A stretch of 64,000 bases of DNA from Candidatus Micrarchaeota archaeon (GCA_021852055.1 JAJZOD010000002.1:10536-74535), one strand, 5' to 3'; positions 1 to 64,000 are shown, counted from the first letter of the stretch. Translations and numbers: made by a program. The notes: generated from the letters alone by a model not told the origin.

Positions 1-621
1 ATAATAAGCGTATTTTCCTGCCACAGTGGCATTTATTGAGAGTGTCTGTCCCGTTTGGCCCAAAACCGGGACTCCTGTGCCTGTTGTGTCGTTATACCAT
101 TGATATTTGTACGGGGGCACTCCATGGGCTGCAGTAGCTGTCAGAGTAATTGTTTGGCCAACATATGAATTAGATTGCTGAGGAGATATCGATGCTGTAA
201 GTGGAGGGACGACAATCTTCACTGATACTGGAGAGGATGATACTGTTTTTGCCGGAGTTTCAGAATCACTTACAGAAACATAATATTGGTATGTGCCAGG
301 ACCTGCGGCGTTGATATATAGGGTAGTGCCGGTTTGCCCGACTATTGGTGTTGAGGAGCCGCCCGTATCATTATACCACTGGAAGTAGTACGGCTGTAGA
401 CCTCCTGTTGCAGACGCAGTAAGTGTGATAACAGACGTCACGTTTGCTATAACAGACGGTGGGGAAACTGATGCACCAAGTTGTAAACCAGTTCCTGAAC
501 CGCTTCCAGGTGCGTTCAATGATGGCGCCTGGGAATGCCAAAGAAAAAGGCCCGCAACTATTGCAATAATTAACACTACAATTACTGCTCCAATCACATG
601 TATAGTTTTCCCATCAGCCAC
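1..621 (-). CDS. Membrane-anchored surface protein with tandem Ig-like/PKD-like domains (runs off the window start; not in the ORF track)
   Basis: Manual translation from GTG at 621: MADGKTIHVIGAVIVVLIIAIVAGLFLWHSQ (TM), then two repeats 'ITLTASATGGLQPYYFQWYNDT' and 'ITLTATAAHGVPPYKYQWYNDT'. Open to position 1; GGTG upstream of the start. Confidence 0.85.
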   Translation of the reverse strand, partial: MADGKTIHVIGAVIVVLIIAIVAGLFLWHSQAPSLNAPGSGSGTGLQLGASVSPPSVIANVTSVITLTASATGGLQPYYFQWYNDTGGSSTPIVGQTGTTLYINAAGPGTYQYYVSVSDSETPAKTVSSSPVSVKIVVPPLTASISPQQSNSYVGQTITLTATAAHGVPPYKYQWYNDTTGTGVPVLGQTGQTLSINATVAGKYAYY

Positions 622-705
622 ATTTGCACCCAATACAGCTTACTTAAATATGCTTACTTAAGAAATATTTATAAATCTTATGGTCTTACAGTGCTGTGAG
701 ACATT

Positions 706-733
706 AAGAACATAAGTCAAAGAACATAAGTCA
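706..733. repeat. Perfect 14-bp tandem duplication AAGAACATAAGTCA x2
   Basis: Read directly at 706-719 and 720-733, upstream of the surface-protein gene. Confidence 0.9.
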
Positions 734-844
734 ATAACTACCACATTTATCCTTTGTTGTTTATTGCCACAAGGTAAACTTCTTTACTAGTATACTCTAG
801 GGCAATCCGCCTTTGCCCTGGTGCCAAATTTAGTAACGTAATGG

Positions 845-897
845 CTCGCTTTCCTCCAATTCGTAAACGGCGTGGAGTTTCTCGCTCACGTTGTTAA
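845..897 (-). mobile_element. Degenerate IS200/IS605-like left-end remnant
   Basis: Minus strand TTAA-caacgtgagcgagaaactccacgccgtttacgaattggaggaaagcgag resembles the hairpin portion of the repeats at 2052-2160 and 55382-55493. Confidence 0.55.
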
Positions 898-920
898 GAA
901 AAAGCTGTGCAGTGCATGGT

Positions 921-2036
921 TCAAAGCTTTACCATGCTTCCAGGCGTCTTCAAAAGCCTTGGGATAGACGCACTATACGGCGCTTGTACTACTCCCAATT
1001 CTGTTACAATAGCCGATACATACTCCGGCGGAGTTCTGTCGAATGCAGGATTAAGCACCCCCACGCCCTTTGGAACAACAGTTGTGCCCCCAAGCAAAGT
1101 CTCAACCTCTTCCGGCCTTCTCTGCTCTATTCTTACGCTTTCAACATTATGCAAAATGTCGAATGTCGATGTCGGAGCCGCAACATATGTCTTCATGTTG
1201 AGCTCTTTCGCCATCATCGCAAGACCGAAAGTTCCTATCTTGTTATAAATAGTGCCGCACTCTTTTGTACGTGCTGCAAGTATCCTGTCTGCGCCAGCCC
1301 ACACTGCCGTTGCCTTCTCCTCGCGCATAATGTGTCCGGCCATATTGTCTGTTATTACCTGCACAGGTATGCTGTCTTTGTGGAGTTCCCACGCCGTAAG
1401 CCTTGCTCCTTGATAAAGCGGCGCAGTGTATGTAGCCAGCACCTTGAATCTGATTCCGTCTGACCACGCTGCCCTAAGCGGTGCGGTGGCTGTGCCCAGC
1501 CCATCACACGCAAGCGTGCCTGCATTGCATACAGTTACAAGAACATCGCCGTCGTTTATTAACTTTTTTCCATGCCTGCCTATCTCATAAGTGGCATTTA
1601 TGTTGCTCTGCTGAATCTTCTTTGCGGTTGATATAGCCTCTTCCTTCACTTCTGAAGGCGTCTTCCCGTTTTTGATTGCAGCGAAGACAAGCTCTTGTAT
1701 AACTTTCACTCCCCAGCTCAGATTTACTGCTGTAGGTCTTGCCTCGGCAAGCTGTTTCCCCTGCTCGGTTATGTTTTTCAGTATGTCGCTGTTTGAATTC
1801 ACCGAGTTATTGGCTATCATAGCTGTGCCATATGCCCCTGCCTCACCCAATATCGGTGCACCCCGTATCTCAAGTTTCTGTATGGCCCTGATAAGTCTGC
1901 CAAGGTCTTTTGTGGAGCTGTAAACCTCTTTCCACGGTATCTGTGTGTTGTCCAGCCACACTATCTCCTCCTTGGCTTCATCCCATGTTATCGGTACAAT
2001 TCTTGTTGCAGAGCCAATTTTTTCCATACATACCAA
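921..2036 (-). CDS. mtnA: S-methyl-5-thioribose-1-phosphate isomerase (eIF2B-like family)
   Basis: Motifs IRGAP, ARPTAVNL, CNAGTLA..GTA, QGARLTAWEL, GADRI, NKIGT, NPAFDRTP. Confidence 0.85.
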   Translation of the reverse strand: MVCMEKIGSATRIVPITWDEAKEEIVWLDNTQIPWKEVYSSTKDLGRLIRAIQKLEIRGAPILGEAGAYGTAMIANNSVNSNSDILKNITEQGKQLAEARPTAVNLSWGVKVIQELVFAAIKNGKTPSEVKEEAISTAKKIQQSNINATYEIGRHGKKLINDGDVLVTVCNAGTLACDGLGTATAPLRAAWSDGIRFKVLATYTAPLYQGARLTAWELHKDSIPVQVITDNMAGHIMREEKATAVWAGADRILAARTKECGTIYNKIGTFGLAMMAKELNMKTYVAAPTSTFDILHNVESVRIEQRRPEEVETLLGGTTVVPKGVGVLNPAFDRTPPEYVSAIVTELGVVQAPYSASIPRLLKTPGSMVKL

Positions 2037-2051
2037 TTATTGTTTCATATC

Positions 2052-2160
2052 TGTGACATCCATATTGTTTACATAGTTACCCATGTTTATATACCTTATT
2101 TATGCAGTTCGCTCTCATCCAACCGTTAAAACATGTGGGATTTCCCGCTCACGCATTTAA
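2052..2160 (-). mobile_element. ~100-bp IS200/IS605-like mini-element (left-end hairpin plus TATA box), copy A
   Basis: About 90% identical by eye to 55394-55493 (inverted). Subterminal hairpin TCCCAC..TTGGA, preceded by TTAA, ends GGATGTCAC. Confidence 0.75.
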
Positions 2161-2234
2161 TGCAGGAAATTATGCTCTGCATCTAGTTTTGCCAGTGTAT
2201 CTGGCACGACTACAGCTTGTCAATATCTGTCTGG

Positions 2235-3503
2235 CTACTGAAATCCTTCCGCATCTGTTGTATCTGTGTGCAAAGGCCTGCTTTCTGCGCCAGAATTCTG
2301 CTCATCAGGTTGCGTGTTAAACAGGCTTTTTTCTATCATCTCCTTTATCTTTTCAGGCTGGTACATGAGCTTAACAAGCCTCGTATGCCCACGAACCCCC
2401 TTGCCTGATTCATAACTCGTTACTATGCCCTGCATCTGCAGGTCTGTGACGTACCTTCTGTAAAGCCGTGCGCCTTTAGTCTCTTTATGCAAAGACTGGG
2501 TTATCGACACATATCTGTCGTATATCTCGCCACTAAGCAGAAAAGCATCGTCCTGCTTATCTAATTTTTTGTATCTGCCTCCTGTTAAAGACATTACGGC
2601 TATGGCATATACTATTAGCCGCTGATGCTCTGGTAGCGTGCCTATGACTTCATAAGCTATCTCCTCCTCTGCTATGCGTGCAGCATCACCTACGTCATTT
2701 ACGGTTATGCTCTTCCCGCCCCTGTTCTCTGCTATCTCACCTGCCTTTGTTATTATCTTAAGTGCAAGCCGTGCGTCGCCGCTCTCCTTTGCCGCTATTG
2801 CAGAAGCAAGATTTATTGACGCCTGGTCAACTACCCCTGGTCTGAATCCTTTTACTACCCTATCATTCAATATGGCTGACAACTCCGAAGAGTTATATGG
2901 TGGAAAGGCTATCTCGTTTTCATAAAGCGTAGACAGGCTCCTAGGGTCAAGCTCTTCCTTGAAAGAGAGCTTGTTCGACACTCCTATTATTGTTATGCCA
3001 CCTGATTTTATGTCGCTGTTAGCCCTAGTGAGAGTGTACACAAGGTCGTCAAGATCCCTTATAATGTCAAGTTCATCAAGTACTACTATGAGTATTTTGT
3101 TATCCTCCTCCATCCAGCTTATTATCTTTTCGTATATGTCTATTATTCCCAAACCCCTTTTAGCATACATTGGTATGTGGTCGCTGGCTATCTTGCTGAG
3201 GACCCTGTAGCGCGAGTTGTATATCCTGCAGTTTACATAAGTTATCTTTGCCTTGACAACAGGCAGAAGCCTCACCCTCTCTACTACATATTTTATGCTC
3301 GATGTCTTGCCTGTGCCTGTCTTACCATATATGAATACATTCCTCCCGCGCTCTCCACGCAGAGACGGCGTCAGTGCCTTTTCTATCTCGTTTATCTGCC
3401 TGTCCCTAAAGAGGAGCTTGTCAGGAACATAATGCGGCGAGAGAACCTCTCTGTACGCAAATATCTCCGACTCCTTAAAAAGCTCTGCAAACGGTTCAGC
3501 CAA
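2235..3503 (-). CDS. cdc6: Orc1/Cdc6 replication initiator
   Basis: LSPHYVPDKLLFRD, Walker A GKTGTGKT, Walker B VLDELD, FPPYN, GDARLAL, C-terminal wHTH; TTG start. Confidence 0.95.
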   Translation of the reverse strand: MAEPFAELFKESEIFAYREVLSPHYVPDKLLFRDRQINEIEKALTPSLRGERGRNVFIYGKTGTGKTSSIKYVVERVRLLPVVKAKITYVNCRIYNSRYRVLSKIASDHIPMYAKRGLGIIDIYEKIISWMEEDNKILIVVLDELDIIRDLDDLVYTLTRANSDIKSGGITIIGVSNKLSFKEELDPRSLSTLYENEIAFPPYNSSELSAILNDRVVKGFRPGVVDQASINLASAIAAKESGDARLALKIITKAGEIAENRGGKSITVNDVGDAARIAEEEIAYEVIGTLPEHQRLIVYAIAVMSLTGGRYKKLDKQDDAFLLSGEIYDRYVSITQSLHKETKGARLYRRYVTDLQMQGIVTSYESGKGVRGHTRLVKLMYQPEKIKEMIEKSLFNTQPDEQNSGAESRPLHTDTTDAEGFQ

Positions 3504-4310
3504 TCAATCGCCCACTATCCTATCTACAATATTTATGTACTCCTTTTTAATCTTTTCATCTTCAAGAACAGCTATCCTCCCAAGATCGCTGAAACCTGAC
3601 AATGAAGGGTCAAGCTTTATAAAGCCAAGGACATCACAGCCAAGTGCCTCAGCAACCTCTCTGCCTCCTTTAATATTTCCGTCGGACATGTTTTCTACTA
3701 CACCGAGGATAGCCACGCCGAGCCGTTTCGCCATCATACCTGATCGTATTGCGTTTATTGCAGGTATATGCTGTGGTGTAGTGACAATCACAAAACCCTT
3801 AAGGTCCAGAAGCTGTATTATAGAAAGCGGCGAATCGCTCGTACCCGGAGGCATGTCTATTATGAGGTAATCGAGCTCTCCCCATTCTGCATTCTCAAGA
3901 AACTCGGATATCATCTTGCCTACCATCGGGCCTCTCCATATTATGGGCTTTTTGCTGTCATCCACGAACATCGATGTCGAGAGTACTTTTACTCCATCCT
4001 TCTCAATAGGCATTATGGGATATCCGTCAGGTGCAGCAGCGTTAATTCCAAGGAACATGGAGATGTTCGGGCAGTCTATATCCGCGTCCAACAATCCCAC
4101 TTTATAGCCCATGCCTTTCAATGTATATGCTATATTTACTGCTGTGGTTGTTTTCCCAACACCTCCCTTTGCGCTGTATATGCCTATCTTATTTTTTATA
4201 CGGGCTAACTTCTCACGTATCCTTTTCTTCTGCTCTATGACTTTTAACATTGAAGGGTGCATGGTCATTTTATGTGGTGCGCCTCCCTCCAAGCCCTGCT
4301 CTGTATCCAT
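3504..4310 (-). CDS. Mrp/ApbC/NBP35-family P-loop ATPase
   Basis: SAKGGVGKTT, LLDADID, PIIWRGPM, WGELDYLIIDMPPGTSD, VVENMS; the CxxC normally following ENMS is absent. Confidence 0.9.
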   Translation of the reverse strand: MDTEQGLEGGAPHKMTMHPSMLKVIEQKKRIREKLARIKNKIGIYSAKGGVGKTTTAVNIAYTLKGMGYKVGLLDADIDCPNISMFLGINAAAPDGYPIMPIEKDGVKVLSTSMFVDDSKKPIIWRGPMVGKMISEFLENAEWGELDYLIIDMPPGTSDSPLSIIQLLDLKGFVIVTTPQHIPAINAIRSGMMAKRLGVAILGVVENMSDGNIKGGREVAEALGCDVLGFIKLDPSLSGFSDLGRIAVLEDEKIKKEYINIVDRIVGD

Positions 4311-4615
4311 GCTTCAACCTCCTGCTTATTCTCTCATGTTAATCTTATATCTTTTTGCAATTAAGCCAAGCAAGCAGATACAAAGCCCACTGCACTGCTG
4401 CGCTAGGGCATGTAAATGCATATATACCTCCTAATGTTCCGTATACTGCCGTCAGGCGCGCCACGCAAATTCAAATGCCTACTGGACAGTATAAAGCATA
4501 ATGCCGTACAAGAAAGTTATATAAGCCTTTAACTCTATATAATATAAAAGTCTTATATCTTATATAAAGTCTTTTTATTTAAGAAAATATTTAAGAAAAA
4601 CAAAAGGCGTATATT

Positions 4616-5311
4616 ATGTATCCGAACGTACAGGCTTATGACAGGGGTGTGATGTTCAACCCGGATGGACGTCTATTTCAGGTAGAATATGCAAAAGAAG
4701 CTGTAAGAAAAGGAGCAACCTCCATAGGCCTTATAGCTAAGGACAGCGTTGTCTTTGTTGCGCATAAAAATATAACAGAGCCTCTTGCAATACCTGCCAC
4801 AATACAAAAAGTTTTCAGGATAGACTCGCACATAGGCGCTACGTACAGTGGCATGGTTGCAGACGGTCTTCACATTATAGACGTTGCAAGGAACGGAGCA
4901 CAGAATCACAGGCTTGTTTATGACGATGTAAAATCTGTAGAGGCCCTGGCAAAGGACATCTCAGCTTATATGATGCAGGCAACGCAATACGGAGGCCTGC
5001 GGCCGTATGCAGTCTCATTCCTTGTAGGAGGCATAGACACAACGCCTCGTCTATTCGAGATAGAGCCTGGCGCTTCATTTCTGGGATACAAAGCCGATGC
5101 GATAGGCGTTGGCAAAAAGACAGCGACAGAGATACTGCTCAAAGAGTACAAGGACAATATCTCGTTTGACGATGCAATCAGGCTCGGCATAAAGATTATA
5201 CGTAAGATAAGCGAGGACAAGCTTGTCAAGGAAAGTTTAGACATAGGCTATGTCGAAAGCGGCTCTGACTATAAACTTCTCTCTTCAGAAGAGATAAGCC
5301 AGTACCTGTAA
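4616..5311 (+). CDS. psmA: Proteasome alpha subunit
   Basis: YDRGVMFNPDGRLFQVEYAKEAV, TQYGGLRPYAVS. Confidence 0.97.
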   Translation: MYPNVQAYDRGVMFNPDGRLFQVEYAKEAVRKGATSIGLIAKDSVVFVAHKNITEPLAIPATIQKVFRIDSHIGATYSGMVADGLHIIDVARNGAQNHRLVYDDVKSVEALAKDISAYMMQATQYGGLRPYAVSFLVGGIDTTPRLFEIEPGASFLGYKADAIGVGKKTATEILLKEYKDNISFDDAIRLGIKIIRKISEDKLVKESLDIGYVESGSDYKLLSSEEISQYL

Positions 5312-5314
5312 TCA

Positions 5315-6007
5315 GTGAACAGAATGTCAAAGACTGTAGTCGCCAAATACTCCCACATGGGAGAAGAGTTCGAGATCTTTGTCGACTCTGATCTGGCGTA
5401 CGATTTTATAATAGGAAAGATAAAGGATCCCCTCAAGGTGCTTCAGGCAGAGGAGGTTTTCAAGGATGCAAACAAAGGGGAGCGCCAGAGCCAGGACAAG
5501 ATAAAGAAGGTTTTTAACACAACAGACATAATACAGATAACCGAAACAATACTCAAAAAAGGGGAAGTCCCTATAACAACAGAACAGAGAAATAAGCTTG
5601 TGCAGGAGAAGAAGAAACAGATAATAAACATAATAGCCATAAACTCCATAGACCCGCGCACAAACGCTCCCCACACATCGCAGCGAATAGAGTCTGCCAT
5701 GGAACAGGCAAGGGTAAACATAGAGCCGTTTAAGAGTGCAACCGAACAGGTAGAAGCTGTCCTAAAGCGCATAAACCCCATACTGCCCATAAAGTTTGCT
5801 ACTATGAAGATAGAAGTGAATATACCTGCATCATACGCAAACAGGTGCTACGGAGTGCTGAAACATTACGGCATTAAATCGGAAGAGTGGCTCTCAAACG
5901 GCTCGCTAAAGGCGAACCTGGAATTTCCAGCAGGCCTTCGCGATGAGATATTAGAAAAGCTGAACAGCCTCACAAAAGGCGAAATTCAGATAAAGACAGA
6001 GGTATAA
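5315..6007 (+). CDS. Ribosome maturation factor SBDS/Sdo1 (start may be 5324)
   Basis: GEEFEIFVD, VFKDANKGE, ITTEQR, IDPRTNAPH; canonical position between psmA and rrp4. Confidence 0.93.
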   Translation: MNRMSKTVVAKYSHMGEEFEIFVDSDLAYDFIIGKIKDPLKVLQAEEVFKDANKGERQSQDKIKKVFNTTDIIQITETILKKGEVPITTEQRNKLVQEKKKQIINIIAINSIDPRTNAPHTSQRIESAMEQARVNIEPFKSATEQVEAVLKRINPILPIKFATMKIEVNIPASYANRCYGVLKHYGIKSEEWLSNGSLKANLEFPAGLRDEILEKLNSLTKGEIQIKTEV

Positions 6008-6009
6008 AA

Positions 6010-6660
6010 ATGAAAAGAATAATAGTTCCAGGGGATCTGGTAGAGGATAAGCCTCTACATCTAATGGACACATTTATAGAAGAGAACAAAACATATGCTA
6101 CAGTTATAAGCATATACGACGATGAAAAGAAGTCGCTTGTGCCACTGGAAGGGCTATGGTATCCACAAAGGGACGAGCCAGTGATAGGCGTTATAGAAGA
6201 GGCGAAACTCAATACATACACAGTCCAGCTTTCTGCGCCTTACAAAGGCATAATAATCTCAAAATACACAGAAGGCAAGATAGAAAACGGCGATATGGTT
6301 GAGGCATATGTCAAGGAGCTTGATAAAACAGGCACTGTAGTGCTGTCAAGGCCAAGGGTTCTTCATGGCGGTAAAATAGTCATCATAAGGCCTGCAAAGG
6401 TGCACCGCCTTCTGGGTAGGGCCAACACAATGGTAAAGCAGATATCAGACGGCACAGGGGCTATGATAAAGGTAGGCATGAACGGTGCAGTATGGCTCAA
6501 AGGCGGCAATATAGATATAGCAACCGATGCTGTTTTGCGCATCCAGAACGAAGCGCACATCTCAGGGCTAACTGAAAGAATAGGTAATATGGTAAAAGAC
6601 ACTGCACCTAAAAATGCATCAGAGCCACAAGCACCAAAAAAGCATGAGGAATCTGCATGA
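6010..6660 (+). CDS. rrp4: Exosome RNA-binding subunit Rrp4
   Basis: IVPGD, VPLEG.WYPQ.DEPVIG (S1), KH-like region with VGMNGAVW, EAHISGLTERI; operon context. Confidence 0.9.
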   Translation: MKRIIVPGDLVEDKPLHLMDTFIEENKTYATVISIYDDEKKSLVPLEGLWYPQRDEPVIGVIEEAKLNTYTVQLSAPYKGIIISKYTEGKIENGDMVEAYVKELDKTGTVVLSRPRVLHGGKIVIIRPAKVHRLLGRANTMVKQISDGTGAMIKVGMNGAVWLKGGNIDIATDAVLRIQNEAHISGLTERIGNMVKDTAPKNASEPQAPKKHEESA

Positions 6661-7397
6661 AAAATAACGGAATACAACTTATAACAAATGGGAAAAGGCT
6701 TGATGGAAGAACTGCAAGAGACATGCGTAGCATCAAGATAACTCCGAACGTTGTCAAGAACGCTGCGGGTTCGGCTTCTATAGAGTGGGGCAACAACAAG
6801 ATAATAGCTGCTGTGCACGGGCCTACGGAAGCGCTGCCAAGGCATACCGCTAATCCGGATCGTGCAGTAGTCAAGTGCAGATATATGATGGCGCCATTCT
6901 CTTCATCAGAAGAGCACGGCCGTGCCGGCATGAACAGGCGCGCAGTAGAGATATCAAAAGTCACAGCCGAGGTTTTCGAAAATGTAATACTTCTTGACCA
7001 GTTTCCAGGAACCGAGATAAGCATATATGTAGAGGTGCTTCAGAGCGACGGCGGCACACGCGCGGCAGGCATAACCTGTGCGTCAGTGGCGCTCGCCCTT
7101 TCTGGAATACCCATGAAAGATCTGCCATATGCCGTCTCAGTAGGCAAGGTAGGCAATGACCTTATACTAGATCTCGACAAAATCGAGGACAACTACTCAG
7201 AGGCAGACATGCCTGTAGCCATACTGCCAAGAACCAATTCTATAGTTTTACTGCAGATGGACGGCGCCATGACAAAGGAACAGTTTAAGGAAGGTCTGGC
7301 TATGGTGATAGAGTCAGGCAAAGAGATATCAAGGATACAAAAGGAAGCGATACGGGCAGCTTACCAAGAACCTGAGAAGGAAAAAGCACACATGTGA
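6657..7397 (+). CDS. rrp41: Exosome RNase PH subunit Rrp41
   Basis: RLDGR, GSASIEWGNNKI, YMMAPFS, RRAVEISKV, DGGTR, EDNYSEADMP. Confidence 0.96.
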   Translation: MKNNGIQLITNGKRLDGRTARDMRSIKITPNVVKNAAGSASIEWGNNKIIAAVHGPTEALPRHTANPDRAVVKCRYMMAPFSSSEEHGRAGMNRRAVEISKVTAEVFENVILLDQFPGTEISIYVEVLQSDGGTRAAGITCASVALALSGIPMKDLPYAVSVGKVGNDLILDLDKIEDNYSEADMPVAILPRTNSIVLLQMDGAMTKEQFKEGLAMVIESGKEISRIQKEAIRAAYQEPEKEKAHM

Positions 7398-7401
7398 TTT
7401 T

Positions 7402-8181
7402 ATGCGAACAATAACAAATGAATTTATGCGGGAGAGGATTGCAGCAGGCATCAGAAACACAAAAAGAGGCAACATGTCATACAGAAAAGTGATTGTAAAC
7501 ACTGGAAATTTGCCTAATGCGGAGGGTTCTGCAGAAGCAATTATAGGTGACACCAAAGTAATCGCAGGCATAAAGGTAGATGCTTCAACGCCGATGCCTG
7601 ATACTCCTGAAGAGGGAAATCTTACGACTTCAGCCGAGCTGTTGCCTATGGCATCTGAAAGCTATGATGTAGGTCCTCCTACTCCGGAGAGCGTCGAATT
7701 TGCGCGGGTTGTAGACCGAGGAATAAGGCACGGCAATATAATAGATATGTCAAGGTTGTTCATTGAGGCCGAAAAAGTATGGGGTATATACCTTGATCTG
7801 TATGTAATAAATTATGATGGCAACCTGTTTGATGCAGGCACTCTTGCAGCTATGGCTGCTCTCGCAACTACCAGGATGCCGCGATTTGAAGACGGCAAGG
7901 TAATAAGAGACGCCAGCATGAAAAGGATGCAGACAGGCAACATTGTAACATCCTGCACATTTGCAAAAGTGCTCGATAAGATGCTTCTGGACCCTGACAG
8001 CGCTGAAGAAAGCATAGCCAAGGCAAGGGTAACGATAGCCAACGATGGGAATGAACTGCATGCCATGCAAAAAGGCATGGGCGGCTCATTCAGTCCTGCT
8101 GAGATAAATGAACTGATATCTGCCACTTTCGAAAGCTCAAAAGAGCTGCGAGGCATAATAAAGAAAAGTATAGGTGATTGA
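7402..8181 (+). CDS. rrp42: Exosome subunit Rrp42
   Basis: AEGSA, TKVIAGIK, PDTPEEG, ARVVDRGIR, DGNLFDA, AMQKG. Confidence 0.95.
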   Translation: MRTITNEFMRERIAAGIRNTKRGNMSYRKVIVNTGNLPNAEGSAEAIIGDTKVIAGIKVDASTPMPDTPEEGNLTTSAELLPMASESYDVGPPTPESVEFARVVDRGIRHGNIIDMSRLFIEAEKVWGIYLDLYVINYDGNLFDAGTLAAMAALATTRMPRFEDGKVIRDASMKRMQTGNIVTSCTFAKVLDKMLLDPDSAEESIAKARVTIANDGNELHAMQKGMGGSFSPAEINELISATFESSKELRGIIKKSIGD

Positions 8182-8415
8182 TTGGCAAACAAGAGCATAA
8201 GATATGGAGTAAATCTGCGCAAGCGCGAAATGGCTGTAATAAAGCAGAAGAATTCAAGGTACAAATGCGACGTATGCGGCAAGGAGGCTGTAAAAAGGAT
8301 AAGCGTAGCAATATGGACATGCAAATACTGCGGCTCTACATATGCCGGCGGCGCTTACACAATGAAAACGCCTGCAGGAGAAACAGTCGCAAGAATACTG
8401 GGTAAATCGTCTTAG
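8182..8415 (+). CDS. rpl37ae: 50S ribosomal protein L37Ae
   Basis: RYGVNLRKR, CDVCG..VKR...IWTCKYCG..YAGGAY. Confidence 0.95.
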   Translation: MANKSIRYGVNLRKREMAVIKQKNSRYKCDVCGKEAVKRISVAIWTCKYCGSTYAGGAYTMKTPAGETVARILGKSS

Positions 8416-8438
8416 TGTTGATAACAAGTGTTGATTAA

Positions 8439-8801
8439 ATGGTAAAGGTAACTTTCTCGCCAATAAGCGAATTAGTAGTGCATGAAGCAGTAGAAATAAA
8501 CAAAGATGACCTCTTAAGGGAGAGGGTAACACCTGCCGGCACCATGCCTCTGTACTGGTGCAATGGCGTGCTGTTCAGTTTCTCTTCGCTTCCTATGACT
8601 GATGAGGTCGTCAAGGACTACCTTAAGGGCAGGATTCACTGGCTTGAAGTTCATTTTTCAATAGAGAACAAGTATGAGGCTGTGCTTCCTTTGAGCGAGG
8701 AGGAGTACAAGACAAGCATGAATGTGCGCGTAATAGACACATCAAGGTCTGAGCTTCACAGCCAGCTTGCAAAATGGCTGAAGTCGCTTTCAAAAAGGTA
8801 A
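8439..8801 (+). CDS. Hypothetical protein within the exosome operon
   Basis: 120-aa ORF packed between rpl37ae and rpoP; LYWCNGVLFSF core; no function recognised. Confidence 0.75.
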   Translation: MVKVTFSPISELVVHEAVEINKDDLLRERVTPAGTMPLYWCNGVLFSFSSLPMTDEVVKDYLKGRIHWLEVHFSIENKYEAVLPLSEEEYKTSMNVRVIDTSRSELHSQLAKWLKSLSKR

Positions 8802-8805
8802 TAAA

Positions 8806-8940
8806 ATGGCTTATGTATGTATGCACTGCGGGAGAGAGGTTAAGACTATAGAGAAAAGCACAGTAAGGTGCCCTTACTGCGGATACCGCGTCATGGTGAA
8901 GAAAAGGTCTTCAATAGCAAAGGAAGTTTCCACAGATTAA
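8806..8940 (+). CDS. rpoP: RNA polymerase subunit P (Rpo12); below the ORF-track cutoff
   Basis: Manual translation MAYVCMHCGREVKTIEKSTVRCPYCGYRVMVKKRSSIAKEVSTD (Zn ribbon); canonical location. Confidence 0.95.
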   Translation: MAYVCMHCGREVKTIEKSTVRCPYCGYRVMVKKRSSIAKEVSTD

Positions 8941-8998
8941 AAACCAAAATGCGACAGAAATGCGGCTTGCTGCCTTCATGTCTGTGGGAAAATTCATT

Positions 8999-9238
8999 CT
9001 AGTTTATCCCTACGACGACGTTTTCTGTTACTTTTTTAACACGCTTATACGCTACACTGTTCTTTTGCAAATCCATTCTAGGGTTCGGGCTCCTTATTAG
9101 CCGCTCAGCATCGGTAAGCAAAAGATGCGATATGCTTCCATCCTCAAAATTAAGCATTACGCCCTTTACGTCGCCAAGTATCTTTCCCTCGTTTGATATT
9201 ACCTTCTTGCCATAAAACTCAGAGATCAGCATTGACAT
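8999..9238 (-). CDS. PRC-barrel domain protein
   Basis: ISEFYGKKVISNEGKILGDVKGVMLNFEDGSI...VAYKRVKKVTENVVV pattern. Confidence 0.85.
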   Translation of the reverse strand: MSMLISEFYGKKVISNEGKILGDVKGVMLNFEDGSISHLLLTDAERLIRSPNPRMDLQKNSVAYKRVKKVTENVVVGIN

Positions 9239-9249
9239 ACAATCACTTT

Positions 9250-9783
9250 TTATATCCTGTTTATCTTTTTGGAAGCAAATATTCTTATTATGTACTCATT
9301 AAGTGTGTTTATGCCTTTCTCCCTGTCTGCATTAAGTTCAGCAATCTCGCTGTCTGCAAAAAGGCCGCTGTTTCTCTCCACAAGCTTCGAAAGGTACTCT
9401 TTTGTCATGGAATAGAAACGCATGCCACACCTGCCGCATCTAAATATCGGCACCACAGGAACAGCCTCTAGCGCCCTTGCAGGCGCAAACTCAAGTTCTC
9501 GTATAAGCCTAGTTCCGCACTTGCCGCACTCTTTCTCAATAGTTGTTTTCGGCATTTCCTGCATTTCAGTTATTAAGAAACCCTCTTGCAGTCTCGACAT
9601 TAAAACATTATTAATGTCTGCACCATTTATATACTGTTGGTCAAGGACACCTACGTTCTTGTCAAGTTCTGTTACTAGAACCCCCTTGGCCGTCTTCTCA
9701 AAAATAAGCGTCAAAGACTGCGTTATCTCAGCCCTGTACCTTCCATCCTTTCCTAAGACCCTCAGCTTTGCTTCACTTCCCAT
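9250..9783 (-). CDS. Hypothetical Zn-ribbon protein
   Basis: CGKC and CGRC pairs; start overlaps the histone-fold gene end. Confidence 0.75.
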   Translation of the reverse strand: MGSEAKLRVLGKDGRYRAEITQSLTLIFEKTAKGVLVTELDKNVGVLDQQYINGADINNVLMSRLQEGFLITEMQEMPKTTIEKECGKCGTRLIRELEFAPARALEAVPVVPIFRCGRCGMRFYSMTKEYLSKLVERNSGLFADSEIAELNADREKGINTLNEYIIRIFASKKINRI

Positions 9784-9997
9784 TAAAATCCTGTTCCTGC
9801 ATCAAGTACTTGGCTATATCCTTTTTCGTAACTTTTACCCTTCCGTCGGTCCTGGCGTTCTTGACTGCAAAGCTCGCCATTTTGTTTGCTTTTTCTTCAA
9901 GGATGCGCGCCATCTCCTCTGCACCGTCATCTGTAATGTCAGAGCCGAAGTGTTTTTTTACCATCGCCTTTACAGAGCTGCTTGGTATGGTTGCCAT
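9773..9997 (-). CDS. Archaeal histone / histone-fold protein
   Basis: IPSSSVKAMVKK..ITDDGAEEMARILEE..A....KNA...GRVKVTKKDI follows the HMf-type fold pattern. Confidence 0.85.
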   Translation of the reverse strand: MATIPSSSVKAMVKKHFGSDITDDGAEEMARILEEKANKMASFAVKNARTDGRVKVTKKDIAKYLMQEQDFNGK

Positions 9998-10635
9998 ATT
10001 ATCAGCACTCAAGATCTTCATCATGAATCAGAAGTATGAGCTCATCACTTTATAACTTATACCAATTAACCCTTATAAATACTTGGCATATACTGGTTAT
10101 ACTAGACTTCAGGAAAATGTTACATGCCAATCATTCTATTTTATGCGATTCTAGACATCGCGTAAACGCCGGCAAATCTGCAACATAACAAGGCATAGTG
10201 ATATGGAGTTCCCAACTTTGTCGGGTGCTTTCAAAAGCAATGGTTTTATTGTTTCATATTCATTGTTGGATAGGCCAAAGCCATCAACAAATGCAAAATA
10301 GCAGGCGCAATGAAAAAGGGTCTTGAGCATCTTTTATGATGTTTTAACCGCAGAGCGGAAAGAGATCAATTTGTTGAGAGCAGCAAACGTCCATAAAAAA
10401 CCCAGTCTGTGAGACGTTTTTAAAAAAGTTTCATCAGAAATCGTTTTTCTGCATACAGAGCACGGATGAAAATTTGGCAGAAAAGATGACAGGATAGGCA
10501 CTGCAATAGCTTGCATTGTTGCTTTGCACAACCTTTTCAGAATTGACTATACCTAAATTTTGCCCCGAAGTCTCTTATTACACAAAGGTATAAATAAACA
10601 AAAAACAAAATAGTCAAAATAGATAAGGTGTTGCA

Positions 10636-10950
10636 TTGATAGAAGTCACAGACAAGAATTTTGAAAGCGAAGTGTTGAAATCCGACAAGCCCGTAGTTAT
10701 AGATTTCTGGGCTCCATGGTGCGGTCCTTGCCGTTTGCTGTCTCCGATAATAGAGGAGGTGTCAAAAGAGATGACAAGCAAGGCAAAGTTCTGCAAGATC
10801 AACACAGACGAGAATCCGCAAACTGCAGGTAAGTACAACATAATGAGTATACCGACAGTGTTGCTGTTCAAGGACGGTGAGATTGCCTCTACATCTGTCG
10901 GAGCCTTGCCCAAGGAGCAGTTCAAGCGATGGCTTGAAAAGAGCATCTGA
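10636..10950 (+). CDS. trxA: Thioredoxin
   Basis: DFWAPWCGPC, MSIPT. Confidence 0.97.
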   Translation: MIEVTDKNFESEVLKSDKPVVIDFWAPWCGPCRLLSPIIEEVSKEMTSKAKFCKINTDENPQTAGKYNIMSIPTVLLFKDGEIASTSVGALPKEQFKRWLEKSI

Positions 10951-11031
10951 TCGCCAAATCTTCCGGGCGCAGGTATTCTATCTGCCTGAAAGGCATATAT
11001 TTCTTAATAAAGAGATTTACGTATTGATAAA

Positions 11032-12327
11032 ATGGTACTTTCACTGCCACGGGGCACATCCGATTTCGGTCCAATCGATGCGATAAAGCTTAATGCAATG
11101 CGCAGCACCGTAGAGGGAGTTTTTAGGCTGTTTGGTTTTTATCCTATAGAAACGCCAGCAATAGAGCTGATGGAGGTCCTCAACGCAAAGGCTTATGGCG
11201 AAGAGTCAAAGAACGAGATATATGTGCTTGAAGGCAATGAGGAAGGCCTCCGCTACGACTTCACAGTGCCGCTCTCGCGGTTTATAGCCATGAACAAAGA
11301 CCTCCAGATGCCATTCAAAAGGTATCAGATAGGCAACATATGGCGCAAAGACGAGCCGCAGAAGATGCGCCACAGAGAGTTCATGCAAGCCGATATAGAC
11401 ATAATAGGCAGTGCAGAAGTCGCAAGCGATGCAGAAGTGATAGCTGCGGCGTCGATGGCTATAGAGCGCCTCGGACTCCATACATACAACCTGTTCTTAA
11501 ACAGCCGCGTATTCCTTGATGCAATACTTGACATGTTTAACATACCTGCAGATAAGCACAGCGCCGTAATGCGGTGCATAGACAAAATCGAGAAACTCGG
11601 CGTTGATGAAATATCATCGCAGATACAAAAGGAAGGCATAGATGTATTCAATGCCAAAGGGCTCCTCGATTTTATCACAAAGAAGTATGAAAGCAATACA
11701 ACGCTACTCATGGCTTTGGAAGCAGCAGTTCCAAAAGCCAAGGACGAGATAAAGCGCATGACAGAGCTTCTGGCCCTGCTGGAGAAGTTTGGCATAAGCG
11801 GTGCTGTCTCTATAGATTTGTCTCTTGCGCGCGGCCTTGAATATTATACTGGCGCGGTATGGGAACTTGTTGCGTTCTCGCAAGGCAAACGCCTGCCAAC
11901 TCTTGCCTCTGGAGGCAGGTACGACAAGCTCATAGGGCTATATCTAAAAAAGGATGTGCCTGCAGTCGGGTTTTCCATAGGCATAACGCGCGTGTTCGAT
12001 TTCCTTAAGGAGGGTTCATCTGCAAGAACGTATGCCACAGTTTACATAGCCTCAATAAAAAAGGAGAATCTTGAGTATGCCATAATGGTGGCAACATCGC
12101 TGCGTTCCTCAGGGATAGCCACTGACATGAACATAACAGAGCGCAGCATATCAAAGCAGATGGAGTATGCAAATGCGCTTAAAATCCCCTTTGTAATAGT
12201 GCTTGGAAACATAGAGCGCCAGTCAAACAAGGTGAAGCTGCGCAACATGCAGAACGGCGAAGAGAAGATGATGAGTGTTGAAGAGTGCATAAGCGAGCTT
12301 AAAAGCAAAAACGATGTGATGAAATGA
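11032..12327 (+). CDS. hisS: Histidyl-tRNA synthetase
   Basis: PRGTSDF, LRYDFTVPL, REFMQADID, LARGLEYYTG, SGGRYD. Confidence 0.97.
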   Translation: MVLSLPRGTSDFGPIDAIKLNAMRSTVEGVFRLFGFYPIETPAIELMEVLNAKAYGEESKNEIYVLEGNEEGLRYDFTVPLSRFIAMNKDLQMPFKRYQIGNIWRKDEPQKMRHREFMQADIDIIGSAEVASDAEVIAAASMAIERLGLHTYNLFLNSRVFLDAILDMFNIPADKHSAVMRCIDKIEKLGVDEISSQIQKEGIDVFNAKGLLDFITKKYESNTTLLMALEAAVPKAKDEIKRMTELLALLEKFGISGAVSIDLSLARGLEYYTGAVWELVAFSQGKRLPTLASGGRYDKLIGLYLKKDVPAVGFSIGITRVFDFLKEGSSARTYATVYIASIKKENLEYAIMVATSLRSSGIATDMNITERSISKQMEYANALKIPFVIVLGNIERQSNKVKLRNMQNGEEKMMSVEECISELKSKNDVMK

Positions 12328-12842
12328 GCAAATCAGAAGTAGATGAAATTACAGAGAAGACAGTTGCCAAGGGAGGGGTTCTTACAAGGCTTTATTTCGA
12401 CATGCAAAGCGAAAACCCCGAAGAGCTGCAGCCCCTTATGACCGATCTCATTAACAACCGGCTGCTAAAATCTACAGGTGTTGTATACTGCACCGGTGCA
12501 ATCGACGAGCCCATAAAGCTTGCGAACGAAAACATATACTCTACAAGCGCAATAGTCACCGCTCTTTTCAATGACATAGGCTCACTAATCAACGTTACCT
12601 TCAATTTTGCGCCTGCTGGCGTTGAAGTTCTAAAGCCTACAGGAGACTTTCATATAAAGCATGGCGATCTCCAGTCTTTGTTGCTTGATCTGTCGAACAT
12701 ATCCATAAACTACTCAAAGTACATACTGGAGAAGGTTTTGAGCAAAGAGGAGTTGGAGAAGGTAAATCGCGATATGGCACTGCGCAAGGAACTCGGCAAG
12801 AAGTTGATTGAGAAAAAAGGCGGTGCAGAGACCGGCAAATGA
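12324..12842 (+). CDS. Hypothetical protein, overlapping the hisS stop
   Basis: 172-aa ORF with ATGA overlap; FAPAGVEVLKP motif; function not recognised. Confidence 0.75.
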   Translation: MSKSEVDEITEKTVAKGGVLTRLYFDMQSENPEELQPLMTDLINNRLLKSTGVVYCTGAIDEPIKLANENIYSTSAIVTALFNDIGSLINVTFNFAPAGVEVLKPTGDFHIKHGDLQSLLLDLSNISINYSKYILEKVLSKEELEKVNRDMALRKELGKKLIEKKGGAETGK

Positions 12843-12858
12843 TGCACCCATCGCTTAC

Positions 12859-12931
12859 GCGCCAGTTGTCTAGCCTGGTAGGATTCGAGCTTCCCAAGCT
12901 CGCAGCCCGGGTTCAAATCCCGGCTGGCGCA
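12859..12931 (+). tRNA. tRNA-Gly(CCC), no intron
   Basis: GCGCCAG/CTGGCGC acceptor, CGAGC-TTCCCAA-GCTCG anticodon arm, CCGGG-TTCAAAT-CCCGG T arm. Confidence 0.97.
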
Positions 12932-12976
12932 TATACTCACTCAAGTTTGTTGCATCAGCATTGTGTAACTCCTAAT

Positions 12977-13030
12977 GCAAGCGGATCGTGGGCGTGAATC
13001 CCATACACTTTAGCTGTGAGATGATGTCAA
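12977..13030 (+). mobile_element. IS200/IS605 (TnpB-type) right-end remnant
   Basis: GCAAG..TCGTG..GAATCCCATACACTTTAGCTGTGAGATGATGTCAA: degenerate subterminal hairpin followed by GATGTCA, similar to 62998-63033. Confidence 0.65.
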
Positions 13031-13068
13031 CATATACGGCATGCAGCCGCATAAGCGCAGGTCTGGCT

Positions 13069-14184
13069 TCAGCTATTTGTTTTCATCAAGAACTTCTGGA
13101 TGTCAACTCTCTCCTTTTTCTTCCTGTGCTCTTCTAGGAATTTGTTTACTGTATCGGCGAAATGCTTCTTGTGCTCTCCGGCGAGCATTGTTCCCTTTCT
13201 CTCGGCTTCGAATATCTTTTCCAACTTCTTGTCGTCAGGCTCGAAGAAGAACCTGTAGTACTGGCACACTGCGCACTTGTCAGGGTCTCCTCCGTACTTC
13301 CTCTGCAGCTCAGCTGTCGCCTGCTGTCCTGTTAGCGCCATATTGGCTTTTCTCTCAACTGTCTTCCTGTCATCGTTGAGGTATATGGTGTTATCGGGGT
13401 CGCTTGCAGACATCTTCTGCTGCCCTTTGAGCCCTGGCATGAATATATTCTCAAGAGATGCGGGTTTATAATAGCCGAGCTTTTCTACTACATCTCTTGC
13501 TATCCTGAAGTGCACGTCCTGATCGACGCCCATCGGTATAACGCATGGCACATTTTTGTTGTCTTCAACTGATTTTATGAATGAGCCGACAGTCTGCATG
13601 CTTGTATAAAATATGGCTCCTATGTTTGTTTCATTAGTGAAGCCGAATGCGTCTTTTATAGTGGAGAATGTTATGTGCCTGGCAACGCGCACAGCCTGCC
13701 TATACATAAAATTTGCGTTCTCTATGTCAAAGAAAAACCTGGTTTTTTCAGGTTTGAACCCAAGTGCAGCTATGTTTCGCACGTCGTCCATTGCAAGTTC
13801 ACGCAGCTCCTCAAGGCTCTTGTTTTTTCTTACCAGAAACTTCTCTTCGTAAGGCACCTGCACGTATACGTCAGCGTCGAACCTGTCCTGCAGCCATTTT
13901 GCAAGCGTGAATGGGAGCAGGTGTGCTATATGCATCGAACCAGAAGGCGCTATGCCAGTGTAAACATAAAATTTCTCACCATGCTCATACTTGTCAAGTA
14001 GCCACTGCATGTCCCTGTGCGCAAAATATATGCCCCTGCTTATAAGAAAGTTAGGCTCTCCTGCCAGCCTGAAAATGCGCTCGCGAAGCTTGTCATCTAT
14101 GTGGCTTATCCCAAACCTCTTGGCAAGCTTATTATAATCTACATCACCGCTTACTTCATAAGGCGTGACCTCAAAATTCTCCAT
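13069..14184 (-). CDS. trpS: Tryptophanyl-tRNA synthetase (archaeal/eukaryal type)
   Basis: VTPYEV, FAHRD, YTGIAPS..MHIAH (HIGH), GVDQDVHFR, KMSAS. Confidence 0.96.
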   Translation of the reverse strand: MENFEVTPYEVSGDVDYNKLAKRFGISHIDDKLRERIFRLAGEPNFLISRGIYFAHRDMQWLLDKYEHGEKFYVYTGIAPSGSMHIAHLLPFTLAKWLQDRFDADVYVQVPYEEKFLVRKNKSLEELRELAMDDVRNIAALGFKPEKTRFFFDIENANFMYRQAVRVARHITFSTIKDAFGFTNETNIGAIFYTSMQTVGSFIKSVEDNKNVPCVIPMGVDQDVHFRIARDVVEKLGYYKPASLENIFMPGLKGQQKMSASDPDNTIYLNDDRKTVERKANMALTGQQATAELQRKYGGDPDKCAVCQYYRFFFEPDDKKLEKIFEAERKGTMLAGEHKKHFADTVNKFLEEHRKKKERVDIQKFLMKTNS

Positions 14185-14320
14185 TAAACCAATGCATTAT
14201 CTCTATCACAATTTATTTATAAACTTCCTCATAGCACAGGTCCGGATATGGAGGTAATCTAAATTTATGCCATCTCGTCAATGCAGTCCAAGCCTAAGCC
14301 ACACGCCGCATAAAAAGCCG

Positions 14321-14971
14321 CTACTTCCTACGCATCTCATTTTTTACGGCATCGATTTTCTCATCAACATCCCTCTTAATCTCAATAAGTTTCCGGTACT
14401 CAATTGTGTGTATCAGCCCGTTTATTACTGCAGAGCCAGCAATGGCCGTGATTATAACGCCCAAACGCTTAACATCTACGTCATTCTTCTCCAGTGCCTT
14501 ACTGAATAAAGGCAGCTGGTCGGTAATGGCTGATGGTATTGATACAGCCATTACGAACATGCACGGATACAATACATGGGTTCTAAAACGCTTCCACTCT
14601 GCCTTCAGTATCTTCCACTCCTGTACAGTTCCTGAGCAAATCTTCCCCTCTAAAACTGCAGCCCTGCTTTCTGCATCAGAGATGCCTGTTTTTACAGTGC
14701 AGGTGCTTTTGCAATAATTACTGTCTATCTCACGGGCGCGGGTTTTTGCGTATTCAAGCTGCCTGGCAAGCCTTATATTAAAGCCATCAACTGCTCCTGC
14801 TTCTGCAGAGTCAACAGCTCTAAGATAATATGCGTTCGGCATCAAAGCCATGCTGCCCCCTGCTTCAGAACCGTCGCGAAAACAGCCCAGACTTGCCGCA
14901 TTCTTTCCAGAGCGCAGGCCGCCTTCTTCTCCCCTATGCCTTAGCTTCCTTGCTCCCATTACACCACCCAT
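14321..14971 (-). CDS. Hypothetical membrane protein
   Basis: 216-aa ORF with two hydrophobic segments near the C-terminus; TATA-like element upstream. Confidence 0.6.
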   Translation of the reverse strand: MGGVMGARKLRHRGEEGGLRSGKNAASLGCFRDGSEAGGSMALMPNAYYLRAVDSAEAGAVDGFNIRLARQLEYAKTRAREIDSNYCKSTCTVKTGISDAESRAAVLEGKICSGTVQEWKILKAEWKRFRTHVLYPCMFVMAVSIPSAITDQLPLFSKALEKNDVDVKRLGVIITAIAGSAVINGLIHTIEYRKLIEIKRDVDEKIDAVKNEMRRK

Positions 14972-15134
14972 TCCCTATTAAAATGCGTGATATATACCCT
15001 TTCCGCTAAACTTCCACTACTCACACATTTGCAATATATATAAATGCTTTTCTGTTCAAATACATCCATGCTTGGCTTAAAAGTTAGAGTTAGCGACTGC
15101 TTTTTATCGCATAGCAAATTATGCAAGTGATTGA

Positions 15135-15365
15135 TTGCCAGAGAAAACTTCAAATGAAAGCATCCCGGTGCATATACTGTTAGATGCAAAAGAGGCAAAG
15201 GAGGTCTTGTCAAAATTACAGCTTAAGCATGAGAACCTGCCAAAGATATTAAGTACAGATCCCCAGGCTGTGAGCATAGGTGCCAAGCCAGGCGATGTAA
15301 TAAAAGTAAAAAGGCATGACTACGGCAGTGAATATCTTTACTACAGGTCAGTTATTGAAGGATGA
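15135..15365 (+). CDS. rpoH: RNA polymerase subunit H (Rpo5)
   Basis: PVHILL, LPKILSTDP, GAKPGDVIKVKR, YYRSVI. Confidence 0.95.
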   Translation: MPEKTSNESIPVHILLDAKEAKEVLSKLQLKHENLPKILSTDPQAVSIGAKPGDVIKVKRHDYGSEYLYYRSVIEG

Positions 15366-15559
15366 GATGCTGCAGCATCAAATGTTAGACATGCAATGCG
15401 TTCAATGCAGCAAATTTTAAATAACAGGTTTTGAATAAAAGTCCGATTAAAAAGGAAAGAACGAAAATACAAGAATGGCACCAAATGCCATGATTATGCT
15501 TCAAATCGGCAAGCTTATAAAAAGCAGCTGCCGGAAACAGGCGCAAGCCTGGTGATATA

Positions 15560-17068
15560 ATGGAAGACAAAAACATTCTGCTGAATTCGTATCTGACTCC
15601 AGCGACTCTGGTGCAGCACCAGACCGACAGTTTCAATCGCTTTTTGGATAATGGCATACTGAAAGCAATGGGAAACCAGAATCTTATAGAGCCCAGCGTA
15701 GAAGGCTTCGCGCTTAAGATAGGCAACGTAAGGCTCGGCAATCCATCCATAATAGAGGCGGACAGTTCAAGAAGAAGCATACTGCCAAATGAAGCCAGGC
15801 TCAGGAATATTACTTACGCTGCTCCGATATTCATGGAGATGGTCCCTGTCATACGAGGGATAGAGAAAACAGCGTCATACGGTGAGGTTTATGTGGGAGA
15901 CCTTCCGGTAATGGTGCGCAGCAACATATGCAACATGAAATCAATGAGCAGAAGTCAGCTGATAGAAAACGGCGAAGATCCGGACGATCAGGGGGGATAT
16001 TTCATAATAAAAGGCGTTGAGCGCGTGCTCATAGGTCTGGATGATGTTGCATCTAACCGCATAATAACAACAAAGGAGAAGAAAGGCGTGGAGGTGAAGA
16101 GCCGTGTATTCTCATCAACACCTGGCTTTAGGGCACGATGCGTAATCACAAGAAACCAGTCTGGAATATTCTCAGTAGACTTCCCAACAGTAAGCAGAAG
16201 TATAGAACTAACGCTGCTTCTTACTGCATTGGGCATGCAGGGCTCAGATATTATAAACTATGCTTCAGATATGCTTCCGTTCAAAAACGACATGCTTCTA
16301 AACATAGAGCTGAGCTCCATAAACAAGCGAGACCCAGAGAAAGGCGATGTCCATGTGCTTACCCAACCTGAGGCGTTCCTTGAGATAGGCAAGCTTGCTG
16401 CACCAGGGCAGGCGAAGGAGTACCAGATAAAGCGCGCAGAGATGCAGTTTGACAGTTATCTTTTGCCTCACATAGGCAGCAGTGCAGAATCGAGAAAAGA
16501 GAAGGCCAAATATCTTCTTGAGATGGCGAAGAAGTCAACTGCAGTTGCAAACAGGTTGATAAGGCAGGACGATAAGGATCATTATGCAAACAAAAGGACA
16601 AGGTTTGCAGGTGAGCTTATGGAAGAGCTGTTCGCATACGCCTTCAGGTTCTTCCTAAAAGAGGTCAAATATCAGATAGAGCGCATGAGCGCAAGGGGCA
16701 GGAGGCTCAGCATGCAGTCTATAATAAGCCCAGACACATTGACAGAAAAGATGGCATATGCGATGGGCACTGGAACGTGGGTTGCTGGCCAGACAGGAGT
16801 ATCGCAGGTGCTTGACAGAACAAATCTAATCAGCACATATGCGCATCTGCGGCGCGTAAAGTCTCCGCTTGCGAAGAAACATCCTCACTTCAGGGCAAGG
16901 GATGTCCATGGCACGCAGTGGGGCAAGATCTGCCCTGCCGAGAGTCCAGAAGGCCAGGAAGTAGGCCTTACTAAATATCTTGCGTTGATGTCAAAAGTTA
17001 CCGTAGGTGCAGAGGAGACCTCCGCAGAGAAGGAGATAAGGAAGCTTGCAGAGATCAAGCCGGTATAA
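15560..17068 (+). CDS. rpoB2: RNA polymerase subunit B''
   Basis: EARLRNITYAAP, GEDPDDQGGYFII.G.ERV, DDKDHYANKR, ARDVHGTQWGKICPAESPEG. Confidence 0.97.
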   Translation: MEDKNILLNSYLTPATLVQHQTDSFNRFLDNGILKAMGNQNLIEPSVEGFALKIGNVRLGNPSIIEADSSRRSILPNEARLRNITYAAPIFMEMVPVIRGIEKTASYGEVYVGDLPVMVRSNICNMKSMSRSQLIENGEDPDDQGGYFIIKGVERVLIGLDDVASNRIITTKEKKGVEVKSRVFSSTPGFRARCVITRNQSGIFSVDFPTVSRSIELTLLLTALGMQGSDIINYASDMLPFKNDMLLNIELSSINKRDPEKGDVHVLTQPEAFLEIGKLAAPGQAKEYQIKRAEMQFDSYLLPHIGSSAESRKEKAKYLLEMAKKSTAVANRLIRQDDKDHYANKRTRFAGELMEELFAYAFRFFLKEVKYQIERMSARGRRLSMQSIISPDTLTEKMAYAMGTGTWVAGQTGVSQVLDRTNLISTYAHLRRVKSPLAKKHPHFRARDVHGTQWGKICPAESPEGQEVGLTKYLALMSKVTVGAEETSAEKEIRKLAEIKPV

Positions 17069-17080
17069 CGAAGTGATTAT

Positions 17081-18898
17081 TTGGAGTCAAAAACGTATGT
17101 ATATCTGAACGGTAAGGTAATAGGGCACATAGACAACCCGCAGAAGTTCGTTGCCGAAGTGCGGGCAGCACGCCGCAAAGGGCAGATTTCAGGAGAGATA
17201 AACATAGCGCATATAGAAAAGCTGAACAGTGTTAACATAAACACGGACCGTGGCAGGCTGAGGAAGCCATACATAATAGTCGAGGGAGGCAAATCTAAAT
17301 TTACTCCTGAGCTTGCAGAGCGGATCAAAAAGAAGGAGATAAACTTTAGTTATCTGGTGCGCTCAGGCATAATCGAGTACCTTGATGCAGAAGAAGAGGA
17401 AAATGCGCTCGTAGCCATAGACGAGGCTTCTGTAACTGAGAAGAGCACGCATCTAGATTTTGACCTTACATCCATATTAGGGCTTTCAGCCAACCTTGCT
17501 CCTTATGCAGAGCACAATGCAATATCAAGGCAGGCCATGAGCGTAAACTACATGAAGCAGTCCGAAGGACTCTACGCTACAAACTTCAACCAGCGATTTG
17601 ATTCAAGGACATATGTGCTTTTCTACCCGCAGGCACCACTTATAACAACAGCGCCATATGAGGCGCTCGATGTCAAAAGGCACGCAAGCGGACAGAATCT
17701 TGTGGTTGCGCTGTCAACTTATTATGGTTATAACATGTCCGACGCACTTGTGATAAACAAGGCAGCAGTAGACCGCGGCGTCGGGCGCAGCATGTTTTAC
17801 AAGTCATATACCGATGAGGAGCGCAGATATCCTGGAGGCCAGAGAGACAGATTCAGGATGCCTCCTCCTACGTCTGAAGGCTACATGGGAGAGCATGCCT
17901 ATTCAAAACTGAGCGAAGACGGTATAATAGAACCGGAAATGGCAGTGGATGAGGGGGATGTGCTTATAGGCAAGGTAGCTCCGCCAAGATTCCTGGAAGA
18001 GAACATCGGAGCCAGCGGCCTTGAGGAGCGCACCAGAGATGATTCAGTAGTGCTGAAACCTGGAGAAAATGGCGTTGTGGACAGCATACTTTTCACAGAA
18101 ACCCCTGGAGCCACAAGGACAGTAAAGGTAAGGATAAGGAGCATAAGAATACCTGAGAAAGGCGACAAGTTCGCCAGCAGGCACGGCCAGAAGGGTGTTG
18201 TAGCACTGATAGCCAATCCGGAGGACATGCCTTTCACTGCATCCGGCATAGTTCCTGACATACTGCTGAATCCTCTCAGTATACCTTCGAGGCTTACGTT
18301 CGGCCATCTTCTTGAAGAGATAGCGGGCAAAGCCAGCGCCGTATCCGGCAATAAGTTTGATGGAACTGCTTTTACAGAGTCCGGCCGCGACAGGCTCTCA
18401 CAATACGGTGAAGTCCTAAAGTCGCACGGGTTCGATGACAACGGAAACGAGGTTCTTTACGACGGAATCACAGGAAGGCCTTTCAAGGCGAGCATATTCA
18501 CCGGGATAACATACTACTACAGGCTTTACCACATGGTAAGCAACAAGATGCAGGTAAGGAGCAGAGGCAAGGTGCAGATACTAACGCACCAGCCTACTGA
18601 AGGCAAGGCGCGTCAGGGAGCCTTGAGATTCGGGGAGATGGAACGCGATGCACTTATAGGCTACGGAGCAAGCCTTCTGCTCAAGGAGCGCATGCTTGAC
18701 CAGAGCGACAAGACGACAGTTTTGATATGCAGGCAGTGCGGCGGAATGGGGTACTACGATCACATAAAAAGAACGCAGATATGTCCTCTGTGCGGAAATT
18801 CATCCCTTGCGGAGGTAGAGATAAGCTACGCGTTCAAGGTGCTTCTTGACGAGATAAGGTCTATGCACATAATGCCGAGGGTAAAACTTAAAGAGTAA
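17081..18898 (+). CDS. rpoB1: RNA polymerase subunit B'
   Basis: GDKFASRHGQKG, PSRLTFG, RLYHMV, LRFGEMERD, C-terminal Zn ribbon. Confidence 0.97.
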   Translation: MESKTYVYLNGKVIGHIDNPQKFVAEVRAARRKGQISGEINIAHIEKLNSVNINTDRGRLRKPYIIVEGGKSKFTPELAERIKKKEINFSYLVRSGIIEYLDAEEEENALVAIDEASVTEKSTHLDFDLTSILGLSANLAPYAEHNAISRQAMSVNYMKQSEGLYATNFNQRFDSRTYVLFYPQAPLITTAPYEALDVKRHASGQNLVVALSTYYGYNMSDALVINKAAVDRGVGRSMFYKSYTDEERRYPGGQRDRFRMPPPTSEGYMGEHAYSKLSEDGIIEPEMAVDEGDVLIGKVAPPRFLEENIGASGLEERTRDDSVVLKPGENGVVDSILFTETPGATRTVKVRIRSIRIPEKGDKFASRHGQKGVVALIANPEDMPFTASGIVPDILLNPLSIPSRLTFGHLLEEIAGKASAVSGNKFDGTAFTESGRDRLSQYGEVLKSHGFDDNGNEVLYDGITGRPFKASIFTGITYYYRLYHMVSNKMQVRSRGKVQILTHQPTEGKARQGALRFGEMERDALIGYGASLLLKERMLDQSDKTTVLICRQCGGMGYYDHIKRTQICPLCGNSSLAEVEISYAFKVLLDEIRSMHIMPRVKLKE

Positions 18899-18906
18899 GT
18901 GATATT

Positions 18907-21435
18907 ATGCAGGCTGAAGTAATCAACTATATAAAATTCGGAATTCTCTCACCTGAAGAGATAAAGAAGATAAGCGTTGCCAAGCTTACTGTGCCAGACA
19001 CATACAACGAAGACGGCTATCCTATAGATGGCGGCCTCCTTGACCAGCGCCTCGGCGTAATAGATCCTGGGCTGATATGCAAGACCTGCGGAGCCCGTGC
19101 AAAGACATGCCCTGGCCACTTCGGCCACATAGAGCTTGTGCGTCCTGTGCTGCATTCTGAATTCTCAAAGGTGCTTTATGCAATACTTCGCTCAACATGT
19201 TTTGAGTGCCATCGCATACTTCTAGATCCGAAGCAGGTTCAGGCGCTTACAGATGCTTCAGATACCGAAACCCAGGAAAATGCAGAGGAAGGCTCCGAGC
19301 AGAGAAGAGAGAAGCACGCAGCAGTAAAATCCGGAAGAAAGTGCCCTTACTGCAAAGCAGTCCAGCCAAAGCTTAAGTTTTCCCAACCAACATACTTCAA
19401 TATAGGCGACAGGCGCCTGAAGCCAGATGAGATACGCGACATGGTTGCAAAGATAAGCAGGGAGGACCTCGAGCTTCTAAACATAGATCCGGAGGTAAGC
19501 AATCCCTCGTGGCTCGTAATAAACTCGCTTCTAGTGCCACCTGTTAACGTAAGGCCATCAATAACTCTTGAATCCGGAGAGAGAAGCGAGGATGACCTCA
19601 CACACAAGCTTGTAGACATAATGAGGATAAACCAGCGTCTTGAACAAAACATCAACGCTGGCGCGCCTCAGATAATCATAGACGACCTGTGGGAGCTTCT
19701 TCAGTATCACGTCACAGCGTACTTCAACAATGAAACATCAGGAATACCTCCTGCAAGGCACAGATCTGGCAGGGCCCTAAAGACGCTTGCGCAGAGGCTG
19801 AAGGGCAAAGAGGGCCGTTTCAGATACAACCTCAGCGGTAAGCGTGTCAACTACTCCGCAAGAACTGTAATAAGCGTCGACCCTTACGTTAATATAGACG
19901 AGGTCGGAGTTCCGAAGGACATAGCATCTAAGCTGACAGTCCCTTTTTATGTAACATTATGGAATCTCGACAAGGCAAAAGAGCTCCTTGCAACAAAAGA
20001 GTATCCTACCATAATAAACATGATAGCGCGCGATGGGAAGAGGAAGCGTGTCCTAGATGCAAACCGCGACGAGCTTCTAAAGGAAATCGCTCCTGGATAT
20101 ATACTTGAGCGCCAACTTGTTGACGGAGACATAGTTCTCTTCAATCGCCAGCCTTCGCTTCACAGGATATCAATAATGGCGCACAAGGTGAAAGTACTGC
20201 CTGGCAAGACATTCAGGATAAATTACTGTACAGCATTGCCTTACAATGCAGACTTTGACGGCGACGAGATGAACCTTCACGTTCCTCAGACTCTTGAGGC
20301 GCAGGCCGAAGCCCGCCTGCTGATGGATGTGCAGTTCCAGATATTCTCCCCAAGAAATGGCGGAGCAATAATAGCCAACAGCGAGGACGGAATAATGGGC
20401 ATGTACGCCCTCACACAGGAAGACAGGCGCTTGACAAAAGACGAGGCGGTGTACCTTCTCAGCCTTGCAGGCATATACAAACTACCGGAGCCTAAAAAAG
20501 ACGGGCTCTACAGCGGTAGAGACATCTTCTCGATGCTGTTGCCAGAGGACTTTAATTTCGAGGACAAAACATCGTATGGGCCTGTCAAGATAAAGAACGG
20601 CAAGCTCATAGAAGGCATAATTACAAAAGATGTTTACGGAAAAGACAACAGCATGTTCATAAAGATGGTTATGGATTATGGTTTTGAGCGCCTTAGGGAT
20701 TTCATATTCACCTCTTCAAAGCTTGCCGATGCGTATGCAACGCTTTCCGGCACAACTGTGGGGGTAAAAGAGTATGCAATAGACGCCGAACTGGAGCAGA
20801 AGCGTGTTGACATAATACAAAATACATTTGCAAAAGTGAACGAGTTCATAGCCCAGTACAAGGCAAAGAAGCTCGAGCCATTTATAGGCTACACGCTGCG
20901 CGAGTCTCTTGAGCGCATAATAATAGCAGAGCTGAACCTTGCAAGGAACAATGCCGGAGACACATTGGTCAAGCACGAAGGCCAGGGCAACAGTGCAGTT
21001 GACATGGCAAAGTCTGGTTCGAGAGGAAACGTGCTTAACCTGGAGCAGATGAGCATGTTCCTCGGGCAGCAGGCAACTCTCAGCGGAGGTCGTATAAAGC
21101 GCGGGTACTACACCAACAGGGTGCTGCCGCACATACCTCCGAACGACATTGCACCTGTATCACGTGGGTTCGTAACAACAAGCTTCTATTCCGGAATGCA
21201 TCCTGTGGAGCTGTTCATGCATGCAGTTGGTTCAAGAGGGTCCGAGGTTTATAAGGCCCTGCTTACAGGAAGGTCAGGTTATCTTTACAGGCGACTGTCG
21301 AATGCCCTGCAGGATTATTATGTGCGCAAAGACCTGAGTGTACGCGATGTAAACAATAATCTTATTCAGACTGTGTACGGCGGAGATGCTATAAGCCCTA
21401 CGCTGTCAAGGTTTGCAAAGTTGGATGGTGAATAA
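18907..21435 (+). CDS. rpoA1: RNA polymerase subunit A'
   Basis: [30 protein letters not shown], catalytic [11 protein letters not shown]. Confidence 0.98.
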
Positions 21436-21436
21436 A

Positions 21437-22501
21437 ATGGCAAATACAGTTAATACGTCAAGTAAATATATAGTGGATTACGGTGAGCCTGTGGGCATGA
21501 TAGCCGCGCAATCTCTCGGCGAGCCTGGCACACAGATGATACTCCGGGCGTTCCACTTTGCAGGAATTGAATCGACAATTGCTACTTCAGGACTGCCAAG
21601 GATAGTGGAGCTTGTCGATGCGCGCAAGAAGCCCGAAACTCCCATAACTTACGTCTATCTGGAAGGAGAGTACGCAAAAAACATAAACAAGGCCGAGGTC
21701 GTCCTTAAGAAGATCAGTGAAGTTAAGATGAGCTCTGTAGTGCGTCGCGTTTTAGAAAACTTCTCAAAAGGCATAATAAAACTTGTGCTTGACACGCAGG
21801 CGTTAAAGGCGAATGACCTGACCCCCGGACAGCTCTCCCAAAAGGTCGCAAAAAAGCTTGATGCCGCAACAAAGGTTGATAGCGACGGGAATATACTAAT
21901 AAAACTCAAAACAAAGAAGCTTACCGAGGTGCGCAGCATAAGCGTAAAGCTAATGAAAGACGTAGTCCACGGCGTAGAAGGAGCAGGAAAGGCCATGCTC
22001 CAGAAAGATACAAAGAGCGGCGAGTTTTACATAATTGCAGCAGGCAGCAACACAGAGGGCATAATAGGAATAGAAGGGGTCGACAAGTCAAGGATATATA
22101 CAAATGATGTTTTTGCCATGTACAGGCAGTTCGGCATAGAAGCCGCGCGCAACACACTTGTCCGCGAACTTGTGACAACATTAAAAGAGCAGAAGATAAG
22201 GGTTGACCCCAGGCACCTAATGATTATAGCCGATGCCATGACCTATTCAGGTTTCATAAAAGGCGTAGGCAGACACGGCCTCTCAGGCCAGAAGCAGTCT
22301 GTTTTTGCAAAAGCAGCATATGAAGAGACCGTAAAACACCTGGTAAATGCGGCTGCGTTCAGCGAGATAGACAACATGCGCGGCGTTACAGAAAACATCC
22401 TTGTAGGGAAGCAGATACCTATAGGAACAGGCTCTGTGCATCTTGCCATAAAGAAGGAAGACATGCAGAAGGTCAAGCCAGAATCCAAGCACAAGAAGTA
22501 A
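21437..22501 (+). CDS. rpoA2: RNA polymerase subunit A''
   Basis: [52 protein letters not shown]. Confidence 0.97.
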
Positions 22502-22598
22502 AGCTGGCTGCGTGTGCACAATTCATGCTTAACCATGAAATGCAGAGCTACTTACTCCCTATTTATAATTTTTGCTTTTGATATAATGCCATACGCGT

Positions 22599-23306
22599 GT
22601 GATCCAAGTGAGTAAGACACTTGAAACCAAAAAGAAAATTCTTGACCTTCTTAAAGATAGGGAGATGACAGTAACCGAATTGAGCCAGATTCTCGGCTTA
22701 TCGGGCCCTACGGTAGCACAGCATATCTCAGAGCTTCAGGATATGGGCGCCATAGAAAAAATTGACAGTGAGCACTTCAAAAAGCTTAAATTTTATAAAA
22801 TAAAAGACAATCCCGTATTCTCTACTTCAACTCTATCAAAGCTTCTTCTTGGCATATTGGTAGTTGCTATCATAGGTGCTGTGCTCTATCTATATACGGT
22901 GCATGGCAGCAGTAATCAAAAAAGCACATCAATTCTATATGTAGGAAATAGCATAACTGTAGGAAACCTTACTGTTCATCTTGACAGCATAATACCATAT
23001 AACGGTGTAAGCGTTGCAACTTTCAGCATAGGCAAGCATGGCATACCAGTGAACAAAACAGCCTCGCTAGTTGCAGGAGGTAAGGAAACCTTAAATCTAA
23101 ACGGTACGCAGATAACAATTTCTGTGAGCGAAGTTCACAATAATTCGATCAAAGGGTGGGCAGCAGTAGCCATAAATACGACTGTTGTTACAACAGTCAC
23201 AACAACAGTTGTTTCTACAGTTGTAACTTCGCCTCCAACTACCCCTATGTTGAATAGCACCACTACATTATATCCTCCGGCGCCACCGTCTCTATCTTCC
23301 AATTAA
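22599..23306 (+). CDS. Membrane-anchored ArsR-family regulator (wHTH - TM helix - extracellular beta domain - Thr/Pro tail)
   Basis: ETKKKILDLLKDREMTVTELSQILGLSGPTVAQHISELQDMGAIE (ArsR wHTH); LLLGILVVAIIGAVLYLY (TM); sequons such as NLT, NKT, NGT and NNS occur after the TM. Confidence 0.88.
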   Translation: MIQVSKTLETKKKILDLLKDREMTVTELSQILGLSGPTVAQHISELQDMGAIEKIDSEHFKKLKFYKIKDNPVFSTSTLSKLLLGILVVAIIGAVLYLYTVHGSSNQKSTSILYVGNSITVGNLTVHLDSIIPYNGVSVATFSIGKHGIPVNKTASLVAGGKETLNLNGTQITISVSEVHNNSIKGWAAVAINTTVVTTVTTTVVSTVVTSPPTTPMLNSTTTLYPPAPPSLSSN

Positions 23307-23373
23307 ATCCAACTATGTAGTCAACATTTCTCATTTTACACCATCATTATTAAATTAAGAATCAGTAAACGAG

Positions 23374-23416
23374 AGAAAACCTTAGAAAAACCTTTGAAAT
23401 GCGAAATATATATTAA
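23374..23416 (+). promoter_or_regulatory. Tandem AGAAAA(A)CCTT direct repeats followed by a BRE/TATA-like element
   Basis: AGAAAACCTT AGAAAAACCTT TGAAATGCGAAATATATATTAA, about 40-80 bp upstream of the 23453 start. Confidence 0.45.
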
Positions 23417-23452
23417 TCTGACATATCTAGTATTCGTATCAAATGTGAGTAT

Positions 23453-26400
23453 ATGAGATTACTATACCTAGCGGTTGCCGCTTTTGTTTCTATGATGTTC
23501 ATTGGTATGAGTTTTTCAGCATCAACACCAGTAAATATCTGGGTTGCTAATTACCATAGCAGTACAGTTACACGATTGTCTGATTCCGGTACGGTTCTTG
23601 GTACTTATGCTGTAAACGGCGGACCTGAGGCGATAGCTGTAGATTCAGCAGGCAATGTGTGGGTAGCAACTCAATCTGGCACTGTTGTAAAACTATCAAG
23701 CGCCGGCGTGATACTCGGTACGTATGCTGCAGGCAGAATCCCAGAAAGCATAGCTATAGATCCAAGCGGAAATGTATGGATTGCAGATTGGGGTGCTGGT
23801 GCAAATGGCACTATACTAAAACTATCTAGTTCAGGAGTACCGCTTGGTACCTATGTTGTTGGCAACTATCCGCAAACACTGGCGATAGACAGTCAAGGCA
23901 ATGTATGGGTTGCAACAAACTCCGGCGGAGTAATAAAATTGTCAAACAACGGCACTATACTGGGCAGATATCCAATCAGCTCTGCATGGGGCATAGCAGT
24001 GTCACAAAATGGTGATGTATGGGCGACGGACATAATGGATAACAAGCTAGTCAAATTTTCAAGCAACGGTACAGTTCTCGGAAATTACAGTATAGGAGTA
24101 GCTCCAGAGGATATAGCCATAGACAACAACGGCAATGTATGGGTCACAGACTATATCTCGTCCAATGTGACAGAGCTTTCCAGTAATGGCGTAATATTAG
24201 GCAATTATCCGGTGAATCAATGGCCTGAAGGCATAGCTGTGGATCCAATAAATAATGACATCTGGGTAGCCAACTATGGAAATAATTCTATCAGTGAGCT
24301 TTCAGATACTGGAGCAACACTTAACCTGATCAAAAATCAGCTATCGCCAAATGGTGCAACAATATTGGGTCCCGAAAGCATAGCTATAGGATATCAGCAA
24401 TATCCGACTCAGATTGGTAAAGAGTTATTCACAGGCCAAAATCTAACTTCAGGTCCATGGACTGTTGTACTTAATGGTCTTGGTGCTCCTAATTCATCAG
24501 GAATTGCACCGGCATCTTTTACAATATACTACAATAATTCAGTAGTGAATTATACTTCAATATATCCTGGCGTTTCAGCTGGTAGCACAATTGTGTACAA
24601 TAATCATTTCCTTTTTATTAATCTAACAAAAACCTTCCCTGGTCTGTACTCCTATCAGAAATGGGCGCAGTTATCATTATCCAATTTCAATGTATCTGTG
24701 ACGCCTCAGAGCCTATCTATAAACCAGAGCGCAACTGCGACGTTTACAGTGCATGCATCTGGCGGAAATGGCAATTATATCTATAAGTGGTTCAATGATA
24801 CTGCCCAGGGTGTATCTGCAACAGGCACAATCATGCAGCCATCTGGGGGCACTACAAGTGATATATTCAAGATACTGGGAAGTGCTACTGGCACTTTCTC
24901 ATACTACGTATGTGTGTCCAGCGCATCAGGTGCGTTGCTTCAGAATAGTTCTGTATCGAGCGTATGTGATATAAATCAGCCGACCAGACTTATAGTAACT
25001 CCGGTGAATAAGGCAAATCCTGCAAACGGAACTATATTTATAGGTCAAAGCTTGACATCAGGGCCATGGAAAGTTACACTTGACGGCATTAATATATCCA
25101 ATAAGAGCGGCGTCTATTCAGCTATGCTGTCTGCGTATTTTAATGGTACTTTTGCAGGTGGTCCTTTAGCCAGCAATCCCGATACGGCATCAGAGTGGAT
25201 AAGCGGAAATTCAGCACTTTATGTATATGTTAATCAGGTATTCCCTGGTTTGTACTCCTATCAGAAATGGGCGCAGCTTTCAATAGCAGTCATCAATTCA
25301 ACATCTCCTGGGTCGATAATATTCGTGGGAAACAGCTTAATATTTCCTTATGTAGTAAATAAGCCTGAAGGTCCGTGGAGAATAGTTCTGCAGGACATCG
25401 GGCAATCCAACTCTACGGGTCTGTCTCCAGCATCATTCGCCGTTTATTACGATGGTATCTTGGTCAATGTAACAAGCATCGGAGTAAACAAAGTGGCATC
25501 ATTCAGTTATGAAGGCCATTCAATATCGATAGATCTGTTGCAGACGTTCCCTGGTTTGTACTCCTATCAGAAATGGGCGCAGTTTACTGTTTCAAATGGT
25601 ACAGACCTCTATGTAGGAGGCAGTACTTTGGACGGGCCTTGGAAGATAACGCTTGCAGATCTGGGCTATCCTAACTCAGAGGATGTTTCACCTGCTGCGT
25701 TTATTCTGTATTATAACGGAGCATTTGCATACAATGCGACACTTAATGTGGGCAGAACAGCAACATTTGAACATGGCAACAGTACGCTAAATCTTACAGT
25801 AGTCAAAACCTTCCCTGGCTTATATGCAAACCAGAAATGGGCGCAATTCTATCTGAATCTTACCAACCGAACTCAAACGTTAACTACTACCATACCTCCA
25901 ACGACGATCTCAACGGTACCAACCGAGAATGTGACTATAAACATAAAACCAGGTTGGAACCTGCTTTCCGTGCCATTTGGGCCACAGTCAAATGAAAGTC
26001 TTAACAATATTTACAATGCGTACTATGAACTTGAGAACTCATGCGGTATGGTACAATCTCAGTACAGCAAGGCCATCTGGTTTTACAGTAACTCAAATAA
26101 CACGTATGTATGGCCTAACAGCAATGGCGCGTTTGATAATTATGTGTCTACTGGAATGTTCAATCTTATATCGGGGGTTGTACTAAATAAGGATTTTGGG
26201 TTCTGGTTCCATTCAACAAAACAGTGCCAAATTGAGGATCCTACGTTCCTTTCTAGTGTACTGCAGGCATATAATCAATCGTATACTGAGAATCTTTCTG
26301 CAGGCTGGAACATTATCGGAGTGCCGTTCATTACCAACAGCAGTTTCAAGTCAATTGCGAGTTCCTGCAGCATACGTGGTGCCTTTTATGGATACAACAC

Positions 26401-26530
26401 TGCAACCAATAGCTACTACAATGCAACCACTCCTGCCGTAGGAGAGAGTTATTTCGTTTATGCGAATGCGCCATGCGCTCTTGACTGGATCCCGAGCACG
26501 AATTCAGGCTCTCCTCCGTCAGTTCCATAG
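23453..26530 (+). CDS. Large secreted surface protein: NHL beta-propeller, four FPGLYxxQKWAQ repeat domains, one Ig-like domain and a C-terminal GWNL-repeat domain
   Basis: Signal peptide; repeated PE.IA.D..GNVWVA (NHL); many NxS/T sequons; C-terminal GWNLLSVPF / GWNIIGVPF; ends SGSPPSVP. Confidence 0.9.
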   Translation: MRLLYLAVAAFVSMMFIGMSFSASTPVNIWVANYHSSTVTRLSDSGTVLGTYAVNGGPEAIAVDSAGNVWVATQSGTVVKLSSAGVILGTYAAGRIPESIAIDPSGNVWIADWGAGANGTILKLSSSGVPLGTYVVGNYPQTLAIDSQGNVWVATNSGGVIKLSNNGTILGRYPISSAWGIAVSQNGDVWATDIMDNKLVKFSSNGTVLGNYSIGVAPEDIAIDNNGNVWVTDYISSNVTELSSNGVILGNYPVNQWPEGIAVDPINNDIWVANYGNNSISELSDTGATLNLIKNQLSPNGATILGPESIAIGYQQYPTQIGKELFTGQNLTSGPWTVVLNGLGAPNSSGIAPASFTIYYNNSVVNYTSIYPGVSAGSTIVYNNHFLFINLTKTFPGLYSYQKWAQLSLSNFNVSVTPQSLSINQSATATFTVHASGGNGNYIYKWFNDTAQGVSATGTIMQPSGGTTSDIFKILGSATGTFSYYVCVSSASGALLQNSSVSSVCDINQPTRLIVTPVNKANPANGTIFIGQSLTSGPWKVTLDGINISNKSGVYSAMLSAYFNGTFAGGPLASNPDTASEWISGNSALYVYVNQVFPGLYSYQKWAQLSIAVINSTSPGSIIFVGNSLIFPYVVNKPEGPWRIVLQDIGQSNSTGLSPASFAVYYDGILVNVTSIGVNKVASFSYEGHSISIDLLQTFPGLYSYQKWAQFTVSNGTDLYVGGSTLDGPWKITLADLGYPNSEDVSPAAFILYYNGAFAYNATLNVGRTATFEHGNSTLNLTVVKTFPGLYANQKWAQFYLNLTNRTQTLTTTIPPTTISTVPTENVTINIKPGWNLLSVPFGPQSNESLNNIYNAYYELENSCGMVQSQYSKAIWFYSNSNNTYVWPNSNGAFDNYVSTGMFNLISGVVLNKDFGFWFHSTKQCQIEDPTFLSSVLQAYNQSYTENLSAGWNIIGVPFITNSSFKSIASSCSIRGAFYGYNTATNSYYNATTPAVGESYFVYANAPCALDWIPSTNSGSPPSVP

Positions 26531-28506
26531 GTTGATATAGTGGCAGGGAAGATAATAAAAAAGAGAGATTAAATAAGTTAATATGTCATGTGCTATATGT
26601 ATAATTTTCTTGAATAGGTCTTTGAATGGATGTCTTAAAAGTCAAACCGGTCTTTGTTTCCACGATGTGCATTTTAGCATTTGGGATAGTGTTTGGAAGT
26701 CTTCCAAATTCGTTTCCAAATATTACAATAACTCCAAACTATGTGCAGCTTAACAACACTGGAGGGATTGTCAAATTTACTGGAACAGTTTCCCCAAGAG
26801 TAACCGGCCAAAATCTGAGCAATTTTACTTATCATTGGTTGATTAATGTCAATAACAATCCTAATTTGATTGCCGTGAGTGGCTGTGAGGTTAACGAAGT
26901 TAATTGTACTGTTTCAGTGCCATTAACTTCCAAAACAACTTATTTCTTCTTGCAATTGTATGCACAAAATAAGACTGGTACTACTGCAGGTCCATCTTCA
27001 GAAATACTAGAAAAGATCAATAGCTCTCAATCTATATCTCAACCTCTTTCAATTCCTACACCAACACTTAGTAGGTCTACAATAACTGTTGGCGAATCAA
27101 ATCAAACATATACAGTAAATGATATCGGCGCATCGGGAGGAACTCCACCGTATTCTTATGAAGTACTAATGAATGAATCCCCTCTCGGTTCTTCCCCCGG
27201 TTCAAAGTTTTTCCCAGCTGTTGGATTCTCGTCAAACCCTAATCTTACCATAACTGAGTTTACCCAAGCTAGTCCTGGTATAGATACATTTAAGGTTCTT
27301 GTTAAAGACAGCACCGGAACAGAAGTAACATCAGCTCCAGTATATCTAAATCTGCTGGCTTATCAAGGATCTGCACTTTCGATTTCACAACCATATGCGA
27401 GTTCTACGGCTGTACAGGTAAATAATAGTATTACTATAAATGACAGTGGAGCTTCTGGCGGTACAAGCCCATACCGTTATGAATTACTTGGAGTTTTAGC
27501 TCCAAATTCAATCTATCAAGTCGCAAGACCGTTTTCTCCTTCATCAAGTTTCACAGTTGTTCCATCTTTAGTTGGAACATATATCTTTAAAGTAGTTGCA
27601 GAGGACAGTTTAGGAGCAGAAATAAACTCATCACCATTATATATCAACGTAACAAAATTCCCTCCAGGAAAAACACCAGTCCAAACATACGTGTGTATTT
27701 CTGGTAACTGTACGTTTACTCCATATTCGCCTTATTCCTCCTGCATAACGCCATCTAGTGGTTATTACTCTTCAGAGTCCGCATTAGTTATAAGTGCAGA
27801 GCCGACATGTGATGGTTATAAATTTATAGGTTGGACTACAGTAAACGGATCTGTCGGCAACGGTGGATATTCAGGTTCTAACTTAAATACTACAATAACT
27901 CCATCTAGTGACGGTATTATTGAGTTTGCACAATACTCAAATATAACAAATTCTTCAACAACATCTCCTGGGTCGATACTATTCGTGGGAAACAGCTTAA
28001 TATTTCCTTACGTCGTAAATAAGCCTGAAGGTCCGTGGAGAATAGTTCTGCAGGACATCGGGCAATCCAACTCTGCGGGTCTGTCTCCAGCATCATTCGC
28101 CGTTTATTACGATGGTATCTTGGTCAATGTAACAAGCATCGGAGTAAACAAAGTGGCATCATTCAGTTATGAGGGCCATTCAATATCGATAGATCTGTTG
28201 CAGACGTTCCCTGGTTTGTACTCCTATCAGAAATGGGCGCAGTTTACTGTTTCAAATGGTACAGACCTCTATGTAGGAGGCAGTACTTTGGACGGGCCTT
28301 GGAAGATAACGCTTGCAGATCTGGGCTATCCTAACTCAGAGGATGTTTCACCTGCTGCGTTTATTCTGTATTATAACGGAGCATTTGCATACAATGCGAC
28401 ACTTAATGTGGGCAGAACAGCAACATTTGAACATGGCAACAGTACGCTAAATCTTACAGTAGTCAAAACCTTCCCTGGCTTATATGCAAACCAGAAATGG
28501 GCGCAA
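24635..28506 (+). repeat. 36-bp dispersed in-frame repeat TTCCCTGGTTTGTACTCCTATCAGAAATGGGCGCAG (6 copies)
   Basis: Copies start at 24635, 25241, 25547, 25811, 28207 and 28471; they encode FPGLYSYQKWAQ or FPGLYANQKWAQ. Confidence 0.9.
25299..26493 (+). repeat. 1.2-kb direct repeat, copy 1
   Basis: Matches 27959-29153 (offset 2660); five substitutions seen, all in the first ~215 bp. Confidence 0.95.
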
Positions 28507-29190
28507 TTCTATCTGAATCTTACCAACCGAACTCAAACGTTAACTACTACCATACCTCCAACGACGATCTCAACGGTACCAACCGAGAATGTGACTATAA
28601 ACATAAAACCAGGTTGGAACCTGCTTTCCGTGCCATTTGGGCCACAGTCAAATGAAAGTCTTAACAATATTTACAATGCGTACTATGAACTTGAGAACTC
28701 ATGCGGTATGGTACAATCTCAGTACAGCAAGGCCATCTGGTTTTACAGTAACTCAAATAACACGTATGTATGGCCTAACAGCAATGGCGCGTTTGATAAT
28801 TATGTGTCTACTGGAATGTTCAATCTTATATCGGGGGTTGTACTAAATAAGGATTTTGGGTTCTGGTTCCATTCAACAAAACAGTGCCAAATTGAGGATC
28901 CTACGTTCCTTTCTAGTGTACTGCAGGCATATAATCAATCGTATACTGAGAATCTTTCTGCAGGCTGGAACATTATCGGAGTGCCGTTCATTACCAACAG
29001 CAGTTTCAAGTCAATTGCGAGTTCCTGCAGCATACGTGGTGCCTTTTATGGATACAACACTGCAACCAATAGCTACTACAATGCAACCACTCCTGCCGTA
29101 GGAGAGAGTTATTTCGTTTATGCGAATGCGCCATGCGCTCTTGACTGGATCCCAAATGCTGGTTCAGGTTCCCCACCTTCTACTCCATAG
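26626..29190 (+). CDS. Large secreted surface protein: Ig-like domains plus the same ~400-aa C-terminus as 23453-26530
   Basis: Signal-like N-terminus; GASGGTPPYSY / GASGGTSPYRY Ig-like repeats; near-identical C-terminal region; ends SGSPPSTP. Confidence 0.9.
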   Translation: MDVLKVKPVFVSTMCILAFGIVFGSLPNSFPNITITPNYVQLNNTGGIVKFTGTVSPRVTGQNLSNFTYHWLINVNNNPNLIAVSGCEVNEVNCTVSVPLTSKTTYFFLQLYAQNKTGTTAGPSSEILEKINSSQSISQPLSIPTPTLSRSTITVGESNQTYTVNDIGASGGTPPYSYEVLMNESPLGSSPGSKFFPAVGFSSNPNLTITEFTQASPGIDTFKVLVKDSTGTEVTSAPVYLNLLAYQGSALSISQPYASSTAVQVNNSITINDSGASGGTSPYRYELLGVLAPNSIYQVARPFSPSSSFTVVPSLVGTYIFKVVAEDSLGAEINSSPLYINVTKFPPGKTPVQTYVCISGNCTFTPYSPYSSCITPSSGYYSSESALVISAEPTCDGYKFIGWTTVNGSVGNGGYSGSNLNTTITPSSDGIIEFAQYSNITNSSTTSPGSILFVGNSLIFPYVVNKPEGPWRIVLQDIGQSNSAGLSPASFAVYYDGILVNVTSIGVNKVASFSYEGHSISIDLLQTFPGLYSYQKWAQFTVSNGTDLYVGGSTLDGPWKITLADLGYPNSEDVSPAAFILYYNGAFAYNATLNVGRTATFEHGNSTLNLTVVKTFPGLYANQKWAQFYLNLTNRTQTLTTTIPPTTISTVPTENVTINIKPGWNLLSVPFGPQSNESLNNIYNAYYELENSCGMVQSQYSKAIWFYSNSNNTYVWPNSNGAFDNYVSTGMFNLISGVVLNKDFGFWFHSTKQCQIEDPTFLSSVLQAYNQSYTENLSAGWNIIGVPFITNSSFKSIASSCSIRGAFYGYNTATNSYYNATTPAVGESYFVYANAPCALDWIPNAGSGSPPSTP
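27959..29153 (+). repeat. 1.2-kb direct repeat, copy 2
   Basis: See 25299-26493; identical off-frame ORFs (69 and 81 aa) in both copies of the ORF track support the identity. Confidence 0.95.
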
Positions 29191-29199
29191 GTTGATAAA

Positions 29200-29448
29200 A
29201 TGAACAAAGGAATAATGGCAGGAATTGTGATTGTGGTGATAATAATCGTAGCTGCGATTGCATACCTTCTGATGACGAAGTCTCATGTGCAGGCAGCAAC
29301 TAACAGCACAGCTACTACTTCAGCGCCTAAAACAACAGTTTCTGCACATACAACTACTATTGCCACAAATGCAACGCAATCAGTCCAGATAAATAGCTCA
29401 TCCGGGGTAACATCTCCGCCGCCGCCGCCGCAGCTTCCGCCGCAGTAG
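29200..29448 (+). CDS. Small membrane-anchored Thr/Ser-rich protein with poly-Pro tail
   Basis: GIMAGIVIVVIIIVAAIAYLLM TM, Thr-rich stalk, ends SPPPPPQLPPQ; GGTTGAT upstream. Confidence 0.8.
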   Translation: MNKGIMAGIVIVVIIIVAAIAYLLMTKSHVQAATNSTATTSAPKTTVSAHTTTIATNATQSVQINSSSGVTSPPPPPQLPPQ

Positions 29449-29878
29449 GTAACTGAATTGACATATTTCCAAGTCAAGTACACATGCTTAATTGGAGTTG
29501 TCTTCTTCGACAAATCTTTTGTCGGAGAGTGCTTCACAAACAGGAACCATGTCAATAGATGAAACTATGAAGCAATATTTCTTGAGACTGTGTTCCACCT
29601 TTCTTGCGTTCCTGGAGTATGTAATGCGTTCTTACAAGAAACACATCCTCCAGATAAACTCAGATTCAATCCTGTGTTAATCCCAATTAGCACATACTCC
29701 ATGAAGTTCTCAAGTACAATGCTGTCTCAGGTAATAAATGCGGAAAATGTTTAATGGCATTATCGTTGCCATACCTGCGAATTGCGTTGGCCTTAGGATG
29801 TCAGAACCTTTATACAACTGTACCACTTACCACTGCGTTTTTGCTAAGGTATTTAAATGTTTTTATTTAAATAATGGT

Positions 29879-30772
29879 ATGGCAACTTCGAATCAGGGCA
29901 CTGCACCTTCAGATGCAAGTTCGTTTTCTCCTCAGGTTCCATCTAAGCAAAATCCACCGAAAAACAGCAAGATTGACAAGCTTGCGATTGAGGGTCTGAA
30001 AAGCATCAGAGGATACTTTCTTTACACCTTTGTGGGTTTGCTTCTTGGTTTTATAATTATTGCTTTAGTAATAAGCATTATTTTTTCTGCAGGTTCTGGT
30101 TCTTCTATTTCAGGATACGCATACGGAATTGGTTCTTATGCCTCAACAATACTCTTTTTAACAGTTCTGCTCTTGGTAATCATAGTAGCTATTGCGGTTT
30201 TTGAAGTGTTTGCTGCACTATCCCTGATGTTTGCCATCCGGGATCTGAGGAGAAGTGGCCTAAAATCAGCATCTGTATACTCATCAGTATCAAAGTGGCT
30301 TAAATATCTGACTATAATATTTGTAATAATTTCAGCGGTATACATGCTTTTCACTTTCTTTTTGCTTTTCTCGTTATTTTCCGCCTCCGCGCTTTATGGC
30401 GGCGCTTCTTCTGGAACTGGTTCATTAATTTCCTTTGCCATAGTCATAGTATTTACTATAATATTTGTTGTTATTGAGCTGCTATTTATATGGAAGCTTT
30501 ATTGTTTGTATAAATCGCTTTCGGAAGATCTCTCAAGTCCGCGTTTGGGTACTTCAGCAAAGCTTCTTGTTGTTGGTGTGGCAATAGCAGTTATAGCTGG
30601 TATCGCTGAGTCAATCGCATCAATAGCAAGCGCAGGTTTATTATCTGGAGGCTCGTCTTTGTTAATTGTTCTCCTACTTGTGTTCGTCGCAGAGATTATT
30701 GCAGTAATAATCCTCGCAATTGCACAATGGCTTGGTTATAAGTCGGTATCTGACGCACTGGTTAAGGTATAG
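29879..30772 (+). CDS. Multi-pass membrane protein (about 6 TM), function unknown
   Basis: Long hydrophobic segments; start chosen at ATG 29879, just after a TTTAAAT TATA-like element. Confidence 0.8.
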   Translation: MATSNQGTAPSDASSFSPQVPSKQNPPKNSKIDKLAIEGLKSIRGYFLYTFVGLLLGFIIIALVISIIFSAGSGSSISGYAYGIGSYASTILFLTVLLLVIIVAIAVFEVFAALSLMFAIRDLRRSGLKSASVYSSVSKWLKYLTIIFVIISAVYMLFTFFLLFSLFSASALYGGASSGTGSLISFAIVIVFTIIFVVIELLFIWKLYCLYKSLSEDLSSPRLGTSAKLLVVGVAIAVIAGIAESIASIASAGLLSGGSSLLIVLLLVFVAEIIAVIILAIAQWLGYKSVSDALVKV

Positions 30773-30829
30773 CAAATACTTACATAACAAGCTCAGTTTA
30801 CTCCATCTATTGCTATGGCGTCTTATTAC

Positions 30830-31711
30830 TTAACTTCTTTGCTGGTTTAGCTTGAAGACCCATGTATACTTCCACGGGCTCTTCTGGAGCAGCGGATTTA
30901 TCTCGGTTTTAGGCACGCCGAGGATCCTTAACGAGTAAAGTTCGTGGAGATTTGTGAATATGGGGTATTTTTCAACCGAGAAACCCATATTGCTAAAAAA
31001 TGCATGTACACTCTCTTCACTGTCTAATGCGTTTTCAATAACGCTTCTGCCTGTTATATCCGTCCTTTTTGCTCCTGGAGTATCAGCAGCATCAAGCCTT
31101 TTTCTATCCAGTATGTCAGAGCATATCCATGCCCCTCCGAAAACCTGCAGCATGCATTTCACATTATCCACCACCCTCTTTTTCTCGTTGATATTTAAGT
31201 GGTTCATAAGTCCTTCGCTAACTATGTACAGGGGTTTGTTTAGAAATGCACCAGATGCATTGAGAATGTCAGCATAAGATAGCGCATTTGCTTGTTCCAG
31301 GCGCAGCTTCCTGCTCGAGTAATTTGGCGCTATGCTTTCAATAATCCCTCTTTTCTCATTTGAAATATCCTGAAGGTCTGTTTCGGTGTATGTTACTTTC
31401 CCTGTATTTGTAAATGCAAGGCCTCTAGGCGACATTCCAGCTGCAAGTTCGAGTATCTGCGTAGCATTGGACCTTCTCAGTATCTCATCTATGCTCTTTC
31501 CTCTCGCTTCAATCCCCGGCGCCCTGAGCATTAGCTGCTCATGGCTTTCAGGGCCATTACCCCAAATTTTTTCCCATGCCTCTTTTGCAGACACCTTTTC
31601 AGCTATCTCTTTGGCATATGGTATATTCGAAAAAGACCTGACATAAGCTACGGTGCGTGCAGTAATGCTTATCCTGTCATAATTGTATACGCTTTTGTTT
31701 ACAGTCCTCAT
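30830..31711 (-). CDS. Class I SAM-dependent methyltransferase (LCM-like)
   Basis: ISITA, QILELAAGMSPRGL, YTETDL, IVSEGLMNHL. Confidence 0.82.
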   Translation of the reverse strand: MRTVNKSVYNYDRISITARTVAYVRSFSNIPYAKEIAEKVSAKEAWEKIWGNGPESHEQLMLRAPGIEARGKSIDEILRRSNATQILELAAGMSPRGLAFTNTGKVTYTETDLQDISNEKRGIIESIAPNYSSRKLRLEQANALSYADILNASGAFLNKPLYIVSEGLMNHLNINEKKRVVDNVKCMLQVFGGAWICSDILDRKRLDAADTPGAKRTDITGRSVIENALDSEESVHAFFSNMGFSVEKYPIFTNLHELYSLRILGVPKTEINPLLQKSPWKYTWVFKLNQQRS

Positions 31712-33183
31712 GCATTCATACCCTGCGTTTTCTCTATCTTATTGAAGAGGTGCCCTTCTTTTTTAATCCTGCCGTTGAAATCCGAGAATTTGCAATGTGA
31801 TATATCCTGCTTATCAACACCGAGCTGAGCCCTTATCTTTTCTGCAGTTTCAGGCATGAACGGCCCGATAAGCACTGATATAATGCGTATGGATTCGAGT
31901 ATATTGTAGATTACGCTGCCTAACTCTTCGCCATTCAGTTTCCATGCCTGTTTCTCATTTATATACTTATTGGTCCTTCTCACCTGAGACCATATCTCTT
32001 CAATAGCGTTGAACGTATCGAGGTTGGTCATCAGAGTTTTTATGTGCTCAACATCAAGACCTTTATCAAGCTCAGGGGCTCCCTTTATTCTGCCGTTGAA
32101 ACGTTCTGCAAGGGTCAGGCTCCTATATACAAGGTTACCTAAGTCATCTACAAGCTCGCCGTTTATCCTTGCAATAAGGTTTTTCTCCGAGAAGTCGCTG
32201 TCGTCTCCAAAAGGCATCTCCCTTGCAAAATAGTACCGTATGGCATCAACGCCGTACTTGTTTTTCAGCTCAATCGGGTCTACCATATTCCCTAAAGATT
32301 TGCTCATCTTCCTGCCTTCTACAGTCCACCAACCATGTGAAAATATCTTTTTAGGAGCATCAATGCCTGCAGAGAAGAGCATCGCCGGCCATATTACTGT
32401 GTGGAACCATGCTATCTCCTTGCCTATTATGTGAGCATCTGCAGGCCAGAACCGCATATTGCCGCCATCAGGCCACTGCAGGGCAGAAATGTAGTTTACA
32501 AGTGCATCTACCCACACATAAATCGTATGGTTGCTGTCCTCCGGAAATGTTATCCCCCATTTTATTGTAGTTCTTGTTACGCTTATGTCCTTTAATCCTC
32601 CCTTTACGCGATTTATTATCTCGCCTGACCTGAATTTCGGAGATATAAATAAGGGGTTTTTATCATAAAGCTCAAGCAGTTTGTCCTGATATTTGCTAAG
32701 TCTGAAAAAATAGCTCTCTTCCTTTACTTTCTTGACTTCACGCCCGCACTCCGGGCACTTCCCATCCTTAAGCTGCAGCTCCGTCAAGAAAGTTTCATCG
32801 GGAGTGCAGTACCATCCCTCATATTCGCCTTTGTATATGTCACCTGCATCATACAGCTTCTTTATAAATTCAGCAACTATGGACTCGTGCTGCCTGTCTG
32901 TTGTCCTTATAAATGCATCATTTGTTATATTGTACTCCTTCCATGCGCTTGAAAACTTACTTGCCATAGTGTCGGCAAACTCTTTTGGCTGCATGCCGGC
33001 CCTTTCAGAGGCCTTCTGCACCTTTTCGCCATGCTCATCTGTGCCTGTCAGGAAAAATACATCATCGCCGCAGAGTCTGTGCCATCTGGCTATAATATCG
33101 GAGATTACAGTGGTGTAAGCAGTGCCTATGTGCGGTTTATCTGTAATATAATATATCGGTGTTGTTATGTAATATTTTGCCAT
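31708..33183 (-). CDS. metG: Methionyl-tRNA synthetase, short form without the C-terminal tRNA-binding domain
   Basis: YITTPIYY..PHIG, TGTDEHGEK, YVWVDAL, IGKEI, KMSKS. Confidence 0.97.
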   Translation of the reverse strand: MAKYYITTPIYYITDKPHIGTAYTTVISDIIARWHRLCGDDVFFLTGTDEHGEKVQKASERAGMQPKEFADTMASKFSSAWKEYNITNDAFIRTTDRQHESIVAEFIKKLYDAGDIYKGEYEGWYCTPDETFLTELQLKDGKCPECGREVKKVKEESYFFRLSKYQDKLLELYDKNPLFISPKFRSGEIINRVKGGLKDISVTRTTIKWGITFPEDSNHTIYVWVDALVNYISALQWPDGGNMRFWPADAHIIGKEIAWFHTVIWPAMLFSAGIDAPKKIFSHGWWTVEGRKMSKSLGNMVDPIELKNKYGVDAIRYYFAREMPFGDDSDFSEKNLIARINGELVDDLGNLVYRSLTLAERFNGRIKGAPELDKGLDVEHIKTLMTNLDTFNAIEEIWSQVRRTNKYINEKQAWKLNGEELGSVIYNILESIRIISVLIGPFMPETAEKIRAQLGVDKQDISHCKFSDFNGRIKKEGHLFNKIEKTQGMNA

Positions 33184-33267
33184 TTAAAGCACCTAACTAG
33201 CGATATAACCTTTTATTATGCAGCCTTTTATTTCTTTTCTATTAATACTTTCCTGTGGATGGTGCAT

Positions 33268-35334
33268 ATGGACGAGATAGCTAGCAATGAGCTTGCAGAT
33301 AGGTTCCTCTCCTTTCTAAATGCTTATTACCCTGAGCAGATCAACGACATGTACCTAAAATATCCAAAGGAGCGAAGCTTAAGTGTTGATATAAAAGACC
33401 TAGAACGGTTCGATGCCGAGATGGCAGACCAGCTGATAAACAATCCAGACAGCATGCTTTCAGATGCAAATGCGGCGCTGCTCAAGCTGAACCCTAATCC
33501 AAATGCAGTTGAGCCTGTATATGTGCGCTTTTTTGGCATAGATACGCACATGCCGCTTATACAAGAGGTAGGCTCTGAATATATAGGGAAACTGCTCACC
33601 CTTGACTCGCTTGCAGTCAAAAGGTCGGAGATAACGCCCAGGGTAAATCTCGGCGTGTTCAAATGCTTGTTCTGTGGTACGGTTCTGAAGCTTAAGATAG
33701 ACCGCGAAAGCGTTGTTGATGTGTGCCCGCAGTGCAAGCGACGCGCACTCAAGCAGGACAACGCAGAATCAAAGTTTACAAACCTGCAGCGGATAGCAGT
33801 CCAGGATCCGTTGGAAAGGCTCAGGGGCAGCACGCCTACATGGCACCTTGAGGTATGGATGGAAGACGATCTTGTGAACAGCGTAATACCTGGCGATCGC
33901 GTAGACATTACTGGAATACTTCGCATAAAACCCAGGCGCACGTCTAAAGGCAAGGAAGACAAGCTACTGTTCACCATGTTCTTCGATGCTGTTTCAATAA
34001 AATCCAAGCAAAAGGAGTTTGCCGAACTGGAGATAACTCCGGAAGAGGAACGCTCAATAACTGAACTTGCCAAAGATCCAGACATATTCAACAAGATATC
34101 AAAGTCTATCTCTCCGAGCATCTTTGGCCATGATGAGATAAAGAAAGCGCTTGCACTGCAGTTGTTTGGTGGAACCCCAGACAAGCGGCTTATTGACGGA
34201 GCAAGGATACGCAGCGACATACACATGCTCCTTATAGGAGATCCTGGCAGTGCAAAGACGCGATTGCTTCAGGCTGTATCAGAAATAGTCCCAAAGGGCA
34301 TTTATGTTAGCGGCAAGTCAACAAGCGGTGCAGGGCTTACGGCATCTGCAGAGCGCGACGAGTTCTCAGAAGGGGGCTGGACATTAAAAGCCGGCGCACT
34401 TGTTTTAGGTTCAGGGGGATCAGTATGCATAGACGAATTCGACAAGATAGGTGAGGATGACAAATCAGCGCTCCTCGAGGCCCTTGAGTCGCAGACCATA
34501 AGTGTTGCAAAGGCCGGCATAGTGGCAAGGTTTAACGCGCGCACATCTGTTCTTGCTGCGGCCAACCCCAAATACGGGCGTTTTGACATAAACACATACC
34601 CTGCCGAGCAGTTTGACATATCTCCGGCACTGCTGTCCAGGTTTGACCTCATATTTCCCATAAAGGATGTCCTTGACGAGGAGCTCGATAAGCAGATAGC
34701 AAGGCACATATTAATACAGCACGAGGCAGCAGGGGCCCAGATAGCCGAGCTCGCGGAGCGGGAGCAGGTGGAGAGGCCGCCACTGAATTCAGAACTGCTA
34801 AGGAAGTATATAGCATACGCGAGGAAAGGAGTTAAGCCAAGGCTTACGCAGGAGGCAAGCCAGAAGTTGCAGGAGTATTATGTTGATCTGAGAAAGCTCG
34901 GCATAAAGACAGGTGCAGTGCCTATGACGCCAAGGCAGATAGAGGGCCTGGTGCGCCTTGCGGAGGCCAGCGCAAAGACCAGGCTATCCGGCGTAGTTCT
35001 GCAAAAGGATGCAGAACTTGCAATAGCATTATTCGAGTATATGCTCAACACGCTTGCAGTAGATCGCGGAGGCAGGCGCGACATAGATGCGCTTCTTACG
35101 GGTCTTCCAAGGGAGAAGGTAAACAAGATAAATACGCTCATGTCTATAATAAAGAACCTTGAAAAGGAGGAGAACGGTGCAGCAAAACTTGTGCGCATAC
35201 TTGAAGAGGCAGAGAAGCAGAGCATAGACAGGGCGACATCCACAAAATACATAACAGAGTTAGAGCACTCCGGGGACATATACAGCCCTAAGCCAGGCAT
35301 AATAAAGATAGTGCATAAAAACGAGGATGTGTAA
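33268..35334 (+). CDS. mcm: MCM replicative helicase (no intein)
   Basis: CxxC Zn finger, GDPGSAKT, GAGLTAS, CIDEFDK, AAANPKYGRF, LLSRFDL; start set at the ATG after GGTG. Confidence 0.97.
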   Translation: MDEIASNELADRFLSFLNAYYPEQINDMYLKYPKERSLSVDIKDLERFDAEMADQLINNPDSMLSDANAALLKLNPNPNAVEPVYVRFFGIDTHMPLIQEVGSEYIGKLLTLDSLAVKRSEITPRVNLGVFKCLFCGTVLKLKIDRESVVDVCPQCKRRALKQDNAESKFTNLQRIAVQDPLERLRGSTPTWHLEVWMEDDLVNSVIPGDRVDITGILRIKPRRTSKGKEDKLLFTMFFDAVSIKSKQKEFAELEITPEEERSITELAKDPDIFNKISKSISPSIFGHDEIKKALALQLFGGTPDKRLIDGARIRSDIHMLLIGDPGSAKTRLLQAVSEIVPKGIYVSGKSTSGAGLTASAERDEFSEGGWTLKAGALVLGSGGSVCIDEFDKIGEDDKSALLEALESQTISVAKAGIVARFNARTSVLAAANPKYGRFDINTYPAEQFDISPALLSRFDLIFPIKDVLDEELDKQIARHILIQHEAAGAQIAELAEREQVERPPLNSELLRKYIAYARKGVKPRLTQEASQKLQEYYVDLRKLGIKTGAVPMTPRQIEGLVRLAEASAKTRLSGVVLQKDAELAIALFEYMLNTLAVDRGGRRDIDALLTGLPREKVNKINTLMSIIKNLEKEENGAAKLVRILEEAEKQSIDRATSTKYITELEHSGDIYSPKPGIIKIVHKNEDV

Positions 35335-35343
35335 GGGGACTAA

Positions 35344-36435
35344 ATGGAACGCAGGATAGATGTCAGGCAGCTTACTGCGCTGCTTACGCTTTTTATGATT
35401 GCCCAGTTTACTGGGCTGTTGCTTGTATATGTTTCGTTTCCAGCAGCATCGCTTTCGCAGCTTGCAGCTCAGTCGCAGCAGCAGCCGCAGCTTGCAGCAT
35501 CGTCATATCTTCTGATATTCGCCGCAGAGATAGTCGTAATAATACTTGTGCTTATGTTTGTTGTCAGGTCAAGCAAAGGCAAAAACTTTTTTGCGCTAGC
35601 AGAAGCATACATAATACTCCTTGGGTCGTTTTTCTTTTTTCTAATCATACTCAGTGACCTGTTTCCATATCTCAGCTCTGTTGAACTTGAGGTGGCATCT
35701 GGGCTGTGCGCTATCGCAATATATCTATTAAAGAGAAGGAAGAGCCTAAACACACAAACCTTTAGGAATATAATTACAATTTTAAGCAGTATAGGCGTTG
35801 GCATCTTCATAGGTGTAAGCATCGGCTCGCAGTTCGGAGTTCTGGTGCTGTATGCTATACTCGGAATCTTTGCCATATATGATTACCTAGCTGTGTTCGT
35901 CCTTAAGTTCATGATACCTATGGCCAAACATGCTGCCAGTATGAACCTTGCATTTATGATAGGCTCTTCAGAGCTCGAGCTGCATCCAAAAACCAACATG
36001 AAAAAGGCGCAATATACTGCTGCCGATATAAAATCGATAAAAAATCCTAGCATTCGCAAGCTGATAAAAGCAGGCAACATGCCCGCAGTGTCAAGTGTAA
36101 TGCTTGGCAATGGGGACATAATGCTGCCGCTGCTCGTTTCTTCAGGTGCGTATGTTTTTACTGGGAGCATCTCACTTGCGCTTGCAATAACTGTCGGCGC
36201 AATATTCGGCCTCATTGCAACGTTCTGGATAATACGCAGGTACATGATAGGTCTTCCTGCAATACCGCCAATATTTGCATTTGTGAGCATATCCTTGGCT
36301 GTTTTTTATCTGGCGTCAGGGGTGCAGGATCTGATAATCTGGGTTTACATATTAAGCGCTGTTGTCTCTATTGCAGCAATGTACTTTGCAGTCAGGAGGG
36401 CAGGTTCCACAACCGGTCCAACTTCAGCAAAATAA
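35344..36435 (+). CDS. Presenilin/SPP-family intramembrane aspartyl protease
   Basis: About 9 TM segments; catalytic YD (IYDYLAV) and GxGD (LGNGD); PAL-like PAIP. Confidence 0.9.
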   Translation: MERRIDVRQLTALLTLFMIAQFTGLLLVYVSFPAASLSQLAAQSQQQPQLAASSYLLIFAAEIVVIILVLMFVVRSSKGKNFFALAEAYIILLGSFFFFLIILSDLFPYLSSVELEVASGLCAIAIYLLKRRKSLNTQTFRNIITILSSIGVGIFIGVSIGSQFGVLVLYAILGIFAIYDYLAVFVLKFMIPMAKHAASMNLAFMIGSSELELHPKTNMKKAQYTAADIKSIKNPSIRKLIKAGNMPAVSSVMLGNGDIMLPLLVSSGAYVFTGSISLALAITVGAIFGLIATFWIIRRYMIGLPAIPPIFAFVSISLAVFYLASGVQDLIIWVYILSAVVSIAAMYFAVRRAGSTTGPTSAK

Positions 36436-36480
36436 CGATGAACTAGAGGAAATAACAACAAAAGAAAATATAAAAGTGAT

Positions 36481-37839
36481 ATGATGGTATGGCTTGATGC
36501 GGTAATGGAAGCTGATCCAGAACTTTTCGGGTACATGAAAGAGGAGCTTTCAAGGCAGAAGGCTTCATTGGAGATGATACCTTCAGAGAACTTCACCAGC
36601 GAGGCGGTAATGCAGGCTGTTGGAAGCATACTTACAAATAAGTATTCTGAAGGATATCCGGGCAGAAGGTACTACGGCGGGAACGAGTTTATCGATAAAA
36701 TAGAGCGCTTGGCTGTAAACAGGGCCAAAAGACTTTTTAATGTAGAGCATGTCAATGTGCAGCCTTATTCGGGCTCGCCTGCAAATATGGAGGTATATCT
36801 GTCAATATGCAAGCCTGGCGATACAGTAATGGGCCAGAGCCTTACTTCTGGAGGCCATTTGACGCACGGAAGTCCGGCGAGTGCTACAGGCCAGATATTC
36901 AACAGCATGCAATACGGAGTCAGGCCTGACGGTTACATAGATCTTGATGCTGTGCGCGAGCTTGCAGTCAATAACAAGCCCAAGCTCATATGGGTCGGCT
37001 CCACGGCCTATGTGCGTCGCCTTCCTTTTAAGGAGATGGCATCCATAGCTGATGAAGTAGGCGCATATCTTGCAGCTGACATATCGCACATCTCGGGCCT
37101 TGTCATAGCTGGCGTGCATGAAAGTCCTGCTGATTATGCCCACATAATAACTACAACCACCCACAAGACGCTTCGCGGCCCGCGCGGCGCAATGATAATG
37201 GTCACTAAAAAAGGCATTGAAAAAGACCCGGAGCTTCCTTCAAAAATAGACAAGGCCGTATTTCCAGGGATGCAGGGGGGACCGCATGACCATGTAACTG
37301 CTGCGATAGCAATTTCTCTGCTTCAGGCATCAACCCCCGAGTTCAAGGAGTATGCAGTTCAAATAGTAAATAATGCAAAGGCGCTCGCAGCAGCATTGAT
37401 GAAAAACAACATAGACCTTGTAACAAACGGCACTGACAATCACATGGTGCTCGCAGATCTTACAAGTATAGCTCCCGGCCTTGGCATATTTGCTCAAGAG
37501 GCTCTGGATGCCGTAGGCGTAACGATGAACAAGAACACAGTTCCTGGGGAGCAGTCTTCTGCGTTTTATCCAAGTGGCCTGCGCATGGGCACTCCTGCAA
37601 TTACGACCAGAGGCATGAAAGAACAGCAGATGTACCTGATAGCCGATATTATAAGCGAGGTAATAAACAACATACGCGGTTACAGGCTTCCTGGCGACAA
37701 GGATGCGCGCATTGATTATCTGCGCACATTTCGCGAAGAGATCAAAAAATCAGAAGCCATGCGAGACCTTAAAAAAAGGACAGTGGAGATATCCGCTATG
37801 TTTCCTTTATACAAAAACATTCTGCTTCCTGCAGAATAA
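36481..37839 (+). CDS. glyA: Serine hydroxymethyltransferase
   Basis: IPSENF, NKYSEGYPGRRYYGG, VQPYSGSPAN, GGHLTHG, TTTTHKTLRGPRG. Confidence 0.97.
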   Translation: MMVWLDAVMEADPELFGYMKEELSRQKASLEMIPSENFTSEAVMQAVGSILTNKYSEGYPGRRYYGGNEFIDKIERLAVNRAKRLFNVEHVNVQPYSGSPANMEVYLSICKPGDTVMGQSLTSGGHLTHGSPASATGQIFNSMQYGVRPDGYIDLDAVRELAVNNKPKLIWVGSTAYVRRLPFKEMASIADEVGAYLAADISHISGLVIAGVHESPADYAHIITTTTHKTLRGPRGAMIMVTKKGIEKDPELPSKIDKAVFPGMQGGPHDHVTAAIAISLLQASTPEFKEYAVQIVNNAKALAAALMKNNIDLVTNGTDNHMVLADLTSIAPGLGIFAQEALDAVGVTMNKNTVPGEQSSAFYPSGLRMGTPAITTRGMKEQQMYLIADIISEVINNIRGYRLPGDKDARIDYLRTFREEIKKSEAMRDLKKRTVEISAMFPLYKNILLPAE

Positions 37840-37978
37840 GCTGCAGAGTTGTAAACCGTAATCGAAGATCAGCAATTCATACCTGCTATGAATTTATAAA
37901 CTTGGCCAGCTTAGACAAACGTGCACAGTAATGTAAACACGTATATATCATATACTTTAAAATATATCTGTTGATTCA

Positions 37979-38647
37979 ATGACAACTGCTATAAAAACGC
38001 AAGGTTCTGAAAAAGAGCACAGGCAGCCATCCCTTCTTGATATGGCAAAAGCCACTGCGGGTTCACTAAGGCACGCAGCAGGCGTTTTTGCAGTATCGGC
38101 TGCAGTAGCAGTGCCTCTTGCATTTGGAAATTCCTCTGCTTCTGCAAGAGGATACAATCCATGGGAAACTGCCGCTGCAAGGATTGTAGAGAATGTGGCA
38201 AATGTTGCTACGGATGTTATAGCTTCCAATATAGTCCAGCAGCCTGCAGTTGTAGTGCAGGCTCCTGTAATTTCATATCCTGCCCCTGGCGGAGCTGTTG
38301 TCGAAAGCACAGTATCCGGATATATGCCAGCATATGCTCCAGGTGCAGTTATAGAGCCTACGGTATCTAACTATCCCGGTTATATAGGCTATCGGGTGCC
38401 ATTTACACAACAGGGCATAATAGAACGCACGGTGCATAATCGCAATTACATGCCTTACAATGCAAACGGTGCTGTGATAGAGCAGACAGCATCAAGAGGG
38501 TTTGCATATACCGCTCCAGGTGCAGTTATAACACGCACGGTGTCAAGTCATCAGCTGCTCCAGCAAGGCGGCAGTGTTGTTGAAAGAACTGTGGGCCCAC
38601 AGCAAACTTATACTACCGGCCAGATAACCTACAGCCATCAGAAATAA
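37979..38647 (+). CDS. Hypothetical secreted protein with six GAV(I/V)ExTV-like repeats
   Basis: Hydrophobic segment ending ASA; repeats GGAVVESTVS, PGAVIEPTVS, QGIIERTVH, NGAVIEQTAS, PGAVITRTVS, GGSVVERTVG. Confidence 0.8.
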   Translation: MTTAIKTQGSEKEHRQPSLLDMAKATAGSLRHAAGVFAVSAAVAVPLAFGNSSASARGYNPWETAAARIVENVANVATDVIASNIVQQPAVVVQAPVISYPAPGGAVVESTVSGYMPAYAPGAVIEPTVSNYPGYIGYRVPFTQQGIIERTVHNRNYMPYNANGAVIEQTASRGFAYTAPGAVITRTVSSHQLLQQGGSVVERTVGPQQTYTTGQITYSHQK

Positions 38648-38751
38648 CTATGAATGACATAGCACTACTGTGTCATGGATGCGTATGTAGCCTTTATACC
38701 TTTATAATATGTTGGTATAAAACCTACCCTTTTAGTGGCGGATAATCTAGC

Positions 38752-39228
38752 TCAAATTACTCTTTTGTATTTCTTATAAATAAACTGTGGGAAATCCTCA
38801 GAATATGCCTCCTGCCATTTGCTAAAATCTATTTCGGGAAAGTATGTGTCGCCATCAAAATCCTCTTTTATAAGCGATATGTGCATTGTATCGGCAAGCA
38901 GTAGCATGCTTCTGTATAACTGCGCTCCGCCAATGCAGTATACATCCAGTCCATGGCTTTTTGCCACTTCAAGAGCTTTTTCTACACTTTTACATACAAC
39001 TGCTCCTTCCTGCACAGAAAGGGTGGTGCTCACTATTATGTTGACTCTTTGAGGAAGAGGCCTAAACCGCTCTGGCAGCGATTCCCAAGTATTTCTGCCC
39101 ATTATTACAGTGCTGCCCAGAGTTAATCTTCTGAACAGTTCCATGTCTTCTTTTATATGCCATGGTATTCTTCCCTGTTTGCCTATAACCCTGTTTTTTG
39201 TCATGGCAACTATTATACTCAACGACAT
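38752..39228 (-). CDS. folA: Dihydrofolate reductase
   Basis: IIVAM..NRVIG..G.IPW, VIMGRNTWESLP..RPLP.RVNI, IGGAQLY, GDTYFP. Confidence 0.97.
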   Translation of the reverse strand: MSLSIIVAMTKNRVIGKQGRIPWHIKEDMELFRRLTLGSTVIMGRNTWESLPERFRPLPQRVNIIVSTTLSVQEGAVVCKSVEKALEVAKSHGLDVYCIGGAQLYRSMLLLADTMHISLIKEDFDGDTYFPEIDFSKWQEAYSEDFPQFIYKKYKRVI

Positions 39229-39230
39229 AA

Positions 39231-40127
39231 TTACACTGCTATATCAAATTTTATAGGAGGAAAGCTCTGATAATTTTCTATAGTTGTATCGGTATACTGC
39301 CATTCAAATATGTTTTTGAAGCTGTCTGTTCTTATTTTGGGAAGGGTATACTTCATAGGATCTCTGGATATCTGCTCCTTTGCTCCGGAGACGTGGTTTT
39401 CATAAATGTGCACATCAGCAAGGAACCCGACAAGCCTGCCCTCTTTTAATCCTGACTCTTTTGCAAGAAGGTGCAGGAGAAGCGCATAGCTTGCGATATT
39501 GAACGGAAGCCCAAGCATAGTATCCACAGACCGCTGATTCCACAGCAGGTTAAGCTTGCCCTCTATTACTGTAACCTGGAAGCCGTAGTGGCAAGGAGGC
39601 AATGCCATCATTTCAAGCTGCTGAGGATTCCACGCAGACACTATCATGCGCCTGTCGTTCGGATCGCTCTTGAGTTTTTCGACGAGCTTTGACAGCTGAT
39701 CAACTCCGCTGCCTTTATAATCCGCTTCATAATCCCTGTATTCGCCGTTGAAGTGCCTCCACTGAAATCCGTATATAGGGCCTAAGTTCCTTTCCTCAAG
39801 CATGCGTTTCTTCTCTACATCGCTATGCCCGTACGGTGCGACCTTCGGATTTGCCCATTCGTCCCAGATATGGTTATTACGATCCTGAAGCCACTTCTTA
39901 TCAGTGATACCTTTTATAAAGAACTCAAGCTCAGATGCGATGTTCCTGAAAGGCATCTTTTTCGTAGTGAGCAGAGGGAAACCCAATTCCATGTCATGCT
40001 CGAACATAGCTCCTGCTATTGTCAGTGTTCTCACCCCAGTCCTGTTATCCTTCCACGCTCCAGAATCAAGTACGCGCCTGACGATATCCAAATACGCAGA
40101 ATCAGCATTATATGCCATGTATGCCAT
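39231..40127 (-). CDS. thyA: Thymidylate synthase
   Basis: RTGV, GFPLLTTKK, LGPIYGFQWR, MALPPCH, QRSVD..LGLPFNIASY, DVHIYENH. Confidence 0.97.
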   Translation of the reverse strand: MAYMAYNADSAYLDIVRRVLDSGAWKDNRTGVRTLTIAGAMFEHDMELGFPLLTTKKMPFRNIASELEFFIKGITDKKWLQDRNNHIWDEWANPKVAPYGHSDVEKKRMLEERNLGPIYGFQWRHFNGEYRDYEADYKGSGVDQLSKLVEKLKSDPNDRRMIVSAWNPQQLEMMALPPCHYGFQVTVIEGKLNLLWNQRSVDTMLGLPFNIASYALLLHLLAKESGLKEGRLVGFLADVHIYENHVSGAKEQISRDPMKYTLPKIRTDSFKNIFEWQYTDTTIENYQSFPPIKFDIAV

Positions 40128-40243
40128 GCAAACCTATTAGCAAATTTGCGTACTAATCTAAAAATGTGCTTTATGCCGATTATTTATCCTAATATACTCT
40201 TATACGTCTGTGTATGCCTGTGCATGCCTGCATAAGCCAGAAG

Positions 40244-41335
40244 TCAGAATAAGCCAAATTTTTTCTTCCCTGCACTCTCATGAATGTCCTTGAATCGCTT
40301 CATAAGCTCCTCTTCATCAGATGTAATCGATTTAGGTATCTCAACGTTCACTGTTATTATCTCATCGCCCCTGCTGTTGCTTCCAAACCTTCTCATGCCT
40401 TCGTTTTTCAATGTTATCCTGGCGCCCTGCTGCGTGCCTCTATTTAGAGTTATTGCCTTACTGCCTTTGAGAGTAGGCACTTCTATACCACCGCCAAGCA
40501 GCGCAGTGTAAAAAGGAACATTTACCTCAGCATGTATATCATCGCCTTCTCGAACAAACTGCCTGTCCTCCTGCACTCCTATCTCTATGTAAAGGTCACC
40601 TGATCCCTGCCTAGAGTAATCACCCATGCCCTCAAGTCGCAGGCGCATCCCATCACGAACACCGGCAGGTATCTTTACCTTTATCTTCTCAACTCTAACA
40701 TAACCTCCCTTTCCCAGGCATACCCTGCATCTCTTCTCGAACGTCCTGCCTGTACCAGAACACTCTGGGCATGTTGTTACCACCTGCATGCTTCCGAATA
40801 TTGTGTTGCTGGTCCTGCGCACACGCCCAGTGCCGCGGCATTCACTACATTTCACAATTTTAGAGCCTGGCTCTGCACCCTCTCCATTGCACCTGTCGCA
40901 TTTGGCTACATGCCTGAGCGATATCTCCTTCTCAACACCGTCGGCAGCATCCCGCAGGCTGATATTCATTCTATAAAGTACGCTGTTGCCGCCTCCGCTG
41001 AAGGAGCTGTTGCCAAAACCGAAGTTTGAGAAGTTTTCAAATCCCTGCGCCCCAAAAAGATCCCTGAAGATGTCATTCGGATTAAAACCGCGGAAGATGT
41101 CCTCCTCGCTGTACTGCTGGTTGAATGCTTCGGGGCCATATGCATCGTATTTACTGCGCTTCTCAGGGTCTCCTAAAACAGCGTACGCTTCATTTACTTC
41201 CTTGAATTTTTCTTCAGTGACCTTGTCTTTATTCCTGTCTGGGTGGAGCTCAAGCGCCTTCTTCCTGTAAGCTTTCTTTACCTCATCCTGCGAGGCATTC
41301 TTCGGAATGCCAAGCACATCATAATAGTCCTGCAT
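40244..41335 (-). CDS. dnaJ: Chaperone DnaJ
   Basis: J domain with HPD, G/F region, four CxxCxGxG repeats. Confidence 0.97.
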   Translation of the reverse strand: MQDYYDVLGIPKNASQDEVKKAYRKKALELHPDRNKDKVTEEKFKEVNEAYAVLGDPEKRSKYDAYGPEAFNQQYSEEDIFRGFNPNDIFRDLFGAQGFENFSNFGFGNSSFSGGGNSVLYRMNISLRDAADGVEKEISLRHVAKCDRCNGEGAEPGSKIVKCSECRGTGRVRRTSNTIFGSMQVVTTCPECSGTGRTFEKRCRVCLGKGGYVRVEKIKVKIPAGVRDGMRLRLEGMGDYSRQGSGDLYIEIGVQEDRQFVREGDDIHAEVNVPFYTALLGGGIEVPTLKGSKAITLNRGTQQGARITLKNEGMRRFGSNSRGDEIITVNVEIPKSITSDEEELMKRFKDIHESAGKKKFGLF

Positions 41336-41370
41336 TTGGTCACTTTTCTATAGGTCGCGTGTTTATATAC

Positions 41371-43218
41371 CTACTTTTCCACCTTGAAGTCTGCGTTAAC
41401 TGTGTCTCCGCCTTCCGGACTGCTAGGGCCTCCAGCCCCCGGACCCTGCTCTGGCCCCATGGCTCCTTCTCCACTGCCTTTATACATGCTTGCGCCGGCT
41501 TCCTGCATAAGTGCATTCAGCGCTTCTGACTTCTCCTTAATCTCGCTCTCATTCCCCTCTTTTTTGAGGGCCTCCCTGAGCTCTTCGCTGCCCTTTTCTA
41601 TCTTTTCCTTAATGTCAGCAGCTATCTTGTCCTTGGAGTCTTTGAGAAGCTTATCAGCGCCATACACCAAAGATTCAGCATCATTGCGTATCTGTACCTT
41701 TTCCAGAACCTCCTTGTCGCGATCAGCGTTCTCCTCCGCCTCTTTTATCTTTTTATCAATATCCTCGCGGCTCATCTTGTTCCTTGCAGTGACCTGCATC
41801 CTCTGCTCTTTGCCTGTTGCCTTGTCCTTTGCAGTAACGTGTATTATACCGTTGGCGTCTATATCGAACGTAACCTCTATCTGTGGTGTGCCGCGCTGTG
41901 CCGGAGGCAGTCCAGTAAGCTGGAACTGCCCGAGGTCTATGTTGTCCTTGGCAAGCTTGCGTTCACCCTGCAGTATGTGTATGTCGACTGCTGGTTGGTT
42001 GTCAGCTGCCGTAGTAAACACCTGCGTTTTCTTTATTGGTATTGTTGTGTTGCGTTCTATAAGGGTCGTCATCACTCCACCGAGTGTTTCAAGCCCTAAC
42101 GACAGCGGCGTTACATCAAGAAGCACTATGTCCTTGACCTCTCCTGTAAGAACTCCTGCCTGCACGGCTGCTCCAAATGCCACAGCCTCCATCGGATCAA
42201 CGCCTCTTTCTATCTTCTTGCCCAGCAACTGTTCGACATACCTCTGCACTATTGGCATACGCGTAGGGCCTCCGACTAGTATGATCTTGTCAATGTCTTT
42301 AGGCTCAAGCTTTGCATCCTTAAGCGCCTGCATTACAGGTTTTGTAGTCTTCTCAACTATCGGAACTACTATCTCCTCCAGCTTCGCTCTTGTCAGACTG
42401 TATGTGAAATGCACAGGTGCGTTTCCCGGACCCATAGTAAGGAATGGCAGACTTATCTCGCTTGTAAGTGTTGTAGAGAGCTCTATCTTCGCCCGTTCGC
42501 CTGCTTCCCTGAGCCTCTGCATCGCCTGACTGTCTTTTGTTATGTCTACGCCCTGCTTTGCCACTTCTTTTGCAAGAAAGTCTACTATTGCCTTGTCCAT
42601 ATCAGTGCCTCCGAGCTGTGTATCGCCGCTTGTTGATTTGACCTCGAATACACCTCCCCCAAAATCCATTATCGTGACGTCAAGGGTTCCGCCGCCGAAA
42701 TCGTAGACTATAATCTTCAGATCTTTGTCTGCCTTGTCAATGCCGTATGCAAGTGCCGCTGCCGTAGGTTCGTTAACAAGCCTTACGACCTCTAAGCCAG
42801 CTATCTCGCCTGCATCTTTTGTTGCCTGCCTCTGGTTGTCGTCAAAATAAGCCGGCACTGTTATAACGGCCTTTTTAACCTCATCCCCGAGGAACGCCTC
42901 TGCATCGCTTTTAATCTTCTGCAGTATCATCGCAGAGAGCTCCTGCGGCGTATACTCCTTTCCAAGCACCTTGTACCTGAAGTTGGTGCCCATCTTTCTC
43001 TTAAATGCACTCAATGTGCCTTCAGTGTTTGCAACTGCCTGCCTTTTAGCAGGCTCACCTATGAGTCGCTGCCCGTCTTTTGTAAATGCAACATAACTTG
43101 GAAAGGATTTCCCGTAAAGCGATGTGCCCTCCGCGCTGGGTATAAGCACTGGCCTTCCTCCTTCTAATACCGCTGCAGCACTGTTGCTGGTGCCCAAATC
43201 TATACCTATTATTTTCAT
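41371..43218 (-). CDS. dnaK: Chaperone DnaK (Hsp70)
   Basis: [36 protein letters not shown]. Confidence 0.98.
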
Positions 43219-43221
43219 GTT

Positions 43222-43770
43222 TTACACCTTTTTGTCCTCGTCCTGCACTCTGCCTTTTGAAACTATTACAGATGCAGGTCTAAGCATTATCCCATTGAGC
43301 AGATATCCTTTTCTGACTACTTCCAGTATGCTGCCCTCTTTCGAGCTGCTCTCCTTAGTAAGTATGACCTCATGTTTGTACGGATCTGCTGTCCCATATG
43401 TTTCTATCTCGCTCAGTCCCTCTTTTTTCAATGTATCAATCAAATTCGAGAATACAAGTGCAACGCCCTTGTCTACATCGCCTTTTGCCTCTATGGCATC
43501 CATGGCAAGTCCAAATTCGTCAAGCACCGGCAACAGCTTCCTTGCAAGTTCAGCCTTTCCTAGGCTTCTAGCCGACTCCATCTCCTTTGCGCTTCTTTTT
43601 TTATAATTATCAAACTCCGCAGCAAGCCTAAGTAGCCTGTCCTTTAGATCTGCGCTATCTCCTTTTTCGCCTGCACACTCCTCCTGCTCTTTGGCTTCTG
43701 CCTTCTGCCCGTCTGCACGGTTTTCTTCTGAATGCACTTTTTTACTGCCGTTTTCCTTTTCTTCTGGCAT
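43222..43770 (-). CDS. grpE: Nucleotide exchange factor GrpE
   Basis: LRLAAEFDNYKKR, LLPVLD, DPYKHE, KGYLLNG..LRPASV; start set at ATG 43770 after GGAGG. Confidence 0.95.
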   Translation of the reverse strand: MPEEKENGSKKVHSEENRADGQKAEAKEQEECAGEKGDSADLKDRLLRLAAEFDNYKKRSAKEMESARSLGKAELARKLLPVLDEFGLAMDAIEAKGDVDKGVALVFSNLIDTLKKEGLSEIETYGTADPYKHEVILTKESSSKEGSILEVVRKGYLLNGIMLRPASVIVSKGRVQDEDKKV

Positions 43771-44173
43771 GTATATCCTCCTCAAAAATTTCATTCATCC
43801 TCTGTGCCATATTTATCATCCTGACAAATTCTCTCGACATGTCAGCCTGTATCTCCTCCAATGTGCTTGGAAGGTCTTCTGATCTGAGGTAGTACTTCCT
43901 GCCCCTCCTTATCACAAGGCCCGTGTATATAAACCTGTTCAGATGGTAGATGACTGTGCTTCTTGGCATGTTGAGCTCTTCTGTCAGGTCTTTGCTCGTA
44001 ACTCCGCCGCCTTCCATGCTGTTGCTTACTATCTCCTTGAAAATTGCAGGCTCAATCTCATCTCCCTTGCCGGCAAGGTCAAACACCTCGCAGAACCACT
44101 CCAGTATGTTGTTTATGTCCTCCTTGCCCGGTCTGTTCACCTGTCTTATCACTATCTTCTCTATGGCAGACAT
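43742..44173 (-). CDS. Winged-helix transcription regulator heading the grpE-dnaK-dnaJ operon
   Basis: VTSKDLTEELNMPRSTVIYHLNRFIYTGLVIRRGRKYYLR; overlaps the grpE start. Confidence 0.85.
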   Translation of the reverse strand: MSAIEKIVIRQVNRPGKEDINNILEWFCEVFDLAGKGDEIEPAIFKEIVSNSMEGGGVTSKDLTEELNMPRSTVIYHLNRFIYTGLVIRRGRKYYLRSEDLPSTLEEIQADMSREFVRMINMAQRMNEIFEEDIHARRKGKRQ

Positions 44174-44228
44174 AATCTAATTTATGTATAAATAAATATA
44201 TAAATGTTTGTGTTTTTTCAATAAAAAG

Positions 44229-44280
44229 TTGAATATTCAATAATAAGCTGTTATATATCACTAGATTTATATCACTGGAT
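44229..44280. promoter_or_regulatory. Palindrome TTGAATATTCAA plus tandem TATATCACT(A/G)GAT, candidate operator sites
   Basis: Perfect 12-bp palindrome 44229-44240; 13-bp repeats at 44254-44266 and 44268-44280 in the divergent promoter region. Confidence 0.45.
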
Positions 44281-44371
44281 GCTGCTCCTCAAGCCCTGCA
44301 TCCAAAGAACTGCACCATGCAGTGCAAGCAAAGAAATATAATAACTACAATGCAATTAAATCCGTGTTTTT

Positions 44372-45115
44372 ATGTCCAAATCTGCTATAGTAGAAAAAAG
44401 CATGGCTCAGGGAAGCGAGCCAAAACAGAAAACAACACAGAAAAGCAACACCCTGAAATACGCAGTAATAATCATAGCCGTACTTGCCGTGGCTGTTGTA
44501 GTGTTATATTCAGTGCTGTCTCCAATACTAAGCAAATCGCCCCTATCTGGCCCGAATGGCAAGTCTGCAAACACGACTTGTCCATGTGTGAACGCGCAGC
44601 AGGTTCAACAGTTCATGAATGAATCATCTGCTGTTGCTGCCAATGCAATTGCAAATTCAACATACATCTCTGCATCTGACATTCAAACACAGCTTGAGGC
44701 GACATCATCAAATGCATCGCTTCAGAATACTGCTCTTTATGAATTTTACAAAAACGTAAGCCAGGGCTGGCTGTTCGAATATGATGCAGCCACAGGCGGA
44801 AATCCAAGCATCTTAAATGCATCAGCAACAAACTCAAGCAACATTGCTATTGAATTAATTCTGCAATCAAGCTCTCCGAAGGCTATGTATGACTACGAGG
44901 TTTCAAAAGAAAATACCACATCAAATGTTAAAAGCGGTCAGTTAGGGTCATTCATATACTCATATGTAAATGACACTTTACAAAACTCTACCATAGTCAG
45001 CATTTTAGGTTACAAAAACGACTATGTTGTTGCTCTAGAAATGATGTACAAAACCAACAAAGGGGCATATTCGCCGCAACAGATGGTCTCTGTTTTGAAC
45101 TCAACATTGCCTTAG
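44372..45115 (+). CDS. Membrane-anchored Asn/Ser-rich surface protein (start may be 44402)
   Basis: KYAVIIIAVLAVAVVVLY TM; many NxS/T sequons. Confidence 0.8.
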   Translation: MSKSAIVEKSMAQGSEPKQKTTQKSNTLKYAVIIIAVLAVAVVVLYSVLSPILSKSPLSGPNGKSANTTCPCVNAQQVQQFMNESSAVAANAIANSTYISASDIQTQLEATSSNASLQNTALYEFYKNVSQGWLFEYDAATGGNPSILNASATNSSNIAIELILQSSSPKAMYDYEVSKENTTSNVKSGQLGSFIYSYVNDTLQNSTIVSILGYKNDYVVALEMMYKTNKGAYSPQQMVSVLNSTLP

Positions 45116-45272
45116 TAAATACTGTTACTGTTACTAGAATATCACTAGAATAAGATACAGATTAGTGATGGAGTTCAGCAATTCCTAAAATGTGATATCA
45201 GCTGCAATTCATTGCAGCAACGCAAAGCCTTTTATTGCTATCCTTCCACTATAATCTTATAGAAGTGATTTT

Positions 45273-45512
45273 ATGAAGAATCTACATTACGCAATAATCG
45301 CTGTGATTCTTGCCATACTCTTTGTGGTAATTGGTTTTGTAACAACCTTATCTGCTGCAGTAGGCTCAAGCAGTTTGTCTAAGTATTCATTAGTGGGATA
45401 CACGCTTACCCTACTTGCATTTATGATTGTGCTTTGGATACTTATGGTAATTCTTATGCACAATGATCCTGTCAGGAATCAGGACAGCAGCAGGCGCAGA
45501 AGAAGACAGTGA
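45273..45512 (+). CDS. Small two-TM membrane protein
   Basis: Two hydrophobic helices and a basic RRRRR tail; GTGAT upstream. Confidence 0.7.
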   Translation: MKNLHYAIIAVILAILFVVIGFVTTLSAAVGSSSLSKYSLVGYTLTLLAFMIVLWILMVILMHNDPVRNQDSSRRRRRQ

Positions 45513-45601
45513 TTACATACCTCACGTGTGCTGGCGTTGCGCCGGCACAGCACAAGGCCAAGCGCACCTGATATACACCTGCTATACTCTAGGTTATTTT
45601 T

Positions 45602-46309
45602 ATGGTTAGGTATGAAGATATCACTGTTGTTATACCAACCCTGAACGAGCAGAAGACAATAGGCAAACTTATAACGCGCCTTCTGGTTCTTTATAACGGT
45701 GCGAATATACTGGTGGTTGATGACGGGTCTACAGACGATACCCAAAAAATAGTTCTGCGTTTTGCCAAAGCCGGCAAGCATGTACGCCTGCTGGACAGGC
45801 ATAGGTCTGGAAAGCCTCCAGGACTTACGTACAGCATGATTGACGGTTTAATGCACTCCTCTACAAAATATACAATGTTTATAGACGGCGACCTCCAGCA
45901 CCCTCCCGAAATCATAAAAAGTATTGTAGAAAGTCTCAGATCTGGGGACACCATTGCCATAGCCGTAAGAGGAAGAAACTACAATCCCATATTATACCGC
46001 AGAATCATATCAATGATGTCGATAGCTTTTGGAAACGCCATACTTTACATTTCAGGAAAGGCATCAAGCTCTGATATAATGTCAGGATATTTCGGCATAG
46101 AGACTGAGTATGCCGTAAAAACAGTAAAAGAAAACAGGCACAGGTTTATAGGCGATGGCTATAAATTTCTCTTCGACATCCTAAAATGCACTTCCCGCAG
46201 CAGTGCAAGGATCTCCGAGGTGCAGTACAGGTTCAAGGAGAGGATGTATGGATCGTCAAAAGCCAGCATGCGCCAGGGTATCGCTCTTCTGCAGTCGTAC
46301 TTCAGCTAA
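45602..46309 (+). CDS. GT2 polyprenol-phosphate glycosyltransferase (DPM1-like)
   Basis: VVIPTLNE, VVDDGSTDDT, IDGDLQHPPE, DIMSGYF, F.ER.YGSSK. Confidence 0.92.
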   Translation: MVRYEDITVVIPTLNEQKTIGKLITRLLVLYNGANILVVDDGSTDDTQKIVLRFAKAGKHVRLLDRHRSGKPPGLTYSMIDGLMHSSTKYTMFIDGDLQHPPEIIKSIVESLRSGDTIAIAVRGRNYNPILYRRIISMMSIAFGNAILYISGKASSSDIMSGYFGIETEYAVKTVKENRHRFIGDGYKFLFDILKCTSRSSARISEVQYRFKERMYGSSKASMRQGIALLQSYFS

Positions 46310-46346
46310 AAGTCAAATATATATAAGTTCCTACCCTTAAAACTTC

Positions 46347-48098
46347 ATGAGTCCTAGCAACGCTAAACATACCCTGCTGAAAGATCACAAAATGCCGCGC
46401 CAGAACGTCAGTAAAAATAAAGCTATTGCTTATACTATCCACTTGCCTGTGCTTATACTTGTTTTGATACTTGCCACATCCTCTGCCTTATGCCTGTCTT
46501 TTTATTACGGCGTAAGCCCAATATCAGGATCTGATAATTATATTTATAGTAGCAACGCCGCCCAGCTGCTCTCAAAAGGTTTTGCCTCTCTCAACGGCGG
46601 AGGAGTGCTTTCTACAAAATACATAATTATATTCGGAGAAGCCCTGTTTATGTATATCCTTGGTCCAAACAGCTTTTCAGTTGCGTTATTTGCAATCTTA
46701 TGCGCCCTTGTCACAATGGTTGCATTGTATATTATCGGCAGCGAACTGTACGGGGTTAAAACTGGCCTTCTTGCTGCTGCATTTTACGGATTTGTTCCGA
46801 TAGTAATAGTTCAGGCCTCAAATGCAGGCGACGACGTGCCTATGGCATTGTTTGCCACGCTTTCTGTGATGTTTTTGGTTTTAGGCATCAAAAGAAAAAA
46901 GCACTCGGGGTATTTTTACCTCCTTTCTGGATTCATGGCCGTTATAGGGTCGCTTGCAGTCGGTGAAGAATTAATTATTTTTGTGTTCATCGCCTTATTC
47001 CTTTTCTGGCGCGTCTTGCGTAACTTCAGCAAAGGCGAGATACTAAAAATAGCAGCATTCTTTCTCGGGGCATTTGCCGCAGGCCTTTTAATAATGTTTC
47101 TAGGATACGTCCAGTCGGGAAATCCGTTTTATGTTTATAATACTAGTTCCTCCTGGTACTCTACAACCTACTGCGGCTCTCCTTCTTGGGATCCGAGCGG
47201 ATGCGCTCTTGCATCTACTACATTTTTCAGAGATTACCTGGGAATGATGTTTCCATACATGGTGACTTCAAAGCTAGCCACTGCTTTGACATCGCACAGT
47301 GTTTTATCCGAGCAGCTTCTTGCAAGCCTGATAAATCCTGCGGCAGCGATATCAGATTACGGCTACCAATTTGGCTATTACTTTTACCTTGCTGCCCTTT
47401 TCTCCATAATTCTTCTGGCGCTTAGGGATAAGCGGATACTTTTCCCGCTTGCCTGGTTTGCTGCAACTATCCTGTACTTAAGCTTCGGCACAATGAGCGT
47501 AAGTAATTACATAAGAATAAGCCCGGTATTTGACAGGTTTCTAATACTTCTCCTCCCTTCAATTGCATTGATAATCGCATTAGGTTTAACCAGAATTATA
47601 GAGTTCGCGATTAAAGGGAACAGTAGAAAAGCGCCTGCAAATAAGGCACGCATAATTCTTGGATATTCAACCTTTGCTGTAATTACAGCTGCATTGTTAA
47701 TAGAATCAAGCTTTTTGATAATGTACTTAGAGTATTCCTGGTACAACAACGTGTATCCGATAGTGCAGACGGGGGTGTTCATTGAATCATTGCCGCAAAA
47801 TGCGCAGGTGCTAACTCCTATCCAGATACCAATACAGCAGTACTCGGATTTCAGACAGATATCTGGCTACATAAATGAATATGGTGCAACGTGCGGACAG
47901 ATACCAAACAACAGTTATGTTGTATACTTATTAAACGCCACATTCCAAAGTGAATGCAATCTTACAATCGCATTTTATCCGCAGCAACCACCTTCATGGC
48001 TTTTGAACTATTCACTTTATAAAAGCCAGTTTCTGAACTTTTCTGAGATAAGGGTGTACTATAAAAATAGTACAATCACTAAACGCATACCTATCTGA
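46347..48098 (+). CDS. GT-C fold (ArnT/PMT-like) membrane glycosyltransferase
   Basis: More than 10 TM segments, D..IY in the first loop, GLLAAAFY..P, DDVPMALF, RFLILLLP; adjacent to the GT2 gene. Confidence 0.8.
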   Translation: MSPSNAKHTLLKDHKMPRQNVSKNKAIAYTIHLPVLILVLILATSSALCLSFYYGVSPISGSDNYIYSSNAAQLLSKGFASLNGGGVLSTKYIIIFGEALFMYILGPNSFSVALFAILCALVTMVALYIIGSELYGVKTGLLAAAFYGFVPIVIVQASNAGDDVPMALFATLSVMFLVLGIKRKKHSGYFYLLSGFMAVIGSLAVGEELIIFVFIALFLFWRVLRNFSKGEILKIAAFFLGAFAAGLLIMFLGYVQSGNPFYVYNTSSSWYSTTYCGSPSWDPSGCALASTTFFRDYLGMMFPYMVTSKLATALTSHSVLSEQLLASLINPAAAISDYGYQFGYYFYLAALFSIILLALRDKRILFPLAWFAATILYLSFGTMSVSNYIRISPVFDRFLILLLPSIALIIALGLTRIIEFAIKGNSRKAPANKARIILGYSTFAVITAALLIESSFLIMYLEYSWYNNVYPIVQTGVFIESLPQNAQVLTPIQIPIQQYSDFRQISGYINEYGATCGQIPNNSYVVYLLNATFQSECNLTIAFYPQQPPSWLLNYSLYKSQFLNFSEIRVYYKNSTITKRIPI

Positions 48099-48140
48099 AA
48101 CTGCAAAAGATCAATTCAGCATCTTGTTATTGCGCGCAGT

Positions 48141-48473
48141 CTATACATGCTCAAATCTTACTGCAACGTCTCTAACTGCTACAACTTCACTTTCTCTCAG
48201 GGTTATCTGCAGCTCGAATGAAGGTCCGCCTCTGCGCAGTTCAGCAATAACTTCAAGATCTCCTGCGCCGATTATTCTCGTGTTGTCATATTCGACAAAT
48301 GGTTTCTTCGACCTAAAAATCCTTGATGCTGTGTCCTGTGGACTGCATGTAAATACGTATACGTTATTTCTGTCTGCCTTATGGTCAGAAAGACTTCCGG
48401 GCGGATCCTTCGGACCTACTGTACCTGCGTCTTTCCATCCCTCCCCATTATTTACTCTGATTTTTAAAGGCAT
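48141..48473 (-). CDS. Hypothetical protein
   Basis: 110-aa ORF with a TATA-like element and GTGAT upstream; no motif recognised. Confidence 0.6.
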   Translation of the reverse strand: MPLKIRVNNGEGWKDAGTVGPKDPPGSLSDHKADRNNVYVFTCSPQDTASRIFRSKKPFVEYDNTRIIGAGDLEVIAELRRGGPSFELQITLRESEVVAVRDVAVRFEHV

Positions 48474-48643
48474 AAAATCACTAGTGTTGAGAACTATTTA
48501 CCTATATATATCCTCTTATTTTTCCATCAGATGCCAAAATATGCGATTGTATGTACGCGTCAATCAAGTTTAGCTTCGTGAAGCAGATGCTTAACTATAT
48601 ACGGGGAATTTTCAGCCGTACCTCTAGCGAATTAAATATAATA

Positions 48644-48748
48644 TGGACTCCGCGGGATTTTCAAAGCGCTGCAAAATATTGCAGAGCATGTTCGAACCCG
48701 CAACCTCCTGCATGCCATGCAGGCGCGCTACCGTTGCGCCAGGAGCCC
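48644..48748 (-). tRNA. tRNA-Ala(GGC) with a 33-nt intron in the T loop (59/60; intron 48658-48690)
   Basis: GGGCTCC/GGAGTCC acceptor, CCTGC-ATGGCAT-GCAGG anticodon arm; removing the intron restores GCGGG-TTCGAAT-CCCGC; BHB helix TTCG/TGAA. Confidence 0.93.
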
Positions 48749-48764
48749 ATAAGCGTAATTTTTT

Positions 48765-49004
48765 TTATGCCGGTGATATAAAAAGTATATTTCCCCCTCT
48801 GAGAAGTATGATTCCAAGTTTTGCCTTAGTCGATCCTCCTTCTTCAAGCTCTTCAGCGCCTTCTAGCACAATGTTCATATGTACATCGAAAGACTGTACT
48901 TTGCCCCGTATATCAGTGCCGTTCTTCAGCCTTATCAGTACCTGTTGCCCTATCGCCTTGTTCAGGAGATCGAATGGGCGCTCGTGGTTTACCATAGCCA
49001 TCAA
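48765..49004 (-). CDS. Sm-like archaeal protein (SmAP/Lsm)
   Basis: RPFDLL, GKVQSFDVHMNIVL, LRGGNILFIS. Confidence 0.95.
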   Translation of the reverse strand: MMAMVNHERPFDLLNKAIGQQVLIRLKNGTDIRGKVQSFDVHMNIVLEGAEELEEGGSTKAKLGIILLRGGNILFISPA

Positions 49005-49053
49005 TTCACCAAATAAATGTTCTTATATTGAGAGGTAAACTTTATAAGCGTTG

Positions 49054-49557
49054 TTAATTTCTTCTCGCAATCAACTCTGCTATCTCTTTCTTAGCAGCGA
49101 CTAAACTGTAAAATTTCTGAAAATCGTCATGCATTATCTCCAACGTTTCTGTATTTATTTCTGGGTGAAAGCACACTGTTTCAGAGTCCCATATCTCCTT
49201 ATCGAGTATAAGGTCGGTCTTTTTTGCGTGGAGTACGCCGAATATCGAAACGCTGCCAGGCGTAGTATGCAGTTCTTGCATTAATTCTTCTGCGCTGCCG
49301 AAACGCAGTTTTCCTGCATTAATAAGCTTCGTAATGGTTTTCATGTCAAGGCGCTTATCGCCATTTATGCATATTAAGTAAAAATGGCATTTACCATCCT
49401 TAAGAAAAAGGCTTTTTGTATGCATGCCGCGTATCGTCTCCCTGAGAAATTTTCCGTCGTCGTATTTAAAAAAAGCCTTGTGCTTGTGTAAGACATACTT
49501 CATTCCAATACTATCAAGATATGTCTTAAGCTCCAGATTCATGCAATTATTCCTCAT
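49054..49557 (-). CDS. YbaK/ProX-family aminoacyl-tRNA deacylase (ProXp-ala-like)
   Basis: TKSLFLKD, LRFGS.EEL...L..TPGSVSIFG, FHP.INTETL. Confidence 0.87.
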   Translation of the reverse strand: MRNNCMNLELKTYLDSIGMKYVLHKHKAFFKYDDGKFLRETIRGMHTKSLFLKDGKCHFYLICINGDKRLDMKTITKLINAGKLRFGSAEELMQELHTTPGSVSIFGVLHAKKTDLILDKEIWDSETVCFHPEINTETLEIMHDDFQKFYSLVAAKKEIAELIARRN

Positions 49558-50108
49558 ACATATTTTGCATCTATGGTTGCTATGAGCTGCGTAGTCCTAG
49601 CTTTTTCACCCGGTAGCGAATAGTTCGCCCAGATATACCCAACAAAATCCCCCCCTCCGGCGCTTTTCATCGTTGCTGTGCCATAAGCAGAGTAACAGTA
49701 CATCGAGAATTCTTCAGAACTGCCGGTGTATATCCTGACTCCTGTGTCAGGGCTAGCACCTGGTGGATAGTAATCTATACTGTTTGTCACGTAAATGTTC
49801 CCAAAATTTGGGGTATAATTTTCAGAGCTGCTGTTTATTGCAGAGGAGCATGCGAGCCCGTAAATGTTTATATCACCGCCCGTTGCCTGCACCAGAGTTA
49901 TGTTAAGCACACCGCTGTTGTTTATAAAAAACGGACCACACGCGAATCCTGATGATCCTGTGCACTGCTGCGCAAAAACGCTTTTATTTGATGTACTTAT
50001 TGCGTATACCGCAGATACCGCTATCGTTATTATTATTATGGCCACGCCGTACGAAGCCATGAAGTCGAGTCCTGCTTGCCCTTTTCGCGACGACATTTGC
50101 AATTTCAA
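49554..50108 (-). CDS. Type IV pilin-like protein with a class III signal peptide
   Basis: RKG|QAGLDFMASYGVAIIIITIAVSAVY; paired Cys in the globular domain. Confidence 0.8.
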   Translation of the reverse strand: MKLQMSSRKGQAGLDFMASYGVAIIIITIAVSAVYAISTSNKSVFAQQCTGSSGFACGPFFINNSGVLNITLVQATGGDINIYGLACSSAINSSSENYTPNFGNIYVTNSIDYYPPGASPDTGVRIYTGSSEEFSMYCYSAYGTATMKSAGGGDFVGYIWANYSLPGEKARTTQLIATIDAKYV

Positions 50109-50723
50109 CTACTTCGCCTTCATCTCGACTTTAGCCTCAAAGTCTGAGATCTTGTAGTTAAATTCATCATTGGACTTTATTAAGCCTTTCTCTTTCAGGA
50201 ACTCTCTTGCAAGAATGTAATAAATGAGCGACAGCGATCTCCTTCCTTTGTTGTTGCACGGTATTATAAAGTCAACAAACTTCAGCCAGTTGTCTGTATC
50301 GCAAAGTGCCATAACAGGTATGTTTGTTTTGTTGGCCTCCTTCACTGCCTGCTTCTCGTTTCTGTTATCGCTTACAAGTATGAGCTCAGGTTCTATGAAG
50401 TCCTCCCTGTTCGGGTTTGTGAATATGCCTGGCATAACCCTGCCTTTTATAAGTTTTATATTTGTTATTTCTGCAAATTTTGCTGCTGCAGCTATTGAAT
50501 ATATACGCGAAGCAGTTACTACTATCTCCTTTGGATCATATCTTGCAAGCATCTTTGCGGCTATAACCAGCCGTTTGTCTATAATGGGCAGGTCCAAAAG
50601 GTACAGGCCATCCTCTCTTACTTTATATATGAATCTCTTCATTCCAGGAGTTTTTACTTTAGTTCCTATGTGTATGCCTACCTCAAGATACTCGTTCTGG
50701 TCTGTCAGCATCTCTTTAGCCAT
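50109..50723 (-). CDS. rps2: 30S ribosomal protein S2
   Basis: YLEVGIHIGTK, PGIFTNP, QAVKEA, LCDTDN, IPCNNKGRRS. Confidence 0.97.
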   Translation of the reverse strand: MAKEMLTDQNEYLEVGIHIGTKVKTPGMKRFIYKVREDGLYLLDLPIIDKRLVIAAKMLARYDPKEIVVTASRIYSIAAAAKFAEITNIKLIKGRVMPGIFTNPNREDFIEPELILVSDNRNEKQAVKEANKTNIPVMALCDTDNWLKFVDFIIPCNNKGRRSLSLIYYILAREFLKEKGLIKSNDEFNYKISDFEAKVEMKAK

Positions 50724-50745
50724 TTATTCACCATGTTTATTGATT

Positions 50746-50832
50746 TGGGGTCGCCGAGATTTTCAATTTCTTTTTGAACTCGGGTCTTATGCTCCCTAAG
50801 CACAAAGCCTAACCAAGCTAGCAGACGACCCC
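50746..50832 (-). tRNA. tRNA-Pro(AGG) with a 13-nt T-loop intron (59/60; intron 50760-50772)
   Basis: GGGGTCG/CGACCCC-A acceptor; TGTGC-TTAGGGA-GCATA anticodon arm; CCGAG-TTCAAA[intron]T-CTCGG; BHB helix TTCA/TGAA. Confidence 0.9.
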
Positions 50833-50873
50833 TCCCTCATAATTTATCCAATATGTTATTTATACCCTTCACT

Positions 50874-51074
50874 CTACTTCCTGCTGTAGTTTATTATGTC
50901 ATCTATAAGGTCTACGTGGCCTATAAGCATTCTCCTGCAGCAGTACCTTTTAACACCAATCTCATCAAGGACCTTCTTTGGATTCTCCTTGTCTTTATTA
51001 ACGCGTTTATCGTACTCCTCCCACTTATCAGCAATTACCTGACCACATGAGAAGCACCTTACAGGTATCATCAT
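50874..51074 (-). CDS. rpoN: RNA polymerase subunit N (Rpo10)
   Basis: [18 protein letters not shown]. Confidence 0.98.
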
Positions 51075-51094
51075 ATCAATTCACCAATTACCAT

Positions 51095-51643
51095 TCATCT
51101 ATAAGAGGTCTGGAACCTGGCTCTCGCCTTTGGCCCTAGGAACTTCTTAGGTTCTACCTTCCTATGATCATCAACAAGCAAATTCCTGTCATACTCCATA
51201 TACGCACTCTTGAGCGTGCTGCTGCCTGATGCAGCTACAAGAGTCTTTGCCAGTGCGCTTCTTGCAGCCTGTGCCCTTCCACTTATGCCGCCTCCACGTA
51301 CGTCGATCAAAACCCTGGAGCTGCTCATAATGTCCTTAGCCTCTTTTGATATTGCAATGGGCTCAAGAATAAGTTCTCTTATCTCTTTGGGCTTTAAAAG
51401 TTCCACTCTGACGCCGTTAAGTATGACCTCGCCAGAGCCGTTGCTTATATGTGCGCGCGCTATGGCTTCCTTCCTCTTTCCTCTCATCATAACAGACTGC
51501 ATAACCTTCTGTTTTTTTGGTTTTGCCCGCTTCTTTGTAGTTTTCTTGTCCTGTTTTACGCGGACTGGCTGCTGCCCTTCTGATGTAAAATCACTAAGCG
51601 CCTTGTCTAAATCCTTAACTCCCCTTGATGTTTCTTCAGGCAT
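51095..51643 (-). CDS. rps9: 30S ribosomal protein S9 with an N-terminal extension
   Basis: GKRKEAIARA, VRGGGISG, YDRNLLVDD.RKVEPKKF.GPKARARFQTSYR. Confidence 0.97.
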   Translation of the reverse strand: MPEETSRGVKDLDKALSDFTSEGQQPVRVKQDKKTTKKRAKPKKQKVMQSVMMRGKRKEAIARAHISNGSGEVILNGVRVELLKPKEIRELILEPIAISKEAKDIMSSSRVLIDVRGGGISGRAQAARSALAKTLVAASGSSTLKSAYMEYDRNLLVDDHRKVEPKKFLGPKARARFQTSYR

Positions 51644-52069
51644 TTATTCACCTTTATATCCTAGCTTGGCAGCAAGCTCCTTTATAGTAACTATGTTCTC
51701 GTACACTTCCTCCCCTTTTTTAATGGTCTCCACACTGTTCGGTCTTGTGCCTTCAGGGACTCCGACAAACACCCGCAGCCTTTTATATGCAGATTTGCCT
51801 TTCGGCTGTCTGTATGGCAGCATGCCTCTCACCACTCTCTTGACAAACAGGTCAGGCCTTCTTGATATATACGGCGAATGTTCTGGATTTGCCTTGTCCT
51901 TAAGCTCTATCTTTCTCTTGTATTTGGCAGCTATCTCCTTAAGGTGCCCGCTTATGACTATTTCTTCAGCATTCACTATAGTTACATTGTCTCCATTAAG
52001 CAGCATCTTGGCTGCATGGGAAGATATCCTGCCTAGTATCAATCCTTGTCCATCAATAACGTGCTCCAT
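51644..52069 (-). CDS. rpl13: 50S ribosomal protein L13
   Basis: IDG.GLILGR, VNAEEIVISG, RVVRGMLPY, RLRVFVGVP; start set after GGAGTG. Confidence 0.96.
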   Translation of the reverse strand: MEHVIDGQGLILGRISSHAAKMLLNGDNVTIVNAEEIVISGHLKEIAAKYKRKIELKDKANPEHSPYISRRPDLFVKRVVRGMLPYRQPKGKSAYKRLRVFVGVPEGTRPNSVETIKKGEEVYENIVTIKELAAKLGYKGE

Positions 52070-52080
52070 AAACACACTCC

Positions 52081-52425
52081 TCATATCAGCAGCCTTACTC
52101 CCTCCTTTTTAATCATCTCTTCTACAGGTACAATCCTGCAGCCTGCATCTTTAAGTTTTTTAAGTGCAGCATCAGAATACTCTATTGCAGATATGTCAAA
52201 CTTCTTGTCAAGAACACCTGCTGAAAGAACCTTGCCTGGAACTATTACGCTTTCAGAAGTTTTTGTTCTGCTGCAGAGTTCATTCAGATTAATCTTAATC
52301 CTCCTTCTTTTAGGTAAGGCTGCTATCCTGCGTATGCTGCGTGACAGACCCACGTTCTTTGCATCGTGCTTGACGCTGTCCATAACAGCTATCCATGATT
52401 TTATGCTGCTTTTCTCTATTTTCAT
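52081..52425 (-). CDS. rpl18e: 50S ribosomal protein L18e
   Basis: RRRIKINL, VIVPGKVLSAG, YSDAALKKL; start moved downstream of the tRNA-Leu. Confidence 0.93.
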   Translation of the reverse strand: MKIEKSSIKSWIAVMDSVKHDAKNVGLSRSIRRIAALPKRRRIKINLNELCSRTKTSESVIVPGKVLSAGVLDKKFDISAIEYSDAALKKLKDAGCRIVPVEEMIKKEGVRLLI

Positions 52426-52444
52426 GCAATCAACTTTTTCTTTA

Positions 52445-52547
52445 TGCGGGGGGAGAGATTTGAACTCTCGCAAGCACTAAAGCTACAGGAGATCCGAGCA
52501 TAAAGCTCCTCGGTCCTGCGCATTTGACCAAGCTCTGCCACCCCCGC
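52445..52547 (-). tRNA. tRNA-Leu(GAG) with a canonical 16-nt intron at 37/38 (52492-52507)
   Basis: GCGGGGG/CCCCCGC-A acceptor, long variable arm, CAGGA-CCGAGG[intron]C-TCCTG; BHB helix CCGA/TCGG. Confidence 0.93.
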
Positions 52548-52549
52548 AT

Positions 52550-53122
52550 CTACTTCTTTAGCTCTTTATGTATCTCTTTCACATTAGCGCTTATTATATC
52601 TAACGCTCTTGAAAGTATCTCAGGGGCCGGAATCTGTCCAAAGCTTTCAATATAAAATTCAAACATGTCTCCTTTATCATCAGATTTATATGTGGCAAGG
52701 CCTGGCTGAAATTTGGAACTCTTAGATCCGCGTCCAAGTATAGCCTTTGCATCGAGTCTTATGCTCTGCTTGTCTGCTAGTTTTATTATAGGTATGTTCG
52801 GATTGGCAACACTGACCTCCTTCTCGTTGCTCTTCAGATCTTTCGAATATACTGTTTTCGGGCCTTCCTCCACAAGTGAGAAAAGCACAGCGTCATCCTC
52901 TGAGAAGCCCTTTGGAGTTTTCAAAGGCACAAGTCCGAGCCTGTGCGCTATATACTCATCGAACATAGCGCTTGTGTTGTCATAAAACGTAACCGTATCT
53001 ATCGCCATTGTCGGTATGCTGCTCATGGCTACGCGCCTCATTGCATTAACGAAATTAAACGAGCTGCCGCTTATTTTCGCTTTAAGCGAAAATGGAGTAC
53101 TCTCAAGCACATCAATCTTCAT
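52550..53122 (-). CDS. rpoD: RNA polymerase subunit D (Rpo3), short form
   Basis: NAMRR...IPTMAID, NTSAMFDEYIAHRLGLVPL, VYSKDL, FYIESFGQ. Confidence 0.95.
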   Translation of the reverse strand: MKIDVLESTPFSLKAKISGSSFNFVNAMRRVAMSSIPTMAIDTVTFYDNTSAMFDEYIAHRLGLVPLKTPKGFSEDDAVLFSLVEEGPKTVYSKDLKSNEKEVSVANPNIPIIKLADKQSIRLDAKAILGRGSKSSKFQPGLATYKSDDKGDMFEFYIESFGQIPAPEILSRALDIISANVKEIHKELKK

Positions 53123-53283
53123 AAAACCAGCCAAAATTAGGCGTACACTACTCTTATGAATATTGTAAGGCAACATATTTAAACATGCACCTCTGTGCCT
53201 CCAATTTAAAAGCACTGCAGCGCGCTTCAATTCAAATAAACTTATTTATATTCTTATTTGCCTATTTATCAAGAGGTATATCT

Positions 53284-53877
53284 TTGGATTTTTGGGGTGT
53301 ATTCGAAAAAGAGCAGTTTGCTAGCGATTTCGGCTCAAAGCAGGTCATGCTAAATACCGGCCAGCGCCACAGCATGTCATTGAAGATGGTCCAGGAAAGG
53401 GCTGTTGAAATAGGCGTTAATGAGTGCATATTCCAGAAGTACTCCTATGATAAGAGGTACCTCATTGCCCAGAGCATAACATTCGACGTTCTTTTAACAA
53501 TATACGATGTCAATCACTCTGCACTTCTGGCTCTGAGAACAAATGCGAATATATCCGACAAAGAGATGCATCAAGTATCGAAGCTCATTTCAGGCATAAA
53601 GAGGCCGAATCTTGAGATAAGGGCCATAGGCGCGCAGAACAACGCTGAAAATTTTGTGCAGATGCTGAATAAGATGCATGCGCTCAAGCCAAATACGCTC
53701 GCAGAGATAGACTTATTCGGAAACAACATACGCCACATACTGATAGATTCACATACAGGCATGCCTTACAATCTGCTTCTTCAAAACAGGATTTACAGGC
53801 CCGGAGAGCTTGTTAATAATATTCAAGCGCAGAGTCCTGCTGCTCCAGTGCGTCTGCATTTCAGGATCCAAGCCTAA
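53284..53877 (+). CDS. Hypothetical protein with a CheD-like pattern (start uncertain)
   Basis: EIGVNE, VLLTIYD, LEIRAIGA, EIDLFGNNIRHILIDSHTG; TTG start after GAGGT. Confidence 0.65.
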   Translation: MDFWGVFEKEQFASDFGSKQVMLNTGQRHSMSLKMVQERAVEIGVNECIFQKYSYDKRYLIAQSITFDVLLTIYDVNHSALLALRTNANISDKEMHQVSKLISGIKRPNLEIRAIGAQNNAENFVQMLNKMHALKPNTLAEIDLFGNNIRHILIDSHTGMPYNLLLQNRIYRPGELVNNIQAQSPAAPVRLHFRIQA

Positions 53878-54400
53878 ACTTTTTGAGTGTTGTATACATA
53901 TGGCCATCTGGGGTCGTTCTGCTAAGCTTCAAGCAGAATGAATCAACATTAAATACTCCAAAATCAGCGTCTCCTGCCTTTTTCATACGGCTTTCAATGC
54001 TGTTTATGTTTGCATGCCTTACCCTTGCAATTGTTATGTGCGGTACGTAATCCTGTTCCTTATCCAGATTAATCACATCATTCAAAGCGCTGTTCACGTT
54101 ATCGTGCAAAGTCTTAAATCCGCTGCTGTCTTGAATTTTTGCAAATATGACGCTTACTCTCTGCGGCGAGAAATATCCCAGACCAAGAGCCATGGCATCA
54201 AACCTTTCACATTTTACTGACACGAGGCGCCTTTTCGCAAGCTCCACTTCATCTTCGGTTATCTCGCCAAGGAACCTCAAAGTCACATGCAGTGCATCGG
54301 GCCTGACTAAACTTATGCCCTTCATCTCGAATTCCTGCTGCACATTTGTAAGTGCAGTCTTCAGATGCTCCGGCAAATCTACAGCGATAAAACATCTCAT
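53861..54400 (-). CDS. thpR: RNA 2',3'-cyclic phosphodiesterase (2H family)
   Basis: MRCFIAVDLP, LHVTLRFLG, PHITIARV. Confidence 0.93.
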   Translation of the reverse strand: MRCFIAVDLPEHLKTALTNVQQEFEMKGISLVRPDALHVTLRFLGEITEDEVELAKRRLVSVKCERFDAMALGLGYFSPQRVSVIFAKIQDSSGFKTLHDNVNSALNDVINLDKEQDYVPHITIARVRHANINSIESRMKKAGDADFGVFNVDSFCLKLSRTTPDGHMYTTLKKFRLGS

Positions 54401-54467
54401 AATTACACGATTACAAATATTCGCTAACAAATAAATATCTAATCAAGCGATACTAACTGATGATTCA

Positions 54468-54797
54468 TTGGCAACAATAAAAGATTTTTCAATGATAGAG
54501 CTTCGTGTCGGTCGCATCAAAACAGTAGACGACATCGAGGGAGCAAGAAGTCAAGTGTATAGACTCACAGTATACCTTGGCGAAGAGATAGGCACAAGGC
54601 AGCTTGTTGCGGGCATAAAAGGCAAATACACAAGGGAAGAGCTTCTGGAACGCGAGATAATAGTTGTCGTCAACCTGGAGCCGAAGCGCATAGCAAACGT
54701 AGAATCGCAGGGCATGCTTCTTGCTGCAAGCTCTGCTGACAAACTCGCGCTGCTTGCGCCAGACAAGGAGATACCGGAGGGATCAAAGATATTCTGA
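54468..54797 (+). CDS. Stand-alone tRNA-binding OB-fold protein (Trbp111/CsaA; MetRS C-terminal-like)
   Basis: ELRVGRI, RQLVAGIK..Y, VVNLEPK, ESQGMLLAA. Confidence 0.92.
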   Translation: MATIKDFSMIELRVGRIKTVDDIEGARSQVYRLTVYLGEEIGTRQLVAGIKGKYTREELLEREIIVVVNLEPKRIANVESQGMLLAASSADKLALLAPDKEIPEGSKIF

Positions 54798-54806
54798 AGT
54801 GGCCAT

Positions 54807-55385
54807 ATGATACTTGTTGTGGTGGGCCTGCAGGGCTCAGGAAAAAGCACAGTAGCAAAAATACTCCGTGATAAAGGAATAAGAGTAATAGAGATAGGAG
54901 ACATATGGCGCGAGCTTGTAAAAAAGGCGGGCATACCCATGAGCGACACCAAGGCCACCCGCGAGTTCACAATGCAACTGCGTGAGGAAAAGGGCAAGGA
55001 CATCTATGCGAGATATGCGTGCGAGCGCATAGGCGACTCAACTGAAAATACAGTTATAATGGGGGTAAGAAGCACCTACGAGCTTGATTACATAAAAAAC
55101 AAGATGAAGAATGTGAAGGTTCTTGCTCTTGAGGCCTCATTGAAGATAAGGTTTGAGCGCATGCATGAGAGGATGAAGCCCGAGGATCCCAAAACTCTTG
55201 AAGAGTTTATGTGGCTCGAGCAGCGAAACAACCAGGGGTTCATGGCAGATAAGAAAGAAGCCGAGCACGGGCTTCCCGTTCTGATAAGAGGCGCTGATTA
55301 TATAATACACAACAGCAGCACGCTTACGGCGTTGGAAGCCGATCTCGAAAAAGTGCTTGCAGATATTCCTGGGTTTAAAATTTAA
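54807..55385 (+). CDS. P-loop nucleotide kinase (UPF0200 / dephospho-CoA-kinase-like)
   Basis: VVGLQGSGKST, GDIWRE, GVRS..E, RFERM.ER, ADYIIHN. Confidence 0.8.
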   Translation: MILVVVGLQGSGKSTVAKILRDKGIRVIEIGDIWRELVKKAGIPMSDTKATREFTMQLREEKGKDIYARYACERIGDSTENTVIMGVRSTYELDYIKNKMKNVKVLALEASLKIRFERMHERMKPEDPKTLEEFMWLEQRNNQGFMADKKEAEHGLPVLIRGADYIIHNSSTLTALEADLEKVLADIPGFKI

Positions 55386-55493
55386 CCGTGCATAGCGGGA
55401 AATCCCACGTGCTTCAGCGGGGTGGGATGAGAGCGAACTGCATAAATAAGATATATAAACATGGATAATTATGTAAACAATATGGATGTCACA
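55382..55493 (+). mobile_element. ~100-bp IS200/IS605-like mini-element, copy B
   Basis: TTAA-ccgtgcat-AGCGGGAAATCCCACGTGCTTCAGCGGGGTGGGATGAGAGCG...TATATAAA...ATGGATGTCAC; homologous to 2052-2149. Confidence 0.75.
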
Positions 55494-55522
55494 AGAGTTC
55501 TCCTGAGTGCGGAATCCGCCGC

Positions 55523-55873
55523 TCAGAAGTTCAGGCGCGGCGCAGACCTCTCAACAGCTGCGTATGCGTTATAAGAAGGCCAGTTCTGCTGCTTCCTGAA
55601 TATGACTATGCCTGCACCTGTAAGGGAGAGGGGCTTGTACCCCTCGCCCTTTTCCATAAAGTCCACCACCCTCTTTCGCTTAAGTTTTTTTAGCGTATAC
55701 CAGATTCCGCTCACTGACAGGCTGTATTTTTCTGCCACAAACTGCACAAAGCTTGTAGCCGAAGGCACCTGATCAAGCCCTAGCTCGGTTAAGATGAGCA
55801 GCTCCTTCTCATTGAAGCTCTGCTGGGACTGAGCATCTTGAGCACTTCTAACTACCATTTTTGCCACTTGCAT
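55523..55873 (-). CDS. Winged-helix DNA-binding protein
   Basis: FNEKELLIL, LSVSGIWYTLKKLKRKRVVDF, LSLTGAG (MarR-like wing). Confidence 0.75.
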   Translation of the reverse strand: MQVAKMVVRSAQDAQSQQSFNEKELLILTELGLDQVPSATSFVQFVAEKYSLSVSGIWYTLKKLKRKRVVDFMEKGEGYKPLSLTGAGIVIFRKQQNWPSYNAYAAVERSAPRLNF

Positions 55874-55909
55874 ACGAGCACCAGAAAAAAAAAGATTATT
55901 TTTTTGCTC

Positions 55910-56014
55910 TTATGCAGGTGACAGGTACAACCTGTTCATGCAGACTGCCATCGCTATAACTACTGATGTTGGGTGTTTGAACCCGAACTCTTTTGCTATA
56001 GACGCGCTCTGCAT
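55910..56014 (-). CDS. Putative 34-aa small ORF / leader peptide
   Basis: MQSASIAKEFGFKHPTSVVIAMAVCMNRLYLSPA, between a TTTAAATA TATA-like element and the wHTH gene. Confidence 0.35.
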   Translation of the reverse strand: MQSASIAKEFGFKHPTSVVIAMAVCMNRLYLSPA

Positions 56015-56178
56015 ACAAATCCTGCTTTGTTTCTAATTTCTTATTGTCCTTTGTTCATTACTACTAATTCTAAATAGCTATTTAAATCTTTTCTACAAAG
56101 ATGTTTACATAGAAAGCAGCAGTCAGCGCTTCACGTCTGCTGTCTCAAATGCCTGTTTGTTATGCTGATGCTGATATT

Positions 56179-57048
56179 ATGGCTGTGAATATTGACATAA
56201 TAATATCTGTGCTTTTAATAATCACATTCGCATACGCTATTTTTGATCTGTTCAACAAGCGCGAAGTGCCTAATGTTTTTGCGTACATCTCTGTTGCGGT
56301 GGCGTTTATCCTCTGCCTTACGTACTGGAACACGGATATGCTTATAGGTTTTGCCATTGCAGCTTTTATAGCTGCCTCGGGTTACGCGCTCTACAAAAAG
56401 GGATTCCTTGGCGCAGGCGACGTATTCGAGCTTATAACAATCTCGCTGCTTCTGCCGCAACAGCCTGCACCACTTCTGTCATCAGCGCATCAGCTGGGCA
56501 TGCCATTCGTGTTTTCAGTATTTATAAGCTCAGGATATTTCGCTGTAATAATTATAGTGCTGTACTATATACTGGCTGCGAAGCGCAGCCCCATGGAAAA
56601 ATCTTTCAAGATAGAAAAAAGGAAGGCGGTATCATCCACTGTACTTCTCAGCGTATATATTATTTTAATCCTCGTCATGCACATAACCATAGGTGTAGGA
56701 ATCTCGGGCACTGTTCTGTTGCTGCTTCTTGCAGTTCCTTCAAGCATAATGCTTGTCTACGAGAGGCTCATAAACTACCGCATGGTATCTCTTATAAATC
56801 CAAACGAACTAACGCAGGGTGACATGATAGCAACAAATCTGATGAGCACAAAAGAGATCGGATACTTCAGCAAAAGGTCAAAAGCATTCGGCAGGCTTGC
56901 AACATCAGAACTTATAAAAGATCTAAAAAACGTGAGAAGGAAACTTCCTGTTTACAGAAATGCAGTGCCGCTTGCAGCATTCTTCTTCATAGGCGTTGTG
57001 TTCTCTCTGCTATTCGGAAACCTGATATTTCTTATAATAAAAATGTAA
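56179..57048 (-). other. Strand check only: no feature found on the minus strand here (see the plus-strand peptidase)
   Basis: The minus-strand ORFs at 56160-56747 are shadows of the plus-strand membrane protease. Confidence 0.1.
56179..57048 (+). CDS. A24-family prepilin/prearchaellin peptidase (PibD/FlaK/EppA-like)
   Basis: AIFDLFNKREVPN, LGAGD (GxGD), L..GD.I, C-terminal VPLAAFF; multi-TM. Confidence 0.87.
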   Translation: MAVNIDIIISVLLIITFAYAIFDLFNKREVPNVFAYISVAVAFILCLTYWNTDMLIGFAIAAFIAASGYALYKKGFLGAGDVFELITISLLLPQQPAPLLSSAHQLGMPFVFSVFISSGYFAVIIIVLYYILAAKRSPMEKSFKIEKRKAVSSTVLLSVYIILILVMHITIGVGISGTVLLLLLAVPSSIMLVYERLINYRMVSLINPNELTQGDMIATNLMSTKEIGYFSKRSKAFGRLATSELIKDLKNVRRKLPVYRNAVPLAAFFFIGVVFSLLFGNLIFLIIKM

Positions 57049-57242
57049 TAGCCAAAACCGCAGTCAAGATATGCAAACATACCTTGCCCCTTCCTGCAGG
57101 CATATAAGTCTGGTGCTGCTTATTCTATGCAGTAATCAACTGCTCCGGCAAATCCTTACTAGCAGTACATGGCTGCCGAGTGCATCTGGCGCAGCCAATA
57201 ACTCTAACAACCTTTTCGTGCAAATATTTACGGAGTGTGAGC

Positions 57243-58442
57243 ATGAGGATTGCAATAGTCAGCGATTTTCACTTGGGTTATGAGCGCTTCCGCGAAGATG
57301 CGTATCTCCAGGCACGCGACGCATTCGGAAAAGCATATTCTATGTCTGACATGATGATAATGCCAGGTGACATATTTGATTACAGGCATCCTAAGCCGGA
57401 CGTTATAGCCGAAGCGATAACTTTATTCAGCGAGCTTTCAAAAAAGGATTTTTCAGCACATATGGTATCATTCGAAGGCAAGGGCTCTGCATATACTGAA
57501 AAGCCCATAATCGTCATACCCGGAACGCACGAGCGCAGGTCCGACACTGCAGTGGATCCTGTCGATCTTCTCGGGCTCGCCGGCATTGTCGTAAATGTAA
57601 ACCGTGCATGTGCAATAATAGAAAAAGGCAGCGAGAGGGTTGCTGTATTTGGAATAGGTGGCGTTGCAGAAGAACGTTTCAAGGAAACAATCGCGGAGCT
57701 AGCTTTCAGGCCTGTGGAAGGCGCATTCAACATATTCATGTTCCATCAGTCGCTGTACGAACTTCTGCCGTTCAACAAAGAGTTCTTGCATATAGAAGAG
57801 CTGCCAGAGGGTTTTGATCTTTACGTTGACGGCCACATACATAACAAGGTTGAATCTAAATGCCACGGCAAGCCATTTCTGATACCCGGAAGCACAGTCC
57901 TTACGCAGCTAAAGGAAGGCGAGCAGGAGGATAAGGGATTTTTTATATTCGACACCGAGAAGATGACCTACTCTTTTCACCCCATAAATTCCAGGAAGTT
58001 CGTTATGCTAAAGATTGATGTATCCGGGCAGGATCCGAGCAAGGCTGAAGAGGAGATAAATTCAAGGATCAAAAGCACTATATCATCAAACGGCTCTGCT
58101 AAGCCTGTTATACGCATAGAGCTGAAGGGTCGCATGAAAGAGGGCTTCAAGGCGTCCGACTTGAATATAAGCAAGATGCCTGCATCATATCCAGAAGCTA
58201 TAGTCGAGATAGCACGAACCAATGTAGACGATGCGTCGTCTGCCAGGGAGATTGCCGACCTGCGCCAGGGGCTGCTCGAGAATGTGCCCATAAAGGATTA
58301 TGGTATGGCGCTGTTTTTGGACAGGTTAAAGGCAAGCAATTATTCTATGAAAATAAGCCCGTCAAAGCTTTTCGAGATATTGAGCTCGGACAGCAAGAAA
58401 GATACCGCAATAAGCAAAGCAGTTGAAGAGCTCTTTTCCTAA
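57243..58442 (+). CDS. mre11: Mre11/SbcD DNA double-strand break repair nuclease
   Basis: SDFHLG, PGDIFD, PGTHE, FMFHQ, DGHIH, PGS. Confidence 0.9.
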   Translation: MRIAIVSDFHLGYERFREDAYLQARDAFGKAYSMSDMMIMPGDIFDYRHPKPDVIAEAITLFSELSKKDFSAHMVSFEGKGSAYTEKPIIVIPGTHERRSDTAVDPVDLLGLAGIVVNVNRACAIIEKGSERVAVFGIGGVAEERFKETIAELAFRPVEGAFNIFMFHQSLYELLPFNKEFLHIEELPEGFDLYVDGHIHNKVESKCHGKPFLIPGSTVLTQLKEGEQEDKGFFIFDTEKMTYSFHPINSRKFVMLKIDVSGQDPSKAEEEINSRIKSTISSNGSAKPVIRIELKGRMKEGFKASDLNISKMPASYPEAIVEIARTNVDDASSAREIADLRQGLLENVPIKDYGMALFLDRLKASNYSMKISPSKLFEILSSDSKKDTAISKAVEELFS

Positions 58443-58453
58443 TGATCCTAAAC

Positions 58454-59857
58454 CTAAGCGACTGCCTTCTTATAATTGCCGTAATCCAGCAGGCCTTCAA
58501 GCGCTGTTGCTGCAGAGAGCGGCGAATCAAATACTGGCACTCCACCGCTTTCCATCATTATCTTATGCATCTGCGTGTATTCTGAGCCAATGCTTATTAC
58601 TATCATGGGCTTGTTTGCTGTCTGTTTTATTTTTATAAGCTCTGCCGCTACCTCCGAATCGGCACCAGGGGTCTGAAAAAGCACTATCACAGCTATAATG
58701 TCTGTGTTCTGGTCGCCTGCTACTGCTGCAATGGCGTCTCCGTATCTTTTTGAATCTGCATCGCCTGCGAGGTCAAGCGGGTTCCTTATATTTACTAGCT
58801 TAGGCATGCTGGCTGTAAGTATTTTTTTTGTTGCGCCGCTGAATTCAGCAAGTGTAAGGTGTTTTGTAGACGACACAGCATCAGCCGTAAGAACTCCAGT
58901 GCCCCCTCCGTTTGTTATTATGGCTACTCTTCCGCCTGAAGGTTCAGATTCGTATGCAAATATCTTTGAATAATAGATGAGTTCGCTTATGTCATTTGCT
59001 ATGACAAAGCCGAATTGTCTAAAGACAGCATCGTGCGCTTCGTAGCTTCCTGCAAGCGATGCAGTATGCGAGTGCGCAGCAGAAGCTCCTGCCGCAGTCT
59101 TTCCAGCCTTAAGCACGATTACCGGCTTTATCTTCGTTATCTTTTTTGCTATCTCTATGAACTCCTTTCCGCGCTTTATTCCCTCTATGTACATGACTAT
59201 GACTTTGGTCTCGTCATCATTCATAAGATATTCAAGTATATCGACTTCATCAACCTGGGCGGCATTTCCGTATGAAAAAAACTTGGAGAGTCCGAATCCC
59301 TCTCCTGATATCAGGTCAAGCACAGTGCTTCCTACTGCTCCGCTCTGTGCTACAAAACTTACGCCACCTATCTGCGCTTTGCTGAGTTTATAAGTAGGAA
59401 GGAACAGCGTGTCTACGCGCGACCTCGGATCCATAACCCCGAGGCAGTTTGGCCCAAGCATGGCAATTCCGTACCTATCCGCAATTCTTACAATCTCGTT
59501 CTGGAGTTCAGTCTCTCCGACCTCAGAGAATCCACCACTGACAACTACTGCTGTCTTGACTTTCGCCTTTCCGCACTCTTCAAGTGCTTCAGGCACCATC
59601 TGTGCGGGTATGGCTATCACTGCAAGATCTATCCTATCTTTTATCTTCATTATGCTTGTGTATACATCAATCCCTAGTATCTTGCTGCTCGCGTCTTTGT
59701 TAACTGCGTAAAGCCTGCCTGAATAGCCCCCATTTATGTAGTTCTGCAATATTATGTGCCCTACCTTCTCGGAGTCATGGGAAGCGCCTATAACAGCGAC
59801 ACTTTTCGGTTTCAGCATTGGCCCAAGGTCAAACTTCTTTCTGGAAACCATTTTCAC
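58454..59857 (-). CDS. acdA: ADP-forming acyl-CoA synthetase alpha subunit
   Basis: PKSVAVIGAS, GPNCLG, AQSGA, SYGN, SHTASLAG, NPLDL.GDA. Confidence 0.93.
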   Translation of the reverse strand: MKMVSRKKFDLGPMLKPKSVAVIGASHDSEKVGHIILQNYINGGYSGRLYAVNKDASSKILGIDVYTSIMKIKDRIDLAVIAIPAQMVPEALEECGKAKVKTAVVVSGGFSEVGETELQNEIVRIADRYGIAMLGPNCLGVMDPRSRVDTLFLPTYKLSKAQIGGVSFVAQSGAVGSTVLDLISGEGFGLSKFFSYGNAAQVDEVDILEYLMNDDETKVIVMYIEGIKRGKEFIEIAKKITKIKPVIVLKAGKTAAGASAAHSHTASLAGSYEAHDAVFRQFGFVIANDISELIYYSKIFAYESEPSGGRVAIITNGGGTGVLTADAVSSTKHLTLAEFSGATKKILTASMPKLVNIRNPLDLAGDADSKRYGDAIAAVAGDQNTDIIAVIVLFQTPGADSEVAAELIKIKQTANKPMIVISIGSEYTQMHKIMMESGGVPVFDSPLSAATALEGLLDYGNYKKAVA

Positions 59858-60474
59858 ACCAATACCCTTATGTCAACCACGTCATAGCTGGTCTCTCTTA
59901 TAATTGCTGGATTAAGGTCAAGCTCTTTTATATCCTGGTTGTCTACCAGCAGGCTGGACACTTTCAGCAACATGTCTTCCAGCATCTTTTCAGACTTGCC
60001 TTTATAGCTTATTACTCCCCCGGATCTTAGCTGTGCTATCATCTCTCTTGCATCGTATCTGCTTATAGGGCACACCCTTATTGCAAAATCCCTAAACGCT
60101 TCAACGTATATGCCGCCCAAGCCTATAAGCACGAGCTTTCCGAACTGTGGGTCATCTCTGCCTCCGAGTATTATCTCTATACCGTTTTCTGCCATCTTCT
60201 GCGCTATTATTTTATACGGCTTGATATGTTCAGCCTTCTTTTTAAGTTCTGTGTACGCTTTTGATATGCTCTCCCTTCCGGCAAGCCCGGTTTTAACAAG
60301 CCCTGCCTTGGATTTGTGCAGCTCCTTGTCTGATATCACTTTCAGCACAATGGGTTTTCCGGCGGAGAAGCCAACAGCCTCTTCAAAACTATCAACGTAC
60401 GCGCTATCTATGCTCCTTATCCCATATTTGTCAAGGATTTTTTTAGCCTTAAAATACTCCATTTGCATAAACAA
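59854..60474 (-). CDS. acdB: ADP-forming acyl-CoA synthetase beta subunit (ATP-grasp)
   Basis: PIVLKV, HKSKAG, DPQFG.LVLIGLGGIYVE, ELDLNP. Confidence 0.93.
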   Translation of the reverse strand: MFMQMEYFKAKKILDKYGIRSIDSAYVDSFEEAVGFSAGKPIVLKVISDKELHKSKAGLVKTGLAGRESISKAYTELKKKAEHIKPYKIIAQKMAENGIEIILGGRDDPQFGKLVLIGLGGIYVEAFRDFAIRVCPISRYDAREMIAQLRSGGVISYKGKSEKMLEDMLLKVSSLLVDNQDIKELDLNPAIIRETSYDVVDIRVLV

Positions 60475-60506
60475 TCAAGCCCACAATGAATCAGCTTCAG
60501 GCGCAG

Positions 60507-61250
60507 CTACGATATCCTTCTTGTCAGAACGTAAAGTACTACAAGCACTACTATCAGTATGCCTATTATGATCCACTTTTTCTTCTCGCTTTTAAGCCCT
60601 GCCTGCTGGTTCTGCTGAATCGGACTAGGCTGTGGCGCAGGCTGAGAATAAGGCTGCTGCACGTTCTGCTGCGGTATCTGCGCTGCTGATTGCGTCTGTG
60701 TCTGCTGCTTGACTACCTGTTGTGTAGTCTGCTGGGCAGCTGCCTGGATGCCTAAAGCGGGTCCTGTTGCTGCCACTGTTGCCTGCGACTGCATCGGCCC
60801 GCTTTTTGCCTGCAGAAAGCCTTTTTCCGTAAGCATAAGATCTACATTGCCGTTTTTAAGGTCATATATAATGAATCCCTGTTTGCTCTCTTTGTACAGC
60901 CTCATTGCCAAATCCCTCGAGTTTATGTTTAATGTATTCTGGAGCTCCAAAGGAAGGCGCCTGCCTCCTGAGAGCTGTTCTAGTATATGCGCATCCAGCT
61001 GGTCATACGGTGCTGATGTCTTCGATTCCGCCTCTGTGAGCAGTGCCTTGCCTGCGTCTGTTATGTTTATGCCATTCGGGCCTGGATAATAAGCAGTAAA
61101 TTCAATAAGGCCTTTCTGTTTCATAGAGCCTGCAATATTTGAGGCATCGAATATGCTTGCATTCATTATGCCACCGAGCTTTTCAAGCGGCGTGCCGGGC
61201 GTTATTTTCAGCAAAACTGCAATATCCATAAAATTTATTTCGTCTGCCAT
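60507..61250 (-). CDS. Tandem winged-helix protein with a Gln-rich linker and C-terminal membrane anchor
   Basis: Two wHTH-like units ending ITDAGK and LTEKGF; Q/P/T-rich linker; KKKWIIIGILIVVLVVLYVLTRR. Confidence 0.75.
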   Translation of the reverse strand: MADEINFMDIAVLLKITPGTPLEKLGGIMNASIFDASNIAGSMKQKGLIEFTAYYPGPNGINITDAGKALLTEAESKTSAPYDQLDAHILEQLSGGRRLPLELQNTLNINSRDLAMRLYKESKQGFIIYDLKNGNVDLMLTEKGFLQAKSGPMQSQATVAATGPALGIQAAAQQTTQQVVKQQTQTQSAAQIPQQNVQQPYSQPAPQPSPIQQNQQAGLKSEKKKWIIIGILIVVLVVLYVLTRRIS

Positions 61251-61361
61251 GTATATACCCTGTTAGGAATAGATATAAATAAATAAGAACAAATAAAAAC
61301 TATTGGTATTGCTGGTTGCATATGCATATAATAGTATAATGCTCAAAATAACAGTGATTTA

Positions 61362-62612
61362 TTGGAAATAAGATTTTTAGGAGGCGCAAGTGAAGTAGGA
61401 AGGTCAGGTATACTTCTTAAAGGAAGCAAGAAAATACTCATGGATTATGGGCTTAAGGTAAACGAGAGGCTAGAATACCCGCTGCCTGCGGGGCAGATAG
61501 ACGCTTTTATATTAAGCCATGCGCATCTAGACCACTGTGGAAATGCGCCTGCGCTTTACCATGACGGGCTTCCGATAGCATTTGGTACCTCCCCGACGCT
61601 TGACATATCAAGCCTGCTTATAGAAGATTCGATAAAAATAAACCGCCAGAACAAGACAAAAGGTCACTACAGCAAAAAAGAAGCCCAGCTTTTTTCAAGG
61701 AGCTACATGTCGTATCCATATCACACGCGCATAGACTACTCCGACTACAACATAACATTTTATGATGCCGGCCACATAGCAGGAAGCGCAGTTACAAAGC
61801 TTGAGAACAATAAAACCGGGAAAAATATAGTTTATACTGGCGACTTCAAAAGGGAGCAGCAGACTCTCCACGAGGGTGCAGAGATAGTAAAGGCTGACAC
61901 ACTGATCATAGAGTCGACTTATGGGGCAAGGGATCACCCGGACAGGGAGTCGCTGATAAAACTTTTCATATCCAATATAAAGGAGATAATAGAAAACAAT
62001 GGCACTGCGCTGCTTCCTGCGTTTGCAGTAGGCAGGTCTCAGGAACTTCTTGCCATACTGCACAAGTATAAATTATCCGGGCAGACTTACATGGACGGAA
62101 TGTCGAGAAAGGCAACAGAGATAGCTTTAAGACACAAGGAGTTTATCAAGAATGGATCACTTCTTGCAGAAGCAGTAAGCAATACTGTCCAGATAGCGAA
62201 ACCGCAAGACCGCGCTGATGCTCTTCACGGCGGCAATATAATAATAACCACTGCAGGCATGCTTAATGGGGGGCCTGTGCTTGATTATATTACTAAGCTT
62301 AACAGCAGGTCAATGGTTTTTCTTACAGGTTACCAGGCTGAAGGCACAAACGGCCGCAAGCTTCTCGATGAAAGGCCGCTTGACATAGACGGAAGGAAGT
62401 TTGCAGTAAGAACTCCCTTCGCATTTTATGACTTCTCCGCTCATGCGGGCCAGGCAGACCTATACGAGTACGTAAAGGGCGCTGATCCTGAGCGTGTTAT
62501 CTGCGTCCACGGAGATGAGGACGCTTCCCAGGCATTCAAAGAGTGGCTTGAGCTTGAAGGCTACGAAGCCTACGCTCCAAAAGTCGGCGAGAGCATAAAG
62601 ATCGATTTTTGA
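61362..62612 (+). CDS. Metallo-beta-lactamase / beta-CASP ribonuclease (CPSF-like, no KH domains)
   Basis: LGGASEVGRS, SHAHLDHCG, AGHIAGS, YTGD, ESTYG, FAVGRSQE, FSAHA, VHG. Confidence 0.93.
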   Translation: MEIRFLGGASEVGRSGILLKGSKKILMDYGLKVNERLEYPLPAGQIDAFILSHAHLDHCGNAPALYHDGLPIAFGTSPTLDISSLLIEDSIKINRQNKTKGHYSKKEAQLFSRSYMSYPYHTRIDYSDYNITFYDAGHIAGSAVTKLENNKTGKNIVYTGDFKREQQTLHEGAEIVKADTLIIESTYGARDHPDRESLIKLFISNIKEIIENNGTALLPAFAVGRSQELLAILHKYKLSGQTYMDGMSRKATEIALRHKEFIKNGSLLAEAVSNTVQIAKPQDRADALHGGNIIITTAGMLNGGPVLDYITKLNSRSMVFLTGYQAEGTNGRKLLDERPLDIDGRKFAVRTPFAFYDFSAHAGQADLYEYVKGADPERVICVHGDEDASQAFKEWLELEGYEAYAPKVGESIKIDF

Positions 62613-62761
62613 TTTATCTGCACTGCTGGATAAAGGCCTGTTGTTTATTTTATATAAAAGGTATCACCAAATTTAAAATTTAAATCCCTGTCGGCAAATG
62701 TACGATATTGTACAAAAGCGTTAAATACACTAACCCTGAAAAGACAAGACAATGTGATATC

Positions 62762-62983
62762 ATGTCAAAAAGAAAAACAGCGGAACATCATGGAACCCCT
62801 GAGTTAAGCCGAAGATCCTCCAATGCGCTACTTGCAGATGCGCTACGCGGAGCGCCATCTCTACTAAATGTTTCAACTGTTGTATATGGCATTCACAGAA
62901 AATCCGAAGAGGTCCACTGCTATCCACATGAATCCGGGATAACATACATAAGGCAAGACGCTGGAGAATTCCTGTTTGATTAA
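62762..62983 (+). CDS. Small hypothetical protein
   Basis: 73-aa ORF with GTGAT and a TTAAATA TATA-like element upstream; lies just before the IS right-end remnant. Confidence 0.4.
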   Translation: MSKRKTAEHHGTPELSRRSSNALLADALRGAPSLLNVSTVVYGIHRKSEEVHCYPHESGITYIRQDAGEFLFD

Positions 62984-62997
62984 CGCACGAATGCAAA

Positions 62998-63033
62998 GGA
63001 AGCTCACACAGTTCACTGGTGGGAGGATGTCAC
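62998..63033 (+). mobile_element. IS200/IS605 (TnpB-type) right-end remnant
   Basis: GGAAGCTCACACAGTTCACTGGTGGGAGGATGTCAC: hairpin CTCAC/GTGGG followed by AGGATGTCAC. Confidence 0.72.
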
Positions 63034-63110
63034 CAATAGCTCAGGATTAATGAAAAATAAAAGGAGCAGTGAATAAACGGGGCATATTCTGCCCCAGGTT
63101 AAAAACCAAA

Positions 63111-63464
63111 TTACATCTCTTCGTCTTCAGAAGGCTCTTCATCATCTGAAGCCTTGGCTGAAGGCCCAGAGCCCTTTCCAATAACCTCTATCTTTCCATA
63201 TTTACCTGTAGAAAGCTGAGGCGTGCCGCGGAATTCGCCGACATAGCCATTGGTTATCTTTACCTTGTCTCCAACGTTAACATTTGCTATATCATTGCCC
63301 CAGAGCGATATCGCTATAGTGCCTGTATCATCCTTGAGCACTGCATTTGCTACGTTGAGCCTCTTGCCGTACTTAGTTATGACCTCTCTAGGCTCGTCCT
63401 TTTCCGAGACCTCCGCTTCAAGCTCTACGCCTGTGGCTCCTGCTTTTAGTTCGCTTATGTTCAT
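63111..63464 (-). CDS. ssb: Single-OB-fold ssDNA-binding protein with an acidic tail
   Basis: ISELK, LKDDTGTI..SLWG, GDKVKITNGYV.EFRG..QLSTGKYG; DDEEPSEDEEM tail. Confidence 0.9.
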   Translation of the reverse strand: MNISELKAGATGVELEAEVSEKDEPREVITKYGKRLNVANAVLKDDTGTIAISLWGNDIANVNVGDKVKITNGYVGEFRGTPQLSTGKYGKIEVIGKGSGPSAKASDDEEPSEDEEM

Positions 63465-63526
63465 TGATTCACCAAAGAATATAGAAAATAGATTCTATAA
63501 GTAAGCTTTTACAATAAGAAAATATA

Positions 63527-63847
63527 TTAATGTTTGTCTGGTTCCAAGGAATACTGCTTTGCGCACTCTTTAAGGGTTTTCAGTGTTCCTGAAATCTTTA
63601 TCGTTCTAAAGCCTATGCCCTGTACATGTGCAAAAGAAAGGGCTAGAACAGCGTTCTTTTCAAAGCCCCTATTTACCCTTACGGCAAAAAGCCTGCCATA
63701 TTGCGCAACAACCTTTGGAGATGCATTTGTGTAAGTTATCTGCCCCAGTATCCTCAGGAGCTCTGCCTCAAGCATGGTAAAAATCTGCCTTGCTTCTGTG
63801 GAAGAGGGTTCTACAAGTATATATCTGCTCTTCCTTTTAGTTATCAT
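63527..63847 (-). CDS. rnp2: RNase P subunit Pop5/Rpp14
   Basis: RKSRYILV, VRVNR, ISGTLKTL. Confidence 0.8.
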   Translation of the reverse strand: MITKRKSRYILVEPSSTEARQIFTMLEAELLRILGQITYTNASPKVVAQYGRLFAVRVNRGFEKNAVLALSFAHVQGIGFRTIKISGTLKTLKECAKQYSLEPDKH

Positions 63848-64000
63848 CTAATCACCTATACTGCCCAGCATCGCCTTTGCCTCTGTTTCGTTGGCGCCCA
63901 GGAACCTTGCAAGTTCAAACATCTGCATTGAAGACAAGAGCCCATTATCACCATCTGCAAGGCTTATTATAGCCATTTCAGCTCCAGATTTCTTGCTATA
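63848..64000 (-). CDS. rnp3: C-terminus of RNase P subunit Rpp30 (partial)
   Basis: Manual translation YSKKSGAEMAIISLADGDNGLLSSMQMFELARFLGANETEAKAMLGSIGD*; directly upstream of pop5. Confidence 0.65.
   Translation of the reverse strand, partial: YSKKSGAEMAIISLADGDNGLLSSMQMFELARFLGANETEAKAMLGSIGD

Follow-up and report, generated by a model that had tools for sequence, protein, structure and literature searches.

A proline tRNA gene that encodes adenosine at the first anticodon position (A34) lies between the genes for RNA polymerase subunit N and ribosomal protein S2 in a family of Candidatus Micrarchaeota (DPANN archaea), at a locus where the sister families carry a gene with the anticodon GGG. 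The product of this gene, tRNA-Pro(AGG), is probably a functional reader of the CCY codons whose A34 most likely stays unmodified and reads both CCU and CCC. We infer from sequence that the gene is expressed, that its transcript is spliced, that A34 remains unmodified and that CCC is among the codons read. The window, that is, the whole stretch of 64,000 nucleotides that was analysed, belongs to a genome of 1.02 Mb (G000) that consists of 14 contigs and is 90% complete. Its family, one of the Micrarchaeales, is called f1 here, and the sister families f2 and f3; the records of the relatives are named Candidatus Micrarchaeota or Micrarchaeia. Coordinates without a contig or locus handle are those of the window.

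The gene is encoded on the minus strand and is made up as follows:

50746..50832, minus strand: tRNA-Pro(AGG) gene including its intron, 87 nt (sequence, insert-tolerant scan, orthologues, covariation)
50773..50832, minus strand: exon 1, tRNA positions 1-59 (fold and comparison with intron-free orthologues)
50795..50797, minus strand: anticodon AGG, with A34 at 50797, G35 at 50796 and G36 at 50795
50760..50772, minus strand: 13-nt T-loop intron at position 59/60 (fold and orthologue comparison)
50746..50759, minus strand: exon 2, tRNA positions 60-73, with the discriminator base A73 (sequence and fold)

The initial annotation had read a plus-strand cct at 50795-50797 as part of a Pro-type tRNA between rpoN and rps2, and this is exact when the minus strand is read. 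Between 50746 and 50832 that strand has the parts expected of an archaeal tRNA-Pro cloverleaf. A G/C-rich acceptor stem of 7 bp is followed by U8, the D arm has A14, G18, G19 and A21, and a 5-bp anticodon stem closes a 7-nt loop with U33 and a purine at position 37 (U32 U33 A34 G35 G36 G37 A38). The variable loop is 4 nt long, the mature tRNA has 74 nt, and CCA is absent from the gene. The D stem has three pairs and a U10-U25 mismatch, as it does in the GGG orthologues. With the loop UU-AGG-GA the gene combines an NGG anticodon with G37, and the proline-type G35 and G36 are retained; position 34 is not known to be an identity element for ProRS.

An alignment of 41 distinct orthologous 5' parts (25 with AGG and 16 with GGG) has the anticodon stem paired in 100% of cells, with compensatory changes in four of its five pairs, and the D stem paired in 99.2% of cells, again with compensatory changes. 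The observed covariation was matched by 0/500 shuffles. As the anticodon stem is fully paired and covaries, the register of the loop is fixed and the A at position 34 is beyond doubt. The initial annotation had made its case depend on the letter at 50797. This base is covered by contigs from four public DNA runs (three studies), none of which has another letter there; the sole difference listed is at 50803. The runs with this DNA are metagenomes labelled as mine drainage, mine tailings or sediment, and no RNA run with the locus was listed. A sequencing error at A34 is ruled out, and for this the comparative evidence outweighs the run contigs.

The T stem of the gene encloses 20 nt rather than 7, and a canonical T arm (5 bp and a 7-nt loop of the form UUCRANY) appears only once the 13-nt insert is taken out. 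In the predicted fold the T stem is followed by a 4-bp helix (UUCA/UGAA) and then by a 3-nt bulge (AAU) on the 3' side, with the 5' site at the edge of the hairpin loop. This is a relaxed form of the BHB motif, and the fold agrees with the definition of a BHB intron by 3-nt bulges and a 4-bp helix or by the relaxed hBH form. Cuts behind the second base of each bulge would excise 13 nt; as there is a run of A at the junction, cuts one or two bases further 5' yield an identical product. The predicted spliced T-loop, UUCAAAU, is the same as in the intron-free orthologues L070, L046 and L047. Among the orthologues the length and sequence of the insert vary and the exons are conserved, and the contigs of relatives diverge from the window at 50772/50773. 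The fold and these comparisons point to a 13-nt intron that would be spliced out at the BHB-like motif. A related arrangement has been described for the pre-tRNA-Pro(GGG) of ARMAN-2 (Ca. Micrarchaeum acidiphilum), apparently the orthologous gene in a sister family, which has introns at 53/54 and 59/60 according to the portion of the report available (PMC3239211). The T-arm BHB introns and the 59/60 site are thus shared, whereas the anticodon is GGG in ARMAN-2 and the window's gene has AGG and the 59/60 intron only; many relatives do have a second insert at 53/54. In the same portion of that report, the epsilon2 endonuclease of ARMAN-2 is shown to cleave another tRNA's 13-nt 59/60 intron in vitro (PMC3239211).

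Because of the 13-nt T-loop insert the gene is missed by standard tools. ARAGORN does not call it in the window or in the genome, and Rfam RF00005 matches it neither in the window at the gathering score nor in the whole genome at E<=10. Our own insert-tolerant genome scan recovers it as Pro-AGG. ARAGORN names an intron-free orthologue (L070:907-982) tRNA-Pro(agg) and two intron-free orthologues of the sister families tRNA-Pro(ggg). As the gene is invisible to ARAGORN and to the Rfam tRNA model, automated annotation will show a missing CCY decoder.

T-loop inserts of the 59/60 type recur in this genome, and genes that carry them are poorly scored or missed by standard finders. The tRNA-Ala(GGC) gene at 48644-48748 (minus strand) has a 33-nt T-loop insert at the same kind of site as tRNA-Pro; Rfam gives it as a partial match (48686-48741) only, and our scan as a full gene. 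On contig C2, a tRNA-Ser(GGA) gene (134213-134341, minus strand) has a canonical intron as well as a T-loop insert, and a tRNA-Leu(CAA) gene (49028-49125, minus strand) has a T-loop insert of 13 nt.

The immediate surroundings of the tRNA-Pro(AGG) gene are as follows:

50874..51074, minus strand: rpoN (RNA polymerase subunit N), the upstream neighbour (PF01194, 107 bits)
50857..50864, minus strand: TATA-like box TATAAATA, 25-32 nt upstream of tRNA base 1 and directly past the rpoN stop codon
50109..50723, minus strand: rps2 (ribosomal protein S2), the downstream neighbour (PF00318, 79 bits)

The TATA-like box is a possible candidate for a promoter of the tRNA gene itself. Judged by eye and uncounted, A/T-rich boxes stand at about the same distance upstream in many of the orthologous loci. 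On the minus strand the order of genes is rpoD, tRNA-Leu(GAG), an unassigned ORF at the place of L18e, L13, S9, rpoN, tRNA-Pro and S2. The tRNA-Leu(GAG) gene between rpoD and the ORF at L18e's place (52445-52547, minus strand) also has inserts. About 1.2 kb downstream of tRNA-Pro(AGG) lies a gene for a free-standing aminoacyl-tRNA editing domain of the YbaK/ProX type (49054-49557, minus strand; PF04073, 84 bits). Members of this family clear mischarged tRNA-Pro, and the closeness of the two genes may be chance.

In the rest of the genome, every remaining four-codon box is served by a G34 tRNA (Thr GGU, Ala GGC, Ser GGA, Val GAC, Leu GAG, Arg GCG and Gly GCC). The initial annotation had asked whether a Pro-GGG gene is missing and whether further ANN tRNAs exist. 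Pro-GGG was not found in G000 by ARAGORN, by Rfam, by our own scan or by a GGG pattern, and our insert-tolerant scan of the genome gave no ANN tRNA other than Pro-AGG. A34 is thus encoded with no G34 isoacceptor found beside it, as is the case for tRNAs that carry inosine at this position (I34). A tRNA-Ser(aga) that ARAGORN called on contig C7 (80215-80333) was considered as a second A34 tRNA and rejected, since in our scan it is a CAU tRNA interrupted by a canonical intron of 43 nt. ARAGORN also named a tRNA-Ile(UAU) gene on contig C11 (77949-78060, plus strand) Ser(tga); its loop reads CU-UAU-A before a 28-nt intron. According to the available part of the report on them, the ARMAN genomes use Ile(UAU) and lack TiaS (PMC3239211).

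The A34 tRNA is a property of the whole family. YU-AGG-GN is retained in all 30 orthologous f1 loci that were fetched first. An order-wide search of 248 genomes, with a pattern that runs from the D arm through G37, found AGG once per genome in 105/117 other f1 genomes, in 0/1 f2 genomes and in 0/129 f3 genomes, and a control with the reversed pattern gave 0 matches. One further f1 genome, G075, has AGG with a D-stem variant that falls outside the pattern, which brings the total for f1 to 106/117. Among the remaining 11, six have no rps2 at all, so the rpoN-rps2 locus is unassembled there; in G004, G006 and G015 the locus is without the tRNA, and the pattern gave no match in G127 or G137. The GGG pattern occurs in 3/117 genomes of f1, in the single f2 genome and in 101/129 genomes of f3. 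All 19 fetched sister-family loci that held a tRNA have GGG, and the named records in f3, Ca. Micrarchaeum sp. A_DKE and those of Mancarchaeum, all have GGG at the rpoN-rps2 locus. These tallies include one AGG genome (G079) and one GGG genome (G050) that are flagged as unpublished, and no claim depends on either alone. Across the class, the AGG pattern was found in 0/337 genomes outside f1, a result that is informative only for f3, f6 and f17 (and for f2 at the level of the order), since in the GGG control the D-arm portion of the pattern suited no families outside f1 other than these.

As both sister families and archaea generally have GGG, the comparison indicates that G34 is ancestral and that A34 is derived at the base of f1. 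The suggestion of the initial annotation that this lineage replaced GGG by AGG is borne out by the rpoN-rps2 orthologue, which is GGG in the sister families and AGG throughout f1. No reversion to G34 was seen among the f1 genomes that have a tRNA at this locus. Within f1 there is variation in the anticodon stem, in the D-loop, at base 73 and at positions 32 and 38, and that A34 was kept while these varied suggests selection for A34 in the f1 tRNA body. Positions 32/38 are U/A (or C/C, U/G) with AGG and U/U or A/U with GGG. In work on E. coli tRNA-Ala the 32-38 pair reportedly tunes the strength of codon binding, and a co-adaptation of positions 32 and 38 with position 34 is plausible from the sequences.

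Two of the genomes without a tRNA at the locus, G004 and G006, belong to the same genus as G000. In both, rpoN abuts rps2 at a distance of 10-20 nt, and their Pro tRNAs (CGG, UGG and GGG) share one common body, with the loop AU-GGG-GU in the GGG tRNA. G000 and G001 have CGG and UGG on that common body and AGG at the rpoN-rps2 locus. The sequences indicate that in G004 and G006 a CGG/UGG paralogue acquired the anticodon GGG and the AGG gene disappeared, probably in a single event. As one purine-34 Pro tRNA was kept in each genome, the AGG tRNA appears to do the job of the GGG tRNA, and this is the best genomic evidence for its function. G004 and G006 are richer in GC (50-58% in four 20-kb loci), and CCC makes up 28.7% of their 962 Pro codons vs 10.7% in G000, which fits a G34 tRNA being the better reader of CCC. 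A third genome, G031, has an extra GGG copy on a 3.7-kb contig besides its AGG gene; this copy is either a true second gene or a binning error. The GGG tRNAs that arose in G004 and G006 and the extra copy in G031 suggest that A34 is not fully equivalent to G34. In G015, a genome that is 88% complete, a 727-nt ORF-bearing stretch replaces the tRNA between rpoN and rps2 (L059, contig C17), and UGG and CGG but no purine-34 tRNA-Pro were found.

The impression of the initial annotation that CCT is frequent, which had not been counted, holds: in 825 long ORFs of G000, for which we crudely took the longest non-overlapping frames that start with ATG, CCU accounts for 3665 of the 10107 Pro codons (36.3%), followed by CCA (27.6%), CCG (25.4%) and CCC (10.7%). 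The Pro ratio U/(U+C) of 0.77 is the highest of the eight four-codon boxes in this genome. In pooled loci this ratio is 0.669 with AGG (0.458 in the other boxes) and 0.625 with GGG (0.440 in the other boxes), and the mean log odds, taken against the remaining four-codon boxes, come to about 1.03 and 0.81, respectively. An expected gain of CCU on CCC in the AGG family, compared with the GGG family, is thus not clearly visible in the pooled loci. As the GGG family shares the preference for CCU, this preference is order-wide and older than the switch, and not a consequence of it. It may have eased the change from G to A. CCC accounts for 15.5% of 3194 Pro codons in 16 f1 loci, and in members rich in GC it is commoner than CCU, for example 82 vs 53 in L126. 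As CCC is in regular use in f1, and above CCU in these members, something reads CCC well.

The initial annotation had called for a search for CDA-fold deaminases that co-occur with the A34 tRNA; no known deaminase family tracks the AGG trait. In G000, PF00383 gives nothing over its cut-off, and PF14437, PF02137 (ADAR-type) and PF00962 (adenosine deaminase) give no match; controls for PF00383, PF14437 and PF00962 were positive in well-known genomes. A weak PF00383 match (13.4 bits) was rejected as a deaminase, as it runs antisense to a 334-aa gene. In 60 relatives, CDA-fold genes occur in 12/36 f1, 0/1 f2 and 12/23 f3 genomes, and they were not found in 24/36 f1 genomes, including genomes that are 93-97% complete. 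Six of these genes were classified, four as TadA-like and two as ComEB-like. The TadA-like ones match NF008113 at 61-74 bits, below the cut-off of 150, and come from the AGG genomes G027 and G005 and also from the GGG genomes G006 (with its rebuilt GGG tRNA) and G049 (f3). G005 has its TadA-like gene next to a UDG-like gene in a two-gene cassette (L182:1336-2419), with an OB-fold gene on the other side of the TadA-like gene. The position beside the UDG-like gene suggests a function on nucleotides or DNA rather than in tRNA editing. The syntenic site in the window, between conserved flanks (61362-63464), is the following:

62613..63110, no strand: gap of about 500 nt at the locus of the TadA-like/UDG-like cassette of G005 (synteny)

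Both the TadA-like and the UDG-like gene are missing from this site in G000, and the best E value of a tblastn search of the whole of G000 with four TadA-like proteins of relatives was 1.2. A deaminase could lie in the portion that is missing from the 90%-complete genome; the empty syntenic locus argues against this for a TadA-like gene. In f1 the A34 tRNA thus occurs in genomes where no TadA/ADAT2-type deaminase was found, and the classical A34 deaminase does not travel with the AGG trait.

As no known deaminase family tracks the trait, we favour an unmodified A34. In the ancestor of f1, the G34 of the tRNA-Pro(GGG) between rpoN and rps2 changed to A34, which has been kept since. The pre-tRNA from this locus would lose its 13-nt T-loop intron at the BHB-like motif, and the mature tRNA would keep A34 as it is encoded. 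A34 would then form a Watson-Crick pair with the U of CCU and a mismatch with the C of CCC, the latter tolerated thanks to the G-C pairs at both of the first two codon positions, while CCA and CCG would be served by tRNA-Pro(UGG) and tRNA-Pro(CGG). An encoded A34, the lack of a detected deaminase and a codon box with G/C at its first two positions are what is expected of such a decoder. A bolder and less probable variant is that CCC is read through a protonated A-C wobble pair, which a mildly acidic cytoplasm in acid-mine-drainage archaea would favour; this would account for the origin of both known archaeal cases in habitats of that kind. There is experimental precedent in bacteria. A tRNA derived from M. 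jannaschii with the anticodon AGG carried no inosine in E. coli and read CCU and CCC about equally, with all four Pro codons read detectably, according to the available part of the study (PMC11066159), which also cites a Salmonella tRNA-Pro mutant with unmodified A34 that behaved alike (Chen et al. 2002). These tRNAs share the anticodon, the lack of inosine and the similar reading of CCU and CCC with the decoder proposed here; they are laboratory constructs or mutants, whereas the f1 tRNA would be natural, long fixed and archaeal.

Other explanations would account for part of these observations. Unmodified A34 may read CCU only, with CCC read by superwobbling of an unmodified U34 in tRNA-Pro(UGG); the change from G to A would then merely have bettered the reading of the preferred codon CCU. 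Elp3 (TIGR01211) exceeds its cut-off in 0/36 f1 and 0/23 f3 genomes and is present in the single f2 genome (612 bits), which hints that the U34 tRNAs of most of the order are without xm5U-type modification. As Elp3 was not found, the U34 of tRNA-Pro(UGG) may be bare and read CCC, in which case the AGG tRNA need not do so. It would agree with this that CCU is the commonest Pro codon and CCC the rarest in G000 (36% and 11%), that the preference for CCU predates the switch, as the GGG family has it too, and that the two GC-rich congeners with abundant CCC went back to a GGG tRNA. We nevertheless consider a restriction to CCU unlikely. In the two in vivo tests of A34 tRNA-Pro covered by the available part of the literature, CCC was read about as well as CCU (PMC11066159), GC-rich f1 members such as L126 use CCC more than CCU yet keep A34, and the state of U34 is deduced from the absence of one gene. 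The initial annotation had left the mechanism between an unmodified A34 and an unknown deaminase, and of these the unmodified A34 is now the favoured one.

Less probable still, though not negligible, is that A34 is converted to inosine by an unrecognised enzyme, a deaminase of a fold not yet tied to that reaction, so that CCU, CCC and CCA are read as in eukaryotes. For m1I57, likewise, no archaeal enzyme is known. An A34 tRNA without a G34 partner is the pattern wherever I34 is used, as far as the available part of a review describes it (PMC8879553), Fujishima et al. likened the case of ARMAN-4 and ARMAN-5 to the eukaryotic strategy (PMC3239211), and TadA-like proteins do occur in some relatives. 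However, these TadA-like genes are found in GGG genomes too, and the congener G005 has one where G000 has none at the same locus. No CDA-fold, ADAR-type or adenosine-deaminase gene was found in G000, two thirds of the f1 genomes searched gave no CDA-fold gene, and the reviews, in the parts available, know of no A34 deaminase in archaea (PMC8007984). If inosine were nevertheless made, this would be wobble inosine in Archaea that arose independently of TadA/ADAT. That the gene arose by an error of sequencing or assembly, or that it is a decaying pseudogene with no function, is highly improbable and already contradicted. The silence of the standard tRNA finders and the U10-U25 mismatch in the D stem could be taken for signs of decay, but the finders fail by the T-loop insert only, as an intron-free orthologue is called, and the GGG orthologues have the same D stem. 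The same A is found in 106/117 related genomes and in the contigs of four runs, the stems show compensatory changes, and the exons are conserved around variable introns.

Encoded A34 without a G34 synonym is known from other systems. The tRNA-Pro(AGG) of eukaryotes resembles that of f1 in that A34 is encoded, the G34 isoacceptor is missing and UGG and CGG tRNAs stand alongside. However, eukaryotes turn the anticodon into IGG with ADAT2/ADAT3, an essential CDA-fold heterodimer, and have seven other A34 tRNAs, whereas in f1 no such enzyme tracks the trait and one tRNA only is affected. The tRNA-Thr(AGU) of Mycoplasma has an unmodified A34. Those Mollicutes that lost TadA and keep tRNA-Arg(ACG), according to the available part of the report (PMC3711424), are like f1 in having reduced genomes and an A34 tRNA without a deaminase. 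They differ in being bacteria, in the codon boxes concerned and in descending from ancestors that used I34, whereas the ancestor of f1 used G34.

A close likeness is with two archaea, ARMAN-4 and ARMAN-5, which belong to a different lineage and to another phylum than Micrarchaeota. As the sister families of f1 have GGG, the origin of the f1 tRNA is independent of theirs. These two are DPANN archaea from acid mine drainage, and tRNA-Pro(AGG), without a G34 synonym, was reported for them together with tRNA-Leu(AAG) in the available part of a study of 2011 (Fujishima et al., PMC3239211). In G000, Pro alone is affected and Leu keeps GAG. The report covers two genomes and gives the matter one sentence (PMC3239211). 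The initial annotation called an A34 tRNA-Pro very unusual for an archaeon; it is not unprecedented. What is new relative to the earlier report is the fixation across a family, the direction of the change, the locus, the absence of a deaminase and the replacement events. In the literature we searched, which included few subscription journals and some sources in part, no prior report of an A34 tRNA-Pro in Micrarchaeota and no follow-up of the ARMAN case was found. In their available parts, reviews from 2021 to 2024 hold that archaea are without ANN anticodons and without an A34 deaminase (PMC8007984, PMC11066159, PMC8879553). The A34 tRNA-Pro is thus a known but nearly forgotten kind of archaeal tRNA, and that of f1 is an independently arisen case.

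With more than 100 species-level genomes, the AGG family contradicts the view that archaea have no ANN anticodons and appears to confirm that they have no A34 deaminase. If our reading is correct, f1 has a natural and long-lived cytosolic tRNA that decodes with a bare wobble adenosine. In the available part of their study, experimenters found no functional reason for the avoidance of A34 (PMC11066159). The clade offers a natural test bed for this near-universal avoidance, with a dated switch from G to A, a sister family that bears G at the same locus, accompanying changes at positions 32 and 38, and one or more lineages in which G returned through a rebuilt paralogue.
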